Shown: piece after piece, positions 1 to 54,403 of the stretch | How the letters are laid out: each line of letters opens with the position of its first letter | Position numbering within the stretch: position 1 is the stretch's first letter | Virus record (IMG/VR): IMGVR_UViG_3300031951_000213 | Location: 1 to 54,403 of that record | Origin: a virus | Taxonomy: Duplodnaviria; Caudoviricetes | DNA: 54,403 bases | Reading direction: 5' to 3' (one strand) | Translations under genes and position numbers: made by a program | Notes under the pieces: generated by a model | The model's input: the letters and a program-made list of their open reading frames with translations, nothing else | Told to the model about the DNA's origin: nothing | The model's database searches: none

Positions 1-441
1 CGTTGTAGCGTAGCCCATTTTATAGAGTTTTTGGGTTTCCGCCGAAATGTTTTTCTTCTCGTAGAATGAGTAGTTCGGAAGAAGCCTTTCCAAGCATTTT
101 GGGTCGTAAGTTTTGGCCATAAGGAATTTTGGGCGGGGGCAGTAAATGGCGGGTTGTTTTTCGCAATTTATAATTTCTAGAATGGTTTTGGGGTTATTTG
201 TTCCAAGCGTTTTGGCGACAAGATCATAGAGAGAAAACCCTTTATCTTCGGCGTAGTCTTTGCACCAGCCAGAATCTTTCCAGACTTTTAAGGTGTTTGG
301 GGCATCGCCGCCGCGATAAATTGCTCGCGTGCGAACATAAGAACCGAAGTCTTGAAGAGGGTAGTTGAGTGTTTGAAGAACTTCGCAGACTTTGCCTGCG
401 GGGTAGGTTTTGTATTCTTTTTTAGAAGCTGGTTGGCTCAT
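1..441 (-). CDS. DNA primase, N-terminal part (runs off the window edge)
   Basis: Not in the ORF track. ATG at 441 opens MSQPASKKEYKTYPAGKVCEVLQTLNYPLQDFGSYVRTRAIYRGGDAPNTLKVWKDSGWCKDY..., open to base 1. It lies directly downstream of the DnaB helicase and resembles a degenerate primase N-terminal domain. Confidence 0.65.
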   Translation of the reverse strand, partial: MSQPASKKEYKTYPAGKVCEVLQTLNYPLQDFGSYVRTRAIYRGGDAPNTLKVWKDSGWCKDYAEDKGFSLYDLVAKTLGTNNPKTILEIINCEKQPAIYCPRPKFLMAKTYDPKCLERLLPNYSFYEKKNISAETQKLYKMGYATT

Positions 442-1933
442 TGGAGTGAGAACGTTCTAGTGAACCAAGATTATTACGATACGGAGCAGACAAACGCAAG
501 TCTCCTTTTTCTGTAATCTTAAAGTTTTTGAATTCAAGGTGAATGAAATTCTTTTCCAACTTGTCTCCAATTTTTACTGGTTCTAGTTCACCAGAAACAT
601 CTTCTCCTAAATGTCGGGCCGCAAAACAGATCAACTTGTGAGTCCCAAATTGCTCGCCATCTTCCAAAATTTCGTCCATTGTTTTCTTTCGTAGGAGAAA
701 CATGTGAGAACAATACTGAATAATACGATCTGACAAGCTGACAACACTTTCGTCGTCTGTGATATGTTCTTTTTTCTTGTTGGTAACAATGCCAGAGCGA
801 TTGCTTTGAACACTGGTGAACATGCTTACCATTGGCTTGTTGTCGAAAATAATTTCTTTGGCGATGAGCTTTTTAAACTTATCAACAATTTCGCCCACAA
901 CTTGCCATTCTGTAAGATTGCCGTTTAATTGGCCAGTTGTTTTAAGGTAGTCGAATGAGATGATCATTCTCTTTCCGCGCCCGACTTTGTTGTAGTAAAA
1001 TCTTTTGGCAAAGGCCACCATTTCATCCGCTGGCATTCCGCCAACGCAATAGTAATAAAAACGCAATTTTTTAATACGCTTCCAGACGGCGCGAACCTTA
1101 TTAACGATTTCTTCGCCAGCTTGTCTCCATTTGCCCGTTTCCAAGAGATAAAGCGGAACGCCCGAAAGCGATGACGCTTGGCGGAAAATTAGCTCTTGTT
1201 CGCTCATTTCGCCGTTATCCAAGTGAAGAACATCTACGTCATATTTATCGGCAACATAGGTTGTATAATCCATTGCCAAAGTGCTTTTGCCACCTTTAGC
1301 GCGAGCGCAAATTACCGTCACGTTTCCTTCGCGAACAAGAGAGCCGTAGATTTTGTTGACTGTTGGAAACGGCCCAAGCATTCCAAAATCTGTGACTGGA
1401 TTATTGCCGCGTTCTTCAATGACGCTTTCCATTTTTTCGTAAATGTTAGACGGCGCATTTTCGCCGCTATCAAATACGTTCATTTGGCTGTTGATTTCTT
1501 TATCAACAATTTCTTCTAGTTCAACAAGAGAGGTCGAACGGTCAGCTTTTTTGAGCTTTTCTGACGCTTTTTCCATCGCGTCTAAAAGTTTTCGGCGCAG
1601 GCTTAGTTTTTTAAGCTCTACCGCCGCTTTATAAACGGAGCCTTCTGGGATGTTTCTAAGGGCCAAACTTTCAACAAATTGGCCGACTGGAATATCCTCA
1701 TCAAACTTGATTCCCAAGCCCTCTAATCGTTGGGCAATAATCATTGCATCAACAGAGTCGCCTTCGCCTTTTTCTACTGCTTGACGAATGAGAGAAAGAA
1801 TCGTTCGGCGCAACAACGAATCTTCGCTATAAATATCGCTCTCTGAAAAGAAGCTTTGAATGGCCAGATATTCATTTGGCTTACGGAGCAAGCCAGCGAG
1901 AAGGTGGGTTTCTAGTTTTTGGTCAAAAATCAT
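422..1933 (-). CDS. dnaB: DnaB-like replicative helicase
   Basis: Walker A ARAKGGKST, catalytic GEMSEQEL, Walker B ISFDYLK, SVQSNR and SDRIIQYCS motifs; N-terminal helical domain. Confidence 0.93.
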   Translation of the reverse strand: MIFDQKLETHLLAGLLRKPNEYLAIQSFFSESDIYSEDSLLRRTILSLIRQAVEKGEGDSVDAMIIAQRLEGLGIKFDEDIPVGQFVESLALRNIPEGSVYKAAVELKKLSLRRKLLDAMEKASEKLKKADRSTSLVELEEIVDKEINSQMNVFDSGENAPSNIYEKMESVIEERGNNPVTDFGMLGPFPTVNKIYGSLVREGNVTVICARAKGGKSTLAMDYTTYVADKYDVDVLHLDNGEMSEQELIFRQASSLSGVPLYLLETGKWRQAGEEIVNKVRAVWKRIKKLRFYYYCVGGMPADEMVAFAKRFYYNKVGRGKRMIISFDYLKTTGQLNGNLTEWQVVGEIVDKFKKLIAKEIIFDNKPMVSMFTSVQSNRSGIVTNKKKEHITDDESVVSLSDRIIQYCSHMFLLRKKTMDEILEDGEQFGTHKLICFAARHLGEDVSGELEPVKIGDKLEKNFIHLEFKNFKITEKGDLRLSAPYRNNLGSLERSHSNEPTSF

Positions 1934-1936
1934 GTT

Positions 1937-2176
1937 TTAATCTTCTTCTACGTCTCCACGTTTACCAACTACTGACTCTTGTTCGTCCATAGCAACAAGA
2001 TAGGTTTCGGCTTTTTTTCTCATTGCATCCAGCATTGCGGCGTTTTGGCATCTGATATATTGGCGCGTGCTTCCGTTCTCGTCAACATAAAAGACCATGC
2101 AGCCTTTGTAATTTTCGCCGTCTCCTGTTAAATCGTAAAGCTTTTCTAAGAAGCTAGGGGGAATTGTGAATGCCAT
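1937..2176 (-). CDS. hypothetical protein
   Basis: ORF in the replication operon; start moved to ATG 2176, 4 nt after a GTTAGTATC motif. Confidence 0.7.
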   Translation of the reverse strand: MAFTIPPSFLEKLYDLTGDGENYKGCMVFYVDENGSTRQYIRCQNAAMLDAMRKKAETYLVAMDEQESVVGKRGDVEED

Positions 2177-2180
2177 GTAC

Positions 2181-2189
2181 GATACTAAC
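2181..2189 (-). promoter_or_regulatory. GTTADTATA-class promoter motif (GTTAGTATC)
   Basis: Recurrent motif 4 nt before ATG 2176. Confidence 0.55.
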
Positions 2190-2211
2190 GCTTTAGGCAA
2201 AGGGTTATTAC

Positions 2212-2400
2212 CTAGAAAGGTTCTGCAATAAGTTTTCGTTTTTTAGCTTCTCTTTTGGCAAATGGCTTGCAAGCGGCTTGATGGATTAATGCGTATCCAC
2301 AATACGGCTTATCATTTAAGACGAAAAGAATTTCCTCATCAGAGGCGGCCCTATAATAAAGGATTTTGTGTTTTTTTAATTTGTATCCGCCAATTTTCAT
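2212..2400 (-). CDS. hypothetical protein
   Basis: ATGA overlap with the upstream gene. Confidence 0.55.
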   Translation of the reverse strand: MKIGGYKLKKHKILYYRAASDEEILFVLNDKPYCGYALIHQAACKPFAKREAKKRKLIAEPF

Positions 2401-2804
2401 AACTCTATTCCTCTCTCTAAAAAGAATTCGTAAGTGAAATCATCTTCTGAATAAGTTTCTACGAGAGTAAAACCGTTAAGTTCTGCCCATTCATGCTTCT
2501 TCATGTCTCTTTTAATTTGACCCAAAAACTTACCAACTCTTGATCCGTGAAAGTGTTTGACGAATTTTTGGTGTTGAACGCCTTGGTGTTCAATAATTAT
2601 CTTCTTTGAAAAATTGATCAAGTCAAACGTCATTTTTGACCCGACAACAGGAAATTCCTCGCATACAATATCTCCCGACCAATAGCGATACAAGAACCGC
2701 TTAAGGGCCGTTTGACCCTTAGAGCGTGTGCCGCCGTTCCAGTCCACTAGATATTTGGTTAGGCTTTTGGACTTTTTGCGGCCTTTTAGGTCAAGAAAGG
2801 TCAT
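2397..2804 (-). CDS. Vsr/DUF559-like PD-(D/E)XK endonuclease
   Basis: EEFP...FDL...IIIEHQGVQH...RDMKKHEWAELNGFTLVE pattern typical of very-short-patch-repair-like nucleases. Confidence 0.75.
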   Translation of the reverse strand: MTFLDLKGRKKSKSLTKYLVDWNGGTRSKGQTALKRFLYRYWSGDIVCEEFPVVGSKMTFDLINFSKKIIIEHQGVQHQKFVKHFHGSRVGKFLGQIKRDMKKHEWAELNGFTLVETYSEDDFTYEFFLERGIEL

Positions 2805-3955
2805 GATACGTCGATCATTTTTTTGATCTTGGTGTAGAAGTGGTTTTTGATTGGTTCATTCTCCTCAATCAAGGCGTAGAGGTTGTTAATGCCTTGGATT
2901 TTTTCGGGCAATTCTAGGCCAGCGGCTTTGGCTTCTTCCAAGATTTCTGATTCAAAAGCGAGCCAACTGCTGCTTTTCACCAACATTTGATAGGAGAGCA
3001 TGAAGTCGGCAATTTCTTTGCTTTGCCAAACAGCGTTGCCGATAACGCCTTTTTTCACAGGGTATGAGATGATTGTTCCAGTAACATCATTAGCTGATTT
3101 GCGAATTGCTACATTTGCCCATACGCCTAGAATTTTGTTGGTTACAGGGTCGGGTTTTTCTTTTTCCTTTTCCAAGATAAGGTCTTTGCCATATCTTGGC
3201 TGATATTCAAGAACGTAATCCGCTTGGTGGCTGATAGATGATCCGCCCGAAGAACTAGCTTGGCGAGGGACATTCGGTGAGTATGGGTCTAGCTTAATTT
3301 CAGCGGCATATTGGCCCGTAACCATGAGCAATGCGTCGTAGTGGCTTACTGGCAGTGCCAAATGTCGGAAAAGAAGTTTTGTCAAAAGGGGAACGCCAGC
3401 AACTTTTGGAGAGCCGTCAAAACCCTTGTCAAGGTCTGCTTTCAAGATTAGGCCGTCCATTGAGTCAATGATTACGCAAATATGTTCGCCATTCTGATAG
3501 CCAGTTTTAATTGTTTCTAGAACAACCTTGGCAACAGTTTCAAACACATTGCATGAAAGAACAAAAACTGAACCATATTCCCATTCCTCGGCGGAATGAA
3601 CAAATTTCATGCCAGTTCTAGCCATCATTTCGGGCGAAAGTCGGCCTTCTGCTTTGACAAAGATTGTTTTAGCTTTGTCCATCGTCTTCATGTAATTGTC
3701 GGCAATAACAAAGGCGGAGCTTGTTTTGCCAAGTTCTTGACCCTTGCCAACAAGGCGAACAACCATTCCACTGCGAATTTTAACTGCCGAATCAAGAAGA
3801 AGCGAACCAGTTGAAATCACTTTACCATCAGCAATTACGTCGTTGTAAACGTCAACTTTAATATCTTTGTCTTTGAGTAGGCCAGCTAAAGCATCTGAGG
3901 CTGTTTTTGTTGGCTTGTCTTCGGCGGGTTTTAGGATTTTTTTGATTGTGGCCAT
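2801..3955 (-). CDS. RecA/UvsX-like recombinase
   Basis: ISTGSLLLD, P-loop GKGQELGKTS, KAEGRL, Walker B VIIDSMDGL, SSGGSSISH. Confidence 0.88.
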   Translation of the reverse strand: MATIKKILKPAEDKPTKTASDALAGLLKDKDIKVDVYNDVIADGKVISTGSLLLDSAVKIRSGMVVRLVGKGQELGKTSSAFVIADNYMKTMDKAKTIFVKAEGRLSPEMMARTGMKFVHSAEEWEYGSVFVLSCNVFETVAKVVLETIKTGYQNGEHICVIIDSMDGLILKADLDKGFDGSPKVAGVPLLTKLLFRHLALPVSHYDALLMVTGQYAAEIKLDPYSPNVPRQASSSGGSSISHQADYVLEYQPRYGKDLILEKEKEKPDPVTNKILGVWANVAIRKSANDVTGTIISYPVKKGVIGNAVWQSKEIADFMLSYQMLVKSSSWLAFESEILEEAKAAGLELPEKIQGINNLYALIEENEPIKNHFYTKIKKMIDVS

Positions 3956-3960
3956 GTGTA

Positions 3961-4233
3961 TTAGTGGGGGATTTCTTTGCTGTTTGGGGTGTAGGTAGTT
4001 CTATCCCCGAATTTTGATTCGTTTCCTAGTATATTAACTAACTCGTCTTCTGTCAAGACTTTTGCGGCCAATTTTTTGATGAGTTCTAATAGTGTGGTGG
4101 TATTTTCCAGTTCATATCTAGGATTCTCTTCGTCCCAATCTGCTACGTTAATAAGCATTGGTTCGGGCAGCATTTCGTCCAAAAATGCTAGTTTGCTGAT
4201 AGTAATGGAGGATTTTCCTTGGGTTTTAATCAT
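3961..4233 (-). CDS. hypothetical protein
   Basis: Tightly packed ORF. Confidence 0.6.
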   Translation of the reverse strand: MIKTQGKSSITISKLAFLDEMLPEPMLINVADWDEENPRYELENTTTLLELIKKLAAKVLTEDELVNILGNESKFGDRTTYTPNSKEIPH

Positions 4234-4436
4234 AGGAATTTGTATTCTTTAAGACCTTTGAAGACTGAGACTTCTTTTGCCTTCTTTTCTCCAGAAAGAA
4301 GGTCAGTGTATTCTACAAGATAATAGTTGAATACTTCGTGGCCATGTGGAATTTCAATCTCCTCCCGCCGAAGGAAGGTTCTTTTCGTCTCTTTCCAGAT
4401 TCTTCTTTTGAAGAGGTTTTTGAGCAGATTAATCAT
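4230..4436 (-). CDS. hypothetical protein (resembles 39543-39737)
   Basis: ATGA overlaps; similarity by eye to 39543-39737. Confidence 0.6.
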   Translation of the reverse strand: MINLLKNLFKRRIWKETKRTFLRREEIEIPHGHEVFNYYLVEYTDLLSGEKKAKEVSVFKGLKEYKFL

Positions 4437-4810
4437 GATAGTATTTCTCTTAACGACTTTTTTTTCTCTATTTTCAAATCTTCGCCCGATTTTTCGCCCA
4501 AGGTTATCGTTTCGTGAGTTGGTGGGACATAAAGATACACCCGATAACGGCGTTCCAAATCAAGCATAAGATCATCGCAGAATAGAACGGCCAGCGATTG
4601 CCACTTCTTGCTGTATTTTAGTTGATTTAGGAAGGGGAGGGGGAATTTTTCTTCTAGCTTTTTGAGAATGCTGCATTCTTTGATGAGCCAAAGTTTAATG
4701 TTTTGAGACGGTTTCTCAACAAGGCGTTCGATTAGCTTGTGTTTGTTAATCGGCGGAAGTTTGGGGGGCTTCGGCGGTTTGGGAATTTTGGGCTTTTTAG
4801 GGCGCGGCAT
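4433..4810 (-). CDS. hypothetical protein with Pro/Lys-rich N-terminus
   Basis: Tightly packed ORF; starts MPRPKKPKIPKPPKPPKLPP. Confidence 0.65.
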   Translation of the reverse strand: MPRPKKPKIPKPPKPPKLPPINKHKLIERLVEKPSQNIKLWLIKECSILKKLEEKFPLPFLNQLKYSKKWQSLAVLFCDDLMLDLERRYRVYLYVPPTHETITLGEKSGEDLKIEKKKSLREILS

Positions 4811-4811
4811 G

Positions 4812-5012
4812 TTAATTTACGTCGCAAACCTCCAATGTTTTAAATTCTTCTTCATCTGCTGCGGCCCTATAAATTGCTCTAAAGGAGTTGCCATGAATGC
4901 CTCTCCAATGGGTTACTAATCCGCCCCCTTCTTTATTTAGAAGAACAAATTCCATATCCTCAATATGAGGATACTTAAACCTTGCGCCAAGTGGTAGAGA
5001 TGATAGTTTCAT
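4812..5012 (-). CDS. hypothetical protein
   Basis: Start moved to ATG 5012, 6 nt after a sigma70 -10 box. Confidence 0.6.
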   Translation of the reverse strand: MKLSSLPLGARFKYPHIEDMEFVLLNKEGGGLVTHWRGIHGNSFRAIYRAAADEEEFKTLEVCDVN

Positions 5013-5018
5013 TGTGCT

Positions 5019-5046
5019 ATTGTAGCCCAAAGAAACAACTTGTCAA
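5019..5046 (-). promoter_or_regulatory. sigma70-like early promoter
   Basis: TTGACA-N16-TACAAT-N6-ATG. Confidence 0.7.
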
Positions 5047-6107
5047 GGATTATTTATATCCCAATCTACCATTTCCCAGATAATGTCTTCCAGTGTTTTT
5101 TCTGGTTTCCAACCCAACTCTTTTCTGATTTTGTTTGAATTGCCGAATAAAAAATCCACGTCACTTGGCCGAAAAAACTTTTGGTCGATAGAGACTAGAA
5201 CGATTTTTTTCTTTGTAGCCAAACCGTTCTCATCCGTGAGAATGTATTCCTCATCTAACGGTTCTCCTGTCAAGTTATGCCAGCAACCTTTGATTCCAGC
5301 GGCAAAAAACGCTTTTTCAACAAATTCTCGAATAGAGTGAGTGTCATTTTCAGAGATAACGTAGGGTTTCGGCGGCGATTCTTGATTCGCTACTAACCAA
5401 AGAGCCTTGGCAACATCTGCCGCGTGTTGCCAAGAGCGGTAGCTGTTCAAATTACCTAGCTTGATTGGCTCAAAATCCTTACTGTCTTTTAGGGAGTGGT
5501 AAATGCGGGCTACCCCCTTTGTGATTTTGCGAGTAACATACTTTTCTCCACGAAGTTTAGATTCAAAATTGAATGTCCAAGGTTGGACGGCATAAAGTCC
5601 GTAACTTTCCCTATAAATGTCAGTCATATAGCGAGCATAGCTTTTGCTGGCGGCATAAGGCGATTTGGGCGAAATAATTGTTGATTCGTCTTGGGATTTT
5701 TGGCCATCTTTTAGGGTGCAACCTAATTCTTCGCTAGTCCCAAGGTTTACAAAGCGACACTTCGGGCAGTATTTTCTAACTGCTTCAAGCAGTTTAGCAA
5801 CGCCAAGTCCGTTCGTAATCAAATGCGATTCAAAAACCGACCAACTTTCCCCAACGTAGGCGTTCGCTCCAGTGTTGAAAATATAGTCTGGCTTATGTTT
5901 TTCAATTACTGAATCAATAGATGCGCCATCTGTCAAGTCAAGAAGTTCCGTGATTACCTTGCTATCGTCAAAAATAAATTCCTGCTTGTCGTAACTTTTG
6001 TGACGAATGGTGGCCAAGATTTCAAAACTCGGATGCTCGTCTTGAAAGAACTTAATGAGATGTTGACCTAACTGCCCGTTTTTACCTGTAATTAAAACCT
6101 TAGTCAT
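5043..6107 (-). CDS. gmd: GDP-mannose 4,6-dehydratase
   Basis: ITGKNGQLG Rossmann motif, TSEE, SPYAASK, FNFES, YVTRKIT, LGNLNSYRSWQHA, FFRPSDVDFLFG; start at MTKVLITG. Confidence 0.92.
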   Translation of the reverse strand: MTKVLITGKNGQLGQHLIKFFQDEHPSFEILATIRHKSYDKQEFIFDDSKVITELLDLTDGASIDSVIEKHKPDYIFNTGANAYVGESWSVFESHLITNGLGVAKLLEAVRKYCPKCRFVNLGTSEELGCTLKDGQKSQDESTIISPKSPYAASKSYARYMTDIYRESYGLYAVQPWTFNFESKLRGEKYVTRKITKGVARIYHSLKDSKDFEPIKLGNLNSYRSWQHAADVAKALWLVANQESPPKPYVISENDTHSIREFVEKAFFAAGIKGCWHNLTGEPLDEEYILTDENGLATKKKIVLVSIDQKFFRPSDVDFLFGNSNKIRKELGWKPEKTLEDIIWEMVDWDINNP

Positions 6108-6111
6108 AAAA

Positions 6112-6120
6112 CATAATAAC
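6112..6120 (-). promoter_or_regulatory. GTTADTATA-class promoter motif (GTTATTATG)
   Basis: 4 nt before the gmd ATG. Confidence 0.5.
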
Positions 6121-6121
6121 A

Positions 6122-6748
6122 TCAACTCCTGACATATAACGCATCTCCCCAAGGATGATTCTCCCAAAATACTGTTTCGGCCCGAATAAATCCTAGTGGC
6201 GCGAGATATTCATCAATTTGATCAACCAAAGCACAACCCTTGTAAACTTCGCGGCTATTGATTTCTGTGTAGATAAACTGAACACTGGCTAGTTCTTTAA
6301 ACCCTTTTAGGGCCAAAAGTTCGGCTCCTTGAATATCGAGATTGAGGAGGTCGATTTTCGGACTCTCAACTTCGGCCAAAATTGAGGAAATGGTTTTAGT
6401 TTGCCGCTTCTCCGCACTCGTGTAAACTACATCTGGAAACAGGGATGAATGTTCACCTAGCTCCAAAATAGACGATGACTGGTTATTATTGGAGGTGTGG
6501 AATGTAACGGTGTCTTCGTCACGTTCGCCAACAACTTCGCAGAAAACCTTGTTTGATGGATTTTTGCAAACATGTTCAGCCAATTTTAAATCGTAGGCAA
6601 GCGATTTATTAGCCTCGACCCAATAAATGGTATCCGCTCCAAGACTTTTGTATAAAGGATATTCTTCTGCCCTATGTGCCCCGACATGTAAAATTGCCTT
6701 GGGATAAATTCCGTATTTTTCGCGAAGTTGTAGTAAGTCAATTAACAT
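6122..6748 (-). CDS. FkbM-family SAM methyltransferase
   Basis: ILHVGAHRAEE, WVEAN, QSSSIL, LNLDIQGAELLALKG, WGDALY. Confidence 0.9.
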   Translation of the reverse strand: MLIDLLQLREKYGIYPKAILHVGAHRAEEYPLYKSLGADTIYWVEANKSLAYDLKLAEHVCKNPSNKVFCEVVGERDEDTVTFHTSNNNQSSSILELGEHSSLFPDVVYTSAEKRQTKTISSILAEVESPKIDLLNLDIQGAELLALKGFKELASVQFIYTEINSREVYKGCALVDQIDEYLAPLGFIRAETVFWENHPWGDALYVRS

Positions 6749-7367
6749 GGTGCCAGTTTAAAAGTGAACAGGTTGGTGGGAAAATATCGCCATGCCATTT
6801 GGGAAAGTTTAAGGGATTGGGGCAAATTACCTCTTTCTGGTTGCCAAGAAATCCTATCCACCACGAAAACGTTCCTAGAGACAAGACCTTCTTTGAAAAC
6901 GCGGCCCCAAACTTGATTGTATTTTCGGGCGAATCTTGATAAGGTTCTAGGTTAAATTCGGCGCAAAGTTCTTTAATGATTGGATCGTCGGGCGAATCTG
7001 AGGAAACGTATCCTCCGTTTGATCCATCCAAGGCTTTTTTATAATAATCGGCGGAAGCGAATCGGTTTCCAGATTGAGAATGGCTCTCAAGAAGGTCGCC
7101 AAGTCTAACGTGAACGAAAGCTCCTTCTCTTTCTTGAATTGGCGAAAACTGCAACCTTTTGAATTCAAAAACCGCCGAAGATGTTTGAAAAAATCCGTTA
7201 ATAGAAACATCGTCTCCGCCGTTTTCTTCAAAAACGTTTTTATGAGGAAGGATAGACTGCTCCAAGGGATTCTCAATATTCAGCCCAAGTTTATCCGCAA
7301 CGACTTTGGCCGCTGCAAATTGAAACAAATTGTTGCCAAATCGGCCCTGATAGTTGATTCTAACCAC
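6738..7367 (-). CDS. GT11 alpha-1,2-fucosyltransferase-like glycosyltransferase
   Basis: GRFGNNLFQFA, GFFQ, VHVRLGD, GTFSWWIGFL motifs. Confidence 0.85.
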   Translation of the reverse strand: MVRINYQGRFGNNLFQFAAAKVVADKLGLNIENPLEQSILPHKNVFEENGGDDVSINGFFQTSSAVFEFKRLQFSPIQEREGAFVHVRLGDLLESHSQSGNRFASADYYKKALDGSNGGYVSSDSPDDPIIKELCAEFNLEPYQDSPENTIKFGAAFSKKVLSLGTFSWWIGFLGNQKEVICPNPLNFPKWHGDIFPPTCSLLNWHHVN

Positions 7368-8118
7368 AAATCTTTTCCCTCCAATAGCTCATATAAAGAG
7401 CGTCGGTTGAACAGTTTTCTGGAATTTTTAGCTCTAAGTTATTCCAATCCGTTACTTGAATAACGGGAATGTTCCACTCGTCATACATAAAATGCTTGTC
7501 CACAATAGGGATTGACCCTACAAGCAAGGCTTCCCATGTTCTGTGACAGTCAATACCATTACCACGAGGAGAGGCGACGTATTTTCGGCGGGCCAAATCT
7601 TTAAAATATTCACTGTAAGGTTTTGGTCCAGAGAATTCGGCTTTAGGGTTTTCTCCTAGAATTTCTCTCTTAGTTTGACGGTCATGGTGAGTGTCAGCAA
7701 AGTTAATGTAAATTGCCCCGCTTTTCGTGTATTCTGCCAAGTCGTCCAACTCGTTTTCAATAAACGATTGGTCAATACATGTTCCTTTGCTTGGGCCGCA
7801 GTGATTTTCAATTCCAATAGGGATAGGAACTAAGTCTGGATGTTGGCAGTCGGCATTTTGGGCGAACCATTTTTTGATGCATTTTGGGCGGCTGTTGAAA
7901 AGTGTTTCTGTGATTGGGTAATCTGATAGGTGAGAGATTAGCGTTAGCGAACCATCGAAATCGGCCAATTCAGAAAACAAGACGTTCAAAAGGTCGGTTT
8001 TACAGAAGACGATTTTGGCCCTATCAAAGTTGCGAGCTTGACCAACTGTGTCAACGTCAATGATTAAATCAGCAAGGCTCTTAAAGTTTTCGCCGTTGAC
8101 AATTTCTGATACTTTCAT
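7360..8118 (-). CDS. exostosin/GT47-like glycosyltransferase
   Basis: C-terminal YVASPRGNGIDCHRTWEALLVGSIPIV motif. Confidence 0.75.
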   Translation of the reverse strand: MKVSEIVNGENFKSLADLIIDVDTVGQARNFDRAKIVFCKTDLLNVLFSELADFDGSLTLISHLSDYPITETLFNSRPKCIKKWFAQNADCQHPDLVPIPIGIENHCGPSKGTCIDQSFIENELDDLAEYTKSGAIYINFADTHHDRQTKREILGENPKAEFSGPKPYSEYFKDLARRKYVASPRGNGIDCHRTWEALLVGSIPIVDKHFMYDEWNIPVIQVTDWNNLELKIPENCSTDALYMSYWREKICG

Positions 8119-8846
8119 TAACTAACTCCACGATGTTTTACTGTTTCTGATGCTATTGAATTAGCAAAGTGGATTGCGTAATCAATATCTTGTTTCGCCG
8201 AAAAAGAAAGGATTAGTGCGGCAAAAAATGAATCCCCCGCGCCCGAAACATCTTTTACTTCGACTTTGTTGACAGGATATTGTTTTCCGCCGAAATGGCA
8301 GCCATTTTCGCCCGCTGTATGGATGATTTTTGACTGGAGTTCGGGCGTCAAGTAAGGCTTAGAGTTCTGATATTCAAAGTCGTTAATTTTGATGAATTTA
8401 GCGGATCGGGCGAAGTCTTTTACTGGTTTCTTTGTGTCAATAAAGACGTTTGGATGGTTTTTGCAGATTTTTTCAATCGTTTCCTCCGATAAGAAACCTT
8501 TGTTGTAATCGGAAATGGCGATGATTTCGTATTCGTTTAGCTCTTTTAGGTCGATTTCAACTGGCTCAAAAGAGTGCGGCGAATCTACGCGAAGGAAATG
8601 ATGGTTGCTTTTTTCGTCAACAAATCGTGTTTTTGTAACGTTTTGCCAGTTATCATTTGTCAGAAGAGCGGCGCAATCTGGTTCAAGTTTTTGAAGCAGT
8701 CGAAAAACATTTGCTGCCATTCCTGGGTTTTCTGTTTGTCGAACAACATTAAGAACTGGAACGGGAACGTCTGGTGCCAGACGTTTAGCGTCACAGTAAA
8801 CAAAAACGTCTTTACAAGATTCGCCGATAACTAAAATTTTACCCAT
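8118..8846 (-). CDS. PfkB-family sugar kinase, HldA/RfaE domain I-like (heptose-7-phosphate kinase)
   Basis: ILVIGESCKD, RLAPDVPVPV, GMAANV, TKTRF, ISDYNKGFL, DVSGAGDSF. Confidence 0.88.
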   Translation of the reverse strand: MGKILVIGESCKDVFVYCDAKRLAPDVPVPVLNVVRQTENPGMAANVFRLLQKLEPDCAALLTNDNWQNVTKTRFVDEKSNHHFLRVDSPHSFEPVEIDLKELNEYEIIAISDYNKGFLSEETIEKICKNHPNVFIDTKKPVKDFARSAKFIKINDFEYQNSKPYLTPELQSKIIHTAGENGCHFGGKQYPVNKVEVKDVSGAGDSFFAALILSFSAKQDIDYAIHFANSIASETVKHRGVS

Positions 8847-8847
8847 A

Positions 8848-10035
8848 TTAAAAGAGAGATTTCTTTTCTACAATCATTGTTGGGCGAGAAGATTTTGCGG
8901 CCCATTGGTAAGCGTCGATTAGTTCTTTACCGTTTTCTGGAACTAGAACGGGGAAGCTTACAAGTTTCTCGAAAACTTCTGTAAAATCCTGCGAATGTGT
9001 CGGACCAGAATAGAACGGGCCGCTGTCTGCTACAACTGTTTTCAAAACAACGGGACATTGGTATTCGCCGTGGCTGGTTCGTTCAATGTGATTAAGGTGA
9101 TTACCAATAGCGTCTGCCGCAACAAGCATAAAGTCGTGCCGCTCAAAATACACGACTGGACGATACCCTTCAAACGACATTCCAATACCCAAGCCAACCA
9201 TGAGGTTTTCGGCTACTGGGGTTTCAATCTTCAACTCATCTGGGACGTTTTTGAGGGTGCCCATAGCATTACCGTTCTTAACGTTGTAGCCAATAAAGAC
9301 AGCGTTGTTTTCTACCATGTGCTCCATAGAAGCGTTAGCGGCGGCTTTATAAGATATTTCTCCCTCATCTGGCCAATCTAAAGAATCCAAAAGTTCTTCT
9401 TTTAATCTTGGAAAACACTCGTCATCTGTAAATTTCTTTTGGCGCGAAATGTCAATCATGTCCGTGGTTCGCGCATGTGGCCAAGTAATCCTATATTCAT
9501 ATCGGCGGACACAAGATGGAAATTGAGGTTTTGTGGCTTTGCCCCATCGTTCTTCTTTAGTTGTCTCCACGGAACGATTATTGTCTTCAATAATGAATGT
9601 GCATGGCAATTCGTGACCTTCAACATATCGGGCCGCTTCCCAAAGATGGCCAGTATCTTCAATTCCATCACCAACAAAACACCAGACTTTTTGCTTGGAA
9701 CCTTTACGTTTCAGCGCCAAAGCAATGCCCGCCGCAATAGCTGGAGTCCCTCCGATAATTGCAGAGGTAAAGAAATTGCGCTTACGGTCAAAAATAAACA
9801 TCGAGCGGCCATTCAGGATGCGCTCTTTTAGAGTTTCGGGCGGAATTCCGTGAAGAAGAGCGTGATAATGGTTGCGATGAGTAGAAAGAACGTAATCGCC
9901 TTCTTTGATTTCTTTGAAAATTTCAATCAACTGGTCCTCGTTTCCGCCCGAAAGGTGAAAAAGGAATGGAAGTTTACAATCGCGATACAAATCGGCGATT
10001 TCGTTTTCAAAGTTGATTAGTTCTTGTTTAGTCAT
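8848..10035 (-). CDS. Fused TPP-dependent E1 alpha/beta (pyruvate dehydrogenase/transketolase-like) enzyme
   Basis: STHRNHYHAL and the TPP motif GDG...EDNN (alpha part); IETPVAENLMVGLGIGMS and GPTHSQ (beta pyrimidine-binding part). No transketolase C-terminal domain. Confidence 0.88.
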   Translation of the reverse strand: MTKQELINFENEIADLYRDCKLPFLFHLSGGNEDQLIEIFKEIKEGDYVLSTHRNHYHALLHGIPPETLKERILNGRSMFIFDRKRNFFTSAIIGGTPAIAAGIALALKRKGSKQKVWCFVGDGIEDTGHLWEAARYVEGHELPCTFIIEDNNRSVETTKEERWGKATKPQFPSCVRRYEYRITWPHARTTDMIDISRQKKFTDDECFPRLKEELLDSLDWPDEGEISYKAAANASMEHMVENNAVFIGYNVKNGNAMGTLKNVPDELKIETPVAENLMVGLGIGMSFEGYRPVVYFERHDFMLVAADAIGNHLNHIERTSHGEYQCPVVLKTVVADSGPFYSGPTHSQDFTEVFEKLVSFPVLVPENGKELIDAYQWAAKSSRPTMIVEKKSLF

Positions 10036-11026
10036 TGTGAAGGATGATTCGTCCGCAGTTTCCGTCTTTTAACATATTAACGGCAGAGTTAATTTCTCTC
10101 ATGGGAAAGACGTTTGTTACGATGTTTTTGAACTTTAGCTTACCACTAACAAACATAGAAGCGTAGCGGGGAATATCAACGGTTGGATTTGTTTTGCCTC
10201 CTTGAGTGGCAATGATGCGCTTGCCCTTGGCTCCAAAAAGGCTAGAATCTACTGCAAAAGGTGACTTTGGCTGTCCAACCATTACGAATCGGCCATTGTC
10301 GGCCAAAAGTTTTAGCGAGTCTTCAATAAGTTCTGCGTGGCCAGTTGTGTCGAAGATAACGTCAAACTTGTTTTCGAGCAGGAAATTCTTTTCTTTTAGA
10401 TTGATGAACCTTGTCGCGCCATTGAATATGGCCAGTTTTTCTTTATCTTTAATGTCTGCGACGACAATATCGTTCGCTCCCACAAGATTCAACCCTTGGA
10501 TTAGGTTGAGTCCCAATCCGCCGCAACCCAAGACTAGGGCATTTTCGCCGATTTTAACTTCCGCCTCATTGTTGATTGCGCCCAAAGCTGTTGTCATACC
10601 GCAGCCTAAAAGAGAGCACAGTTCATTTGGCACGGCGTAACCAACTGGCGTCAACCGATTTTCCGAACAAATAGAGTATTCGCCAATCGTTGTAACTTTG
10701 CCGCTAGAGATTTTCTTGCCGCGAAAAATGTATTCAGGAAACGCTGAATCTATGCCTGATCCAACCATCCAATGCATTACAACCTTTTGGCCAATTTGAA
10801 GAGAAACACCTTCTCCAATTCCCTCCACAATCCCGCATCCTTCGTGACCCATTAAATGAGGCAGGAATTTTGCATTACCCTTTAGCCCAGCAATTTCCAT
10901 TAGCTGAGCGCCGCAAAGTCCACTGGTTAAGATTTTTACCTTGACTTGGCCAGCTTTAAGAGGCGTTAGTTCTACGTCTTCCCAAGATAGAGGTTGATTG
11001 AGGCTTGTCAATACGGCGGATTTCAC
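10028..11026 (-). CDS. Zn-binding medium-chain alcohol dehydrogenase
   Basis: SGLCGAQ, GHEGCGIVE, LLGCGMTTALGA, GCGGLG. Confidence 0.9.
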   Translation of the reverse strand: MKSAVLTSLNQPLSWEDVELTPLKAGQVKVKILTSGLCGAQLMEIAGLKGNAKFLPHLMGHEGCGIVEGIGEGVSLQIGQKVVMHWMVGSGIDSAFPEYIFRGKKISSGKVTTIGEYSICSENRLTPVGYAVPNELCSLLGCGMTTALGAINNEAEVKIGENALVLGCGGLGLNLIQGLNLVGANDIVVADIKDKEKLAIFNGATRFINLKEKNFLLENKFDVIFDTTGHAELIEDSLKLLADNGRFVMVGQPKSPFAVDSSLFGAKGKRIIATQGGKTNPTVDIPRYASMFVSGKLKFKNIVTNVFPMREINSAVNMLKDGNCGRIILHND

Positions 11027-11739
11027 AGGATGATCCAGTTTTTCTTTAATGTTGGTAATTGCCAGTCGGGATTTTGGCGGGAATAGCGATGGATGTAAAG
11101 TGGAACGTTTGTCTCCACTGAATCTAGCAAAAACATGAACGACGAATCAATAACGTGAATTTCCTCGGCCAATTCAGCAACTCCAAGCCAGTCAATCATT
11201 GTGAATCCTTGAATCGGGCGGAGTTTTACTATTGGCAAATTGATTTTGTTACGGTCAATAACATACCCGCGAGACTCGTCTTCGTGTAAGAGGGCGAATT
11301 TTTCGGGAAGATTTAGGCCGTAGATTAGGCTGTTTTCTTTTTTCTTGTGGCGGTTAATTTTGAAAGAAGTCCAGCGTTTTTCAAAGGGAACTCCCGCGAG
11401 GCGATAAAATTGCTGATCGAAAGCATCGTGTTGATTTAAGTCATGAAAACCAATTTTAATACAATCAGATCGAATCATTTTATGAGATTGAAATCTTATT
11501 TTATTGTTTTTTATTTTAAAATTGTTAACCTCTTCATCGTCCTTCACTCCAATTAGTTGGAGATTTGTGTCTTCATACATTTGGGCTACGGTTTCAAGAT
11601 TATGATGCTTTACAAAAAGATGTGTAGCTCCATCATCTTTAATCCACTCTCTTACCAAGCCATTGCATATAATGTGGTCGCCCAACCCTAAGTGATGGTA
11701 GAGATAAAGGTCGTGAAGATATGGGCAAAGATCATTCAT
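11023..11739 (-). CDS. putative GT-B glycosyltransferase
   Basis: HHLGLGDHIICNGLVR N-terminal motif and AEEIHVIDSSF (GT9-like); located in the sugar operon. Confidence 0.6.
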   Translation of the reverse strand: MNDLCPYLHDLYLYHHLGLGDHIICNGLVREWIKDDGATHLFVKHHNLETVAQMYEDTNLQLIGVKDDEEVNNFKIKNNKIRFQSHKMIRSDCIKIGFHDLNQHDAFDQQFYRLAGVPFEKRWTSFKINRHKKKENSLIYGLNLPEKFALLHEDESRGYVIDRNKINLPIVKLRPIQGFTMIDWLGVAELAEEIHVIDSSFMFLLDSVETNVPLYIHRYSRQNPDWQLPTLKKNWIIL

Positions 11740-12376
11740 ACGCCAAAAGTTCCAAATGATGAGGGTCAACGCGGTTAAACTCGTCAAACACTTGGCCCAC
11801 GAACCGATCTTTTTCTCGCGGGAGAGGGAAATTGTCCTTATGATGATAAGCTACTGAATGCTTATAAAAAGGCAAAATTACATCCCGCAAAAAGTCTTGA
11901 TCGTAGTGGTAGTATTCCTTGTTTTCGTAGTCTTTGACGAGGGACAGAAAATCAAACGGCGCGGGATTTCTAAATCCACTCATCCCAGCCAATAATGGAT
12001 AGCTAAAATGACAAGGATGATCTTTCATTGTATGACACAAGAGGCCACTATCCAACCACTGTTCCACGGCGGAAACTTCACGCATAGAAAAGCGAGAATC
12101 ACAATCGCGGGAAATAAAATACTCCACATTTTCGTCAGCAAACGGTAAAAAGCGCGTTAACGAAAACGTCCAATCGGCTGGTCCGTCAAGTATTTTTACT
12201 CTTGTTCCGCCGAAACCTCTCAATTTATTTGGAACGTCTTCTGGAACGTCTTTATGAACGTAAAAGATGCATTCCCAATCGGGGTAAAAGTCCGCCCTTT
12301 GCATGGCGTTTTCAAGAGCGCCGATTGTGTATTTGGGGTTGTCTCCCCAGAGGGAGAAAGAGATTAGTTTACTCAT
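11732..12376 (-). CDS. putative GT-A glycosyltransferase
   Basis: ISFSLWG...Y, RFLP, SRDCDSR (DxD), LAGM, YDQDFL. Confidence 0.65.
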   Translation of the reverse strand: MSKLISFSLWGDNPKYTIGALENAMQRADFYPDWECIFYVHKDVPEDVPNKLRGFGGTRVKILDGPADWTFSLTRFLPFADENVEYFISRDCDSRFSMREVSAVEQWLDSGLLCHTMKDHPCHFSYPLLAGMSGFRNPAPFDFLSLVKDYENKEYYHYDQDFLRDVILPFYKHSVAYHHKDNFPLPREKDRFVGQVFDEFNRVDPHHLELLAYE

Positions 12377-12947
12377 TGGTAATCAACTTTTCTTTTCGCA
12401 AAAATAAGCCTGTTCCGTCGCCAGTGTTGAATCCGAAGTAAGCGTATTCACTGCTTGTAACAAGGTTGTATCCGTAGTCATCAAATCCATTTGTGTCATG
12501 GACTAATACAAAGCGCGGCTTATATTGCAAGACAAAATTCACAATCTCGCCGCGAAGATAAACGCCCGCGTCAACAAAGAATCCGTCGTATTCATCGTAG
12601 CCAACGATGTTTTTTGATTTTTCTAGAATTTCTAGAAGTAGTTTGTCGGGTCGTTCAGCTTGAAAGTTGTTGCCGCGATGGTTTGGTTGGGCTGACTTGG
12701 TGAATTCGTCATGTGCGGCGAAAAGTTCTGGCGCGTCAATGTATTTTGCGCGGTAGTTTTTATAGTCCTTTAATTGGCTAACGGTTTTGTCGAACCACTC
12801 ACGGTCATTCAAGATTTCGAGTGAGAATACTTCTCCGAAGTTGTCAACCAGCGCTTTTGTGCCAGCGCCGATTCCAAATTCTAAAATACTTTTTTCTTTT
12901 TTGTCTTGAATAATTTCAAGAACGGGAATCCAATCTGTATAGGCCAT
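12369..12947 (-). CDS. class I SAM-dependent methyltransferase
   Basis: ILEFGIGAGT, FFVDAG, VLVHDT. Confidence 0.75.
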   Translation of the reverse strand: MAYTDWIPVLEIIQDKKEKSILEFGIGAGTKALVDNFGEVFSLEILNDREWFDKTVSQLKDYKNYRAKYIDAPELFAAHDEFTKSAQPNHRGNNFQAERPDKLLLEILEKSKNIVGYDEYDGFFVDAGVYLRGEIVNFVLQYKPRFVLVHDTNGFDDYGYNLVTSSEYAYFGFNTGDGTGLFLRKEKLITNE

Positions 12948-12948
12948 G

Positions 12949-13665
12949 TTATTTCAGTAGGTGTTTGTATTTTTCTTTGATTTTTGCGCCTTCGATCATG
13001 TTGGAGCTTTGGCTGTTGGTGGAGAGGCCGTTTGGGTTGTAATAGTAGAGGCCCACTGTTTCGTAGAGTTTTTGAAACTTTGCGCCGCCTTCTAAGCAGC
13101 GCATCCAAAAATCGAAATCGGCGGCTGTTGGATAAGTAATATCAAACAAGCCAAAACGCTGGTGCAAGGATTTTCGCCACATTGGCATACAGTGCGGAGA
13201 ATTGTTTTCCATCATACTTTCGGCGGAAACATCGTAACAGGGATAAAGGTCGTAAATGTTAGCCTCGTCAAACTTTTCGTTAGCCTTGTAGCTCCATGCA
13301 ACGTGTCCGTAGCAAACATCTGTTTCAGGGTTGTTTTCCATGAAACTGAGTTGTGTTTGTAGTGAATTGAATTTGCGCCGATCATCAGCATTCCAGTTTG
13401 TGATGATTGGAGCATCAGCCAAAGCAATGCCGCGATTCCATGTTTCGTAAATGCTTAGTTTGTCGCGGAGCATCACATAGTCAAGACTTGGGTGATTGTA
13501 AGAGTGGATAATGCTGGCGGTCTTATCTGTGCTCTGCGCATCCATTAGGAGGATTTGCATATGGTCTAGGCCGTCTTGCTCCATTACGTTGTCCATAAAA
13601 CCACGAATAAATTTCTCGGCGTTATAGAGGGAAACGATTACTGAGAGTCGGGGGTTGTCAATCAT
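12949..13665 (-). CDS. GT2 glycosyltransferase
   Basis: SVIVSLYN, DAQSTDKT, WNRGI, NADD, AADFDFWMR. Confidence 0.9.
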   Translation of the reverse strand: MIDNPRLSVIVSLYNAEKFIRGFMDNVMEQDGLDHMQILLMDAQSTDKTASIIHSYNHPSLDYVMLRDKLSIYETWNRGIALADAPIITNWNADDRRKFNSLQTQLSFMENNPETDVCYGHVAWSYKANEKFDEANIYDLYPCYDVSAESMMENNSPHCMPMWRKSLHQRFGLFDITYPTAADFDFWMRCLEGGAKFQKLYETVGLYYYNPNGLSTNSQSSNMIEGAKIKEKYKHLLK

Positions 13666-14099
13666 GACAAAAGTTCAGGGTTTTTGTGGACGTTGCCAAG
13701 AACTTCATTAAAGATGGGAATTAGTTTTGCATTTTGCCCCTCCACCGTTCTCATTGTAATCATCGGCAATGCCACGTTTTTACTCAAAAGTCTAAATGAT
13801 GCGGAATGGGGGCAATAAAAGACTTTAGCTGCCTGATATTCTGGATAAATTACAGAAACAATGTCGCCCTCATAAATTTCCCTGCCTTCTGAATCAAGGA
13901 GGCCAGTAAATTGTTCGAGAACATATCTGTTCAACCCTCCGTCCTCTTGGACTGTCTGAGGAATTGGGTATGGTCCTTGTTTTGTCATAAAGCACAGGTC
14001 GGTAGATTCTGTGTTCAGAATCAAACACATTGCGTTCTTAATTGGGAACCATTCCTTTTTTTGTTTATCCCAAACTCGAAATTTAATGGGCCGACTCAC
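13662..14099 (-). CDS. YopX-family protein
   Basis: IKFRVWDK...QFTGLLDSEGREIYEGDIV...EVLGNVHKNPELL. Confidence 0.9.
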   Translation of the reverse strand: MSRPIKFRVWDKQKKEWFPIKNAMCLILNTESTDLCFMTKQGPYPIPQTVQEDGGLNRYVLEQFTGLLDSEGREIYEGDIVSVIYPEYQAAKVFYCPHSASFRLLSKNVALPMITMRTVEGQNAKLIPIFNEVLGNVHKNPELLS

Positions 14100-15019
14100 T
14101 TGTTCACCTCCGCATATTTGTTCAAAACCATCGCCAAAAACTTTGTTTGCGTATCCAAAGACGACACATATTCGGCGAACGCTTTCTGATCTCTTATTTT
14201 CTGTTGCCAGTAGTCGCTGGAAAAATCGTTTTCCATGAACTGCTCCAAACGATCATACTCTATCATTGGCACTACGCCAGTCATTTCTAGCAGGGGGTAA
14301 TACCAACTGCACATTGCCTCGCCGTCAAATGGTTTGACATACACGCAAAGAGAATTGCTGGCCATTGCCCATAGAAGGCGTTCCCAACTTGTGGAGTTGC
14401 CGTCTATGTTGAGAATGACTTGGAAATTAAGCTGGTGGCCAACGTCCATTGCTTGGCGGCAAATAGGGGCCAAGCTAATTCTTTCGTCGAATCTTTTGGC
14501 GGCATCATTGTCTAGAGATGACAGTTTGGAATAAATCTTTGAGGAATCTTTATATGCATGCGATACTAAGGAGCGCATTGTCCAACCGTTTAATCGGCGA
14601 GTTCCTGTATCAGAGCCAACAAAAACGGCCCGTTTCATTTTCGCGCAAAAGGGTCGGTCTGTATTTTTTACGGCCAATAGTTTGTTTCTCGTTTCTTGAG
14701 AATGAGCGTCTGGAATCAAGATTTGGCCGCTATTTGGCTTGGCGGTATAAGCAAAACGCTGGTTTTTATCTCTGTAAACGCCTTCATACATGTTGAGAAT
14801 AAATTCAACATTTGGCAATTTATAACTTTTGGCCGTGTCTTGGAGAAGGTTTACAAAAGTCAAAAACCGCCATTCATCTTGTGACCAATTGCGGTCTTTT
14901 ACTCGAATCATGCTATCTTCCAGAGAAACAACCATTTCCGAAAGCTCCAACTCGTCCTTCTTATAGGGGCGAATGGGTGGAATGCAAAGATGTAGGTTTT
15001 GTTCTAAAAGGCTAGTCAC
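14096..15019 (-). CDS. GT90 (CAP10-like) glycosyltransferase
   Basis: KRAVFVGSDTG, ILNIDGNSTSWERLLWAMASNS, WYYPLL. Confidence 0.75.
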   Translation of the reverse strand: MTSLLEQNLHLCIPPIRPYKKDELELSEMVVSLEDSMIRVKDRNWSQDEWRFLTFVNLLQDTAKSYKLPNVEFILNMYEGVYRDKNQRFAYTAKPNSGQILIPDAHSQETRNKLLAVKNTDRPFCAKMKRAVFVGSDTGTRRLNGWTMRSLVSHAYKDSSKIYSKLSSLDNDAAKRFDERISLAPICRQAMDVGHQLNFQVILNIDGNSTSWERLLWAMASNSLCVYVKPFDGEAMCSWYYPLLEMTGVVPMIEYDRLEQFMENDFSSDYWQQKIRDQKAFAEYVSSLDTQTKFLAMVLNKYAEVNK

Positions 15020-15024
15020 TCGTT

Positions 15025-15033
15025 TATATTAAC
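15025..15033 (-). promoter_or_regulatory. GTTADTATA-class promoter at the head of the glycosylation operon
   Basis: GTTAATATA 5 nt before GTG 15019; embedded in a CTCGTT...AACGAG inverted repeat. Confidence 0.6.
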
Positions 15034-15053
15034 GAGCTTGGGCCGCTGGTCTA

Positions 15054-15563
15054 TCACTTTTTCTTCTTGAGGCCGCATTTGGCGCAGACGGTTTTTCCGT
15101 CAACTTCCTTCATTTCGGAATCTTCGCATTCACATTCGTCCTCGTCTTCACTCTCATCTTCGGAGTCGTCGTCTTCGTCTTCCATTTCTTCTTCGGCGAG
15201 AGCTAGGAAATCGCTGGTTTTGAGCTTGTGTTGAGCAACGGTTACTTTAGCAAGAGCGTATTCAATGTCGGTCAAATCAACGTGATTGGCCGTAAGCATT
15301 TTTGAGTCGCCGTATTTGGCAAAACGAGAAATGCGAGCAACGGCCACTTCTAAGTCTGAAAATCCTACGCGGTGAAAATTTTTAGCCGCTTGGAGAGCAT
15401 TTTCGGCAACGGAAACGAGAATTTCTTTGTTTGTCTCGGAGGCAAGAGAGGTTAGGAACCTTTCGCCATTCTCCGACAGCTTAAAACCCTCAAATTTAGG
15501 GTTTTTGGGCGCAAAATTAAAATTTGCAGCTTTGATTTGGGCGGAAAAGTCGAGTTCTTGCAT
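15054..15563 (-). CDS. late hypothetical protein with ELDFSAQI N-terminus, acidic tract and C-terminal Cys cluster
   Basis: Start moved to ATG 15563 (GTGTAA-N8-ATG); begins MQELDFSAQIKAAN. Confidence 0.7.
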   Translation of the reverse strand: MQELDFSAQIKAANFNFAPKNPKFEGFKLSENGERFLTSLASETNKEILVSVAENALQAAKNFHRVGFSDLEVAVARISRFAKYGDSKMLTANHVDLTDIEYALAKVTVAQHKLKTSDFLALAEEEMEDEDDDSEDESEDEDECECEDSEMKEVDGKTVCAKCGLKKKK

Positions 15564-15571
15564 GGTTGGAG

Positions 15572-15577
15572 TTACAC
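15572..15577 (-). promoter_or_regulatory. GTGTAA late-type promoter motif
   Basis: 8 nt before ATG 15563. Confidence 0.6.
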
Positions 15578-15585
15578 GCAAGCAA

Positions 15586-15837
15586 TCAACTTTCCTCCAT
15601 TGGAAGGAAAATTACCTGCGTTGTTCTTTGGACCAACTTTAACTCAGCCGTCAAAAGTTCTTTCGTGTATGGGCTTCCGTCATAAGTAACGTCTGTTGGT
15701 TTTTTGCAAAATTGTGGGTCGTGTATCTCGGCATCTTCAATATTTACCCACCCTTCGATAGAAGAGCGCCCATCGTTATAAATACTATTCCAGCCTTTGC
15801 CGTTTTTTACAACCATTAGTCCTGTTTCAGTTTTCAT
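15586..15837 (-). CDS. hypothetical protein
   Basis: Tightly packed ORF. Confidence 0.65.
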   Translation of the reverse strand: MKTETGLMVVKNGKGWNSIYNDGRSSIEGWVNIEDAEIHDPQFCKKPTDVTYDGSPYTKELLTAELKLVQRTTQVIFLPMEES

Positions 15838-16345
15838 GTTTTAGAGCTTCTTTTATAGTGTTTACAATGCGGCAAAGGTATTGGTATTCAGGGTTCGGAA
15901 TTTGAGGGAGCATATTATACCATTCGGAACCAAGAATGGCTTCTAGATATTTTTCGTCTCCACTAAACCCGTCTCCCCAGATTTCGTCAACATAACCCCA
16001 TTGTTCCGCCGCTTCTTCTTTTGTTAGTTCTTTTTCTTTTCGGTTGTAAAGAATAGTTTTTCGACATTTTCTTTGCAATGCCCCTTGGGAGTCGTCGTCA
16101 ATGGTCGGTTTAATACCAATCTTTAGCTTCCCAACAAGATAGTCTGTGCCTGTTTTTAAGAAAAAGCTCTTGACGGTATAACCCTCGCCCATTGCGCCCC
16201 AAAAATAACTCCAAGAGTCGCCGCAAACTTCAATGGTAACTTTGCCTCGCTGCGGGCCGTAATCCTCAAAAAAGACGTTGATTGGGTCTAGATTGGGGAG
16301 GTCGGAGATGGTTAGTTTGGTAGTGGTGGATTCTTTTAAGACCAT
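15827..16345 (-). CDS. hypothetical phage protein
   Basis: LDPINVFFEDYGPQRGKVTIEVCGDSWSYFWGAMG, a pattern common in phage hypotheticals. Confidence 0.75.
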   Translation of the reverse strand: MVLKESTTTKLTISDLPNLDPINVFFEDYGPQRGKVTIEVCGDSWSYFWGAMGEGYTVKSFFLKTGTDYLVGKLKIGIKPTIDDDSQGALQRKCRKTILYNRKEKELTKEEAAEQWGYVDEIWGDGFSGDEKYLEAILGSEWYNMLPQIPNPEYQYLCRIVNTIKEALKHEN

Positions 16346-16695
16346 AGGTTTAGAATTTTTCCAAGAGCTTCACATTTATCTTCGGCAGATGCGTGAATTG
16401 CCTGCTTATCCCTATCTTTGGCCGCTGGTTTGAAGGTGATATAGTAGAGGTTGTTTAGGTAGTCGGTCCACTGGTCATCTGTTAGTTTTTCTTCTAGTTT
16501 TCGGACGGCATTAAGGTCTTCAAAGTATTTTGGCAAAAAGAAAAGATTATCTTGCCAAGTTTTTAAAGTAGGCCTTTGAGAGCTACCATGACATTTCTTA
16601 CCATCTGGCCGTTCAAGCCAAAAGAAACCATCCTCTTTGAGAAATTTCCAGCCTTCAAATTCGGCCAATTTAATTGTTTTTTGTTGTTGGGTCAT
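16336..16695 (-). CDS. hypothetical phage protein
   Basis: PKYFEDLNA...HASAEDKCEA pattern. Confidence 0.7.
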   Translation of the reverse strand: MTQQQKTIKLAEFEGWKFLKEDGFFWLERPDGKKCHGSSQRPTLKTWQDNLFFLPKYFEDLNAVRKLEEKLTDDQWTDYLNNLYYITFKPAAKDRDKQAIHASAEDKCEALGKILNLWS

Positions 16696-17016
16696 TTATT
16701 GGAGAAAGGGTTGGAGTTTGGCGAGTGCTGCTTTTGTTCTGGCGAGAACAGCATCATTGCTTGGGTCATTGGGATGCAAACGAAGCGCCAATCCAGCAAA
16801 CGATGCCTCGGCATAACGGATTTGAGTATGGGCCTCGCGAATTGCCTCGCGCATATTGTTATTTTCTTCTTCTAATTGTCGGGCGAAATCGGCGATAACA
16901 ATGTCTCCTTCTATATTTTTACCGTCTCGTTTAATGTAGATTTCGACACAGCTATCGTCACAATCAAGTGTGATTAGTCGTGCTTCGGCGTCTGTTTTTG
17001 GTGTTTTACTATTCAT
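16696..17016 (-). CDS. hypothetical protein (TPxTDA...ADFARQLE family)
   Basis: Start MNSKTPKTDAE. Confidence 0.7.
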   Translation of the reverse strand: MNSKTPKTDAEARLITLDCDDSCVEIYIKRDGKNIEGDIVIADFARQLEEENNNMREAIREAHTQIRYAEASFAGLALRLHPNDPSNDAVLARTKAALAKLQPFLQ

Positions 17017-17020
17017 ATCG

Positions 17021-17164
17021 TTAGAACCACTTTTTGGTGAGAATTTTGCTGAAATCAATTGCTTCGTTGTATCCAGAAAGCATAATTATAATTTCTAAAA
17101 CAGAAATTGGAGCTACCAAAAGGACTTTAATTGGCACGGTTAGGAGATTGAGGATTAGTTTCAT
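17021..17164 (-). CDS. small hydrophobic protein (47 aa)
   Basis: Below the track cutoff; MKLILNLLTVPIKVLLVAPISVLEIIIMLSG...; directly after a sigma70 promoter. Confidence 0.55.
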   Translation of the reverse strand: MKLILNLLTVPIKVLLVAPISVLEIIIMLSGYNEAIDFSKILTKKWF

Positions 17165-17170
17165 CTATCT

Positions 17171-17198
17171 AAGATAGACCAACATTGGGCCGTGTCAA
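17171..17198 (-). promoter_or_regulatory. sigma70-like early promoter
   Basis: TTGACA-N16-TATCTT-N6-ATG. Confidence 0.65.
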
Positions 17199-17199
17199 G

Positions 17200-17245
17200 A
17201 AAAAAATCGCCGCTCAACTAGCGATCAACCTAGCGAGCGGCGGTT
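17200..17245 (-). terminator. Rho-independent terminator
   Basis: CGCCGCTC...GAGCGGCG stem followed by a T run on the minus strand, after the nrd operon. Confidence 0.7.
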
Positions 17246-17320
17246 TGGTGGCATTTTGTGAATTTGTAGCCAGCCGAAAATCCCGAAAAATTGCGCATCA
17301 GAGAGGGGCGTTCCGAGAAG

Positions 17321-17515
17321 TTATTTGCGCCCAAAGATACTACCGAAAATGTCGCTGTCAAGCGGTTTTTGGCCGTTTTGGACACTTTCAACCGCCAATT
17401 CCCATGTTTGGTCGAAGAGTTTTTTCAAACCGTTAGGGGTTAGGGTGATGTTTTCGCGGCCCTCGAATGAGGGGTTGCGTTTGACGTAGAGGAGCCAGAG
17501 TTCGGATTTGGTCAT
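17321..17515 (-). CDS. hypothetical protein
   Basis: ORF at the end of the nrd operon. Confidence 0.65.
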   Translation of the reverse strand: MTKSELWLLYVKRNPSFEGRENITLTPNGLKKLFDQTWELAVESVQNGQKPLDSDIFGSIFGRK

Positions 17516-17524
17516 GTTAGTTTA

Positions 17525-18346
17525 TTAGAATAAGTCTTTTTGATCAAAAAATTTTTCGCTAGGCGGTTCGTAAGGCTCGTCATCTTTAACGAATCTTTCT
17601 TTCGGAAAGACTGTATTATGCCAATCATCCACCTCCCATTCTATTGTCTTCCTTTTGAATTTATCTTTATTCTTCAAGAAGATGGCTTTTGCTGCGTCAA
17701 AAAGGAATGACTCTGGCCAATCCATTTTTAAAATATTAATATTTTTATGTATCCATTGAATATTATCGCTTGTGTACCCCTTGCCTGAATCAATCCTATC
17801 TAGAGAAGCCGTTTGACCTTTCCCAAAACGAATATTCCATCCAGTTAGAGCGCACTTTCTTTTCTGTTTTAAAAACAAATCCCAAACTTCTTCAATTTTA
17901 ATTTCAAAAGCCATATTTCTAATCATGGCACCTTTTCTATAGCTTTCAAATTTAGAAATGGCTATTTCCTTGAAAAGCTTGGCTGACTTGAAATCGGGCT
18001 TTTCCAAACCAAGCTCTTTGGCTCTATTTAAAATAAATTTTTTACCGCGATGCATCTTGGAGCATAAATCGGTAATCTTTGTGTTTGGAAAATTTTTAAT
18101 TAGAAAATCATCCTCTTCTTTTTCCCACGGCTTTATTCCTTTTTCCTGATTAGCCTTGGCAGAACATCTTTTGCAACCCTGGCCTTCTAAATGTTTTCGA
18201 GGTAATTGTAGAAATTCTCCATGCTTTCTACATATGATTACAATTCTTTTCTCATTGTTTATGTAATCTGCCTTTGAGTAATCAAAGGTTTCTCCATGAA
18301 TGAGTTTTGCCCTATGAAAGAATATTTCTTTAGTAATTTTTTTCAA
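17525..18346 (-). CDS. free-standing homing endonuclease (His-Me finger/HNH-like)
   Basis: N-terminal FDYSKADY...IICRKHGEF...GQGCKRC domain; C-terminal KCALTG...ASLDRIDSGKGYTSDNIQWIHKNIN; overlaps the nrdB stop; AT-rich. Confidence 0.8.
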   Translation of the reverse strand: MKKITKEIFFHRAKLIHGETFDYSKADYINNEKRIVIICRKHGEFLQLPRKHLEGQGCKRCSAKANQEKGIKPWEKEEDDFLIKNFPNTKITDLCSKMHRGKKFILNRAKELGLEKPDFKSAKLFKEIAISKFESYRKGAMIRNMAFEIKIEEVWDLFLKQKRKCALTGWNIRFGKGQTASLDRIDSGKGYTSDNIQWIHKNINILKMDWPESFLFDAAKAIFLKNKDKFKRKTIEWEVDDWHNTVFPKERFVKDDEPYEPPSEKFFDQKDLF

Positions 18347-19401
18347 AGCGAAAAGCCCTCAAATTCTTTTGCGTTAATTTCCGTATTTCTAGCGCCAATT
18401 TTATAAGAGATAATTTCAGTTTCTTGTGGGGCCACTTGTGTTTTAGAGCTATCCATGAAACCATCAAGCCATCCAGAGATGGGGTTGTTTTTTGCGTCAA
18501 AGATTTTCTTATATCCAAGAGATTGAAGACGATTATTTGCGAGCCATTCAATATAACCCTTTAGAACTTCTGCGTTTAGCCCGAGCAGTGGTCCATGGGA
18601 AAACAAGTATTCCGCCCATTGTTTTTCGTGTTCAACCGCCAATCCGTAAGCGTCATATACTTTTTGTTCGTTGTTTTTGACGATTTCTTGAAATCCTTCT
18701 TCTTTATTTTCGCGCCAATATTTCAAAATGTTTTGAGTAATTGACTGATGAAGGTTTTCGTCGCGCTGGATTAGGGAGATAATGTCAGAATTGCCCTTCA
18801 TTTTCCCTTTGTAGCCAAAGAAAAGGGAGCACGCAAACGAGATATAAAAAGACAACCCTTCTGTGATTTGTGTGGAAAGAATGGCGTCAAAAATTGACTG
18901 CTTTAGGTTTTTGGGATTTCCCAAGAGGTTGTCGTAGCTTTCTTTAATTTTGTTGGCGCGATTAACGATTTCGGCGTCTTCTAGAATGGAATCGAAGAAT
19001 TTGGCTGGCTCTTTAGTAATATTTTGTAAAATCCATGTGTATGAGTAGCTGTGAACGTTTTCAAAACGCGCCCAAGTTCCCATGCAAATTTCTAATTCTG
19101 GGTTGGTCACATACTGAGAAACTTGATGAATAGACCTAGATAGCATGCTATCTGTCATTGTTTGCCAGCGCAAATTGCTGTTAAAAACAAACCTTTCCGT
19201 CTCGGAGAGAGATTCATAGTCACTTCTATCCTTGGTTAAGGATATTTCTTCTGGCATCCAATGGAACTCTTCCTGTTTGCGCCAAAGATCGAAAAGCTTT
19301 GGGTATTTGATTTTATCGTATCGTTGTAAAGCTAGTTCGTCTCCCAAAAATAGGAGGTTGTTTCCGCCGCTTTTATTTTTTGTATTTAAAACCGTATTCA
19401 T
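18343..19401 (-). CDS. nrdB: ribonucleotide reductase class Ia beta subunit
   Basis: WMPEEISL, TDS, ENVHSYSY (radical Tyr), EGLSFY, RDENLH, VAPQETE. Confidence 0.96.
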   Translation of the reverse strand: MNTVLNTKNKSGGNNLLFLGDELALQRYDKIKYPKLFDLWRKQEEFHWMPEEISLTKDRSDYESLSETERFVFNSNLRWQTMTDSMLSRSIHQVSQYVTNPELEICMGTWARFENVHSYSYTWILQNITKEPAKFFDSILEDAEIVNRANKIKESYDNLLGNPKNLKQSIFDAILSTQITEGLSFYISFACSLFFGYKGKMKGNSDIISLIQRDENLHQSITQNILKYWRENKEEGFQEIVKNNEQKVYDAYGLAVEHEKQWAEYLFSHGPLLGLNAEVLKGYIEWLANNRLQSLGYKKIFDAKNNPISGWLDGFMDSSKTQVAPQETEIISYKIGARNTEINAKEFEGFSL

Positions 19402-19412
19402 TTTTTTTAAAA

Positions 19413-21662
19413 TTAAATGCTGCAAGCTCCGCTAGAGCAGGAATCTTCTGCCATGCTTTGTTTGTCTCCGTCATCTGTGTTTAGATAGTAGCCAGCTCTC
19501 CAGCCCATTTTATAGGCGTGAAGAAATTCCTTAATCACTTTTGAGTCTGGCAGCGCTCCGCCTTCGTAATGAGAGTAATTGTAATATCGGTTTGCCGAAA
19601 TGGCCATGTCTGTCCACTTTTGTAATGCAGCAACAATATTAATCATTCCAATGTTGTCTTTCATATCAAAAGCAAGGGTATATTTGTTTTTGAGATGGGT
19701 GACTTGTGGAGCTACAACTGGTAGCTGTCTTGATTTGGACTTCTTGTAGGTGATGAGAGAGCGAATCGGCTCAATACCGTTTGTGGAATTTTGAATCACA
19801 GAACTACTTTCGCATGGCATTAGAGCGGAAAGGGTGCAATGACGCAATCCATATTTTTTAATATCTTCGCGGAGTTCTTCCCATGGCATTTCTGGTTTCC
19901 GCGTAACGATGGCATCTACGTCTTTTTTGTATGTGTCGATTGGTAGTATTCCTTTAGAGTATTTACTTGTCTCAAATTTCTCGCATGGGCCTTTTTCCTT
20001 AGCAAGCTCATTTGAAGATTTAAGAAGAAAGAATTGTGTTTTCTCCATTAGTTCGTCGGCGATATTCGGGGCATTTGGATCGTCGTATTTTACTCCATGT
20101 TTCGCTAGATAAGCGGCAAAATTAGTAATACCAACCCCAAGAGAGCGCCTTTTCTTTGCAAAGTTTTCCGCCGCTGGAGCAAAGTAGTTTTGATAGTCAA
20201 TTTGCTCGTCTAGACCGCGAACAATAATGTCACAAGTTTTTTCGAGTTCTGTATCTGAATGAATCTCTAAAACATTAATCGCCGAAAGAACGCAAATGCC
20301 AATTTCGCCGTCTGGATCATTAATATTCTTCAATGGTTTAACTGGCTGACATACCTCCAGGCAAAGGTTGTTCATCCGAACAGTATCGGCCCATGCTCCA
20401 CGTTCATTGATATGATCAATATTTGAGAAGTAAATTCTTCCAGTTTCAACGCTTTCTTTCGTGAAGAGGCTCATTAATTGGGCCGCTGGGATTTTTTTCT
20501 TTTGCTTAATTTTGTTGGATTTTTCGTATTTCTCGTAAAGAGCGTCAAATTCTGTAGTTCCGAATGCTTCGGCCATGTCTTTTACTTCGTGAGGCGAAAA
20601 AAGCGTAATTTCTCCCCCTTTTAGGAATCTTTCATAGAAGATTTTTGAAAATTGAATAACGTAATCCAGCTTTCTTACTCGATTATCATCTGTTCCAGCA
20701 TTGTTCTTTAATTGAATAATATCTTCGATTTCATAATGCCAGAATGGGAAATTAACTGTTGCCCCTCCGCCACGAATTCCATTTTGATGACAGGATTTGA
20801 CTGTTGATTCAAAAACCTTTAGAAATGGAATAACGCCCGTATGAATAACGTCTCCGTTTCTAATTTCCGCGCCGATTGCTCGCAACGACGAGCCGTTCAA
20901 TCCAATACCGAACCTTTGTGAAGTTGCAAATCCAACCGCAGTATTTGCGGCGAAAATAGATTCAATGCTATCTCCAATATCAATCAAACAGCAAGAAGCG
21001 TATTGGCGCAACTTGGTTCTAATTCCAGCCATTTGCGGCGTAGGAAGATTGGATTTGTGTTTTGAATATGAATCGTATGCTCTTTTAACATATTGAAGAC
21101 GATTCTGGGGATTATATTTTGCAAAAAGCGTCATTGCCACAAGCATATAAGCGAATTGCGGCGTCTCAAAGATTTGACCCGTTTTCCTGTTTTGAACAAG
21201 ATATTTATCGCAAAGCTGTTGAATTCCAGCGTAGGTGAAAATATCGTCTCTAGAGTGGTCGAGATAGTCTCCTAGCTTATTGATTTCTGATTCAGAATAA
21301 ACTTTTAGCGTTTCATCTTCGTAAACGCCAAGATCAACATTTTTCTTGATAAAATCGAGAAGTTTTGGCGGATTTTTGCCGCCCCAGACTTCTTTTCTTA
21401 GTTGGTAGTTGAGAAGTCTTGCCGCTACATATTGGTAGTTGGGAGATTTTAGAGAAATCAAGCTTACTGCCGAATCAATAATTACCTGATGAATGTCTTT
21501 TGTAGTCATTCCATCATGATATTGGAGTTTGGCATTAATGCAAACCGCGTTCGAGTAAACCCCGCTCAAACCCTCTGTCGCCCAATTAACTACTTTTTCA
21601 ATTTTTTCAACCGAAAAGTCTTCCTTCTCGCCGTTCCTCTTTGTTACCTTGTATTTATCCAT
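19413..21662 (-). CDS. nrdA: ribonucleotide reductase class Ia alpha subunit
   Basis: N-terminal ATP cone (VTKRNG), PTPQMAG, ASCCL, NLCLE, MPCESSS, NSTNGIEP, C-terminal CSSGAC. Confidence 0.97.
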   Translation of the reverse strand: MDKYKVTKRNGEKEDFSVEKIEKVVNWATEGLSGVYSNAVCINAKLQYHDGMTTKDIHQVIIDSAVSLISLKSPNYQYVAARLLNYQLRKEVWGGKNPPKLLDFIKKNVDLGVYEDETLKVYSESEINKLGDYLDHSRDDIFTYAGIQQLCDKYLVQNRKTGQIFETPQFAYMLVAMTLFAKYNPQNRLQYVKRAYDSYSKHKSNLPTPQMAGIRTKLRQYASCCLIDIGDSIESIFAANTAVGFATSQRFGIGLNGSSLRAIGAEIRNGDVIHTGVIPFLKVFESTVKSCHQNGIRGGGATVNFPFWHYEIEDIIQLKNNAGTDDNRVRKLDYVIQFSKIFYERFLKGGEITLFSPHEVKDMAEAFGTTEFDALYEKYEKSNKIKQKKKIPAAQLMSLFTKESVETGRIYFSNIDHINERGAWADTVRMNNLCLEVCQPVKPLKNINDPDGEIGICVLSAINVLEIHSDTELEKTCDIIVRGLDEQIDYQNYFAPAAENFAKKRRSLGVGITNFAAYLAKHGVKYDDPNAPNIADELMEKTQFFLLKSSNELAKEKGPCEKFETSKYSKGILPIDTYKKDVDAIVTRKPEMPWEELREDIKKYGLRHCTLSALMPCESSSVIQNSTNGIEPIRSLITYKKSKSRQLPVVAPQVTHLKNKYTLAFDMKDNIGMINIVAALQKWTDMAISANRYYNYSHYEGGALPDSKVIKEFLHAYKMGWRAGYYLNTDDGDKQSMAEDSCSSGACSI

Positions 21663-21668
21663 AGATCA

Positions 21669-21677
21669 TATATTACC
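21669..21677 (-). promoter_or_regulatory. GTTADTATA-class promoter variant (GGTAATATA) for nrdA
   Basis: 6 nt before the nrdA ATG. Confidence 0.45.
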
Positions 21678-21784
21678 ACCGAATCTAGAGCTTGTCTAGT
21701 TCTTTTTGCATCTTTTTTCAAGCGGCCAAAGCTTCGGCCAAAAACTGTGAATCCTATCAAAAATGAGAACATTCTCAAAAAAGA

Positions 21785-21834
21785 ATGGATAAAAAGTGTC
21801 CACGATTTGTTAAAAATGGACAAAAAGTGTCCAT
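21785..21834. repeat. tandem palindromic 18-bp repeats (operator/iteron-like)
   Basis: ATGGA(T/C)AAAAAGTGTCCA at 21785 and 21816 (31-bp period); the second copy is a perfect ATGGACA-N5-TGTCCAT palindrome. Confidence 0.75.
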
Positions 21835-21899
21835 ACCCTAAGATTTTTGAAGATTTTTTCGGGAATTTTGGAAAGGTTTGGGCTGTTTTGCTGTAATAT

Positions 21900-22330
21900 G
21901 GGGAAACCATAAAAGGAAGGGGCGGTCGTTTTCAGCCGCTAGGCCATTATAAGTTGGGAGCTTGCGACCATAAGCGAAGCGCTAAAGCCTCTCGTAGATT
22001 CTACACACGCAAATAAAAAACCTCCCGTTGAGGCAGCGAGAAGCGTTTTCTTCCCACAACATATGAAAATGAGAGCCTTGAGAATCTTGGGGCGAATGAG
22101 AAACCTCTCGGCGAGAAGACGATACAAGATTATCAAGCACAGGGGAGTTTGAGGGGGATGTGAATCTCCCTCATTCAAAGGTTGGAGTGAGGAACGAACG
22201 GAAACCGATAACTGAGTGAACGAAGTGAACGTAATGTACTGGTGTAGAGTACACTTAGGTATATCGTACAGCGAGAAGTCTTTTCGCCGCAAACGCTCAC
22301 TGCCTGCTCCGCAGGCTTACTACAAAAAGG
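21900..22330. other. structured non-coding region at the strand switch (candidate origin or ncRNA)
   Basis: No credible ORF; hairpins at 22151-22172, 22235-22253, 22271-22287 and 22302-22316; GCGAAGC at 21974. Confidence 0.5.
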
Positions 22331-22381
22331 TAAGAGTCTTAGTTTTTCCGCCGAAAAATGTTTTGCGCCGAAAGAAAAGAT

Positions 22382-22409
22382 TTGACAAGTTTCGCGAGTG
22401 TGCTACGTT
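22382..22409 (+). promoter_or_regulatory. sigma70-like early promoter
   Basis: TTGACA-N16-TACGTT-N8-ATG. Confidence 0.6.
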
Positions 22410-22417
22410 AGTAGTGT

Positions 22418-22768
22418 ATGAACCTAAACGATTACCGCGATCAATGTCACGCCGCGAACCAAAAATGGTGGACGGACATTCACACTGGATTTCCCATCTC
22501 TAGAAACAAAGGAGAGCTTCTAATGCTCGTCGTTTCTGAAATTGCCGAAGCTATGGAGGGAGAGCGCAAAGATTTGATGGACGACAAGATTCCCTCCCGA
22601 AAAATGGCGGAAGTTGAAATTGTTGACGCGCTAATTCGTCTATTCGATTACGCAGGAGGATTTGGATACGACCTTCAAGGAGCGTTTGAAGATAAGATGA
22701 AGTTTAACGCCACTCGCAAAGACCATTCTCACGAAGCTAGAAAACAGGAGGGCGGCAAAAAGTTCTGA
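22418..22768 (+). CDS. MazG-like NTP pyrophosphohydrolase
   Basis: LMLVVSEIAEAMEGERK...EVEIVDALIRLFD...KMKFNATR. Confidence 0.85.
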   Translation: MNLNDYRDQCHAANQKWWTDIHTGFPISRNKGELLMLVVSEIAEAMEGERKDLMDDKIPSRKMAEVEIVDALIRLFDYAGGFGYDLQGAFEDKMKFNATRKDHSHEARKQEGGKKF

Positions 22769-22769
22769 C

Positions 22770-22940
22770 ATGATGTATTTGCACGCCAGAACAAACCGCC
22801 AAGGTTCGGAAGTTAAAACCCCTCTTGGAGTTTCCGAGAAAGAGTGGGCCGAAATGTCCGCCGAAGACCAAGACTCTCTTGTTCAAGAAGCTCTTGGCGA
22901 CCTTGTAGAATCATGGGTTGAGGAGGGGGAAGATGAATAA
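22770..22940 (+). CDS. small hypothetical protein (56 aa)
   Basis: Below the track cutoff; MMYLHARTNRQGSEVKTPLGVSEKEWAEMS...; fills the gap exactly. Confidence 0.65.
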   Translation: MMYLHARTNRQGSEVKTPLGVSEKEWAEMSAEDQDSLVQEALGDLVESWVEEGEDE

Positions 22941-23139
22941 CCCTTTGGATAATAGAATTCGGCCCATTTTAACTCACTCGTTTTCAGTCGAGATAGAAAC
23001 ACAGCTTTCTGAAAATGAGGCGAGAGATTTTCTTCATTATCAAATCAACGCTGGCCGTCTGAACACAAGATACTCCGAAATCCAAAAAATCTGGCCAAAC
23101 TTTGGCGGCGCAAAGATTACTATAAGGCGATGGACCTAG
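22933..23139 (+). CDS. hypothetical protein
   Basis: Overlapping ORF; start MNNPLD. Confidence 0.55.
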   Translation: MNNPLDNRIRPILTHSFSVEIETQLSENEARDFLHYQINAGRLNTRYSEIQKIWPNFGGAKITIRRWT

Positions 23140-23336
23140 ACCCCTACCAACCCAACTTTGACGAATACCAGCGGCGAATCAAAAAATCCTACGAGGACTT
23201 TTGCCGCTACATGAAAGAATTCAAGCATTATTACCCTGCTGGCGAAGGATTCATTTGGGAGTTTGACGACGAAAAAATGACAATGCGTAAGTTAAAGCTT
23301 GAAAATCAAGAATGGGAACCCTATGAACGAATCTGA
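23130..23336 (+). CDS. hypothetical protein
   Basis: Tightly packed ORF. Confidence 0.6.
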   Translation: MDLDPYQPNFDEYQRRIKKSYEDFCRYMKEFKHYYPAGEGFIWEFDDEKMTMRKLKLENQEWEPYERI

Positions 23337-23688
23337 ACTAATCGCGGCCCTTCTCAAAAATGAGAGTTTCGCCGATTTCTACAACCATTTGTCGCATTAC
23401 GACAAGCCAATGTTTGAGAACGACTTGAACAACGCCATCTATACAACATTTTTGGCCGCAAAAGACAAATACAAACAACGCTGGCCCACGAAAGGAGACA
23501 AACTCATTTGCAAGAAAAACGACCTTCAACACTGGTTCAAGAGCGTAAAAGAAAATTGCGCGAAATTAAAAATCGGCGAAACTTATACCGTGAAAGGTCG
23601 TAATGTCGCTAGTTCATGGTGCGAGATTTTGTTGGAGGAAATGGAAGGAAGTTTCTGTCTTTCGGCTTTTGATTGGAAAGTTTCTTAG
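23323..23688 (+). CDS. hypothetical protein
   Basis: Start MNESEL. Confidence 0.65.
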   Translation: MNESELIAALLKNESFADFYNHLSHYDKPMFENDLNNAIYTTFLAAKDKYKQRWPTKGDKLICKKNDLQHWFKSVKENCAKLKIGETYTVKGRNVASSWCEILLEEMEGSFCLSAFDWKVS

Positions 23689-23697
23689 GGTTGCATC

Positions 23698-23706
23698 GTT
23701 AGTATA
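23698..23706 (+). promoter_or_regulatory. GTTADTATA-class promoter (GTTAGTATA)
   Basis: 4 nt before ATG 23711. Confidence 0.6.
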
Positions 23707-23710
23707 AACG

Positions 23711-24310
23711 ATGGTTAATCATACAGTCCTCATTTCCTCTGTGGCAAGAGGGGGAAAAGACACTCTAACAAAGTCTTTCATCCAACTTTTCACCCAAAAC
23801 GGCATCAATGCCAAACGATTCGCTTTCGCTGACGCCTTAAAAAGAGAGGTGAATCCATTGACACTCTTGAATCTTGGAATCAACGCCTTTACAGAAGATT
23901 CATATGAAAAGCAGTTAATACGCCCACTACTTTTAGCTTGGGGTAAAATTGGCCGCAATCTAGACGAAAACTATTGGGTCAAAAAAGTTTCGGCGGAAAT
24001 AAAAAATTCCGAGCCGTGCTTGGCAATCGTTAGTGACTGCCGCTATCCAAACGAGGCAAATTACTTTGCTGATAAAACACTCATCCACCTAACCCGTTAC
24101 GATGATAACGGCGATGAATTTCCTCCCGTTGGCGAAGACGAAGCCCTCTGGATTCCCGAGTTAAAAGAAATGGCCGACTTTAAAATTTCTTGGAATAATT
24201 ATCACGATAACTTGGAATCTTGTTATTATAAGAGCGAGCAATTTTTCAACCAAATTTTCGCCGACAAAATTCCCCAATGGCAAAACGATTTTCCACTGCC
24301 CAAGATTTAG
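23711..24310 (+). CDS. deoxynucleoside monophosphate kinase (T4 gp1-like)
   Basis: ARGGKDT P-loop, FAFADALK, RPLLLAWG, YWV, VSDCRYPNE. Confidence 0.82.
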   Translation: MVNHTVLISSVARGGKDTLTKSFIQLFTQNGINAKRFAFADALKREVNPLTLLNLGINAFTEDSYEKQLIRPLLLAWGKIGRNLDENYWVKKVSAEIKNSEPCLAIVSDCRYPNEANYFADKTLIHLTRYDDNGDEFPPVGEDEALWIPELKEMADFKISWNNYHDNLESCYYKSEQFFNQIFADKIPQWQNDFPLPKI

Positions 24311-24846
24311 AACTCATTAAGAAGGTCCAAGAGACTGGCGATAATGAGGCGATGAACCGCTTGATCCAAAATCATTCAGGCGTATATGAAAGCGTCTTAA
24401 AGGAAAGTTTGACTAGCGATTACGAGGTATTTAAAAATGAGCTACATGAGGACAAAAACTACCACCTCTATCGACTTGCTATGAATTACGACCCTAACCG
24501 CAACATGAAATACCCAACGTGGGTCGGCCAAAATGTCAAATGGATGTGCATGAACATTGTGAACCGCTCGCGTCCGTGGGAAAGTTTGGAAGAGGGTTCG
24601 TTCGACTGTTCATACGAACAAGAGGTGGAAAACATTGAACAACTTGCCTTGGATGAATTATCAAATCTAGCCAAAACCTACCCTGACGAGCGAGTTTTGG
24701 CTATTATTGAGGGCCGATACTTTCAAACCAAGCCTAAGCCGTGGAAAAAACTTTCCGCCGAATTAAAAACTTCACAATTGCTCTTGACAAACCTGCACGA
24801 CAAGTTTATACTTTGGGCGAAACCAAAGATGAAGAAATATGTCTGA
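24277..24846 (+). CDS. phage sigma70-family sigma factor
   Basis: DLELIKKVQETGDNEAMNRLI (region 1.2), YDPNRNMKYPTWV (region 2.3), C-terminal RYF...PWKKLSAEL HTH. Confidence 0.8.
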   Translation: MAKRFSTAQDLELIKKVQETGDNEAMNRLIQNHSGVYESVLKESLTSDYEVFKNELHEDKNYHLYRLAMNYDPNRNMKYPTWVGQNVKWMCMNIVNRSRPWESLEEGSFDCSYEQEVENIEQLALDELSNLAKTYPDERVLAIIEGRYFQTKPKPWKKLSAELKTSQLLLTNLHDKFILWAKPKMKKYV

Positions 24847-25060
24847 TAATTTTAAAGAATTCCTCAAATTTATAGCATTGTGGTATATTTTGCCAGCACT
24901 TCTACTTTGGGCCGAAGTATATTTCTTCTTTCATCCAGAGGCTACTAAAGATAAAATGTTTTCAACATTTTTGATTATGACGCCACTCGTAAATGTAGGC
25001 GTTTTAATCCTAATGTCTTTTGCGGTTCTTGCGAAATTTGTTTCTGGTTTTATTTTCTAA
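24839..25060 (+). CDS. small membrane protein
   Basis: Two hydrophobic helices. Confidence 0.65.
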   Translation: MSDNFKEFLKFIALWYILPALLLWAEVYFFFHPEATKDKMFSTFLIMTPLVNVGVLILMSFAVLAKFVSGFIF

Positions 25061-25062
25061 TT

Positions 25063-25269
25063 ATGTCTGAACCCGCATTCCAGCTAGAAGATTTCTTTAC
25101 ATTCAAACAGAATTTTGTTTCGCAATTTCTAGCTTCTTATGCCGTTAAAGAAACGTCTAACTTTAAATCACCAACAGCAGAAATAGTCGCAGATTTTCCA
25201 ATCAAATTGGCCGAAAGAATGGCAAACAAAGCGTGGCAGCAATACTGCGAAACACACAAGTTAATTTAA
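25063..25269 (+). CDS. hypothetical protein
   Basis: Tightly packed ORF. Confidence 0.6.
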   Translation: MSEPAFQLEDFFTFKQNFVSQFLASYAVKETSNFKSPTAEIVADFPIKLAERMANKAWQQYCETHKLI

Positions 25270-25297
25270 CCCAAACCCCAAATAGAAAAACAAACAC

Positions 25298-25681
25298 ATG
25301 CCAACAAGCATCTCAGTAATCGGAAACGCGGGCGCTGACCCCGAAATTCGTAAGACAAACAACGGTCTTGAAATCGTTGAACTCCGCGTTGCCTCTCAAG
25401 ACGGCAAAGACAAGACAAGTTGGTGGACTTGTAAGTTCCTTGGAAACAAGGCTGGCGAAACAGTTGCCAAACATGTCAAAAAAGGTTCTAGCGTAATGGT
25501 CGTTGGCCGAACCGAAACAGAAGAGTGGGAAAAGGATGGCAAAAAGAACAGCAAAGTGGTGGTCCTTGCCTCTGATTTTTCTTTCATCGGCGGAACTAAG
25601 TCTGGCGGCGAAAAGTCGGCGGATAAGCCAAAATCTGCTCCTAAGCAGGAAGACAATGAGAGTTCGGATATTCCGTTCTAG
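25298..25681 (+). CDS. ssb: single-stranded DNA-binding protein
   Basis: IGNAGADPE, KKGSSVMVVGR, C-terminal DIPF. Confidence 0.93.
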   Translation: MPTSISVIGNAGADPEIRKTNNGLEIVELRVASQDGKDKTSWWTCKFLGNKAGETVAKHVKKGSSVMVVGRTETEEWEKDGKKNSKVVVLASDFSFIGGTKSGGEKSADKPKSAPKQEDNESSDIPF

Positions 25682-25748
25682 TACAATCTCCTAAACAGAG
25701 TGGTTGTAAGAGTTCAAGTAGCTGTTAACTATTTGGATGGACCGCCAA

Positions 25749-25779
25749 ACCCGTTAGCTTGCATAAGCGGGTCTTTTTC
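25749..25779 (+). terminator. Rho-independent terminator
   Basis: ACCCG...CGGGT stem plus TTTTT after ssb. Confidence 0.55.
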
Positions 25780-25795
25780 TCATGTAACTTAAACC

Positions 25796-26077
25796 ATGAA
25801 AACCCTCCTATTCCTTCTTCTCTTTTCGGCCCAACTTTTTGCGGCGGATAAAATCACCGTAACGCCAACGCCGCAATATCTTGGCGGCGGATCAAAAATC
25901 ATCGTGAAAGATTCGGCGGGAAAAACTACGGCAACAGGAAAGACCGTTCAGCGTCCAAGCTATCTCGGCGGCGGGTCGGTTACAACAATCACGCCAACCA
26001 GCGGCCCAAAACAGGTTCTCGTGGAGAACAAAAAGCCTCAATATCTTGGCAGAGGAACAGAAATTAAAAAGAAGTAA
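25796..26077 (+). CDS. small secreted protein with three PxYLGxG repeats
   Basis: Sec-type signal MKTLLFLLLFSAQLFA; repeats PQYLGGGS, PSYLGGGS, PQYLGRGT; preceded by ATGTAA-N8. Confidence 0.75.
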   Translation: MKTLLFLLLFSAQLFAADKITVTPTPQYLGGGSKIIVKDSAGKTTATGKTVQRPSYLGGGSVTTITPTSGPKQVLVENKKPQYLGRGTEIKKK

Positions 26078-26078
26078 T

Positions 26079-26267
26079 ATGATTTTAACTTGCAAAACTT
26101 GTGAAGAAAAAATGGTAGGTCACATTGGAGACGAAATCTGTTCAGATTGTGCGTTTCCAGCGTTGAAACAGGCTAGAATTTCAGCCTCTCGCGCTGTCGA
26201 AGAGTTTTATAAAGAAAGAACAGGTAAGCAAAAAACATGCGGAGAAATTCTTAGGAGAGAAGAATAA
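26079..26267 (+). CDS. small Zn-finger hypothetical protein
   Basis: CKTC...CSDC. Confidence 0.55.
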   Translation: MILTCKTCEEKMVGHIGDEICSDCAFPALKQARISASRAVEEFYKERTGKQKTCGEILRREE

Positions 26268-26460
26268 TTTTCGGCCCAAAACTCTAGAGTTGACTTGATC
26301 CCCAACAACGGAGCGGCGGAAAGAAGAAATCAAACATTGGCTAATAAAATGAAAGCAAATAGTTTTACTTGGCGACACGGGGAATGGGCCTCCTGTTGTT
26401 TGATTTTGTTGTTAGTATAAGATGCTTGCGTAGCTAACAGCTTGGCCCTACAATTTTGAT

Positions 26461-27528
26461 ATGAAACTAATCTTTGAAGCACCAATCAATTCTTTGAGTC
26501 TAGGCGTTGTTAGTCTAAACCTTCTCCGAGAATTCTACCGTAGAAAATTTGATATTGGATTATTTCCAATCGGCAAAACAGACTTGTCGGCCTTTAAACT
26601 TGAAAAAGAATTCGTTGATTGGCTTCAAAAATCCATTAACCAAAGGTGGAGCCTTCTTGATAAAGACGCTATTTGCATCAAAAACTGGCACTTGAATGAC
26701 TCAGACAGGGTTCGGACGAATAATCAATTTTTGTTGACCTACCATGAAACCTCAGCCGCAACTTTGGTAGAAGCTAGGATTGCTAAACTACAAAAGAAAA
26801 CCTTATTCTGCGGCCCATATTCAGAAGGCGTTTTTCGTGCGGCTGGTTGCAACAACGTTGGATCATTTAATCTTGGATTTTCGCCCGAATATTATGTTAC
26901 TGGTAAAAAGTATCTAGATTGCGTTCATTGGGGGCTTTGTCAGAAATTCGAGCATCGAAAATTGACGGCCAAAATTATCTCTTTATGGGTTAAGAAGTAT
27001 GGTAACAACAGAAATCATTCTTTAACTCTACTTGTAAACAACCCGTTCTTTTCGGCAGAAGATAACCAGCGATTAATTCATCAAGCATTGGGCGGAAGAT
27101 TTTTTAACGTGAACGTCCTGCCAAGACTTTCCACTCAAGCTGAGTTAAATGATTACCATAACTCGATTGACGTAGATTTGGGCGGAATCTCGCCGAGTGA
27201 GAGTTGGAATATTCCTCCATTTTTATCAACAGCTTTGGGTAAGTGGGCCGTTACAACAGAATCCGCTGGAAATCTTGGGTGGGCAAATGAGGATAATGCT
27301 ATTATGATTAAGCCGTCTGGAATGCGCCCATCACACGATGGAGTCTTTTTCCAAAACGGCGGCGAATTTAACCAAGGAGATTTTTTTGACGTTAGCGATG
27401 AAGAAATTCTAAAAGGTTTTGAACTCGCTGAAAAGAAAGCCAAAACCCCCAATCCCAACGGCCAAAACTTGCAAAAAACTCACTCATGGGGCCGAGCCGT
27501 GGATGAGATTTTGGCACAAATTTCTTGA
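26461..27528 (+). CDS. GT4-like glycosyltransferase
   Basis: INSLSLG, YHET, KFEHRK, SPSESWNIPPF (EGWxLP-like). Confidence 0.75.
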   Translation: MKLIFEAPINSLSLGVVSLNLLREFYRRKFDIGLFPIGKTDLSAFKLEKEFVDWLQKSINQRWSLLDKDAICIKNWHLNDSDRVRTNNQFLLTYHETSAATLVEARIAKLQKKTLFCGPYSEGVFRAAGCNNVGSFNLGFSPEYYVTGKKYLDCVHWGLCQKFEHRKLTAKIISLWVKKYGNNRNHSLTLLVNNPFFSAEDNQRLIHQALGGRFFNVNVLPRLSTQAELNDYHNSIDVDLGGISPSESWNIPPFLSTALGKWAVTTESAGNLGWANEDNAIMIKPSGMRPSHDGVFFQNGGEFNQGDFFDVSDEEILKGFELAEKKAKTPNPNGQNLQKTHSWGRAVDEILAQIS

Positions 27529-27552
27529 CAAGTTTTAATCTTAGCTTAAATT
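27525..27552 (+). promoter_or_regulatory. sigma70-like early promoter
   Basis: TTGACA-N16-TAAATT-N5-ATG. Confidence 0.6.
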
Positions 27553-27557
27553 AACAC

Positions 27558-28043
27558 ATGATCACAAACGACCTACTTTTCCGAGAACAGCCTCAGTGTT
27601 GCTATATTGAATTCCCAACTTGGCCACCAGAAACATCACCGTATTATTCTCCGCGAAAACCTAAAACGTGGGGAAAAGATGAATTTTACATTCCAGCCGT
27701 TCCGCCGTATCGCCCATACGAAAACGACAAGCCCCTGAATAGAACAATCGCCGATTGGCTTAAGCCCCCCACCAAGGAATACTTCTCCGAAACCAAAGAC
27801 GGCCTAAAGTTCCGCCTTGAATTGGCTGGCTTTGGCAAGGAGCATGTTTCTGTCTCTATTGAAGATGGAAAGAGTCTTAAAGTTTCCGCCAAAAACAATA
27901 TGCTGTCCTACAACAATAGTTTCTCTATTCCCAATGCCGAAAATTACAACCTTTCAAACCCAACGGCCCAAATGAATAACGGCCTATTGGAAATCTTTTT
28001 TGCGGCGAAAAAAGAAGAAGTTCGGGCGATTAAAATCTTGTAA
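27558..28043 (+). CDS. Hsp20 small heat-shock protein
   Basis: LELAGFGKEHVSVSIE...AQMNNGLLEI alpha-crystallin domain. Confidence 0.85.
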   Translation: MITNDLLFREQPQCCYIEFPTWPPETSPYYSPRKPKTWGKDEFYIPAVPPYRPYENDKPLNRTIADWLKPPTKEYFSETKDGLKFRLELAGFGKEHVSVSIEDGKSLKVSAKNNMLSYNNSFSIPNAENYNLSNPTAQMNNGLLEIFFAAKKEEVRAIKIL

Positions 28044-28044
28044 C

Positions 28045-28272
28045 ATGTCCCTAGCAACTCTAACATTTGACCTACCCGAAGAAGATAGAGAATTTTCTGA
28101 TGCCTCCAACGGCTGGAAATGGCGCATGATTGTCGGCGAAATCCTAGACAACATTCGCCAAGATGTTAAATACTCTCAAGAAACAACAGAAGAGCAGAAA
28201 AGAGTGCTCGAAAACATGAGAACCTATATTTTCGGGCGAATGAGTGAAGAAGGGTTGTTACTAGATGAGTAA
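28045..28272 (+). CDS. hypothetical phage protein
   Basis: ATLTFDLPEED...ASNGWKW pattern. Confidence 0.7.
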   Translation: MSLATLTFDLPEEDREFSDASNGWKWRMIVGEILDNIRQDVKYSQETTEEQKRVLENMRTYIFGRMSEEGLLLDE

Positions 28273-28373
28273 GAAAAAACCAAAACCTGTCCCAAAACCA
28301 ACAACCGCCCGAAAACCTTGGGAGTTGATTGATTGGCTAAAAGAAAAAGGCTGGAAACATCCAGAGGACTAAA

Positions 28374-28379
28374 GTGTAA
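28374..28379 (+). promoter_or_regulatory. GTGTAA late-type promoter motif
   Basis: 8 nt before ATG 28388. Confidence 0.6.
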
Positions 28380-28387
28380 TTCCAAGA

Positions 28388-28816
28388 ATGGAACTAGACT
28401 TTTCCGCCCAAATCCGCGCCGCAAACGAAAACAAAACGTTAAACAAGCCTTTTCGCACGCCAAATGGGCCGAAAAAGTTTTCTGTTTACGTTAAGAATGA
28501 TAAAGGTAATGTGGTGAAGGTTAATTTCGGTGATAAAAACCTTAGCATTAAAAGCGACGACCCAGAAAGGCTAAAATCATTTCGCGCCCGATTTAAATGC
28601 GACACAAATCCTGGCCCAAAATGGAAGAGTCGCTGGTGGTCGTGCTTCATGTGGCGCAAGAATAAAACGGTTACTCAAACGCTTAAAGCCTCTGTTGAGG
28701 ACATTGTTGAAGAATGGGACGGCGAAACCTTTTGGGAAGAAGCTGACCTTCTAAAAGCTAACCCGCTTCTCGCTGGCGTTGAGGAAATAACAGAAGAAGG
28801 CGAAGAGAGTTGTTAG
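28388..28816 (+). CDS. late protein (DUF6321-like) with ELDFSAQI N-terminus
   Basis: LNKPFRTPNGPKKFSVYVKN...VNFGD...SFRARFKC...RWWSC..W; acidic tail. Confidence 0.75.
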   Translation: MELDFSAQIRAANENKTLNKPFRTPNGPKKFSVYVKNDKGNVVKVNFGDKNLSIKSDDPERLKSFRARFKCDTNPGPKWKSRWWSCFMWRKNKTVTQTLKASVEDIVEEWDGETFWEEADLLKANPLLAGVEEITEEGEESC

Positions 28817-28820
28817 TATA
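28812..28820 (+). promoter_or_regulatory. GTTADTATA-class promoter (GTTAGTATA)
   Basis: 4 nt before GTG 28825. Confidence 0.6.
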
Positions 28821-28824
28821 ATTC

Positions 28825-29217
28825 GTGCCACTTTACGAATTTTTTAACGAAACTACAGGAGAATCAGTTGATGTGTTTTTTCACATGACTGACGAGAAGG
28901 TTTACAATGGCGAAGACGGAACAGAAATCGGCCAATGGCGGCGCGTTTATCATGCTCCTCTCGCAGCTATAGATACAAAACTAGACCCCCGAGACAAAAA
29001 CGCCTTCGTCCGCCGAACAGAAAAATACACTAAATTAGGAGAAATGCAGGACATTTCCCGCGAAATGTCTGAAAAGCGTGCCGCTAAAGATGGGAAAGAC
29101 CCTGTTCGTGAAAAATGGCTGGACAATTATGAAAAATCTCGCAACGGCAAAAAACACTTCGAGCGAATTCCCAAAGTTGTCGAAACGCCGCACATTAAAA
29201 TTGACATGAGCAACTAA
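28825..29217 (+). CDS. FmdB-like hypothetical protein (no Cys ligands)
   Basis: MPLYEF..ETTGE N-terminus. Confidence 0.65.
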   Translation: MPLYEFFNETTGESVDVFFHMTDEKVYNGEDGTEIGQWRRVYHAPLAAIDTKLDPRDKNAFVRRTEKYTKLGEMQDISREMSEKRAAKDGKDPVREKWLDNYEKSRNGKKHFERIPKVVETPHIKIDMSN

Positions 29218-29870
29218 GCTGTCAACTGAGAAATGAGGTTTTCTTGAACGGTCAAATATTCTGACGCCGCGATAGAATGACCAAGAGAGGTTGGGTGAAT
29301 GCCGTCTGAAAAATAAGTTAAATTATCGTGAGCGCTTGTTCCATACAGAAGTGGACTTGTAGCTGGAACAACAGCAGCCACGCCATCGCTTTCTCCCCAC
29401 GTTGCGAAAATGGCATTTTGGGGTTGAACGTAAATTAGGTCATATGACCCACCAATTTTTAAGCTCCAAATAGGACAAATAATAACTTTCCATCCAGCGG
29501 CCTGCCTTGCAAGGCAGTAGCTTCTAACTCTTGCGGCAGCAACAGCAGGATCACCGCTTGTTAAATTTGTGCCAATTCTAACCGCTAGAATATTATGCCT
29601 CTTGGGTCTTCCTCTTTTCGTGGAGTAATCTCGATTAATAAAAGCGTCTAATTCGGCGGCTTGAGATTCTAGATTAGAAATCCTCCATCCACTAAATGCC
29701 ATATTCATTAATATTCTATTTTGAGAAGGGAAATATCTTAAATTTTTTCTTGGGCCAGATGAGCCTCCAGTAATAGAAGATATTGGAACCCCATTAGCCT
29801 GATAAAACCAGCTTATTGCGGCATAGGTCGTAGAATCTCCAACGGAGCAAATAAATACGGTGTCGCTCAT
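29214..29870 (-). CDS. SGNH/GDSL esterase-like protein
   Basis: GDST, SG, GTN and DGIHP catalytic blocks. Confidence 0.82.
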   Translation of the reverse strand: MSDTVFICSVGDSTTYAAISWFYQANGVPISSITGGSSGPRKNLRYFPSQNRILMNMAFSGWRISNLESQAAELDAFINRDYSTKRGRPKRHNILAVRIGTNLTSGDPAVAAARVRSYCLARQAAGWKVIICPIWSLKIGGSYDLIYVQPQNAIFATWGESDGVAAVVPATSPLLYGTSAHDNLTYFSDGIHPTSLGHSIAASEYLTVQENLISQLTA

Positions 29871-30679
29871 TATGGGATTCCTCCTGTTATTGAGGTGATT
29901 AAGTTTTCGCAAAGGGTTTGAAAAGAAGCTCTTTGAGATGAGTTCATGCTTTTACCTATAAACATAATTCTTGTTGGGTGAGCACATCTAAATCGAATTT
30001 CACCGTTTGGAACAGATGAGGATGATTGAGACGAGGATAATATTAGCGAATTATTCCTATACAGGGCACAAGCATTAGAGGCGGTTCTTTGAGCAATAAA
30101 CAATCCGTCAGAGTTAAAAGGAGACGCCGTGGACAAATCAGATGCTCCATTAATACAAAATGAGGCATTGCCATTACTCCACTTTGGATAAAGTGAAAGT
30201 TGAGCCAAAGGGGTTTGAGGGTTTGCTATTGTTGCGGCGAAAATTTGAATAGCCGCTATTGTTGTGGGACTAGAACACCAAAATCCAGCCATAGCATCAT
30301 TCAATGTGTATTTTGGTGAAATTGCGATAGCGGGATTAAACTGCGTCGAAATATGATGTCCAGAAACGCCTCCACTCCAGCCACTATTAGCACTAAAGGT
30401 TAGTCCAGAAGTTAATTCTATCTCAATAGCAGTGTATTGAGTTCCCCAAACATTAGTTAATGAAGTTCCACCATTTACAGCGCAATTAATTGATAAAAAA
30501 TCAAAATGATCCCCTAATCCAGCGTTAACCAAACCGTCAATAAAGTCGCAGTAAGCTTTTTCTCTAGCAGAGGTGGGGTATGGAACAAGTCTGCTTAAAT
30601 ATTGAAGGGACTGAGCCGAAATGTTTCTTAGCGAAGCGCCCCCAAACCCTTTAGAAATGCCTGTTTTCAAACCCAACAT
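29870..30679 (-). CDS. virion appendage / lectin-like protein
   Basis: MLGL N-terminus, Ser/Gly-rich beta content, ConA-like C-terminal region. Confidence 0.55.
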   Translation of the reverse strand: MLGLKTGISKGFGGASLRNISAQSLQYLSRLVPYPTSAREKAYCDFIDGLVNAGLGDHFDFLSINCAVNGGTSLTNVWGTQYTAIEIELTSGLTFSANSGWSGGVSGHHISTQFNPAIAISPKYTLNDAMAGFWCSSPTTIAAIQIFAATIANPQTPLAQLSLYPKWSNGNASFCINGASDLSTASPFNSDGLFIAQRTASNACALYRNNSLILSSSQSSSSVPNGEIRFRCAHPTRIMFIGKSMNSSQRASFQTLCENLITSITGGIP

Positions 30680-30680
30680 T

Positions 30681-31550
30681 TTAAGACACTGGTATGTTAT
30701 ATATTGTTGAAAAGTGGGTTTTTAGAGCGTCTCTTTCAGAAGAAGTTAAAGAACCTCTAATTATAATAAAATCAGACATATCGCCAGCAAATTGCTCTCC
30801 ACCAGTTTCTCCCCAAGAGTAATTAGCCGCTTTGACCAAGTTATCAGTCGAGGCGAAGTTGGACGGCATGGTTGCTCCGTCAACGTCGCAATATAATCTG
30901 CCAGACACTCTGTAAAAACGAAGAATATGTTTGGCATTCGCCGAAACATTGCCTCCAAAATGATTATACCCACTAGCATTATAAAAACCAGGTTTTCCAG
31001 CACCACCCGAAGCCACCCCTGTTGATGAATAAAAGTAAATTGCTCCAGCCAAAAAGCCCACGCATCTGGTTCCTGTCGAGCTTGTTGGATAGCAGACAAC
31101 CCACAATTCAAAATCTCCAGTTCCGATAGCTGTTGGAGTCGCAGTAACAAGTGAAGTTGCAAACCTTGTATTTGAGAAACGGAGTGCGGGTTTTGAATCT
31201 ATATTGCTCGTTAAAATTACCTGTGGCTGAGAGGTTGTTGTGGATTGGGGAAGATCGGAATTTACATTTGATGCTTTTTGATCGTAAACCCTGGAACAAA
31301 ACCCACTATTGGAACCGACAAAAGAAGAAAACGATACGCTGTCAAAATATCCATTGCTTAAAGTTCCAATATTAGTTTCTACTGACCCAGCAGACTCACG
31401 CACTCTTAAACTCTCTGAAACCGCCTCAAAATGTCGTGTTAATCCATAAGATGTCCAAACCTTACTCATAATAGCGTCCAAAGGCGAGACGTATGGTTGA
31501 GTGGAAGGTTTTTCTATATTTTTACCCAACTTTAGTCCAAGCCCAAGCAT
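30681..31550 (-). CDS. virion appendage protein (LamG/ConA-like)
   Basis: MLGLGL N-terminus; LRVRES, VYDQ, QP...KPALRF, FAGDMSDFIII. Confidence 0.6.
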   Translation of the reverse strand: MLGLGLKLGKNIEKPSTQPYVSPLDAIMSKVWTSYGLTRHFEAVSESLRVRESAGSVETNIGTLSNGYFDSVSFSSFVGSNSGFCSRVYDQKASNVNSDLPQSTTTSQPQVILTSNIDSKPALRFSNTRFATSLVTATPTAIGTGDFELWVVCYPTSSTGTRCVGFLAGAIYFYSSTGVASGGAGKPGFYNASGYNHFGGNVSANAKHILRFYRVSGRLYCDVDGATMPSNFASTDNLVKAANYSWGETGGEQFAGDMSDFIIIRGSLTSSERDALKTHFSTIYNIPVS

Positions 31551-31813
31551 TATTTAAAAGCCTGCAAAGCTCCCGTGGTTAAGCGAATGGTTGTGAATTG
31601 GCCGAGAAATTCGTAATTCGTTAGTGTTTTACCAACGAGATAGGAAATCCCACTAATAGAAGAGTGCCCCGTAATGCCAGCAATAACAGCATCAGCATCA
31701 ACTGTTCGGAAGGCTACCCATCCATTAGGGTTAGAAAATACGCCCGTGCCAGTTATAAAGTCACTGCCGACCCCCAAAGATGAGGCTGTTGCTGATTGGA
31801 TGGAATATCTCAT
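31550..31813 (-). CDS. small putative virion protein
   Basis: C-terminal GQFTTIRLTTGALQAF; preceded by GTGTAA. Confidence 0.55.
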   Translation of the reverse strand: MRYSIQSATASSLGVGSDFITGTGVFSNPNGWVAFRTVDADAVIAGITGHSSISGISYLVGKTLTNYEFLGQFTTIRLTTGALQAFK

Positions 31814-31828
31814 GTTTTTGTTAGGAGA

Positions 31829-31948
31829 TTACACAAAAACGGCCCATTTAGCGGCCAAAACATACTCAACTTCTGGAATTTCGGCCTTTTGTGCGCAAGA
31901 AGAAAGAAAAAGCAAAGCGGCGAAAAGTAGGGAACGCAGGAAAATCAT
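31829..31948 (-). CDS. small lipoprotein (39 aa)
   Basis: Below the track cutoff; MIFLRSLLFAALLFLSSC|AQKAEIPEVEYVLAAKWAVFV, lipobox LSSC. Confidence 0.5.
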   Translation of the reverse strand: MIFLRSLLFAALLFLSSCAQKAEIPEVEYVLAAKWAVFV

Positions 31949-31962
31949 ACGGTTATAATAGG

Positions 31963-32388
31963 TTAAATTTTAAAAAAGTAGATAGAATTCATTTCCGCCG
32001 CTGACAATTTTACAGGCAAACCCTGCTGCGGTTCAAAAAAGATTGGGCCGTTTTCTAGGAATATTACGTTTATGGCGTGATTACCCGCATTATCACCATC
32101 TTGGCGATAATAGATTTCGCCGATTGCAATACCTTCCGCCGAACCTTTCGACTTGCGGTGGCAAATTTGCGCTAAATTGCGGAAAAAACTCGAAAAATCT
32201 TCGCAGTCCCATTTCTCATCCCAAACAGATACGCCCAATTCATCTAGTTTCTTGACGAAAAAGGGATAGAATTTTTCCATCACCCATTTGAGGCTTGGCG
32301 CGTTGTAACCACTATCGCTAATCTGACTCTTGCGAGCTTTAGCCACGAAAGGATGTTTTTGAAGGTCTTCGGGCGAAAGAGTTTTCAT
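31963..32388 (-). CDS. papain/transglutaminase-fold cysteine protease-like protein
   Basis: WDCEDFS, HAINV, FEPQ; start moved to 32388 (GTGTAA-N8-ATG). Confidence 0.7.
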   Translation of the reverse strand: MKTLSPEDLQKHPFVAKARKSQISDSGYNAPSLKWVMEKFYPFFVKKLDELGVSVWDEKWDCEDFSSFFRNLAQICHRKSKGSAEGIAIGEIYYRQDGDNAGNHAINVIFLENGPIFFEPQQGLPVKLSAAEMNSIYFFKI

Positions 32389-32396
32389 GTTATTTA

Positions 32397-32418
32397 TTAC
32401 ACTTTGTTTGTTAGTATA
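32397..32418. promoter_or_regulatory. back-to-back promoters: GTGTAA (minus) and GTTAGTATA (plus)
   Basis: TTACAC at 32397-32402 and GTTAGTATA at 32410-32418, between divergent genes. Confidence 0.6.
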
Positions 32419-32436
32419 TTTCGACCCCCAAATATT

Positions 32437-32955
32437 ATGTATCAACTTCAAATCTTCAAGCCACAAAGTTTTGCCAAGGACGGCCAATTTCAAGGAGCCG
32501 CAATGAGTCTTCAACTAGGTAACGCTCCGAAAGGGAAAGCTGTTTATCTTAGCTTAGTCCGCCAAAAAAGCTGGGATACCGCCAAGCGACTAGGCTCCTT
32601 TTATAACAATAAGGACGAAGGACAATCCGCCCGAATCAAATTCAACGAAATCGAAGTCGGCGGCTTGATTTCTGCCATTCGTCTCTACGAGAACTGGAGC
32701 GGCTTTCACTCTTTTGACGATAATAAGACTCAAATCACCTTCTCCACCTACCAAAAAAAGGCCAAAGAGGGAGAAAAAGAGGGCGCAAAAGCGTTTTCTC
32801 TCACGGTTTCTCGCAATGGGCTAAAAATTGGCTTGGGAATTGAGAGGTCTGAGGCGGAAGCAATTCGTGTGTTTTTGGAGCAAAGTTTGGTAGAAATGAT
32901 GCGTGCGTCCTATGAGCAAAGTAATTCGGCGGAATTTCGGGAGGCAAATAAGTGA
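32437..32955 (+). CDS. hypothetical protein (possible ssDNA-binding beta fold)
   Basis: Start MYQLQIFKP; QKSWD...GSF, IKFNEIEVGGLI. Confidence 0.65.
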   Translation: MYQLQIFKPQSFAKDGQFQGAAMSLQLGNAPKGKAVYLSLVRQKSWDTAKRLGSFYNNKDEGQSARIKFNEIEVGGLISAIRLYENWSGFHSFDDNKTQITFSTYQKKAKEGEKEGAKAFSLTVSRNGLKIGLGIERSEAEAIRVFLEQSLVEMMRASYEQSNSAEFREANK

Positions 32956-33626
32956 TTAACGATCCAAAATCATTTTGCTGCTGGCTTCAAGGCTATTTTG
33001 AACTAGGCGGTGAAAATTTGTCGCCCCAACAGGTTCAAATTATCAAAGACCATTTGGCGCTGGTTTTTAACAAAGTAACGCCAAATTACAACTTTGTATC
33101 AGGACTCGTCTTTAAAGATAAAGACCCAATCAATGGCATCCCGTTTGATACTGGAGTTTCAATAACCCCAAACACTAAACTATCAGAAGCTCTTTTTAAT
33201 CAATCACTAGGAGGATGCGGAATCAAAGGAGATGACGTTTATATTCCGCCAGAATTAAACAACCTTAGACCAACAGGAGAGATAAACAATCTTTTCACCT
33301 ACTCTGTGTGGAGTAACGATAAATGGGAAGCTTGTAACCAGATGCCTCTCATGACGGGAATGCCTGTTGATTTTTCAACAGCCCTCGAAGATTATAAAAA
33401 CGGCAACCTATCAAAACACGGAACAGTCGGATACGTTTCTGGACCAAACGGCGGAATGATTTCTACCAGCGAATTTAAAAACTTCGTGGAGAATACAAAT
33501 AGCGGCCAAAGTGTTCCTGAAACATATCCGTTTGTAGCGTTTAATAAACCAGTAGATTTTCCAATTTTTAAAAGCAATTGGACACCATCATTTGACCCCA
33601 ATGGGCCAAAATTTCTATCCTGCTAA
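32952..33626 (+). CDS. hypothetical phage protein
   Basis: N-terminal FCCWLQGYFEL...IIKDHLALVF domain. Confidence 0.7.
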   Translation: MINDPKSFCCWLQGYFELGGENLSPQQVQIIKDHLALVFNKVTPNYNFVSGLVFKDKDPINGIPFDTGVSITPNTKLSEALFNQSLGGCGIKGDDVYIPPELNNLRPTGEINNLFTYSVWSNDKWEACNQMPLMTGMPVDFSTALEDYKNGNLSKHGTVGYVSGPNGGMISTSEFKNFVENTNSGQSVPETYPFVAFNKPVDFPIFKSNWTPSFDPNGPKFLSC

Positions 33627-33628
33627 CA

Positions 33629-33826
33629 ATGGAATACAAACTTTTCACCTTTTGGCTAGATGGATTCTTAAAAGGCGTTGGCAGTCGAGCTTTGGCCGAA
33701 AATGAAGTTAAACTCATTCGCGGCGAGTTGGAGAAGGCGATAAAGCCAGTGATTTTCTCTATTAATCAGTATGGCGAAAATGGCCAAATCTCAAAACCAC
33801 AAAAGATAAGACCAGCGTATTGTTAA
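33629..33826 (+). CDS. hypothetical protein, paralog of the upstream N-terminal domain
   Basis: FTFWLDGFL...VKLIRGEL. Confidence 0.6.
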   Translation: MEYKLFTFWLDGFLKGVGSRALAENEVKLIRGELEKAIKPVIFSINQYGENGQISKPQKIRPAYC

Positions 33827-33830
33827 TATA
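33822..33830 (+). promoter_or_regulatory. GTTADTATA-class promoter (GTTAATATA)
   Basis: 4 nt before ATG 33835. Confidence 0.6.
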
Positions 33831-33834
33831 GTGG

Positions 33835-35760
33835 ATGCGTAAAAAAACAATCGCTTTCCACTCCAACAGTAGCAAACTTTTTACGGGATTTGGCCGCGTA
33901 ACAAGAACCCTTCTTCGTTATCTTTTTAAAACGGGCAAATACGAGTTAATCGAGTGCGCAAACGGGCTTCCTTTTGAAGACGCCAATACAAAAAGAATGC
34001 CGTGGATTTGTCATGGCACTTTGCCATCTCTAGAAGAACAGGCGAAAATCTCATCTATTCCAGACCACGGCCAAAGAGAACACCAATCTAGAGCGGCTAG
34101 TTATGGCTATCATGGAATTGACGCAATTATAAATAAGTATAAACCTGATATTTGGGTCGGAGCAGAGGACGTATGGGCCTTTCCAGAGTTTGAAAAGAAG
34201 GATTGGTTCAACAAATTAAACCCTATTCTTTGGACAACACTTGATAGCCTCCCCACAATTCAAAGCGCAATTGATTTAGCGCCCGTTTTCAAGAACTATT
34301 ACGTTTGGGCTTCGTTTGCAGAAGAAGACTTTAAACGCATAGGGTATAATCATGTAAAAACTCTTCATGGATGCATTGATCCAGAACCATTCTTTAACAT
34401 TGGGGCGGAAAAGAAAAAAGAATTGCGAAATAAATTTGGAATTAGCAACGAATCTGTTATTATCGGCCTTACAAGTAGAAATCAGTTGCGCAAGGGATTC
34501 CCGCATCTTATTTTCGCGCTAAAAGAGCTTCGAGAAAAGAATCCAAATACTGACTATAGGCTCCTCCTCCATACATCATTTAAAGAAGGTTTCGATATTC
34601 CAAAACTAGCGGCGGAATCTGGTATTCCCCTAGATTGCATCTATACAACGTATTTTTGTCGCCAATGCAAAGAATTTGAGGTTAAACCTTTTAGTGGACA
34701 CGATTTGGATTGCAAATTTTGCGGCGCAAAAAACACGGTTAATACCGTTGACATTCAACATGCCGTTTCAGATGAGCAATTGAATCTTGTTTATAATCTA
34801 ATGGATATTGCATGTCTGCCCCTAACATCGGGCGGACTGGAATTCTTTTGCCTTGAGAGTAAACTATGTGAGATTCCTCTTTTGGTAACAAATTATAGTT
34901 GTGCTACCGACGCTGTAAAAGAAAATAGCGGTGGATTTCCCCTAGATTGGGTTCCAGACGTTGAGATGGGAAGTAATTTTACGAAAGCCCGAACAAAGAT
35001 TTCATCCATTGTTGAAAAGGTGGAATGGCTATCTTCCCTATCGAAAGAGGAGAGAGAAAACATTGGCAAACAGGGCCGTCAATACGTTCTAGACAATTAT
35101 TCCATTGATGTAATCGGCAAAAAGTGGGAAGAAATTTTCGACTCTTTGCCAGAAAAAGATTGGGACGCTCCAGAGAATCAACAAAAACCTAAAAACCCCT
35201 CTCACATTCCGCCCAACAACCTTTCTCCCGAAGATTTCGCAATAAATCTTTTGACCGAAATGATGCATGAGCGCGTTGACCAAAACACTAGCCATGTCAA
35301 AAATTGGGCGGCCCATTTAAAGAAATCGAACGACTATCAAGGCGTTTACAAACACTTCGTAAATCTTGCTCACCAATTTAACGCTAACTTGAACAACAAG
35401 CCAGTAGATTTGGCCGAATTGTTGAATAAAGACGATGAGGGGCGCAGGGCAGCAATCGTGATTCCTGAGTCGGCAGGAGACATTGTGATAATCAACAGTT
35501 TGCTCGGCCAATTTAAAGCGCTCTATCCAGAATACAACATCTATTTTGTGACAAAACCAGAATTCTTTGAGTTGGTAGAGTCAAACCCAGCCGTTCATAA
35601 GGTCTTAGCTTGGGCACCAGTTTTTGAAAACATGTTTTTTATGATTGGCAACGGGACGCACATTGGCTATTTTGATATTGTTAAATATCCACATTGTCAA
35701 ACTCAGCGCATGTTGGCATATCAATCGACAGAACCTTACAAAACAGAATGGCTTCCCTAA
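33835..35760 (+). CDS. multidomain glycosyltransferase (GT4 + Zn ribbon + GT9-like C-terminus)
   Basis: TGFGR, SRNQLRK, CRQC...CKFC, YNLMD...TSGGLE; C-terminal ESAGDIV...ESNPAV. Confidence 0.82.
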   Translation: MRKKTIAFHSNSSKLFTGFGRVTRTLLRYLFKTGKYELIECANGLPFEDANTKRMPWICHGTLPSLEEQAKISSIPDHGQREHQSRAASYGYHGIDAIINKYKPDIWVGAEDVWAFPEFEKKDWFNKLNPILWTTLDSLPTIQSAIDLAPVFKNYYVWASFAEEDFKRIGYNHVKTLHGCIDPEPFFNIGAEKKKELRNKFGISNESVIIGLTSRNQLRKGFPHLIFALKELREKNPNTDYRLLLHTSFKEGFDIPKLAAESGIPLDCIYTTYFCRQCKEFEVKPFSGHDLDCKFCGAKNTVNTVDIQHAVSDEQLNLVYNLMDIACLPLTSGGLEFFCLESKLCEIPLLVTNYSCATDAVKENSGGFPLDWVPDVEMGSNFTKARTKISSIVEKVEWLSSLSKEERENIGKQGRQYVLDNYSIDVIGKKWEEIFDSLPEKDWDAPENQQKPKNPSHIPPNNLSPEDFAINLLTEMMHERVDQNTSHVKNWAAHLKKSNDYQGVYKHFVNLAHQFNANLNNKPVDLAELLNKDDEGRRAAIVIPESAGDIVIINSLLGQFKALYPEYNIYFVTKPEFFELVESNPAVHKVLAWAPVFENMFFMIGNGTHIGYFDIVKYPHCQTQRMLAYQSTEPYKTEWLP

Positions 35761-35808
35761 AAACGGCCAATTTCCCACTCAGGAAAACACCGCAAAACAA
35801 AAAAAAAC

Positions 35809-35837
35809 TTGACAATCTAGCTCAAATCTGTCATAGT
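35809..35837 (+). promoter_or_regulatory. sigma70-like early promoter
   Basis: TTGACA-N17-CATAGT-N5-ATG. Confidence 0.55.
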
Positions 35838-35842
35838 TAGAC

Positions 35843-36097
35843 ATGAAAAAGCTAACGAAAAAAGAACAAATCTGGGTTGATAGAGTGGAGAAGCTATTAA
35901 TGAATCCGCCCTCAAAAAGAATTGGATTGTTTACGATAGGAGATTCCGATCTTCGTGTTTACGACAGAAGCCTTGAAGAAGATATTGATAACCTCATGGA
36001 CAAAAGAGGTATAGATTTTTGCAGCGCAGTTGACGAACTTGATGCTGGATTTGGATTTATTAATGCTGATATGAGCATTCATTCTACATCAGGCTAA
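35843..36097 (+). CDS. hypothetical protein
   Basis: ORF after a promoter. Confidence 0.65.
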   Translation: MKKLTKKEQIWVDRVEKLLMNPPSKRIGLFTIGDSDLRVYDRSLEEDIDNLMDKRGIDFCSAVDELDAGFGFINADMSIHSTSG

Positions 36098-36098
36098 A

Positions 36099-36107
36099 GT
36101 TATTATA
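36099..36107 (+). promoter_or_regulatory. GTTADTATA-class promoter (GTTATTATA)
   Basis: 5 nt before ATG 36113. Confidence 0.55.
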
Positions 36108-36112
36108 GAGGA

Positions 36113-37267
36113 ATGAACCTTCAATCCGTGTACGCAACCGCTCTTGGCGTTATCCCTAAAGAAAAACCAATCCTAAACGAAAAATTCTTCCCCCTCACGG
36201 CGGAAAAGTTCATTCTCATTCACAACGATAACAAGCTGCCCTCGAAATATTACGAGCTTTTCCCCGAAGTTATCTCTCTCCTAAAACCCGTCCTTCACAA
36301 ACTAGGCTATCGAATCTATCAAATTGGCGGCAAAAACGATCCAATCATTGACGGAACAGACGGCCAATTTTTAGGGTTATCATGGGGCCAGACATTTTAT
36401 TTAATGAAGCGAGCGAGTTTGTTCATGGGGATTGATTCCGTGTGCTCCCACATTGCAGCGGCCTATGAAATTCCATCGGTTGTTTTGTTTAGTCACACAT
36501 ATTCTTCTCAGGTGACAACAAACTGGTTGCCCGCCGATAAAAAAATCATTCTAGAGCCTGAATGGGGCAACCGCAAACCCTCCTATCAACCCAACGAGTC
36601 GCCCAAAATGATTCGCACAATTAAGGTTGAGAGGGTTTGTCAAGCAGTTTTCGACCTTCTCTGTAAAGGTGTTCAACTGAACATGAAAACAATTCGTGTC
36701 GGCGAAGATTATTACAATCCCGTAATGGAAATTGTTCCAGACCATTTCCAAGAAAACACCGCTTTAAAAAACGGTTACTTGCATTTCCGAATGGATTTGC
36801 AGCATAACGAACAGTGTTTGTTTCACTGGCTGGCGAACGGCTACAAGGCTCACATTATCGCCAAACAACCCGTAACCCTAGACGGCTTAAAACAGTTTCG
36901 CCCGAACATTGGGCGACTGATTCTAATGGCCAATTCTCTAGAAAGTTTTTCGGCAGAATATCTCAAAGTGGCCAAAAACCTCGGCCTAGACGTATTAATC
37001 TTCTGCGAAAAGAAAGAAATTCTGCCCCAGATGAGAGAAAAGTTCTTCGACTACGTTGTAGAAGAACTAGACTACCCCGAAGAAAAAGAGCTTGACAAAA
37101 TCCCCAAAGACGCTAAATTCTTCACGAAAAAACAAATCATCAGCAACGGCCAAATCTACCCATCAGTGGCTCACTACAAAAGAAACATCCCATTCTCTCG
37201 GGCGAATCAAATTTTAGACAGTCAGGATTTTTGGCTTGACTTTGAGTACTTTTACTTTTACATTTAA
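36113..37267 (+). CDS. GT9 (heptosyltransferase-like) glycosyltransferase with C-terminal extension
   Basis: QIGG, ASLFMGIDSVCSHIAAAYEIPSVVLF. Confidence 0.8.
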   Translation: MNLQSVYATALGVIPKEKPILNEKFFPLTAEKFILIHNDNKLPSKYYELFPEVISLLKPVLHKLGYRIYQIGGKNDPIIDGTDGQFLGLSWGQTFYLMKRASLFMGIDSVCSHIAAAYEIPSVVLFSHTYSSQVTTNWLPADKKIILEPEWGNRKPSYQPNESPKMIRTIKVERVCQAVFDLLCKGVQLNMKTIRVGEDYYNPVMEIVPDHFQENTALKNGYLHFRMDLQHNEQCLFHWLANGYKAHIIAKQPVTLDGLKQFRPNIGRLILMANSLESFSAEYLKVAKNLGLDVLIFCEKKEILPQMREKFFDYVVEELDYPEEKELDKIPKDAKFFTKKQIISNGQIYPSVAHYKRNIPFSRANQILDSQDFWLDFEYFYFYI

Positions 37268-37269
37268 AC

Positions 37270-38058
37270 ATGACAACTGACACAACATCTGCCGCCGAAC
37301 AGCCTGAAACAATCGTTCTTCCTCGAACCTATCCAGAAAATTACCAGAACGGCCCATTCAAACTGAAACGCAACCAGTTTGGGTTGCTTGATAATGTGGA
37401 TTACAAGTTCACGCCAGATGCTTTCGTTGATTGGCGGGCCATGATTAATCCAAAATTCCTCTACCCAAATAAGGGCTGGTTTGAGCGAGCGGGTAAAGAA
37501 GTTCCAACCTCCATCGAAGGATTGGAAGATCATCAACTTCTCTGTAAATTGGGCGGATATAAGGAATTGGCGCGTTTACGCGGGTATTCCAATGTAAATT
37601 ACAAACTAGAATATCTCCCAAATGGAGTTTCGGCTATTTGTTCGATTCATTGGTTGCCTAATTTTGAAACAGATGGCGGTTATGTAAATTTCCAATCAAT
37701 TGCCAATTCCACAAGCGAAAACTGCGGCCCAATGTGTGACCTGTTTAAAGAAACTCAAGCCGAAAATCGGGCGTTTGTTCGCTGCGTTCGCAATTTCTTA
37801 AACATCAACATTGTTGGTGACGATGAAATTTTCAAGGGCAAAAACGCTGTTCACGAAGAACAGGACAACGCCCCAAATGCCTACGATCCGAACTACACTC
37901 TTGAGCAACATGCCAAGAAAAAGTTCAAATCCTTTGACGAATTCAAAAAACATTTCGCGGAACAAAAGTATAAAAAAGTTACTAACGTAACATGGACTAG
38001 CTATAAGGACATTCCCGTAGCTGATTGTCGCAAGTTGATTGAAATTCTCACTGCCTAA
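37270..38058 (+). CDS. hypothetical protein, possible ssDNA-annealing protein
   Basis: LGGYKELARLRG and QAENRAFVRCVR resemble annealase motifs (weak). Confidence 0.5.
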   Translation: MTTDTTSAAEQPETIVLPRTYPENYQNGPFKLKRNQFGLLDNVDYKFTPDAFVDWRAMINPKFLYPNKGWFERAGKEVPTSIEGLEDHQLLCKLGGYKELARLRGYSNVNYKLEYLPNGVSAICSIHWLPNFETDGGYVNFQSIANSTSENCGPMCDLFKETQAENRAFVRCVRNFLNINIVGDDEIFKGKNAVHEEQDNAPNAYDPNYTLEQHAKKKFKSFDEFKKHFAEQKYKKVTNVTWTSYKDIPVADCRKLIEILTA

Positions 38059-38061
38059 AAC

Positions 38062-38325
38062 ATGAAACACTGGAACTTTTTTCCTTGTCTATTGGCACTT
38101 TTGGCCGTTTTTTGGTGGAGATTTGTTGATCTTCGGTTAGAAGAAATAAAAATTGAAGGCACTCGCCCAAAAATCGAAATCCGCTCAATTCAAGACGCGC
38201 CATTTAATTTTGGAGTTCCGCCAATTCCTCAATTAGGTTTGCCGCCCGAAAACACGCCATTTTTTGATCCTCATGCCCCAAACAGTGCGGAAAATGTTAT
38301 CCCTGAAAATAAAACCAAAATTTAA
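38062..38325 (+). CDS. hypothetical protein with N-terminal membrane anchor
   Basis: Hydrophobic N-terminus. Confidence 0.55.
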   Translation: MKHWNFFPCLLALLAVFWWRFVDLRLEEIKIEGTRPKIEIRSIQDAPFNFGVPPIPQLGLPPENTPFFDPHAPNSAENVIPENKTKI

Positions 38326-38327
38326 AA

Positions 38328-38672
38328 ATGCCCACCGACCCAGCTCACCGACAGCCGCCTATCGCCGCTGAAACCACAACCGCCGAACAAACGCCCGCAC
38401 AGCCCGACGCTTGCGGCTGTTCGGTGCAGCGAAATTGTTCTGCCTTGAATTCCACGGACAGCGTTGATGAGGAGGGTTTGAGGCATCTAGCTCCTAAAGG
38501 CGTGAAAAGAATTGCTAATGCTCTGAAAGTGCTATTCGGAAGAAGTATGGCGGTAAGTCTAGTCCCACTGTCACGGGATCAGCTCGAACGACGACTCGTA
38601 AATCTTCATTATGCCCATCGAGAGCGACGAGATACGGTTTTTGAGCGTCTAAAACGATATATTGGTTGGTGA
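38328..38672 (+). CDS. hypothetical protein whose first ~39 codons are an antisense attC site
   Basis: ATG 2 nt after the upstream stop; co-oriented with neighbours; reads through the attC bottom strand. Confidence 0.5.
   Translation: MPTDPAHRQPPIAAETTTAEQTPAQPDACGCSVQRNCSALNSTDSVDEEGLRHLAPKGVKRIANALKVLFGRSMAVSLVPLSRDQLERRLVNLHYAHRERRDTVFERLKRYIGW
38330..38443 (-). mobile_element. attC: integron attC recombination site
   Basis: Minus strand: R'' GCAGAAC, spacer AATTTC, L'' GCT[G]CACC, GA[A]CAGCCGC, variable loop, GCGGCTGTC, L' GGTGAGC, spacer TGGGTC, R' GGTGGGC. Two extrahelical bases at canonical positions; 114 bp. Confidence 0.8.
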
Positions 38673-38829
38673 CGACGATGTTAGAATCGTCCAGAAGAAC
38701 GACAGAACCAATTCTTTTAGTTTCCTCGTTTTCTCTGTAGTAAAGTGGTAGGCGAGTCATAAGATAGGCTAACTTTCTCTTCTATTTCCCCCGCCGAAAA
38801 AATACTGGCGGAGTTGTGGGGGGGGGGTT

Positions 38830-38903
38830 GGCAGAACTCCAGCCCTCCCACCGAGCCTTTGGCGAGGTTGGGTGCGGCAAGTTTCGTGGGAGGCGAGTTA
38901 ATA
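38830..38903. mobile_element. second, degenerate attC-like hairpin
   Basis: GGCAGAAC-TCCAG-CCCTCCCAC...GTGGGAGG-CGA-GTTAATA; AAC/GTT-bounded stem. GGCAGAAC (38830-38837) is the exact complement of GTTCTGCC (38437-38444). Confidence 0.5.
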
Positions 38904-38905
38904 TA
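38897..38905 (+). promoter_or_regulatory. GTTADTATA-class promoter (GTTAATATA)
   Basis: 4 nt before ATG 38910. Confidence 0.55.
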
Positions 38906-38909
38906 ATGC

Positions 38910-39353
38910 ATGGTTAGAAAAATCACTAATCCCGCCGAATACCTAACGCTCCTAGACAATCTTGAAAAGCAGTGGTTTTTTGACAACCAAAATGCGGGGC
39001 ATGTTTTGCCGATTAGCAAAGAAGGTTTAGCAACCCTCGCCAACTCTCAATTACTAACTTGGAATTATCACTGTTGGTCGAATGAAGCATTGGATAGCAT
39101 ATTTTTGGGACAGTCAGGGTTCAATCCGCTGTTCAACCGAACAGCCTTCCAAGAAATGCTTTGGCTATCAAAAACAGGTTACGGCGTGAAATTGTTGAAA
39201 GCGGCGCTTGACTTTGCCAAGTCATATGATACACTAATCATGGGTTCAGTATCGGCCCGAAACAATGACAAACTAAAAAAATTATACCAAAAACTCGGCC
39301 TAAAACAGGACGGCGTTTGTTGGTTAAAACTCCAAAACCCCAAAACACTATGA
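38910..39353 (+). CDS. GNAT-fold acetyltransferase-like protein
   Basis: EMLWLS..GYGVKLLKAA...KLYQKLG. Confidence 0.7.
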   Translation: MVRKITNPAEYLTLLDNLEKQWFFDNQNAGHVLPISKEGLATLANSQLLTWNYHCWSNEALDSIFLGQSGFNPLFNRTAFQEMLWLSKTGYGVKLLKAALDFAKSYDTLIMGSVSARNNDKLKKLYQKLGLKQDGVCWLKLQNPKTL

Positions 39354-39541
39354 CAGAACAACGAAAAAACCAAATCCTCAAATTGGAAGAAGAAAACGGC
39401 GTTTATGGCGTAACTTGCGAATGCTTTGCCTCGATTCTAAAAGAAGATGGCTTTTCCCGCGCCGAAGTTGAGGAATATTATGCCGACGATCCTGAATTTA
39501 TCGAAATGGCAAAACTTGATAGGGTTTTTGACAGAGAATAA
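39350..39541 (+). CDS. hypothetical protein
   Basis: ATGA overlap; start MTEQRK. Confidence 0.6.
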   Translation: MTEQRKNQILKLEEENGVYGVTCECFASILKEDGFSRAEVEEYYADDPEFIEMAKLDRVFDRE

Positions 39542-39542
39542 A

Positions 39543-39737
39543 ATGTGGCCCTTCTCTAAGAAACAGCCAATCTTCCGCGAAATTTCCCGCGAATACCTTG
39601 GATATAAAATGGAGCCATGTATGGGTCGCGGCGGAATGGGAACAGATGTTGACACATTTTCAATTTGGGCCGTTACTCTTGAAGACGTAGAAACGGGCAA
39701 AAGAAAAGTAGAAAAACAATTAAAACTGGAATTCTAA
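39543..39737 (+). CDS. hypothetical protein (resembles 4230-4436)
   Basis: Start MWPFSKK. Confidence 0.65.
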   Translation: MWPFSKKQPIFREISREYLGYKMEPCMGRGGMGTDVDTFSIWAVTLEDVETGKRKVEKQLKLEF

Positions 39738-39738
39738 T

Positions 39739-39903
39739 ATGAACCTAGACTACGAAAAAGTCCTAACCCGCGCCAATCAGTTATACAAAGAAGCAAAGTG
39801 GGAAAAATATCCCCTTTACTATAACGAAGATGATGACTTTGAAATCGAAAGCGATCAGGTCAAGTGTATGCTGAAAGCCTTAATCGAAGAACTAAACAAG
39901 TGA
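39739..39903 (+). CDS. small hypothetical protein (54 aa)
   Basis: Below the track cutoff; MNLDYEKVLTRANQLY...; fills the gap. Confidence 0.6.
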   Translation: MNLDYEKVLTRANQLYKEAKWEKYPLYYNEDDDFEIESDQVKCMLKALIEELNK

Positions 39904-40235
39904 AAACCCTAGACGAACTCCCAACCCTTCTCGATTCCATGATTTCCTCTCAAAAGGAGAAGAAATTAAAAACCTACGTTGCTAAGTATAAAGGCAAAAA
40001 CCTAGTTATGACAAGTGGCAAAAGCTCGTGGAAAGCAATGAATCATGCGAAAGCGGCTGTTTTGAATCATTTTTCATATGAAGAACAAAGATACAAATAT
40101 CCTCCAACAGAAAAATATATTGGAGCAGATGGACGAGAACGCCAAAACTATGACTACTCACAGGCAGAAAAAAGAGAAAAAGAGTTTCGCGCTAAGTTGT
40201 GGGAGCTAGTTGAAATTGTGGAGTTGAAAGACTAA
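39900..40235 (+). CDS. hypothetical protein
   Basis: GTGA overlap start. Confidence 0.65.
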   Translation: MKTLDELPTLLDSMISSQKEKKLKTYVAKYKGKNLVMTSGKSSWKAMNHAKAAVLNHFSYEEQRYKYPPTEKYIGADGRERQNYDYSQAEKREKEFRAKLWELVEIVELKD

Positions 40236-40324
40236 ATAATAAAAACCACACAAACCATCCCCAAAATAACAACTTTCCGCCGAAAATAACGAAAACCCCA
40301 AGAAACGGGCCGAAAATAATAAAA

Positions 40325-41089
40325 ATGCAAGTCCGCCTACTAACAAAAACCATCGGCCTTCACGAATACGAAGGAAAGTCAATCGACGAAATCATCACGG
40401 GCATTGCCCGAATCAGCTCTTCTAGGGAAACGAATGAGCTATTTAATGAACCACACAAACTTCTTAGACATTGCATTAGTAATGGCCATTGGAGCGTTTT
40501 TGGAACATGTAATCTTGGGTTTGAAATCGTGACCAGCAGAGCGATTGGCCGCGAACTTCTCCGACATTGGAGCCTCTCTCCACAGGAATTCTCCCAAAGA
40601 TACAAGGCCGTTTCAGAATTTGAACCTATTGAGATTAGAAAACAGTGCGCGAATAATCGTCAAAGCTCTACGGAAGTTTTTGATCCAAGAGACAATAATA
40701 GGCCGCTTTTAGCGTCAGAAGCTATTGCCTTTAGCTTGAAAATGACAAAAGACCTATATCAAGACTTGCTTCATCAAGGAGTAGCTAAAGAATGCGCCCG
40801 AATGATTCTCCCTGAAACGACTCAAACAACTCTTTATTTTAACGGCAAAATTCGAGATTGGATTACGACGCTTAATCAGCGTCTCCACAAGACGGCCCAA
40901 AAAGAGTGCCGATTGGTAGCAGAAGCGATTCGAGATATTTTTATTCAAGAGTGTCCGATTATCAGTAAAATGCTTTTCAATTTTGAGGATGCATATGATT
41001 GTCACGTTTTGGACAGGGTTCTTCTCGAAAAATACGGCGTTTATCAAATGGTAAAAACAAATGGTTACAAAAAGCTCGCCGCGAGTTAA
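40325..41089 (+). CDS. thyX: FAD-dependent thymidylate synthase
   Basis: ARISS, GHWSVF, RELLRHWSLSPQEFSQRY, NRQSS, KECARMILP, AQKECR. Confidence 0.94.
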   Translation: MQVRLLTKTIGLHEYEGKSIDEIITGIARISSSRETNELFNEPHKLLRHCISNGHWSVFGTCNLGFEIVTSRAIGRELLRHWSLSPQEFSQRYKAVSEFEPIEIRKQCANNRQSSTEVFDPRDNNRPLLASEAIAFSLKMTKDLYQDLLHQGVAKECARMILPETTQTTLYFNGKIRDWITTLNQRLHKTAQKECRLVAEAIRDIFIQECPIISKMLFNFEDAYDCHVLDRVLLEKYGVYQMVKTNGYKKLAAS

Positions 41090-41093
41090 TATA
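41085..41093 (+). promoter_or_regulatory. GTTADTATA-class promoter (GTTAATATA)
   Basis: 4 nt before ATG 41098. Confidence 0.55.
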
Positions 41094-41097
41094 AACC

Positions 41098-41268
41098 ATG
41101 AGAAAAACCGTCGCCAAACAAATCCGCAAACTCGTCAATCCAGAAAACCCCGCTAGTCGCCGCGTTTACCGCCGATTGAAGAAAGCCTATAACACCCTTC
41201 CCCACAACAAGAAGGGTCAATTTTTGAAGATTTTGGGTTTGAGTTTTACGCCGACTAATACTCAGTAA
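41098..41268 (+). CDS. small basic protein (56 aa)
   Basis: Below the track cutoff; MRKTVAKQIRKLVNPENPASRRVYRRLKKAY...; found via the promoter motif. Confidence 0.65.
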   Translation: MRKTVAKQIRKLVNPENPASRRVYRRLKKAYNTLPHNKKGQFLKILGLSFTPTNTQ

Positions 41269-41737
41269 CAGTAACCCAACTTCCCGCTGTAATTGAAACA
41301 GTGTTAGGCCCGCTAGTTTCTTTTGCCGCGAGCAAGTGAAGGGTTGACGCATTATCCCCGTTAACCACAAAAGCGTTAAACAAAATATTTGACACGGAGG
41401 TATCCCCATGATCACTTGTGTTCATCTGGTTGTAACCAGTAACAGCGTAGGTTTTGGGCGATTTTGAGTAATCATTGATTAGCAAATTTCCCCGCGCATA
41501 AACAGCCTGATTCGTGCCGCTAAACCCTATCGAAACCCCTTCCGTGGTAGAAGAGCCAGAATAGTGAAGGTTGTAGTCTATTTGGTATTTTTTACCATTA
41601 TTTAACCCCATAGATAATCCAGAAACAATCGAAGGCGTATTTGTTAATGGAAAGTCGCCAGTCAAATATTGGCTTAAAAATCGACTAGAGTTCGAGAAAT
41701 AAAAGTTATTTTGAGCGATCAAAGAATAGTCCTCCAA
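41255..41737 (-). CDS. putative tail-associated protein
   Basis: Last gene of the tail-tip operon; beta-rich; true start may be TTG 41722. Confidence 0.6.
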   Translation of the reverse strand: MEDYSLIAQNNFYFSNSSRFLSQYLTGDFPLTNTPSIVSGLSMGLNNGKKYQIDYNLHYSGSSTTEGVSIGFSGTNQAVYARGNLLINDYSKSPKTYAVTGYNQMNTSDHGDTSVSNILFNAFVVNGDNASTLHLLAAKETSGPNTVSITAGSWVTVTEY

Positions 41738-42951
41738 AGTTTGTATTGACCGTTAGGGTTTTGTAGTTGAGCCATTAAATAAATATATCCCGTGCCGCGA
41801 GTGTAATCAGAAATTCCAGTTCCTTCGCCCGAAACAAGAATCCTTGTAAAGTTTCCAGTGTCGGAAACGGCGTATTCAGAAACGCTTAATCCAGAATGGC
41901 CCGAAATCCTTGACAAAGTATTGTCTGTAATCAGAATCTCCCTAGATGAGCAGAAACCACTCGCGTCTGTTAATTGGGCCGTGTATTTGATTGTGCGGAA
42001 GGGATAAGTCTCACTTTGAGAAATTGAAGAGCTTAAATTAGGATTATAATACTCACCAGTTCTCATGTTGCCAGAAATGTTAGCCACAACATCCAAGATT
42101 TGATAATCCGATCCAACAATTGTGCCAGTATGAAGAGTATGAATACAATACGCTCCATCCTGTAAAATTACAACAGAACGGCCCGTCAAGTTATTAATCG
42201 GCGGAGACGCTATTTCTCCATTATACATTAATCCGCTTGCATAGCCAGTAAATAAAACGCCCGATCCAAAGTTGTCATACGGCAAAATCTTATAATGGTA
42301 ATAATTACCATCAACTGGTTGCTCGCCCTCATTAATTGTCAAGGTGTAGGCGGTTTTTTGTTCAAAAATGCTAATGCTTTTTAGCAAGTTTGCGCCAGCG
42401 CCAGTTCCCGTTACTACTGAGAAACTAGGAGACGCCCCCGAATAAATTTCAAATTTAGAAACATCATAATAATCTGCGCCGCTCATATACAAGCTAATAT
42501 CAATCTTGCCAGTTTGTCTGTTTGGGCCGCTTGTTCCATCCAAAACGCCTGAAAATCCGCTGACAACGGCAGCGTTGTGATAAATTGTGTATCTCCCGCT
42601 AGACATTGAAGTGGGCGATTGCTCTCTCAATTTAAACGTTAAACGATAAGCTCTTTGAGGATCACCGCTGAATGCTTGAATGTTTTTCTCTTTTGAGAAA
42701 ACATAAGTTGGACCGATTAATCCCGTTTCAAAATTCGCCCCGCTTGGAGCAAAAGAGCCGTTAGTGTATCGAACGTCAACATCAAACGTAAGATTATTCT
42801 GTCCACCATATTGAGAACGAGTGTTAACGGTTTGATTATACTTGTCAAGGGCTGAAATTGTTAGTGTAGCGTCTTCTGGAATACAAATGCCGCTTCCTTC
42901 GCCAACTGCTGGTGGAGTTGCCTTGTTATAAATTTGTTGGAAAGTGTACAT
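41719..42951 (-). CDS. putative tail/baseplate protein (FN3-like)
   Basis: Follows the J gene; YYHYKILPYDNFGSG. Confidence 0.65.
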   Translation of the reverse strand: MYTFQQIYNKATPPAVGEGSGICIPEDATLTISALDKYNQTVNTRSQYGGQNNLTFDVDVRYTNGSFAPSGANFETGLIGPTYVFSKEKNIQAFSGDPQRAYRLTFKLREQSPTSMSSGRYTIYHNAAVVSGFSGVLDGTSGPNRQTGKIDISLYMSGADYYDVSKFEIYSGASPSFSVVTGTGAGANLLKSISIFEQKTAYTLTINEGEQPVDGNYYHYKILPYDNFGSGVLFTGYASGLMYNGEIASPPINNLTGRSVVILQDGAYCIHTLHTGTIVGSDYQILDVVANISGNMRTGEYYNPNLSSSISQSETYPFRTIKYTAQLTDASGFCSSREILITDNTLSRISGHSGLSVSEYAVSDTGNFTRILVSGEGTGISDYTRGTGYIYLMAQLQNPNGQYKLWRTIL

Positions 42952-45900
42952 TAGGCGATTGAAATGTTGGTAATGTGGGGCGTAATTAAGCTGGCGCTAG
43001 GCAAAATCGTTACTCCAGTTGATGAAGTTCTTGAGGTGTATCCCAAGCTTTGGTTTTTAGCACTCACGGACAGCCTGTAAAAGCCAACTTGCTCTTGGTC
43101 TAGCAGGACATAGTTATTTGTTTCTGTTGAGGATGTCACTCTTGAACCATTTGGTTTCGACAGCGTAACATAATAACTACTTGCTCCAACAACAGGATTC
43201 CATGATCCAGACAGGTCAACGACACTTGTTCCGCCGAAATTTCCGCTGGAAAATGCGGTTATAACAACATCGTTTAACTGATAATTTTCAACGATTGATG
43301 ATGAAGTGTTGAGTTTTGGCCGCTGAATGAACGAGAATGTATCGTAAAAGTCGTTCAAGTTTTGCGCTGCCTCAATTTCTGCAAACTTGCCAGAGTTAAA
43401 TTTGATAGCGGCCATTTCAAACTCATTCGGCGCGATTTCTCGAATGCTGGCAATTTTATAAACTTCTTTAGGCACGCCAGAAACAGAAACGGAATATGGT
43501 GTTCCAACTTGAACATTATGCAAGAAATCCAAGTTTGGATTGTCAACTGAGGTGTAATCAACAACTCCGCCAGTTGCCCAAACTCCTGTCGGGAAAGACG
43601 TGTTTGGTGATCCACTTGTAATAACGATGCCAGACTTGACTGCCCGCAAATACCAGTACGTTCCGCTTCTCGATATGCTGTAACCAGTTGTGGCATTAAT
43701 CCCAGAAAACAAAGTGTATCCGCCGCTTGTTCCAATTCCAGAATACAATCCAGTTCTCGGGCCAGCAACTCCAGACTGTTGAATTCCAGTTACTAAAATT
43801 TGCTGATATTCTTGGCGCGGAGACAAATAAACATTGCAACCATATTCGGGCGAATTATCATATCCAGTAATTTTGTAGCTTTGGATGCTAGGTACATCGT
43901 TAGTGTATATGTCTTCAAAAGACAATCCACCGCTGTAACGAGCTTTGCCATACATTTCGTCCCAACTTTTGCCGCCGCTTGGCGAAACAAGGGTTAATTC
44001 GCCCAAAAATACCCCACTTTGGAATTTTTCATTTAATCTGACCGTTCTAGAGTCTGGGTCGATTGACAAAACGCGGCCAAAGTTTTTTTGTTGGGTTTTG
44101 AGTTCGTCGTTTACATTAATCAAATCTCCAGGTTTGACAATCAAAGCGTCCATTCCAGCCGTAAAGCTGACACTTTCATTTTCGTCGGTTGTCCCGTAAA
44201 GAATATGTTGGCCGATTCTATTCGCCAGCGTTTTAGACGTTACTCCAAAAGAATCGTAGGTTGTTTTGAGAACGCCTCTTTTACGAATACTTTCCACGTT
44301 TTCAACGTATTCAACCTTACTTTTAAAGTCGTCGTTTTCGTCCAAGTAGGCCACTTCAACCACGTTAAACTCTTGATCGCGGCGAGACGAAGAATAAGAG
44401 AAAATCCCTTCTTTGACGTTTGAGTTTGAAAACTCAAAAGCTGGAACTTTTAGCCTGTCGTCGGCGAAGTTAACCTCTCCATTGTGATAAAAAATACTGC
44501 CCCTGAAAGACGCGGCAATTGAATTAATTGTTTGAAAAACATCAGTTCTGTCGCCCAAAATAATGTTAATTGAATATCTTGGCTCTTTGCCGCCAAAAGC
44601 GTTTGGAACACCAACAAACACACCGTTTTTATCCACGGCATCACAGAATTGGCCGATTTTATAAAGCTCCCAAACGTTGATTTGTCTTGGGTCAAGAAAG
44701 TTTCCAAGGCCATACTCTTGATTAATCAACAGGTCAAACAACACCCAAGCTGGATTATCAGTCCATAGCTCTTTGAATGTGCCGTCCCAATTTCCCCTGT
44801 AAATTTGCAAATCGCTGGCAGTTGCAGCGCTAAAATCCTCTTGAGTTCTATACCTTCGCTTGTCTTCGCCGTTTGGTTTGAGGGGGAAATAGTTACTTGG
44901 AACAAAAACCCTTTTCAGTCTTGCGTCGTAGGAACGCGGCGGAATTTGTGAAATGTTTCGGCTGTCAATTTTCGTGCCGATAATCGCCGAATTTGGGTAA
45001 GAGAATGATGTACTGATTATTTCAGTCACTTTTTCTAGTGAAATTTCACGGCGAACCAAGACGGAGCTAGATTCATGGGTTGTTCTTGTGACGCGAACGA
45101 ATCGTTTTTTACCAGATTCAACACTTGGCAGAACAATTCCAGAAGATGCGTTTAGCGCTCCGCCCGAATTTGACGCGGCCACAAATGAATATTTAGATAA
45201 AATAGACGAATTTTCTTCGCGGCCAATGTCAACAAGCACAGCATTATCAGCAATACCGCTAATCTGGTAAACTCTTTTTTGGACGGTTGACTCAACCTCT
45301 CGACCAAAAGAGTCTTGAAGACCCCATTCAACAGTAAATCTTACTGCTGTTGGTAGTTTTGCGCCAGCTTGAACGCTTCCGATTCCATTTAAACTTTGGT
45401 CTATTTGGTTTGTATCGGAAAGGGCGCGAACACCAATTGTTAAATACACCCTGTCAACATTGCTGTTTTCAATGACGTGAACAATGGGAATTGCGCTCTC
45501 AACGTAAGTTGATTTATTGTTTCCAGCATAGCTCGAAAAGCTTTTGCCGCTACGATTGTCTGTTGAACCTTCTCCAGAAGCATTTTCGGCCAAAGGTATC
45601 TCAGAGTATCCGAGAGTCGAAAAACCATTTGCATCACCAAAGTTTGAAACGCGGAAAATTGATCCGCCGACATTGAACGGGCCAGCTAATTTTACGCCAT
45701 ATTCTTTTGAAATATAAACTTTTCTGAAATAAGAGAGCGGCGTCTGAAATTCATCGCCCATTCTTGCCTCCGCCAGAACATTGTTATAGTTGTATTTTTC
45801 ATTTGCATAGTTCAATACAACAAGCTTGGACACGAAATCTTTAATTGCTTGAACGCTTTCTTGAGTTGGGCCGTCGCCATTTTTGGCCCCAAACAAAATT

Positions 45901-47015
45901 ATTGATCCGCCGATTTCAACAACAGTTGATGACGTTTTTCTAACATAGGTTAAATCAATATAATTCATCGCGCCAAACTTCTTGGCCGAAGTCAAATCGT
46001 CAATTTCCAACCTTTGGAACGCTTGATTCCGAACATCCTCAAGCAATACACAATTTGTATATTCGTCAACGACAAAATCAGAAGACACAGTTTGCGTCTT
46101 TTCTGGTGTTTGAAAAATTGCAACCGTGTTTGAGCAGTCGTTTTGAACCGTCTCATCGAAAGGTTCTCCAAAATTGATTTTTACGGCGAAAAACGGATAC
46201 TCAGAATCGTCTTTTGTCTCGTCAAAAGAGAGAACGTTATTCTTTACATCGACCCAACTGTTATAATTGAATCTCAGCTTTTTCGCCGAAGCGTTTTGAG
46301 AAGCGTCAACGCCGAATCCAGCAGGCGATTCTGCAACCGTGGCAATAAGGTCTATGGACTTGTAAATGCTTTTGGCAATGTCGTCTCTCTCCCATGTGAT
46401 TTCAAAAGAGTTGTCCCGAACAACAGAAGTTGGACACTCGAAAATATTTCCAATATCGCCGCTCGAAGAGACTGGAGAATATGTTAAACATGTGTATGGA
46501 TCGTTAACGGACGCATGATTTGCAAAATAAGAGCGTGTTTTTAAAACACTTGGCCCGTATCTGCCTGTTAAAAATTCTGTTCCGCCAGTTGCGTTGACAC
46601 TGGCTGCTCCAGTGAAATTTTTTTCATTAAAACTTCCCGATCTAAACCATAAACTGTAAAGATTATTCGCTAATCCAGTCAGGGAAAATTCCGCACTTGC
46701 CACGGCGCTTGTGCCAGTATAGCTTGCATCAATGCTTTTCTTAACAGGAACATCGTCAAAGTAAATGCCCTCAAAAATGCGATGGCCTTGAACATATTGG
46801 CCGTTTTGATTAACGAGTCCGTCAATAGGCCCGTCTGAAATCAGGTCAATGTTTTCGGCGTAAGAATAACTTGCCAAACTTTGAAGAGCGCCTAGTTTTG
46901 GTGGCTGCAATTCTGCTGGCGGCGGCGGCGCTGGCGGAGGAATGCTTATGCTGACATCTCCGCCCCTTCTTCCAGCACCCTCGATAATTGATTTTTTGTT
47001 TAAAAAGTGCTGCAT
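42951..47015 (-). CDS. tail tip / host-specificity protein J-like
   Basis: IDLISDGPIDGL, YPNSAIIG, WDGTFK..WTDNPAW, N...V.Y.D..D.F, PGDLI.V.D; C-terminal FN3. Confidence 0.9.
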   Translation of the reverse strand: MQHFLNKKSIIEGAGRRGGDVSISIPPPAPPPPAELQPPKLGALQSLASYSYAENIDLISDGPIDGLVNQNGQYVQGHRIFEGIYFDDVPVKKSIDASYTGTSAVASAEFSLTGLANNLYSLWFRSGSFNEKNFTGAASVNATGGTEFLTGRYGPSVLKTRSYFANHASVNDPYTCLTYSPVSSSGDIGNIFECPTSVVRDNSFEITWERDDIAKSIYKSIDLIATVAESPAGFGVDASQNASAKKLRFNYNSWVDVKNNVLSFDETKDDSEYPFFAVKINFGEPFDETVQNDCSNTVAIFQTPEKTQTVSSDFVVDEYTNCVLLEDVRNQAFQRLEIDDLTSAKKFGAMNYIDLTYVRKTSSTVVEIGGSIILFGAKNGDGPTQESVQAIKDFVSKLVVLNYANEKYNYNNVLAEARMGDEFQTPLSYFRKVYISKEYGVKLAGPFNVGGSIFRVSNFGDANGFSTLGYSEIPLAENASGEGSTDNRSGKSFSSYAGNNKSTYVESAIPIVHVIENSNVDRVYLTIGVRALSDTNQIDQSLNGIGSVQAGAKLPTAVRFTVEWGLQDSFGREVESTVQKRVYQISGIADNAVLVDIGREENSSILSKYSFVAASNSGGALNASSGIVLPSVESGKKRFVRVTRTTHESSSVLVRREISLEKVTEIISTSFSYPNSAIIGTKIDSRNISQIPPRSYDARLKRVFVPSNYFPLKPNGEDKRRYRTQEDFSAATASDLQIYRGNWDGTFKELWTDNPAWVLFDLLINQEYGLGNFLDPRQINVWELYKIGQFCDAVDKNGVFVGVPNAFGGKEPRYSINIILGDRTDVFQTINSIAASFRGSIFYHNGEVNFADDRLKVPAFEFSNSNVKEGIFSYSSSRRDQEFNVVEVAYLDENDDFKSKVEYVENVESIRKRGVLKTTYDSFGVTSKTLANRIGQHILYGTTDENESVSFTAGMDALIVKPGDLINVNDELKTQQKNFGRVLSIDPDSRTVRLNEKFQSGVFLGELTLVSPSGGKSWDEMYGKARYSGGLSFEDIYTNDVPSIQSYKITGYDNSPEYGCNVYLSPRQEYQQILVTGIQQSGVAGPRTGLYSGIGTSGGYTLFSGINATTGYSISRSGTYWYLRAVKSGIVITSGSPNTSFPTGVWATGGVVDYTSVDNPNLDFLHNVQVGTPYSVSVSGVPKEVYKIASIREIAPNEFEMAAIKFNSGKFAEIEAAQNLNDFYDTFSFIQRPKLNTSSSIVENYQLNDVVITAFSSGNFGGTSVVDLSGSWNPVVGASSYYVTLSKPNGSRVTSSTETNNYVLLDQEQVGFYRLSVSAKNQSLGYTSRTSSTGVTILPSASLITPHITNISIA

Positions 47016-47692
47016 TAAATTTGCTGGTTGTGGACAATGCTCATGTAACTTTGACCCTCTTCAAGGCTTTGGGAGGCAAATTCATCAAAAGTGCTTACGC
47101 TGTTTGGGTAACTTTTGATGTTTTCTTGGATAATAGCGCTTCCTACGCGGAGTCTTCCATAGGCGAGAGGAATAGGATTCCCTTGAGATGCAACGTTTTC
47201 TCTGTTTGAGAAAAGGAACGACTTGCTTGTTGCACTGGTTGCGGCAGTTGATTGGTTGGGGTTGCTTTGAGAAATGGCATTTGCTTGTGGCGGTTTTGTT
47301 AGGAGGCTTTGCAAACCAAAAGAAATGGCCGAAAATGCCACAGCCAAAAGCATTGACCCGATTAGTGTTGCTGTTCCGCCGAGCGCAACGCCGCCAATTG
47401 CTGCAAGAGCGCCCACAACCAACGCTGCTACGCCAGCGCCAAAAATCGTGGGAACAATGTGAATTGTTTTCATTTTTGAAACAACGGACAAGTCATTTTC
47501 GTTGGAAAGCTCCCTGTCATCAACAACAAGAGTGTATTGGCAACCATTTTTGCCCAATTCAATAATTTCTTTGTTGAACCCCTCGAAAGAACACTCTAAA
47601 GCCCTAAACACATCTCTTGGTTTGGAAAGCGAAAAGCAGTGTTTTTTGCCATATTTTTGGCCCAAATAACCATGAATGAAAACGGTGGTCAT
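47015..47692 (-). CDS. tail assembly protein I-like
   Basis: IHGYLGQKYGK, IHIVPTIFGAG, hydrophobic segment, QGNPIPLAYGRLRVGS. Confidence 0.88.
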   Translation of the reverse strand: MTTVFIHGYLGQKYGKKHCFSLSKPRDVFRALECSFEGFNKEIIELGKNGCQYTLVVDDRELSNENDLSVVSKMKTIHIVPTIFGAGVAALVVGALAAIGGVALGGTATLIGSMLLAVAFSAISFGLQSLLTKPPQANAISQSNPNQSTAATSATSKSFLFSNRENVASQGNPIPLAYGRLRVGSAIIQENIKSYPNSVSTFDEFASQSLEEGQSYMSIVHNQQI

Positions 47693-48054
47693 AACAGCTT
47701 TCCAAACTCCTCTAAAAGGTTTTCGTTCACTTCGCTGTTTTCAGGAACATGCAAGTGAAACTTGTTTTCTGGAATAGAGTAAACTAAAAAAGGCAACGCG
47801 CAATTCTTAGAGTTTGCCAAGTCAAATTCGCTAGGCTCACAACCACTGTTTATATGAGAATGAAACACGGCCACGAAAATATACTCGTTTTTAAACTTTA
47901 AATAATCCAGTGGCGAAATAGAAAAATACTTGTTTGGCTCTGGATTGTGGTTGTGCATTTGCTTAAACAAAAACTCTTTGCCGTCAAAGCCAATAAACCC
48001 GCAGATTTCGGCCATTGGGCTAGTTTTTGAAGCTGTTATCAATTGTTTAATCAT
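47689..48054 (-). CDS. tail assembly protein K-like (JAB/MPN domain only)
   Basis: EICGFI, VFHSH, PSEFD; start at 48054 (TAATG overlap). Confidence 0.85.
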   Translation of the reverse strand: MIKQLITASKTSPMAEICGFIGFDGKEFLFKQMHNHNPEPNKYFSISPLDYLKFKNEYIFVAVFHSHINSGCEPSEFDLANSKNCALPFLVYSIPENKFHLHVPENSEVNENLLEEFGKLL

Positions 48055-48983
48055 TAAAACCGATATTTGTTGGTTGCAGGATACCCGCCGAAAGGAAGAT
48101 AACCCTTGTAGCAAAGGTTTGTTGGATCGTCCATGAAGCGCTTTTTGCAGCCAGTGATTGTTTTTGAGCACTCGTCTTTCTCCCAATAGAGAGAGCCGTT
48201 TGGCTGGTTTGGATGATTTGTTGGGCTGGAAACGTGGCTGGCAATGCAAACGAAAAATGTTTTTGGCGGATTTTTGTAGTTTTCAACGTAAACGCAAGCA
48301 CCTCGCTGGTATGTTTCACCGTTTACCCAAAGGTTTCGCGCCGATTTTAGCTCAAAATCACCCGTGAATGGCGAGGAGAAATCAGAATCGTCGGATTTGC
48401 AAATTGGAGGACCACAATAATTGCATCCTTTGCCACGATACTGGAAGGGACAATAGTTTGCAATAATGGTTTTCCCCGCAATGTTAAAGCTCTCAAGGTC
48501 AAATGGATAAGTTAGCTCAAGCTCCACAAGTTCCTTGTTTTCGCCAGTCTTTTGAGAAACAACATATTCCTCACGAGAAAGAATGCCGTTTGGGTCTGGA
48601 ATTCCGTATGGGTTTGTGCCAGCGTCAAAGTTTTCAGCATCCAAACACCGAACCATTGTTTTGATTATCACAATTTTAGCGTTACGAAATTCATTTTTTC
48701 GGCGCAAAAGTTGAGAAATTTGTCCTCCAACGTTGGAAATTCGGATTTTTGGGCGAGAAATTCGTTGCTGGATGTTGGTTTCCGTGGAGTCAATTTCGGC
48801 GGCAATAGGAGAATATCTGATTCCCCCGAAAACGATTGACCCATTAAAACCATTCGTGCCATTTACAAAGGGAAAGTAATTTTCGGGTTCTTGCAACGTA
48901 TCATAGTAAAGCCTATAGAGATTCACCACCGCGCTTGGGGCGATTTGCAGCAAGTTTCTTTTGCTTTTTTCTGATAGAGCCAT
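48054..48983 (-). CDS. minor tail protein L-like
   Basis: RPKIRISN, LDAENF, CPFQYRGKGCNY, DECSKTITGCKKRF, LPFGGYPA. Confidence 0.9.
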   Translation of the reverse strand: MALSEKSKRNLLQIAPSAVVNLYRLYYDTLQEPENYFPFVNGTNGFNGSIVFGGIRYSPIAAEIDSTETNIQQRISRPKIRISNVGGQISQLLRRKNEFRNAKIVIIKTMVRCLDAENFDAGTNPYGIPDPNGILSREEYVVSQKTGENKELVELELTYPFDLESFNIAGKTIIANYCPFQYRGKGCNYCGPPICKSDDSDFSSPFTGDFELKSARNLWVNGETYQRGACVYVENYKNPPKTFFVCIASHVSSPTNHPNQPNGSLYWEKDECSKTITGCKKRFMDDPTNLCYKGYLPFGGYPATNKYRF

Positions 48984-49012
48984 GAGTTTAAACCGTTATC
49001 CTTGATAGTGAG

Positions 49013-49018
49013 TTACAC
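49013..49018 (-). promoter_or_regulatory. GTGTAA late-type promoter for the tail-tip operon
   Basis: 29 nt before the tail L ATG. Confidence 0.55.
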
Positions 49019-49096
49019 TGTAAAGGCACACTAACCACGCTTTGGAATAGTAAAAATAAGATATTTAAAAAGTTCTATGTTATTTTTTAACAATTA

Positions 49097-49102
49097 GTGT
49101 AA
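49097..49102 (+). promoter_or_regulatory. GTGTAA late-type promoter for tnpB
   Basis: GTGTAATATA; the hexamer ends 10 nt before GTG 49113. Confidence 0.55.
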
Positions 49103-49112
49103 TATATTTAGA

Positions 49113-50312
49113 GTGAATCATCGCGGTTATAAATTTCGTATCTATCCAGCGCCAGAACAAGAGGCTGTTCTACGCAAAACAATTGGATCGTGCAGATTTG
49201 TCTATAATTGGGCGCTAGCACAGAGAAGAGAGGCGTGGGTTAAAGAGAAGAAATCCATAAACTACGCCAAATCGTGCAAGGCGTTGACGGAGTTAAAAGG
49301 CTCTCCCGAAAAGGCTTGGCTTAATGAAGTGTCGAGCGTTTGCTTGCAGCAAAGTTTGAATAATTTAGATGTTGCGTTCGGCAATTTCTTCAAGAAACGC
49401 GCCGCGTATCCCTCGTTTAAAGCTCGCAAAAATGGCGGTTCTGCGCGGTTCACAGATAACGCTTTCCGCCTAAAAGGCGACTATCTTTTTCTCGCGAAGA
49501 TTAAAACACCCTTTAAAGTCGTTTGGTCGCGCCCGCTTTCCAATATCCCAAATTCAGTAACCGTTTCTCAAAATGCTAGCGGTCAATGGTTTGCCTCATT
49601 CCTATGCGAGGAGGAAATTGCCAAACTTCCGCCTTCCGACAAACGAATCGGTATCGACGCTGGTATTGAAAACTTCGCAACTCTCTCAGACGGGCGAAAA
49701 TTTCAATCTCCGAAAGCGATTCGTAAATTGCGCAAGAAACTAGCACGCCTGCAAAGGCGTCACTCTCGCAAAAAGAAAGGTTCTAAAAACCGTGAACGCG
49801 CCCGCAAAAAAGTTGCCCGTGTTCACCAGCGCATCGCAGATGTGCGCAAAGATTTCCTCCACAAATTGTCAACTCAACTCGTTCGCGAAAACCAAGCGAT
49901 TGCTTTGGAAGACTTGTCTGTGTCAAGTATGGTCAAGAACCGCAAACTTTCTCGCGTAATTAGCGAGCAAGGCTGGCGCGAATTCAGAACTATACTTGAA
50001 TACAAGTGCGAGTGGTATGGGCGAGAACTACTAATCGTAGATCGTTGGTTCCCAAGTAGCAAAACCTGCTCATGTTGTGGAGCGAAGGCTAGCTTTGGCC
50101 TAGAAATAAGGCAATGGACGTGTGGCGCTTGCGGCGCAAGCCACGACAGAGACGTGAACGCCGCGAAAAACATTTTGGCCGCTGGACAAGCGGTGTCAGA
50201 CTGTGGAGTGGACGGAAGACCAACGAAGAACTACGTTCTTCGGGGCAGGACACAACGAAGCAGTAAAACGAAAGCGCGAGCATCGAAAACAACATCTCTT
50301 AAAGATGAATAA
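49113..50312 (+). CDS. tnpB: TnpB RNA-guided endonuclease (IS200/IS605 family), solo
   Basis: YKFRIYP, GSCRFVYN; RuvC GIDAG / LEDL / DRDVNAA all intact; Zn finger CSCC...CGAC. Confidence 0.96.
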   Translation: MNHRGYKFRIYPAPEQEAVLRKTIGSCRFVYNWALAQRREAWVKEKKSINYAKSCKALTELKGSPEKAWLNEVSSVCLQQSLNNLDVAFGNFFKKRAAYPSFKARKNGGSARFTDNAFRLKGDYLFLAKIKTPFKVVWSRPLSNIPNSVTVSQNASGQWFASFLCEEEIAKLPPSDKRIGIDAGIENFATLSDGRKFQSPKAIRKLRKKLARLQRRHSRKKKGSKNRERARKKVARVHQRIADVRKDFLHKLSTQLVRENQAIALEDLSVSSMVKNRKLSRVISEQGWREFRTILEYKCEWYGRELLIVDRWFPSSKTCSCCGAKASFGLEIRQWTCGACGASHDRDVNAAKNILAAGQAVSDCGVDGRPTKNYVLRGRTQRSSKTKARASKTTSLKDE

Positions 50313-50339
50313 ATGTCAAACTATCGAAGAGTTTTATAT
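50175..50339 (+). ncRNA. putative omega/reRNA (scaffold to 50319, guide after)
   Basis: Overlaps the tnpB 3' end; hairpins GCCGC/GCGGT, CGAAGAAC/GTTCTTCG and CATCT/AGATG; right-end-like TGTCAA ending at 50319. Confidence 0.6.
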
Positions 50340-50802
50340 TAACGGCAGCTTTTTCGCGAAAGAAAAGAAGGTTCTAGAAATTTGGAAAACCTTTTGCCTG
50401 AAAAGTCCGCCGTTGCCCGAATTGGGAAAAGGCTCGTTGTCGGGCCGACACGACAAGATTTTTGACTATTTTCGGCGGAATTTTGAGAATAACCTGTGTT
50501 TTCTAGAGAAAAATGGCCGATTTGTGATTTTTGGAGATGGGAAAAGCTGGCTGGACGACCCAACCGCAACCTTACCCGCTGGTAAATTGGCGACAATGAT
50601 TATGGGCGCATCAGAAAAAACCCTAGACCCATACGATTCTATAAAAATGCTGCAAGAGTTTTTCCGCCGATTGAAGGAAAAATACAGTTATGACGTTGTA
50701 GCTTGGAACCAAAACAGGGAATTCCGCCGAAAACCATTTGAGCGGCTAATGAAGAGACTCGGGGCGAAACAAACGGGAGATTGCTTTTACTTGAAACTAT
50801 GA
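50305..50802 (+). CDS. hypothetical protein starting inside the IS right end
   Basis: ATG 50305 overlaps the tnpB stop (ATGAATAA). Confidence 0.65.
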   Translation: MNKCQTIEEFYINGSFFAKEKKVLEIWKTFCLKSPPLPELGKGSLSGRHDKIFDYFRRNFENNLCFLEKNGRFVIFGDGKSWLDDPTATLPAGKLATMIMGASEKTLDPYDSIKMLQEFFRRLKEKYSYDVVAWNQNREFRRKPFERLMKRLGAKQTGDCFYLKL

Positions 50803-51329
50803 TTGAACACAAAAAATTCAAACACGCACTAGACAAACACGGCTGCGGGGAGATGGGATTTTCCGCCGAGGTAGTTTTTAAGAAATTGGCCGAAGAAAAA
50901 GGCTATTCCGTAAGGGTGGCCCGTCGTGAAGAACAGTTTTCTCATGTAGATTTCATTCTTTCAAAGGGGAAAGAAGAGTGGAGAATCGACGTAAAAGGAG
51001 CCAAACGCAAGAAAAGAACGGACGAAAATGTAGATTACACCATTTTGTGGCTGGAATTTCGTAATGGCAACGGCGGAGAGGGCTGGCTTACAAAGGAAGA
51101 AAAGGGCGCAACAACAATTGCTTTTGAATTAGAGAACGAATTTGTTATTGTTTCGAGGAAAGAATTGCTGGAATTGGCAAAAAAACTGTGCAATCTCGAA
51201 AATCGTGTTGACTCGGCCAAAAAGGCGTTGTATAATGGTTACAAGAGATTCGGGCGGCGCGATTTGCTGTCCATTATCAAAACAGAAGACTTATACAAAA
51301 TCAAACACAGCATATGGCCGAAAAACTAA
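50799..51329 (+). CDS. PD-(D/E)XK nuclease (resolvase-like)
   Basis: G..AE..F, HVDFIL, IDVKG, WLEFRNGNG..GWL. Confidence 0.75.
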   Translation: MIEHKKFKHALDKHGCGEMGFSAEVVFKKLAEEKGYSVRVARREEQFSHVDFILSKGKEEWRIDVKGAKRKKRTDENVDYTILWLEFRNGNGGEGWLTKEEKGATTIAFELENEFVIVSRKELLELAKKLCNLENRVDSAKKALYNGYKRFGRRDLLSIIKTEDLYKIKHSIWPKN

Positions 51330-51631
51330 TCAAAGACGGAAAAGTGGCAGTTCTATATTCACCAAGATATGGGGCGGGATGGTATAGCTGGAATACGGAA
51401 CATAAAGACTTGCTTTTTCATCCAAAAATCGTTCAAAAAGTTCTCGACGGAAAGAGAGAAGAGATAACCGACGAATTCATCCAAGACCTTCTTGGAATTA
51501 ACATTTACACGGGGGGGGCAGAAGACCTTGAGGTGGAATGGATTGCAGAAGGGACAGCGTTTGAAATTACAGAACATGATGGTTACGAACGAATTGAAAC
51601 TATATCTAACCACGAATGGCTTGTCTCTTAA
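51314..51631 (+). CDS. conserved hypothetical phage protein
   Basis: KVAVLYSPRYGAGWYSWN...FEITEHDGYE. Confidence 0.75.
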   Translation: MAEKLIKDGKVAVLYSPRYGAGWYSWNTEHKDLLFHPKIVQKVLDGKREEITDEFIQDLLGINIYTGGAEDLEVEWIAEGTAFEITEHDGYERIETISNHEWLVS

Positions 51632-51637
51632 CAAAAC

Positions 51638-51874
51638 ATGAATAACCCACCCCAAATCCCTCCCGCTTACTACTGCGGAGGCTATACGAGTCTAGCAGAA
51701 TGCGCTGAATGCAAAGCAATTGGCCAATATTGGGACTTCCATCCAGCTAACCCTTGTCGTTTTTGCGGCGGAAAAGTAAAAGAAATCGACGCTGGAATTT
51801 GGCGGCAGAAAGTTGTTGGGAAGAAGTTTTTCGGCCTATTTAACAAATACGAAGGATATTGGGAGAAAAAATGA
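51638..51874 (+). CDS. small Zn-ribbon protein
   Basis: CAEC...CRFCG. Confidence 0.6.
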   Translation: MNNPPQIPPAYYCGGYTSLAECAECKAIGQYWDFHPANPCRFCGGKVKEIDAGIWRQKVVGKKFFGLFNKYEGYWEKK

Positions 51875-52152
51875 TTAAAATCAAAACAATCCTTAACCAC
51901 GGCGGCTCCTATCCCTTCCAAATCGACGCATTAACAATTGATGATAGGATGATTTATGGTCGCTATAGAAATGGCCGAGTTCGCGTTTACGTTGGCGAAT
52001 TTGGAGATTTCTCAGAATATGCTGCTGTAGATGGTGACATGATATTCTCTAATTTGATTGGAGACGCATTTGACGGAACTATGACCCTCGAAGAATTTAA
52101 AGAAGCGACCAAAACAACGCTTGACTTTTCTGAGGCAGTAGATGATAGTTAA
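51871..52152 (+). CDS. hypothetical protein
   Basis: ATGA overlap; YPFQ...IYGRYRNG. Confidence 0.65.
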   Translation: MIKIKTILNHGGSYPFQIDALTIDDRMIYGRYRNGRVRVYVGEFGDFSEYAAVDGDMIFSNLIGDAFDGTMTLEEFKEATKTTLDFSEAVDDS

Positions 52153-52154
52153 AC

Positions 52155-52373
52155 ATGCTAACCTTTAAATACAAATTCTACGAACGCAGTCCTGATGGGC
52201 TTCTCAAACAACCTCCAGTTTTAGGAGCGTATTACGATGAAGACTACTCATTGAGGGGCTACTTTGACACAGAGCAAGACGCTAAAAATGTTATCCTAAA
52301 TTTACAAGGACAAGACCAACATTACGCGGCGGAATTAGTTCTTGTTCAGGAGGTTGTTCATACTTACGAATAA
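52155..52373 (+). CDS. hypothetical protein
   Basis: Tightly packed ORF. Confidence 0.6.
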   Translation: MLTFKYKFYERSPDGLLKQPPVLGAYYDEDYSLRGYFDTEQDAKNVILNLQGQDQHYAAELVLVQEVVHTYE

Positions 52374-52374
52374 T

Positions 52375-52719
52375 ATGGCCCATTCATACTTTCACGCAAA
52401 AAGCTCCGCAAAGAAATTTGGCGGTAAGCTGGAAGACTACCTTCCACTACATTGCTGGTTTGACGAAAGCAAATCTTATATTGCGGAGGCACAACACCGC
52501 GCTCTGAGGCATCACTCGGAGGGAATCTTTATGGCGGAAAAGATTTTCGGCCAAATCATTAAAAACTCCGTTGGGAAAGAAATTCCAGTGAGAATAGTCG
52601 GAGAACAACACATGTTGGAGGATTTTGGCTTTATTCCAACCGTAGCCGATTGGTTATTGAAAATTCCACTAGAGCCTTGGATGTATAAAAAAGCGAAAAA
52701 ACTCTCAAAAACTCTATGA
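52375..52719 (+). CDS. DUF6915-like His-rich protein
   Basis: HAKSSAKKFGG..EDY...H.WFDESK, HRALRHH, EQH..ED. Confidence 0.75.
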   Translation: MAHSYFHAKSSAKKFGGKLEDYLPLHCWFDESKSYIAEAQHRALRHHSEGIFMAEKIFGQIIKNSVGKEIPVRIVGEQHMLEDFGFIPTVADWLLKIPLEPWMYKKAKKLSKTL

Positions 52720-53108
52720 ACCACCCGCTTAAAACCCTAAACCAAACCTATCAAATGAGCATCAAACCTCTAACAGAGGCTTACGAAAAAAGCCTAGAAC
52801 AAGAGCAACAAAAATTTCTAAAAGGAGTGGTTGAATTCTTTGAGGCGAAATCTATTTCTTTTGAAGGTGGCGAAAACTACAACGACGAGGAATATTACGA
52901 CGACCTGATGGATTTTTATGTTGATGGAGAATCCGTTCAGTCTAATTTTAAACTCGGTTCTCAAGTTTACGAAAAACTTTTCGGCGAAAAGTCTCCCTAT
53001 ACAGACGAAGAAGACCCGTGGGATCAATGGCGCGAAATTAAAGAAGAACTAATGAACCAAATGCCAGAATTCATCAAAACCAAAACCTGCTCATATGAAA
53101 CTAACTGA
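52716..53108 (+). CDS. acidic hypothetical protein (YNDE motif)
   Basis: SISFEGGENYNDE. Confidence 0.65.
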   Translation: MNHPLKTLNQTYQMSIKPLTEAYEKSLEQEQQKFLKGVVEFFEAKSISFEGGENYNDEEYYDDLMDFYVDGESVQSNFKLGSQVYEKLFGEKSPYTDEEDPWDQWREIKEELMNQMPEFIKTKTCSYETN

Positions 53109-53469
53109 AATCAACGAAGCCCTCAAAGCCAAACAATCCGCCGCCGAAGAAGAATACCTAGATTCTATCGGCCAATGGATTTGTCTTTTCAAACCAGACG
53201 CCAAAACCTTTGAATTTGAGGGTCATAGCGAATATAATGACGAAGGAGGATGCGATATGTGGTTCTCCAGCCTTTATATTGACGACAAATCTTTGGAAGA
53301 AATCATTGGCGAAATGAGCAAAGACGACATTCTCAAGTATTTTGAGGTTTCAAAGTATTACGCAGACGATTTTAAAGAAAGCAGCGATCCAGAAGAAATT
53401 TGGGACATGGTTAAAGACAAATTGGATTTCGATGAGTGCGTTTACGAATATGGAAAACAAGAGATTTAA
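53095..53469 (+). CDS. acidic hypothetical protein (YNDE motif)
   Basis: TFEFEGHSEYNDE. Confidence 0.65.
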   Translation: MKLTEINEALKAKQSAAEEEYLDSIGQWICLFKPDAKTFEFEGHSEYNDEGGCDMWFSSLYIDDKSLEEIIGEMSKDDILKYFEVSKYYADDFKESSDPEEIWDMVKDKLDFDECVYEYGKQEI

Positions 53470-53659
53470 ATTCACAACCGATGATGACGGCCATAACTAC
53501 CTAATTCCCGCCGATAAGAAATACGAGTGGTTCTCCTATCCGCAAGAATTCTATCGAGCCAACGAGGCTTGCGAACCTTTGCCCAAACAACCAGATTGGG
53601 TTGTTGAGATTGATTCGCACGAACTTTGGAGCTTTGAAAATCCGAAATTAGAAAAATGA
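53450..53659 (+). CDS. hypothetical protein
   Basis: MENKRFKFTTDDDGHNYLIP. Confidence 0.65.
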   Translation: MENKRFKFTTDDDGHNYLIPADKKYEWFSYPQEFYRANEACEPLPKQPDWVVEIDSHELWSFENPKLEK

Positions 53660-54117
53660 TTAAACACAAAAAACAAAAACGCGGCTACTCCTGCATTGCT
53701 CTTGACCGCCCAAAATCTGCCAGCAATGTTGGCGGCGTTCTTCGTGCGGCGGGTTGTTATGGCGCTGATTTGATTGTTGTTTCGGGCCAAAGATACAATA
53801 AATCCAAGCTCGACACCCAAAAAGCTCACAAACACATTCCTCTTCTAGAAGTCCAAGATATTGAAGCGTCTGTTCCAAAGGATTGCGAAGTTGTAGCGGT
53901 TGATTTAGTGGACGGAGCGACTAATCTTTGTAATTTTGTTCATCCAGAACGAGCCATGTATGTATTCGGCAGTGAGGATTCAACCCTTGATGACCGCGTT
54001 CTCAAGTTTGCGAAATATAAGGTTTATGTTCCAACGAACCACTGCATGAATTTAGCCGCAACAGCTAATGTCATTTTGTATGACCGAATGACGAAGAGAA
54101 AGGAATTCGATGTATAA
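53656..54117 (+). CDS. SpoU/TrmH-family RNA 2'-O-methyltransferase
   Basis: NVGGVLRAA, YVFGSED, MNLAATANVILYD. Confidence 0.88.
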   Translation: MIKHKKQKRGYSCIALDRPKSASNVGGVLRAAGCYGADLIVVSGQRYNKSKLDTQKAHKHIPLLEVQDIEASVPKDCEVVAVDLVDGATNLCNFVHPERAMYVFGSEDSTLDDRVLKFAKYKVYVPTNHCMNLAATANVILYDRMTKRKEFDV

Positions 54118-54403
54118 AACTTTTTATAAGGCCCAATCTCACACCTTCTCAATCCATGAAGTTTTGGTTCAAAAAGCCAATGAAAAAAGTGTTTGGCTGG
54201 TTCAACGTGCTCTTTTCGAGGGCGAAAATGACATTTTTAAAGCCGTGGCCCGAAAAACAAACCACGAACAATACTTTGAAACCCTTGAACAGGCCAAGTC
54301 TTTCCTCCAACCTCTTCTCGAAAAGGAAATAGAAAGAACAGAAGAAAAACTAAAAGACCTAAACGAAGGAATCACCCTTTTCAAACTCCGCGAAAACAAA
54401 AAA
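54110..54403 (+). CDS. hypothetical protein (partial, runs off the window)
   Basis: ATG 54110, open to the end of the window. Confidence 0.6.
   Translation, partial: MYKTFYKAQSHTFSIHEVLVQKANEKSVWLVQRALFEGENDIFKAVARKTNHEQYFETLEQAKSFLQPLLEKEIERTEEKLKDLNEGITLFKLRENKK

Follow-up and report, generated by a model that had tools for sequence, protein, structure and literature searches.

How does a stretch of DNA with the look of an integron gene cassette come to lie within an operon of a tailed phage, and does the phage make use of it? The window that we have analysed takes in all 54,403 bases of an IMG/VR virus record (completeness about 33% according to CheckV), whose source is an uncultured freshwater tailed phage, and which encodes tail proteins, a ribonucleotide reductase, ThyX, a DnaB-type helicase, many sugar-modifying enzymes and TnpB. 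All the genes between 36113 and 41089 are carried by the plus strand, including those that flank the locus, the phage gene p87 on the left (38062..38325) and a GNAT-like acetyltransferase gene on the right (38910..39353). Between these two the initial annotation had proposed an attC site and a gene cassette on the minus strand, with no integrase to serve them, and had gone on to suggest that the phage acquires or shuffles accessory genes with the integron integrase of its host. On the absence of an integrase our results agree: the family model of the integron integrase (TIGR02249) has no match in the 54,403 bases of this approximately 33% complete record, no tyrosine recombinase was found among the 32 larger ORFs scanned, and the intI gene and attI site that accompany the cassettes of a complete integron are not found in the record. 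Database comparisons of the surroundings gave little. With blastn, positions 37000-40500 had a sole match to phage records, in ThyX (70-74%); the insert itself gave nothing useful against phage records (one 27-nt match, E 0.6) and no match against plasmids; an Rfam scan of 37500-39500 returned two chance snoRNA matches alone (E 8-9.4); and both the pattern scans for attC in viral contigs and a first scan of genome contigs returned zero matches.

The proposed site, which we call attC#1, covers 114 nt of the minus strand (38330..38443), and all the letters that had been listed for it from 38443 to 38330, with GGT at R', are present. It starts with R'' (GCAGAAC, 38443->38437), followed by a 6-nt spacer and by the 18-nt L'' box, GCT[G]CACCG[A]ACAGCCGC (38430->38413), which forms 16 bp with the 16-nt L' box (38358->38343) and has two single-base bulges set five pairs apart: an extrahelical G opposite 38427 and an extrahelical A opposite 38420/21. 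The variable loop occupies 38412->38359, and a second 6-nt spacer leads from L' to the R' core, GGTGGGC (38336->38330). The single strand can therefore be read as the R''-L''...L'-R' hairpin of an attC site, complete with extrahelical bases in L'' and an unpaired central spacer, and an ORF (38760->38515) precedes it on the same strand, as expected from the position of attC in a cassette. It departs from the standard in its R box, which is paired at 4 of its 7 positions and in which the triplet of R' is GGT, in place of the GTT that would match AAC; the GTGGGC that follows the crossover G would derive from the consensus core GTTRRRY by a single T-to-G change. The identities of the two extra bases (G and A, top strand) are unlike those of the classical attC example. 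None of 1000 dinucleotide-preserving shuffles reached the helix score of the attC#1 stem (12, against a mean of 6.2, a standard deviation of 1.0 and a maximum of 10), a scan of the whole 54-kb window found this score at just one further place, and the 16-bp L-box stem is present in the centroid fold. The folding energy of the whole stretch is ordinary (z -1.40 on the minus strand, with 23 of 200 shuffles folding as well, and z -1.79 on the plus strand); it is the long bulged stem that is exceptional.

Structures of other kinds might resemble such a site, namely a chance G+C-rich hairpin, a terminator, a MITE or an IS200/IS605-type element tied to TnpB, and we regard this family of explanations as very improbable. 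A terminator-like site was indeed called within the element (minus strand, 38354->38332), although such sites are in no excess (3, against 2.8 in shuffles). The phage does have a TnpB gene (49113-50312), and hairpins occur near both ends of the segment discussed below; yet the two hairpins are unlike each other, and no other copy was found in the window (best matches 14 nt, E 0.1), the record holding this segment alone.

What assigns the hairpin to a real attC family is a bacterial homologue. An alignment-based scan of species genomes identified one DNA homologue of attC#1 (L045), in a pond metagenome-assembled genome (MAG) labelled Verrucomicrobiaceae. In the top-strand local alignment of window positions 38480->38336 with positions 16647->16504 of the MAG contig L054, 120 of 150 columns (80%) are identical, and blastn reports 79% identity between the two elements (E 1.2e-26). 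The alignment stops exactly at the crossover G, with G38336 of the window against the G of G|TTCGCCC in the MAG. There the element lies between two same-strand genes and fills a slot in a 12-unit cassette array composed of 10 near-identical 94-nt repeats, the window-type element and one third-type site, the latter located with a covariance model derived from the 10 repeats. The units are 481-1354 nt apart, and each interval contains one gene, all in a common orientation, so that attC#1 is homologous to an element that resides in an array at the position of an attC. Read in the sense of the genes, the MAG repeat consists of an R'' ending in AAC, a 5-nt spacer, L'', L', another 5-nt spacer and G|TT, and two extra bases, a G and an A, stand five pairs apart in its L''; the geometry of attC#1 is that of the resident (n=10) and third-type sites. 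In the window-type homologue of the MAG the crossover is G|TT and the R box is paired in full, with a single bulge, and window-type and third-type sites are alike beyond chance (0 of 500 shuffles).

An integron cassette starts with a TT-remainder that is complementary to its own R''. Judged from the letters of its cores, the MAG array holds to this rule. GTTCTGCC occurs once among the 10 resident R' cores, in the one that stands before the cassette with the window-type R'' (GGCAGAAC); GTTAGGCC lies ahead of the cassette whose R'' is of the third type (GGCCTAAC); and five resident R' cores are GTTCGCCC, the complement of the resident R'', while among the imperfect resident cores three have an A, in mismatch with the invariant R'', and one has a G. 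An array of one gene per repeat that follows this boundary rule is specific to integrons, which speaks against the transposon-like explanations raised above. The TnpB/IS605 and MITE readings were accordingly dropped: the ends are unlike, the copy is single, and the 401 phylum-sampled and 145 family genomes searched hold one array element. On the strength of its anatomy and this homology we take 38330-38443 to be a true, slightly damaged attC. The covariance model R1, built from the 10 resident repeats, matched neither site of the window (its best score, 10.9 bits with E 1.9, fell elsewhere), a negative that weighs little because R1 also missed the homologous window-type element within its own array, being too sequence-specific for membership testing. 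A mixed alignment of the three attC types was dropped as the basis of a model, its 5' arm being misaligned.

The bacterial search had also been expected to point to the host. It did deliver the array homologue, and as a pointer to the host this is weak: the window-type element is the odd one out in the MAG array. Among the 401 phylum-sampled and 145 family genomes, this MAG alone carries a convincing copy. Its integrase is a broken fragment on a different contig, interrupted by a four-helix-bundle gene, with the integron integrase as best family (91 bits, against a cut-off of 265). Integrons in Verrucomicrobia are on record in the survey of Cury et al. 2016 (PMC4889954).

The plus strand offers another reading of the same letters, an ORF of 114 aa (38328..38672) whose first 50 codons or so are the bottom strand of attC#1 and whose rest is antisense to the 81-aa ORF of the cassette. 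Were it a real phage gene, with a conserved N-terminal module of about 45 residues and variable C-terminal parts, the hairpin would be incidental. Its start codon does lie 2 nt past the stop of p87, like those of neighbouring phage genes; the segment is kept in frame, free of indels, in five proteins, three of which start no more than 5 codons from it. A frame that stays open without indels in five contexts is what a protein module would give, and counts to that extent against the attC reading. However, the partial relatives of the ORF, which are metagenomic translations (P0003, P0004, P0005 and P0007), have residues ~4-50 alone in common, their remaining parts being unrelated, and the invariant blocks of the alignment are exactly the two attC stem arms. 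Over 40 residues shared with P0003 there are 30 identities and 30 positives, so that none of the 10 substitutions is conservative. No family was matched by the ORF, its C-terminal two thirds are antisense to the 81-aa ORF, and the matching frame in the MAG has no nearby start codon and is flanked by two genes on the opposite strand, within the repeat array. We give the gene reading hardly any credence; the ORF is probably a by-product of a stop-free G+C-rich attC and probably not a gene. In P0003, P0004 and P0007, the translations, with Asn against the Thr of the window, suggest R boxes with AAC/GTT. Three further matches (P0006, P0008 and P0009) were set aside as repetitive, low-complexity matches to other parts of the ORF, and codon-usage scoring was abandoned as a gene test when it failed to separate the 114-aa from the 81-aa ORF.

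If attC#1 is a site, where is its cassette? On the minus strand, GTTCTGCC stands at 38837->38830, and the seven letters after its G, TTCTGCC (38830..38836), complement GGCAGAA of R'' and would be the R' remainder of the cassette's own attC. The cassette so delimited is 501 nt long (38336..38836, minus strand), from T38836, which follows the crossover G38837, to the crossover G38336. An 8-nt complement some 390 nt away could arise by chance, and gains its meaning because a homologous cassette exists elsewhere: the cassettes of the window and of the MAG window-type element have the same first 7 nt, TTCTGCC, and are unrelated beyond them. The claim of a cassette with the exact anatomy of an integrated one is thus borne out at both ends, the homology to the MAG element stopping at G38336, and so is its orientation, antisense to the phage genes. 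From these limits we take 38336-38836 to be a true integron gene cassette of bacterial origin.

The cassette is made up of a 76-nt leader, an orphan ORF of 81 aa (38515..38760, minus strand) and the 114-nt attC. The leader includes a run of 10 G (38818..38827, plus-strand letters) of variable length, with variants in the public run X11 that have one G more (depth 4.3 of 22.4) or three fewer (depth 4.5 of 22.4), and contigs break there. Between the ORF and R'', a stretch at 38445..38480 is conserved in common with the MAG element, the alignment beginning at 38480. For the 81-aa ORF, a search for relatives found the ORF itself alone, and there was no match among Pfam, PHROG and NCBIfam-type families. 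The language-model clusters that come nearest to it are of Trypsin_2 fragments (score 0.94, 168 of 256 features in common), and all 24 of its sub-threshold PDB matches are HtrA-family proteases (E 0.14-1.7), in alignments that centre on the catalytic histidine, where the ORF has a tyrosine; the weak likeness is to the His-containing N-terminal part of HtrA/DegS-type proteases. These two leads agree with each other, are weak and are partly independent. Structure models of the ORF are of low confidence (AlphaFold2 mean pLDDT 42; Atlas 0.41), PADLOC gave one insignificant match (E 0.03), and no promoter-like site was found upstream of the ORF on the minus strand. We infer that it encodes a small, probably non-catalytic, protease-like remnant or an orphan that travels as a passenger.

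Directly upstream of the cassette lies a second hairpin, attC#2-like (38837..38899, minus strand), with an 8-bp stem, CCTCCCAC/GTGGGAGG, and a 34-nt loop. The initial annotation had described it as a second AAC...GTT-bounded hairpin, and its letters are as described (AACTC..CCTCCCAC..GTGGGAGG..GAGTT, within 38835-38899); its L'' arm has no extra base. The stem is suggestive only, being reached by 26 of 1000 shuffles, and the folding energy (z -0.54) is equalled by 55 of 200. Compared with the window-type, third-type and resident sites of the MAG, the hairpin shows no significant likeness (179, 385 and 211 of 500 shuffles, respectively), and its likeness to attC#1 is borderline (9 of 500). None of the 145 family genomes has a homologue of it, and 3 of these 145 give just marginal 20-24-nt matches to the attC#2 region and the cassette leader. 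The AAC at its outer edge complements GTT in a phage motif, GTTAATATAA, to which we return below. This hairpin may be the 5'-truncated attC of a preceding cassette. A CALIN is defined as at least two attC sites with no integrase nearby (PMC4889954); as regards the latter, no integron integrase lies nearby in this record (~33% complete).

Was this DNA acquired? We compared the window with L002, the viral contig closest to it (also labelled L041), and with the metagenome contigs L042-L044. A segment of 623 bp (38296..38918) is present in the window and absent from 4 of the 4 related contigs, and was thus acquired. In L002/L041 and L043, blastn shows window positions 37326-38295 and 38919-39298 abutting, with the empty junction after ...GCGGAAAAT; L042 and L044 have the identical empty junction, in contigs that start just 69 and 39 nt to its left. 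The acetyltransferase gene stands immediately behind p262 in 16 loci that are more distant, which indicates that the site has gained extra DNA more than once. Phage morons and hyperplastic-region swaps are known as discrete extra gene units between two conserved genes, in which relatives differ; the present unit has the same placement, but it has the recombination anatomy of an integron, and no promoter/terminator pair is demonstrable for it.

The absence from relatives that had been predicted for 38336-38836 is thus confirmed, with other boundaries: the gap, 38296-38918, reaches past the proposed cassette on both sides, by 40 nt to the left and by 82 nt to the right, and its outer limits lie off the crossover points, neither junction being a canonical G|TT. 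The last 10 codons of p87 are inside the segment. Part of the gap looks phage-type, since its right 22 nt (38897-38918) are a phage-type gene leader, which places the foreign block at about 38330-38896. In the composition profile this is a G+C-rich block of ~567 nt (~55-63%), whose ends are ambiguous by one G; G+C is 55-63% at 38330-38450 and at 38790-38900, against a background of ~42%. The phage-type part opens with the motif GTTAATATAA (38897..38906, plus strand), 3 nt before the start codon of the acetyltransferase gene. With at most one mismatch this motif has 16 copies in the window, against 4.5 +/- 2.2 expected (0 of 100 shuffles). Six copies stand 3-4 nt ahead of an ORF start (ORFs of at least 56 aa), among them the present one and the copy at 41085, which is the end point of a neighbouring ThyX module swap.

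With the anatomy, the homology to an array attC, the exact cassette limits and the absence from sibling phages established, what has to be explained is the mode of entry. We consider it likely that a bacterial integron cassette came in within a captured fragment of an array, without a canonical integrase crossover, and that it is now probably a passenger. On this reading the block would represent a piece of a chromosomal cassette array, made up of the 3' part of the preceding site, followed by one complete cassette and by the core (6-7 nt) of the one after it; it would have entered the phage via illegitimate or short-homology recombination, and would have been placed antisense between two phage genes, directly upstream of the phage gene-start motif. 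The junctions off the crossover points, the weak second site, the GGT and the lack of an excision joint make such a capture the simplest reading. The passenger status follows from an ORF without a recognisable promoter and an R' triplet altered to GGT, although the hairpin is perhaps still recognisable to a host integron integrase. Against this explanation weighs the fact that the sole DNA homologue sits in a metagenome-assembled genome.

Alternatively, a host integron integrase could have inserted the cassette or cassettes directly and could still excise or exchange them, which would make the locus a working CALIN-like slot for accessory genes. We judge this unlikely, and it would call for additional assumptions, though the evidence is not all on one side. 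The inner limits of the cassette are exact and, if a single G is taken as common at each end, the block sits exactly between the G and the TT of the GTTAATATAA motif. Integrase insertion at genome sites is described as preferring GWT (bioRxiv 10.1101/2022.09.11.507474), a preference that this GTT fits, and IntI1 is reported to have recombined 5 of 6 phage-borne attC sites with attI1 (PMC9892861). In contrast, (i) the left end of the block does not start with TT; (ii) the cassette has the orientation opposite to that expected from insertion at a plus-strand G|TT; (iii) about 60 nt of non-cassette G+C-rich DNA came with the cassette; (iv) the R' triplet is GGT, and this GGT at the 3' junction matches neither GTT nor the GWT genome-site preference; (v) the second site has no extra base in L''; (vi) the integrase was not found in the record; and (vii) no joint that skips the cassette was seen in the contigs of the public runs X9, X10 and X11. 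As to the last point, contigs drop rare variants, which limits what the lack of a cassette-free or excised joint can say; the contigs of X9 and X10, from two different studies, carry 38098-39400 with no differences, X11 has length variants of the G10 run only, and the raw-read run X21 yielded no reads there. Of the proposal that the phage uses or shuffles cassettes through a host integrase, the cassette, its orientation and the lack of an integrase in the record thus stand; the excision joint was not seen and the GGT speaks against it, so that array-fragment capture is the better reading of the two.

A bolder idea, which we hold to be distinctly improbable, is that the gene-start motif of the phage, GTTARTATAA, serves at the same time as a landing site for integron integrases. 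It arises because the block lies, within the one-G ambiguity, between the G and the TT of this motif, and because the ThyX swap ends at the copy at 41085. If it were true, host cassettes would be delivered directly upstream of phage genes, and integron recombination would drive the turnover of accessory genes in this phage lineage.

Returning to the capture of an array fragment, how does the case compare with known systems? Integron parts in phages are a rare kind of cargo but have already been published: Qi et al. 2023 (PMC9892861) list 21 phages with integron components, and 17 attC clusters that lack an integrase, and the present case is a further example. As in the phage CALINs they describe, attC and cassettes are found in a phage with no integrase nearby, and as in their report GTT-type motifs occur at the boundaries, which the authors suggest may favour illegitimate or off-target entry (PMC9892861). 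The differences from the phages of that account are that here there is one firm attC and one doubtful site, in an uncultured freshwater phage and with an altered R', and that the identification came from homology to a Verrucomicrobiaceae array and from empty siblings, whereas Qi et al. worked with IntegronFinder and an IntI1 assay.

In its build, the unit resembles the cassettes of sedentary chromosomal integrons as presented by Cury et al. 2016 (PMC4889954). Like them, it has a small ORF without a promoter and, behind it, an attC with its R box, a spacer left unpaired, an L box that carries extrahelical bases, and a variable loop; and, like them, it starts with the TT-remainder that complements its own R''. 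Unlike those cassettes (PMC4889954), this one is viral, lies outside an array, has no integrase and is antisense to local transcription. The insertion of cassettes at attG sites (bioRxiv 10.1101/2022.09.11.507474) likewise puts a cassette outside the att sites, and the right end of our block abuts a GTT; however, our 3' junction is G|GT and not G|WT, and one attC x attG event of the kind set out in that preprint would account neither for the outer junctions nor for the orientation.

The case is new in three respects: sibling phages show the empty site, a bacterial homologue confirms the exact limits of the cassette, and the setting is freshwater and of Verrucomicrobia type. The attC type is a weak clue to the host or donor, and the case is no demonstration that the phage itself uses integron recombination. 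What it offers is a before-and-after comparison in which an environmental phage acquired a complete integron cassette, and kept it unchanged across freshwater metagenome runs from different studies and years. It supports the role of phages as carriers of cassettes between bacteria, as proposed by Qi et al. 2023 (PMC9892861), and brings in uncultured phages from fresh water, together with an attC type found in a Verrucomicrobiaceae array.

The 623-bp segment that carries the cassette (38296-38918) and is absent from the related contigs is flanked by an imperfect 11-nt direct repeat (38287-38297 and 38913-38923), the two copies of which match at 8 of 11 positions. Each copy, read in the frame of the acetyltransferase gene on the right flank, codes for Val-Arg-Lys, but the codons differ between the two; in the relatives, the acetyltransferase starts at a GTG located within p87, the phage gene on the left flank. 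Only one other stem in the window reaches the helix score of 12: a 12-bp A+T-rich inverted repeat at 37742-37805, inside the p262 gene, with a folding z-score of -1.37.

Two further features lie in G001, the pond MAG labelled Verrucomicrobiaceae. Upstream of the first cassette of its array, and near the end of contig C26, there is a 64-nt tandem duplication (L054 19773-19844), both copies of which end in GTTAGGCC; the contig terminates ~150 nt beyond it. This duplication may be the attI region of the array. Contig C18 (L056 12680-13586) carries, at a contig end, an integron-integrase-like gene interrupted by a four-helix-bundle (TIGR02436) gene. The phage itself encodes a full-length TnpB (49113-50312, plus strand), whose matches to IS605 OrfB and to Cas12f-like TNB and HTH domains have E-values from 1e-32 to 1e-20; the TnpB gene adjoins the phage tail genes.

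Other differences lie to the right of the segment. When compared with L002, the closest related viral contig, the window contains ~240 bp of further extra DNA at 39298-39537, including a 74-aa ORF. At 39743-41085, the counterpart of L002 5598-6237, one module has been swapped for another: the window side encodes a 254-aa ThyX plus two small ORFs, and the L002 side a different ThyX of 215 aa, ~30% identical to the first. The swap ends (41085) at a GTTAATATAA motif. GTTARTATAA is enriched in the window, with 16 matches against 4.5 expected (15024, 23698, 28812, 33822, 38897, 41085 and 10 more), and a start codon follows 3-4 nt after it in 6 of these. The motif may be a phage promoter or translation-start signal.

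Variation is also seen at the cassette. The G10 run in its leader (38818-38827), at which contigs break, shows +1 and -3 length variants inside one public run. Contigs from three public freshwater metagenome runs (X9, X10 and X11) represent phage variants whose insert is identical to that of the window, yet which diverge completely from it leftward of position 37867, a point within p262. The divergence indicates mosaic recombination near the cassette.
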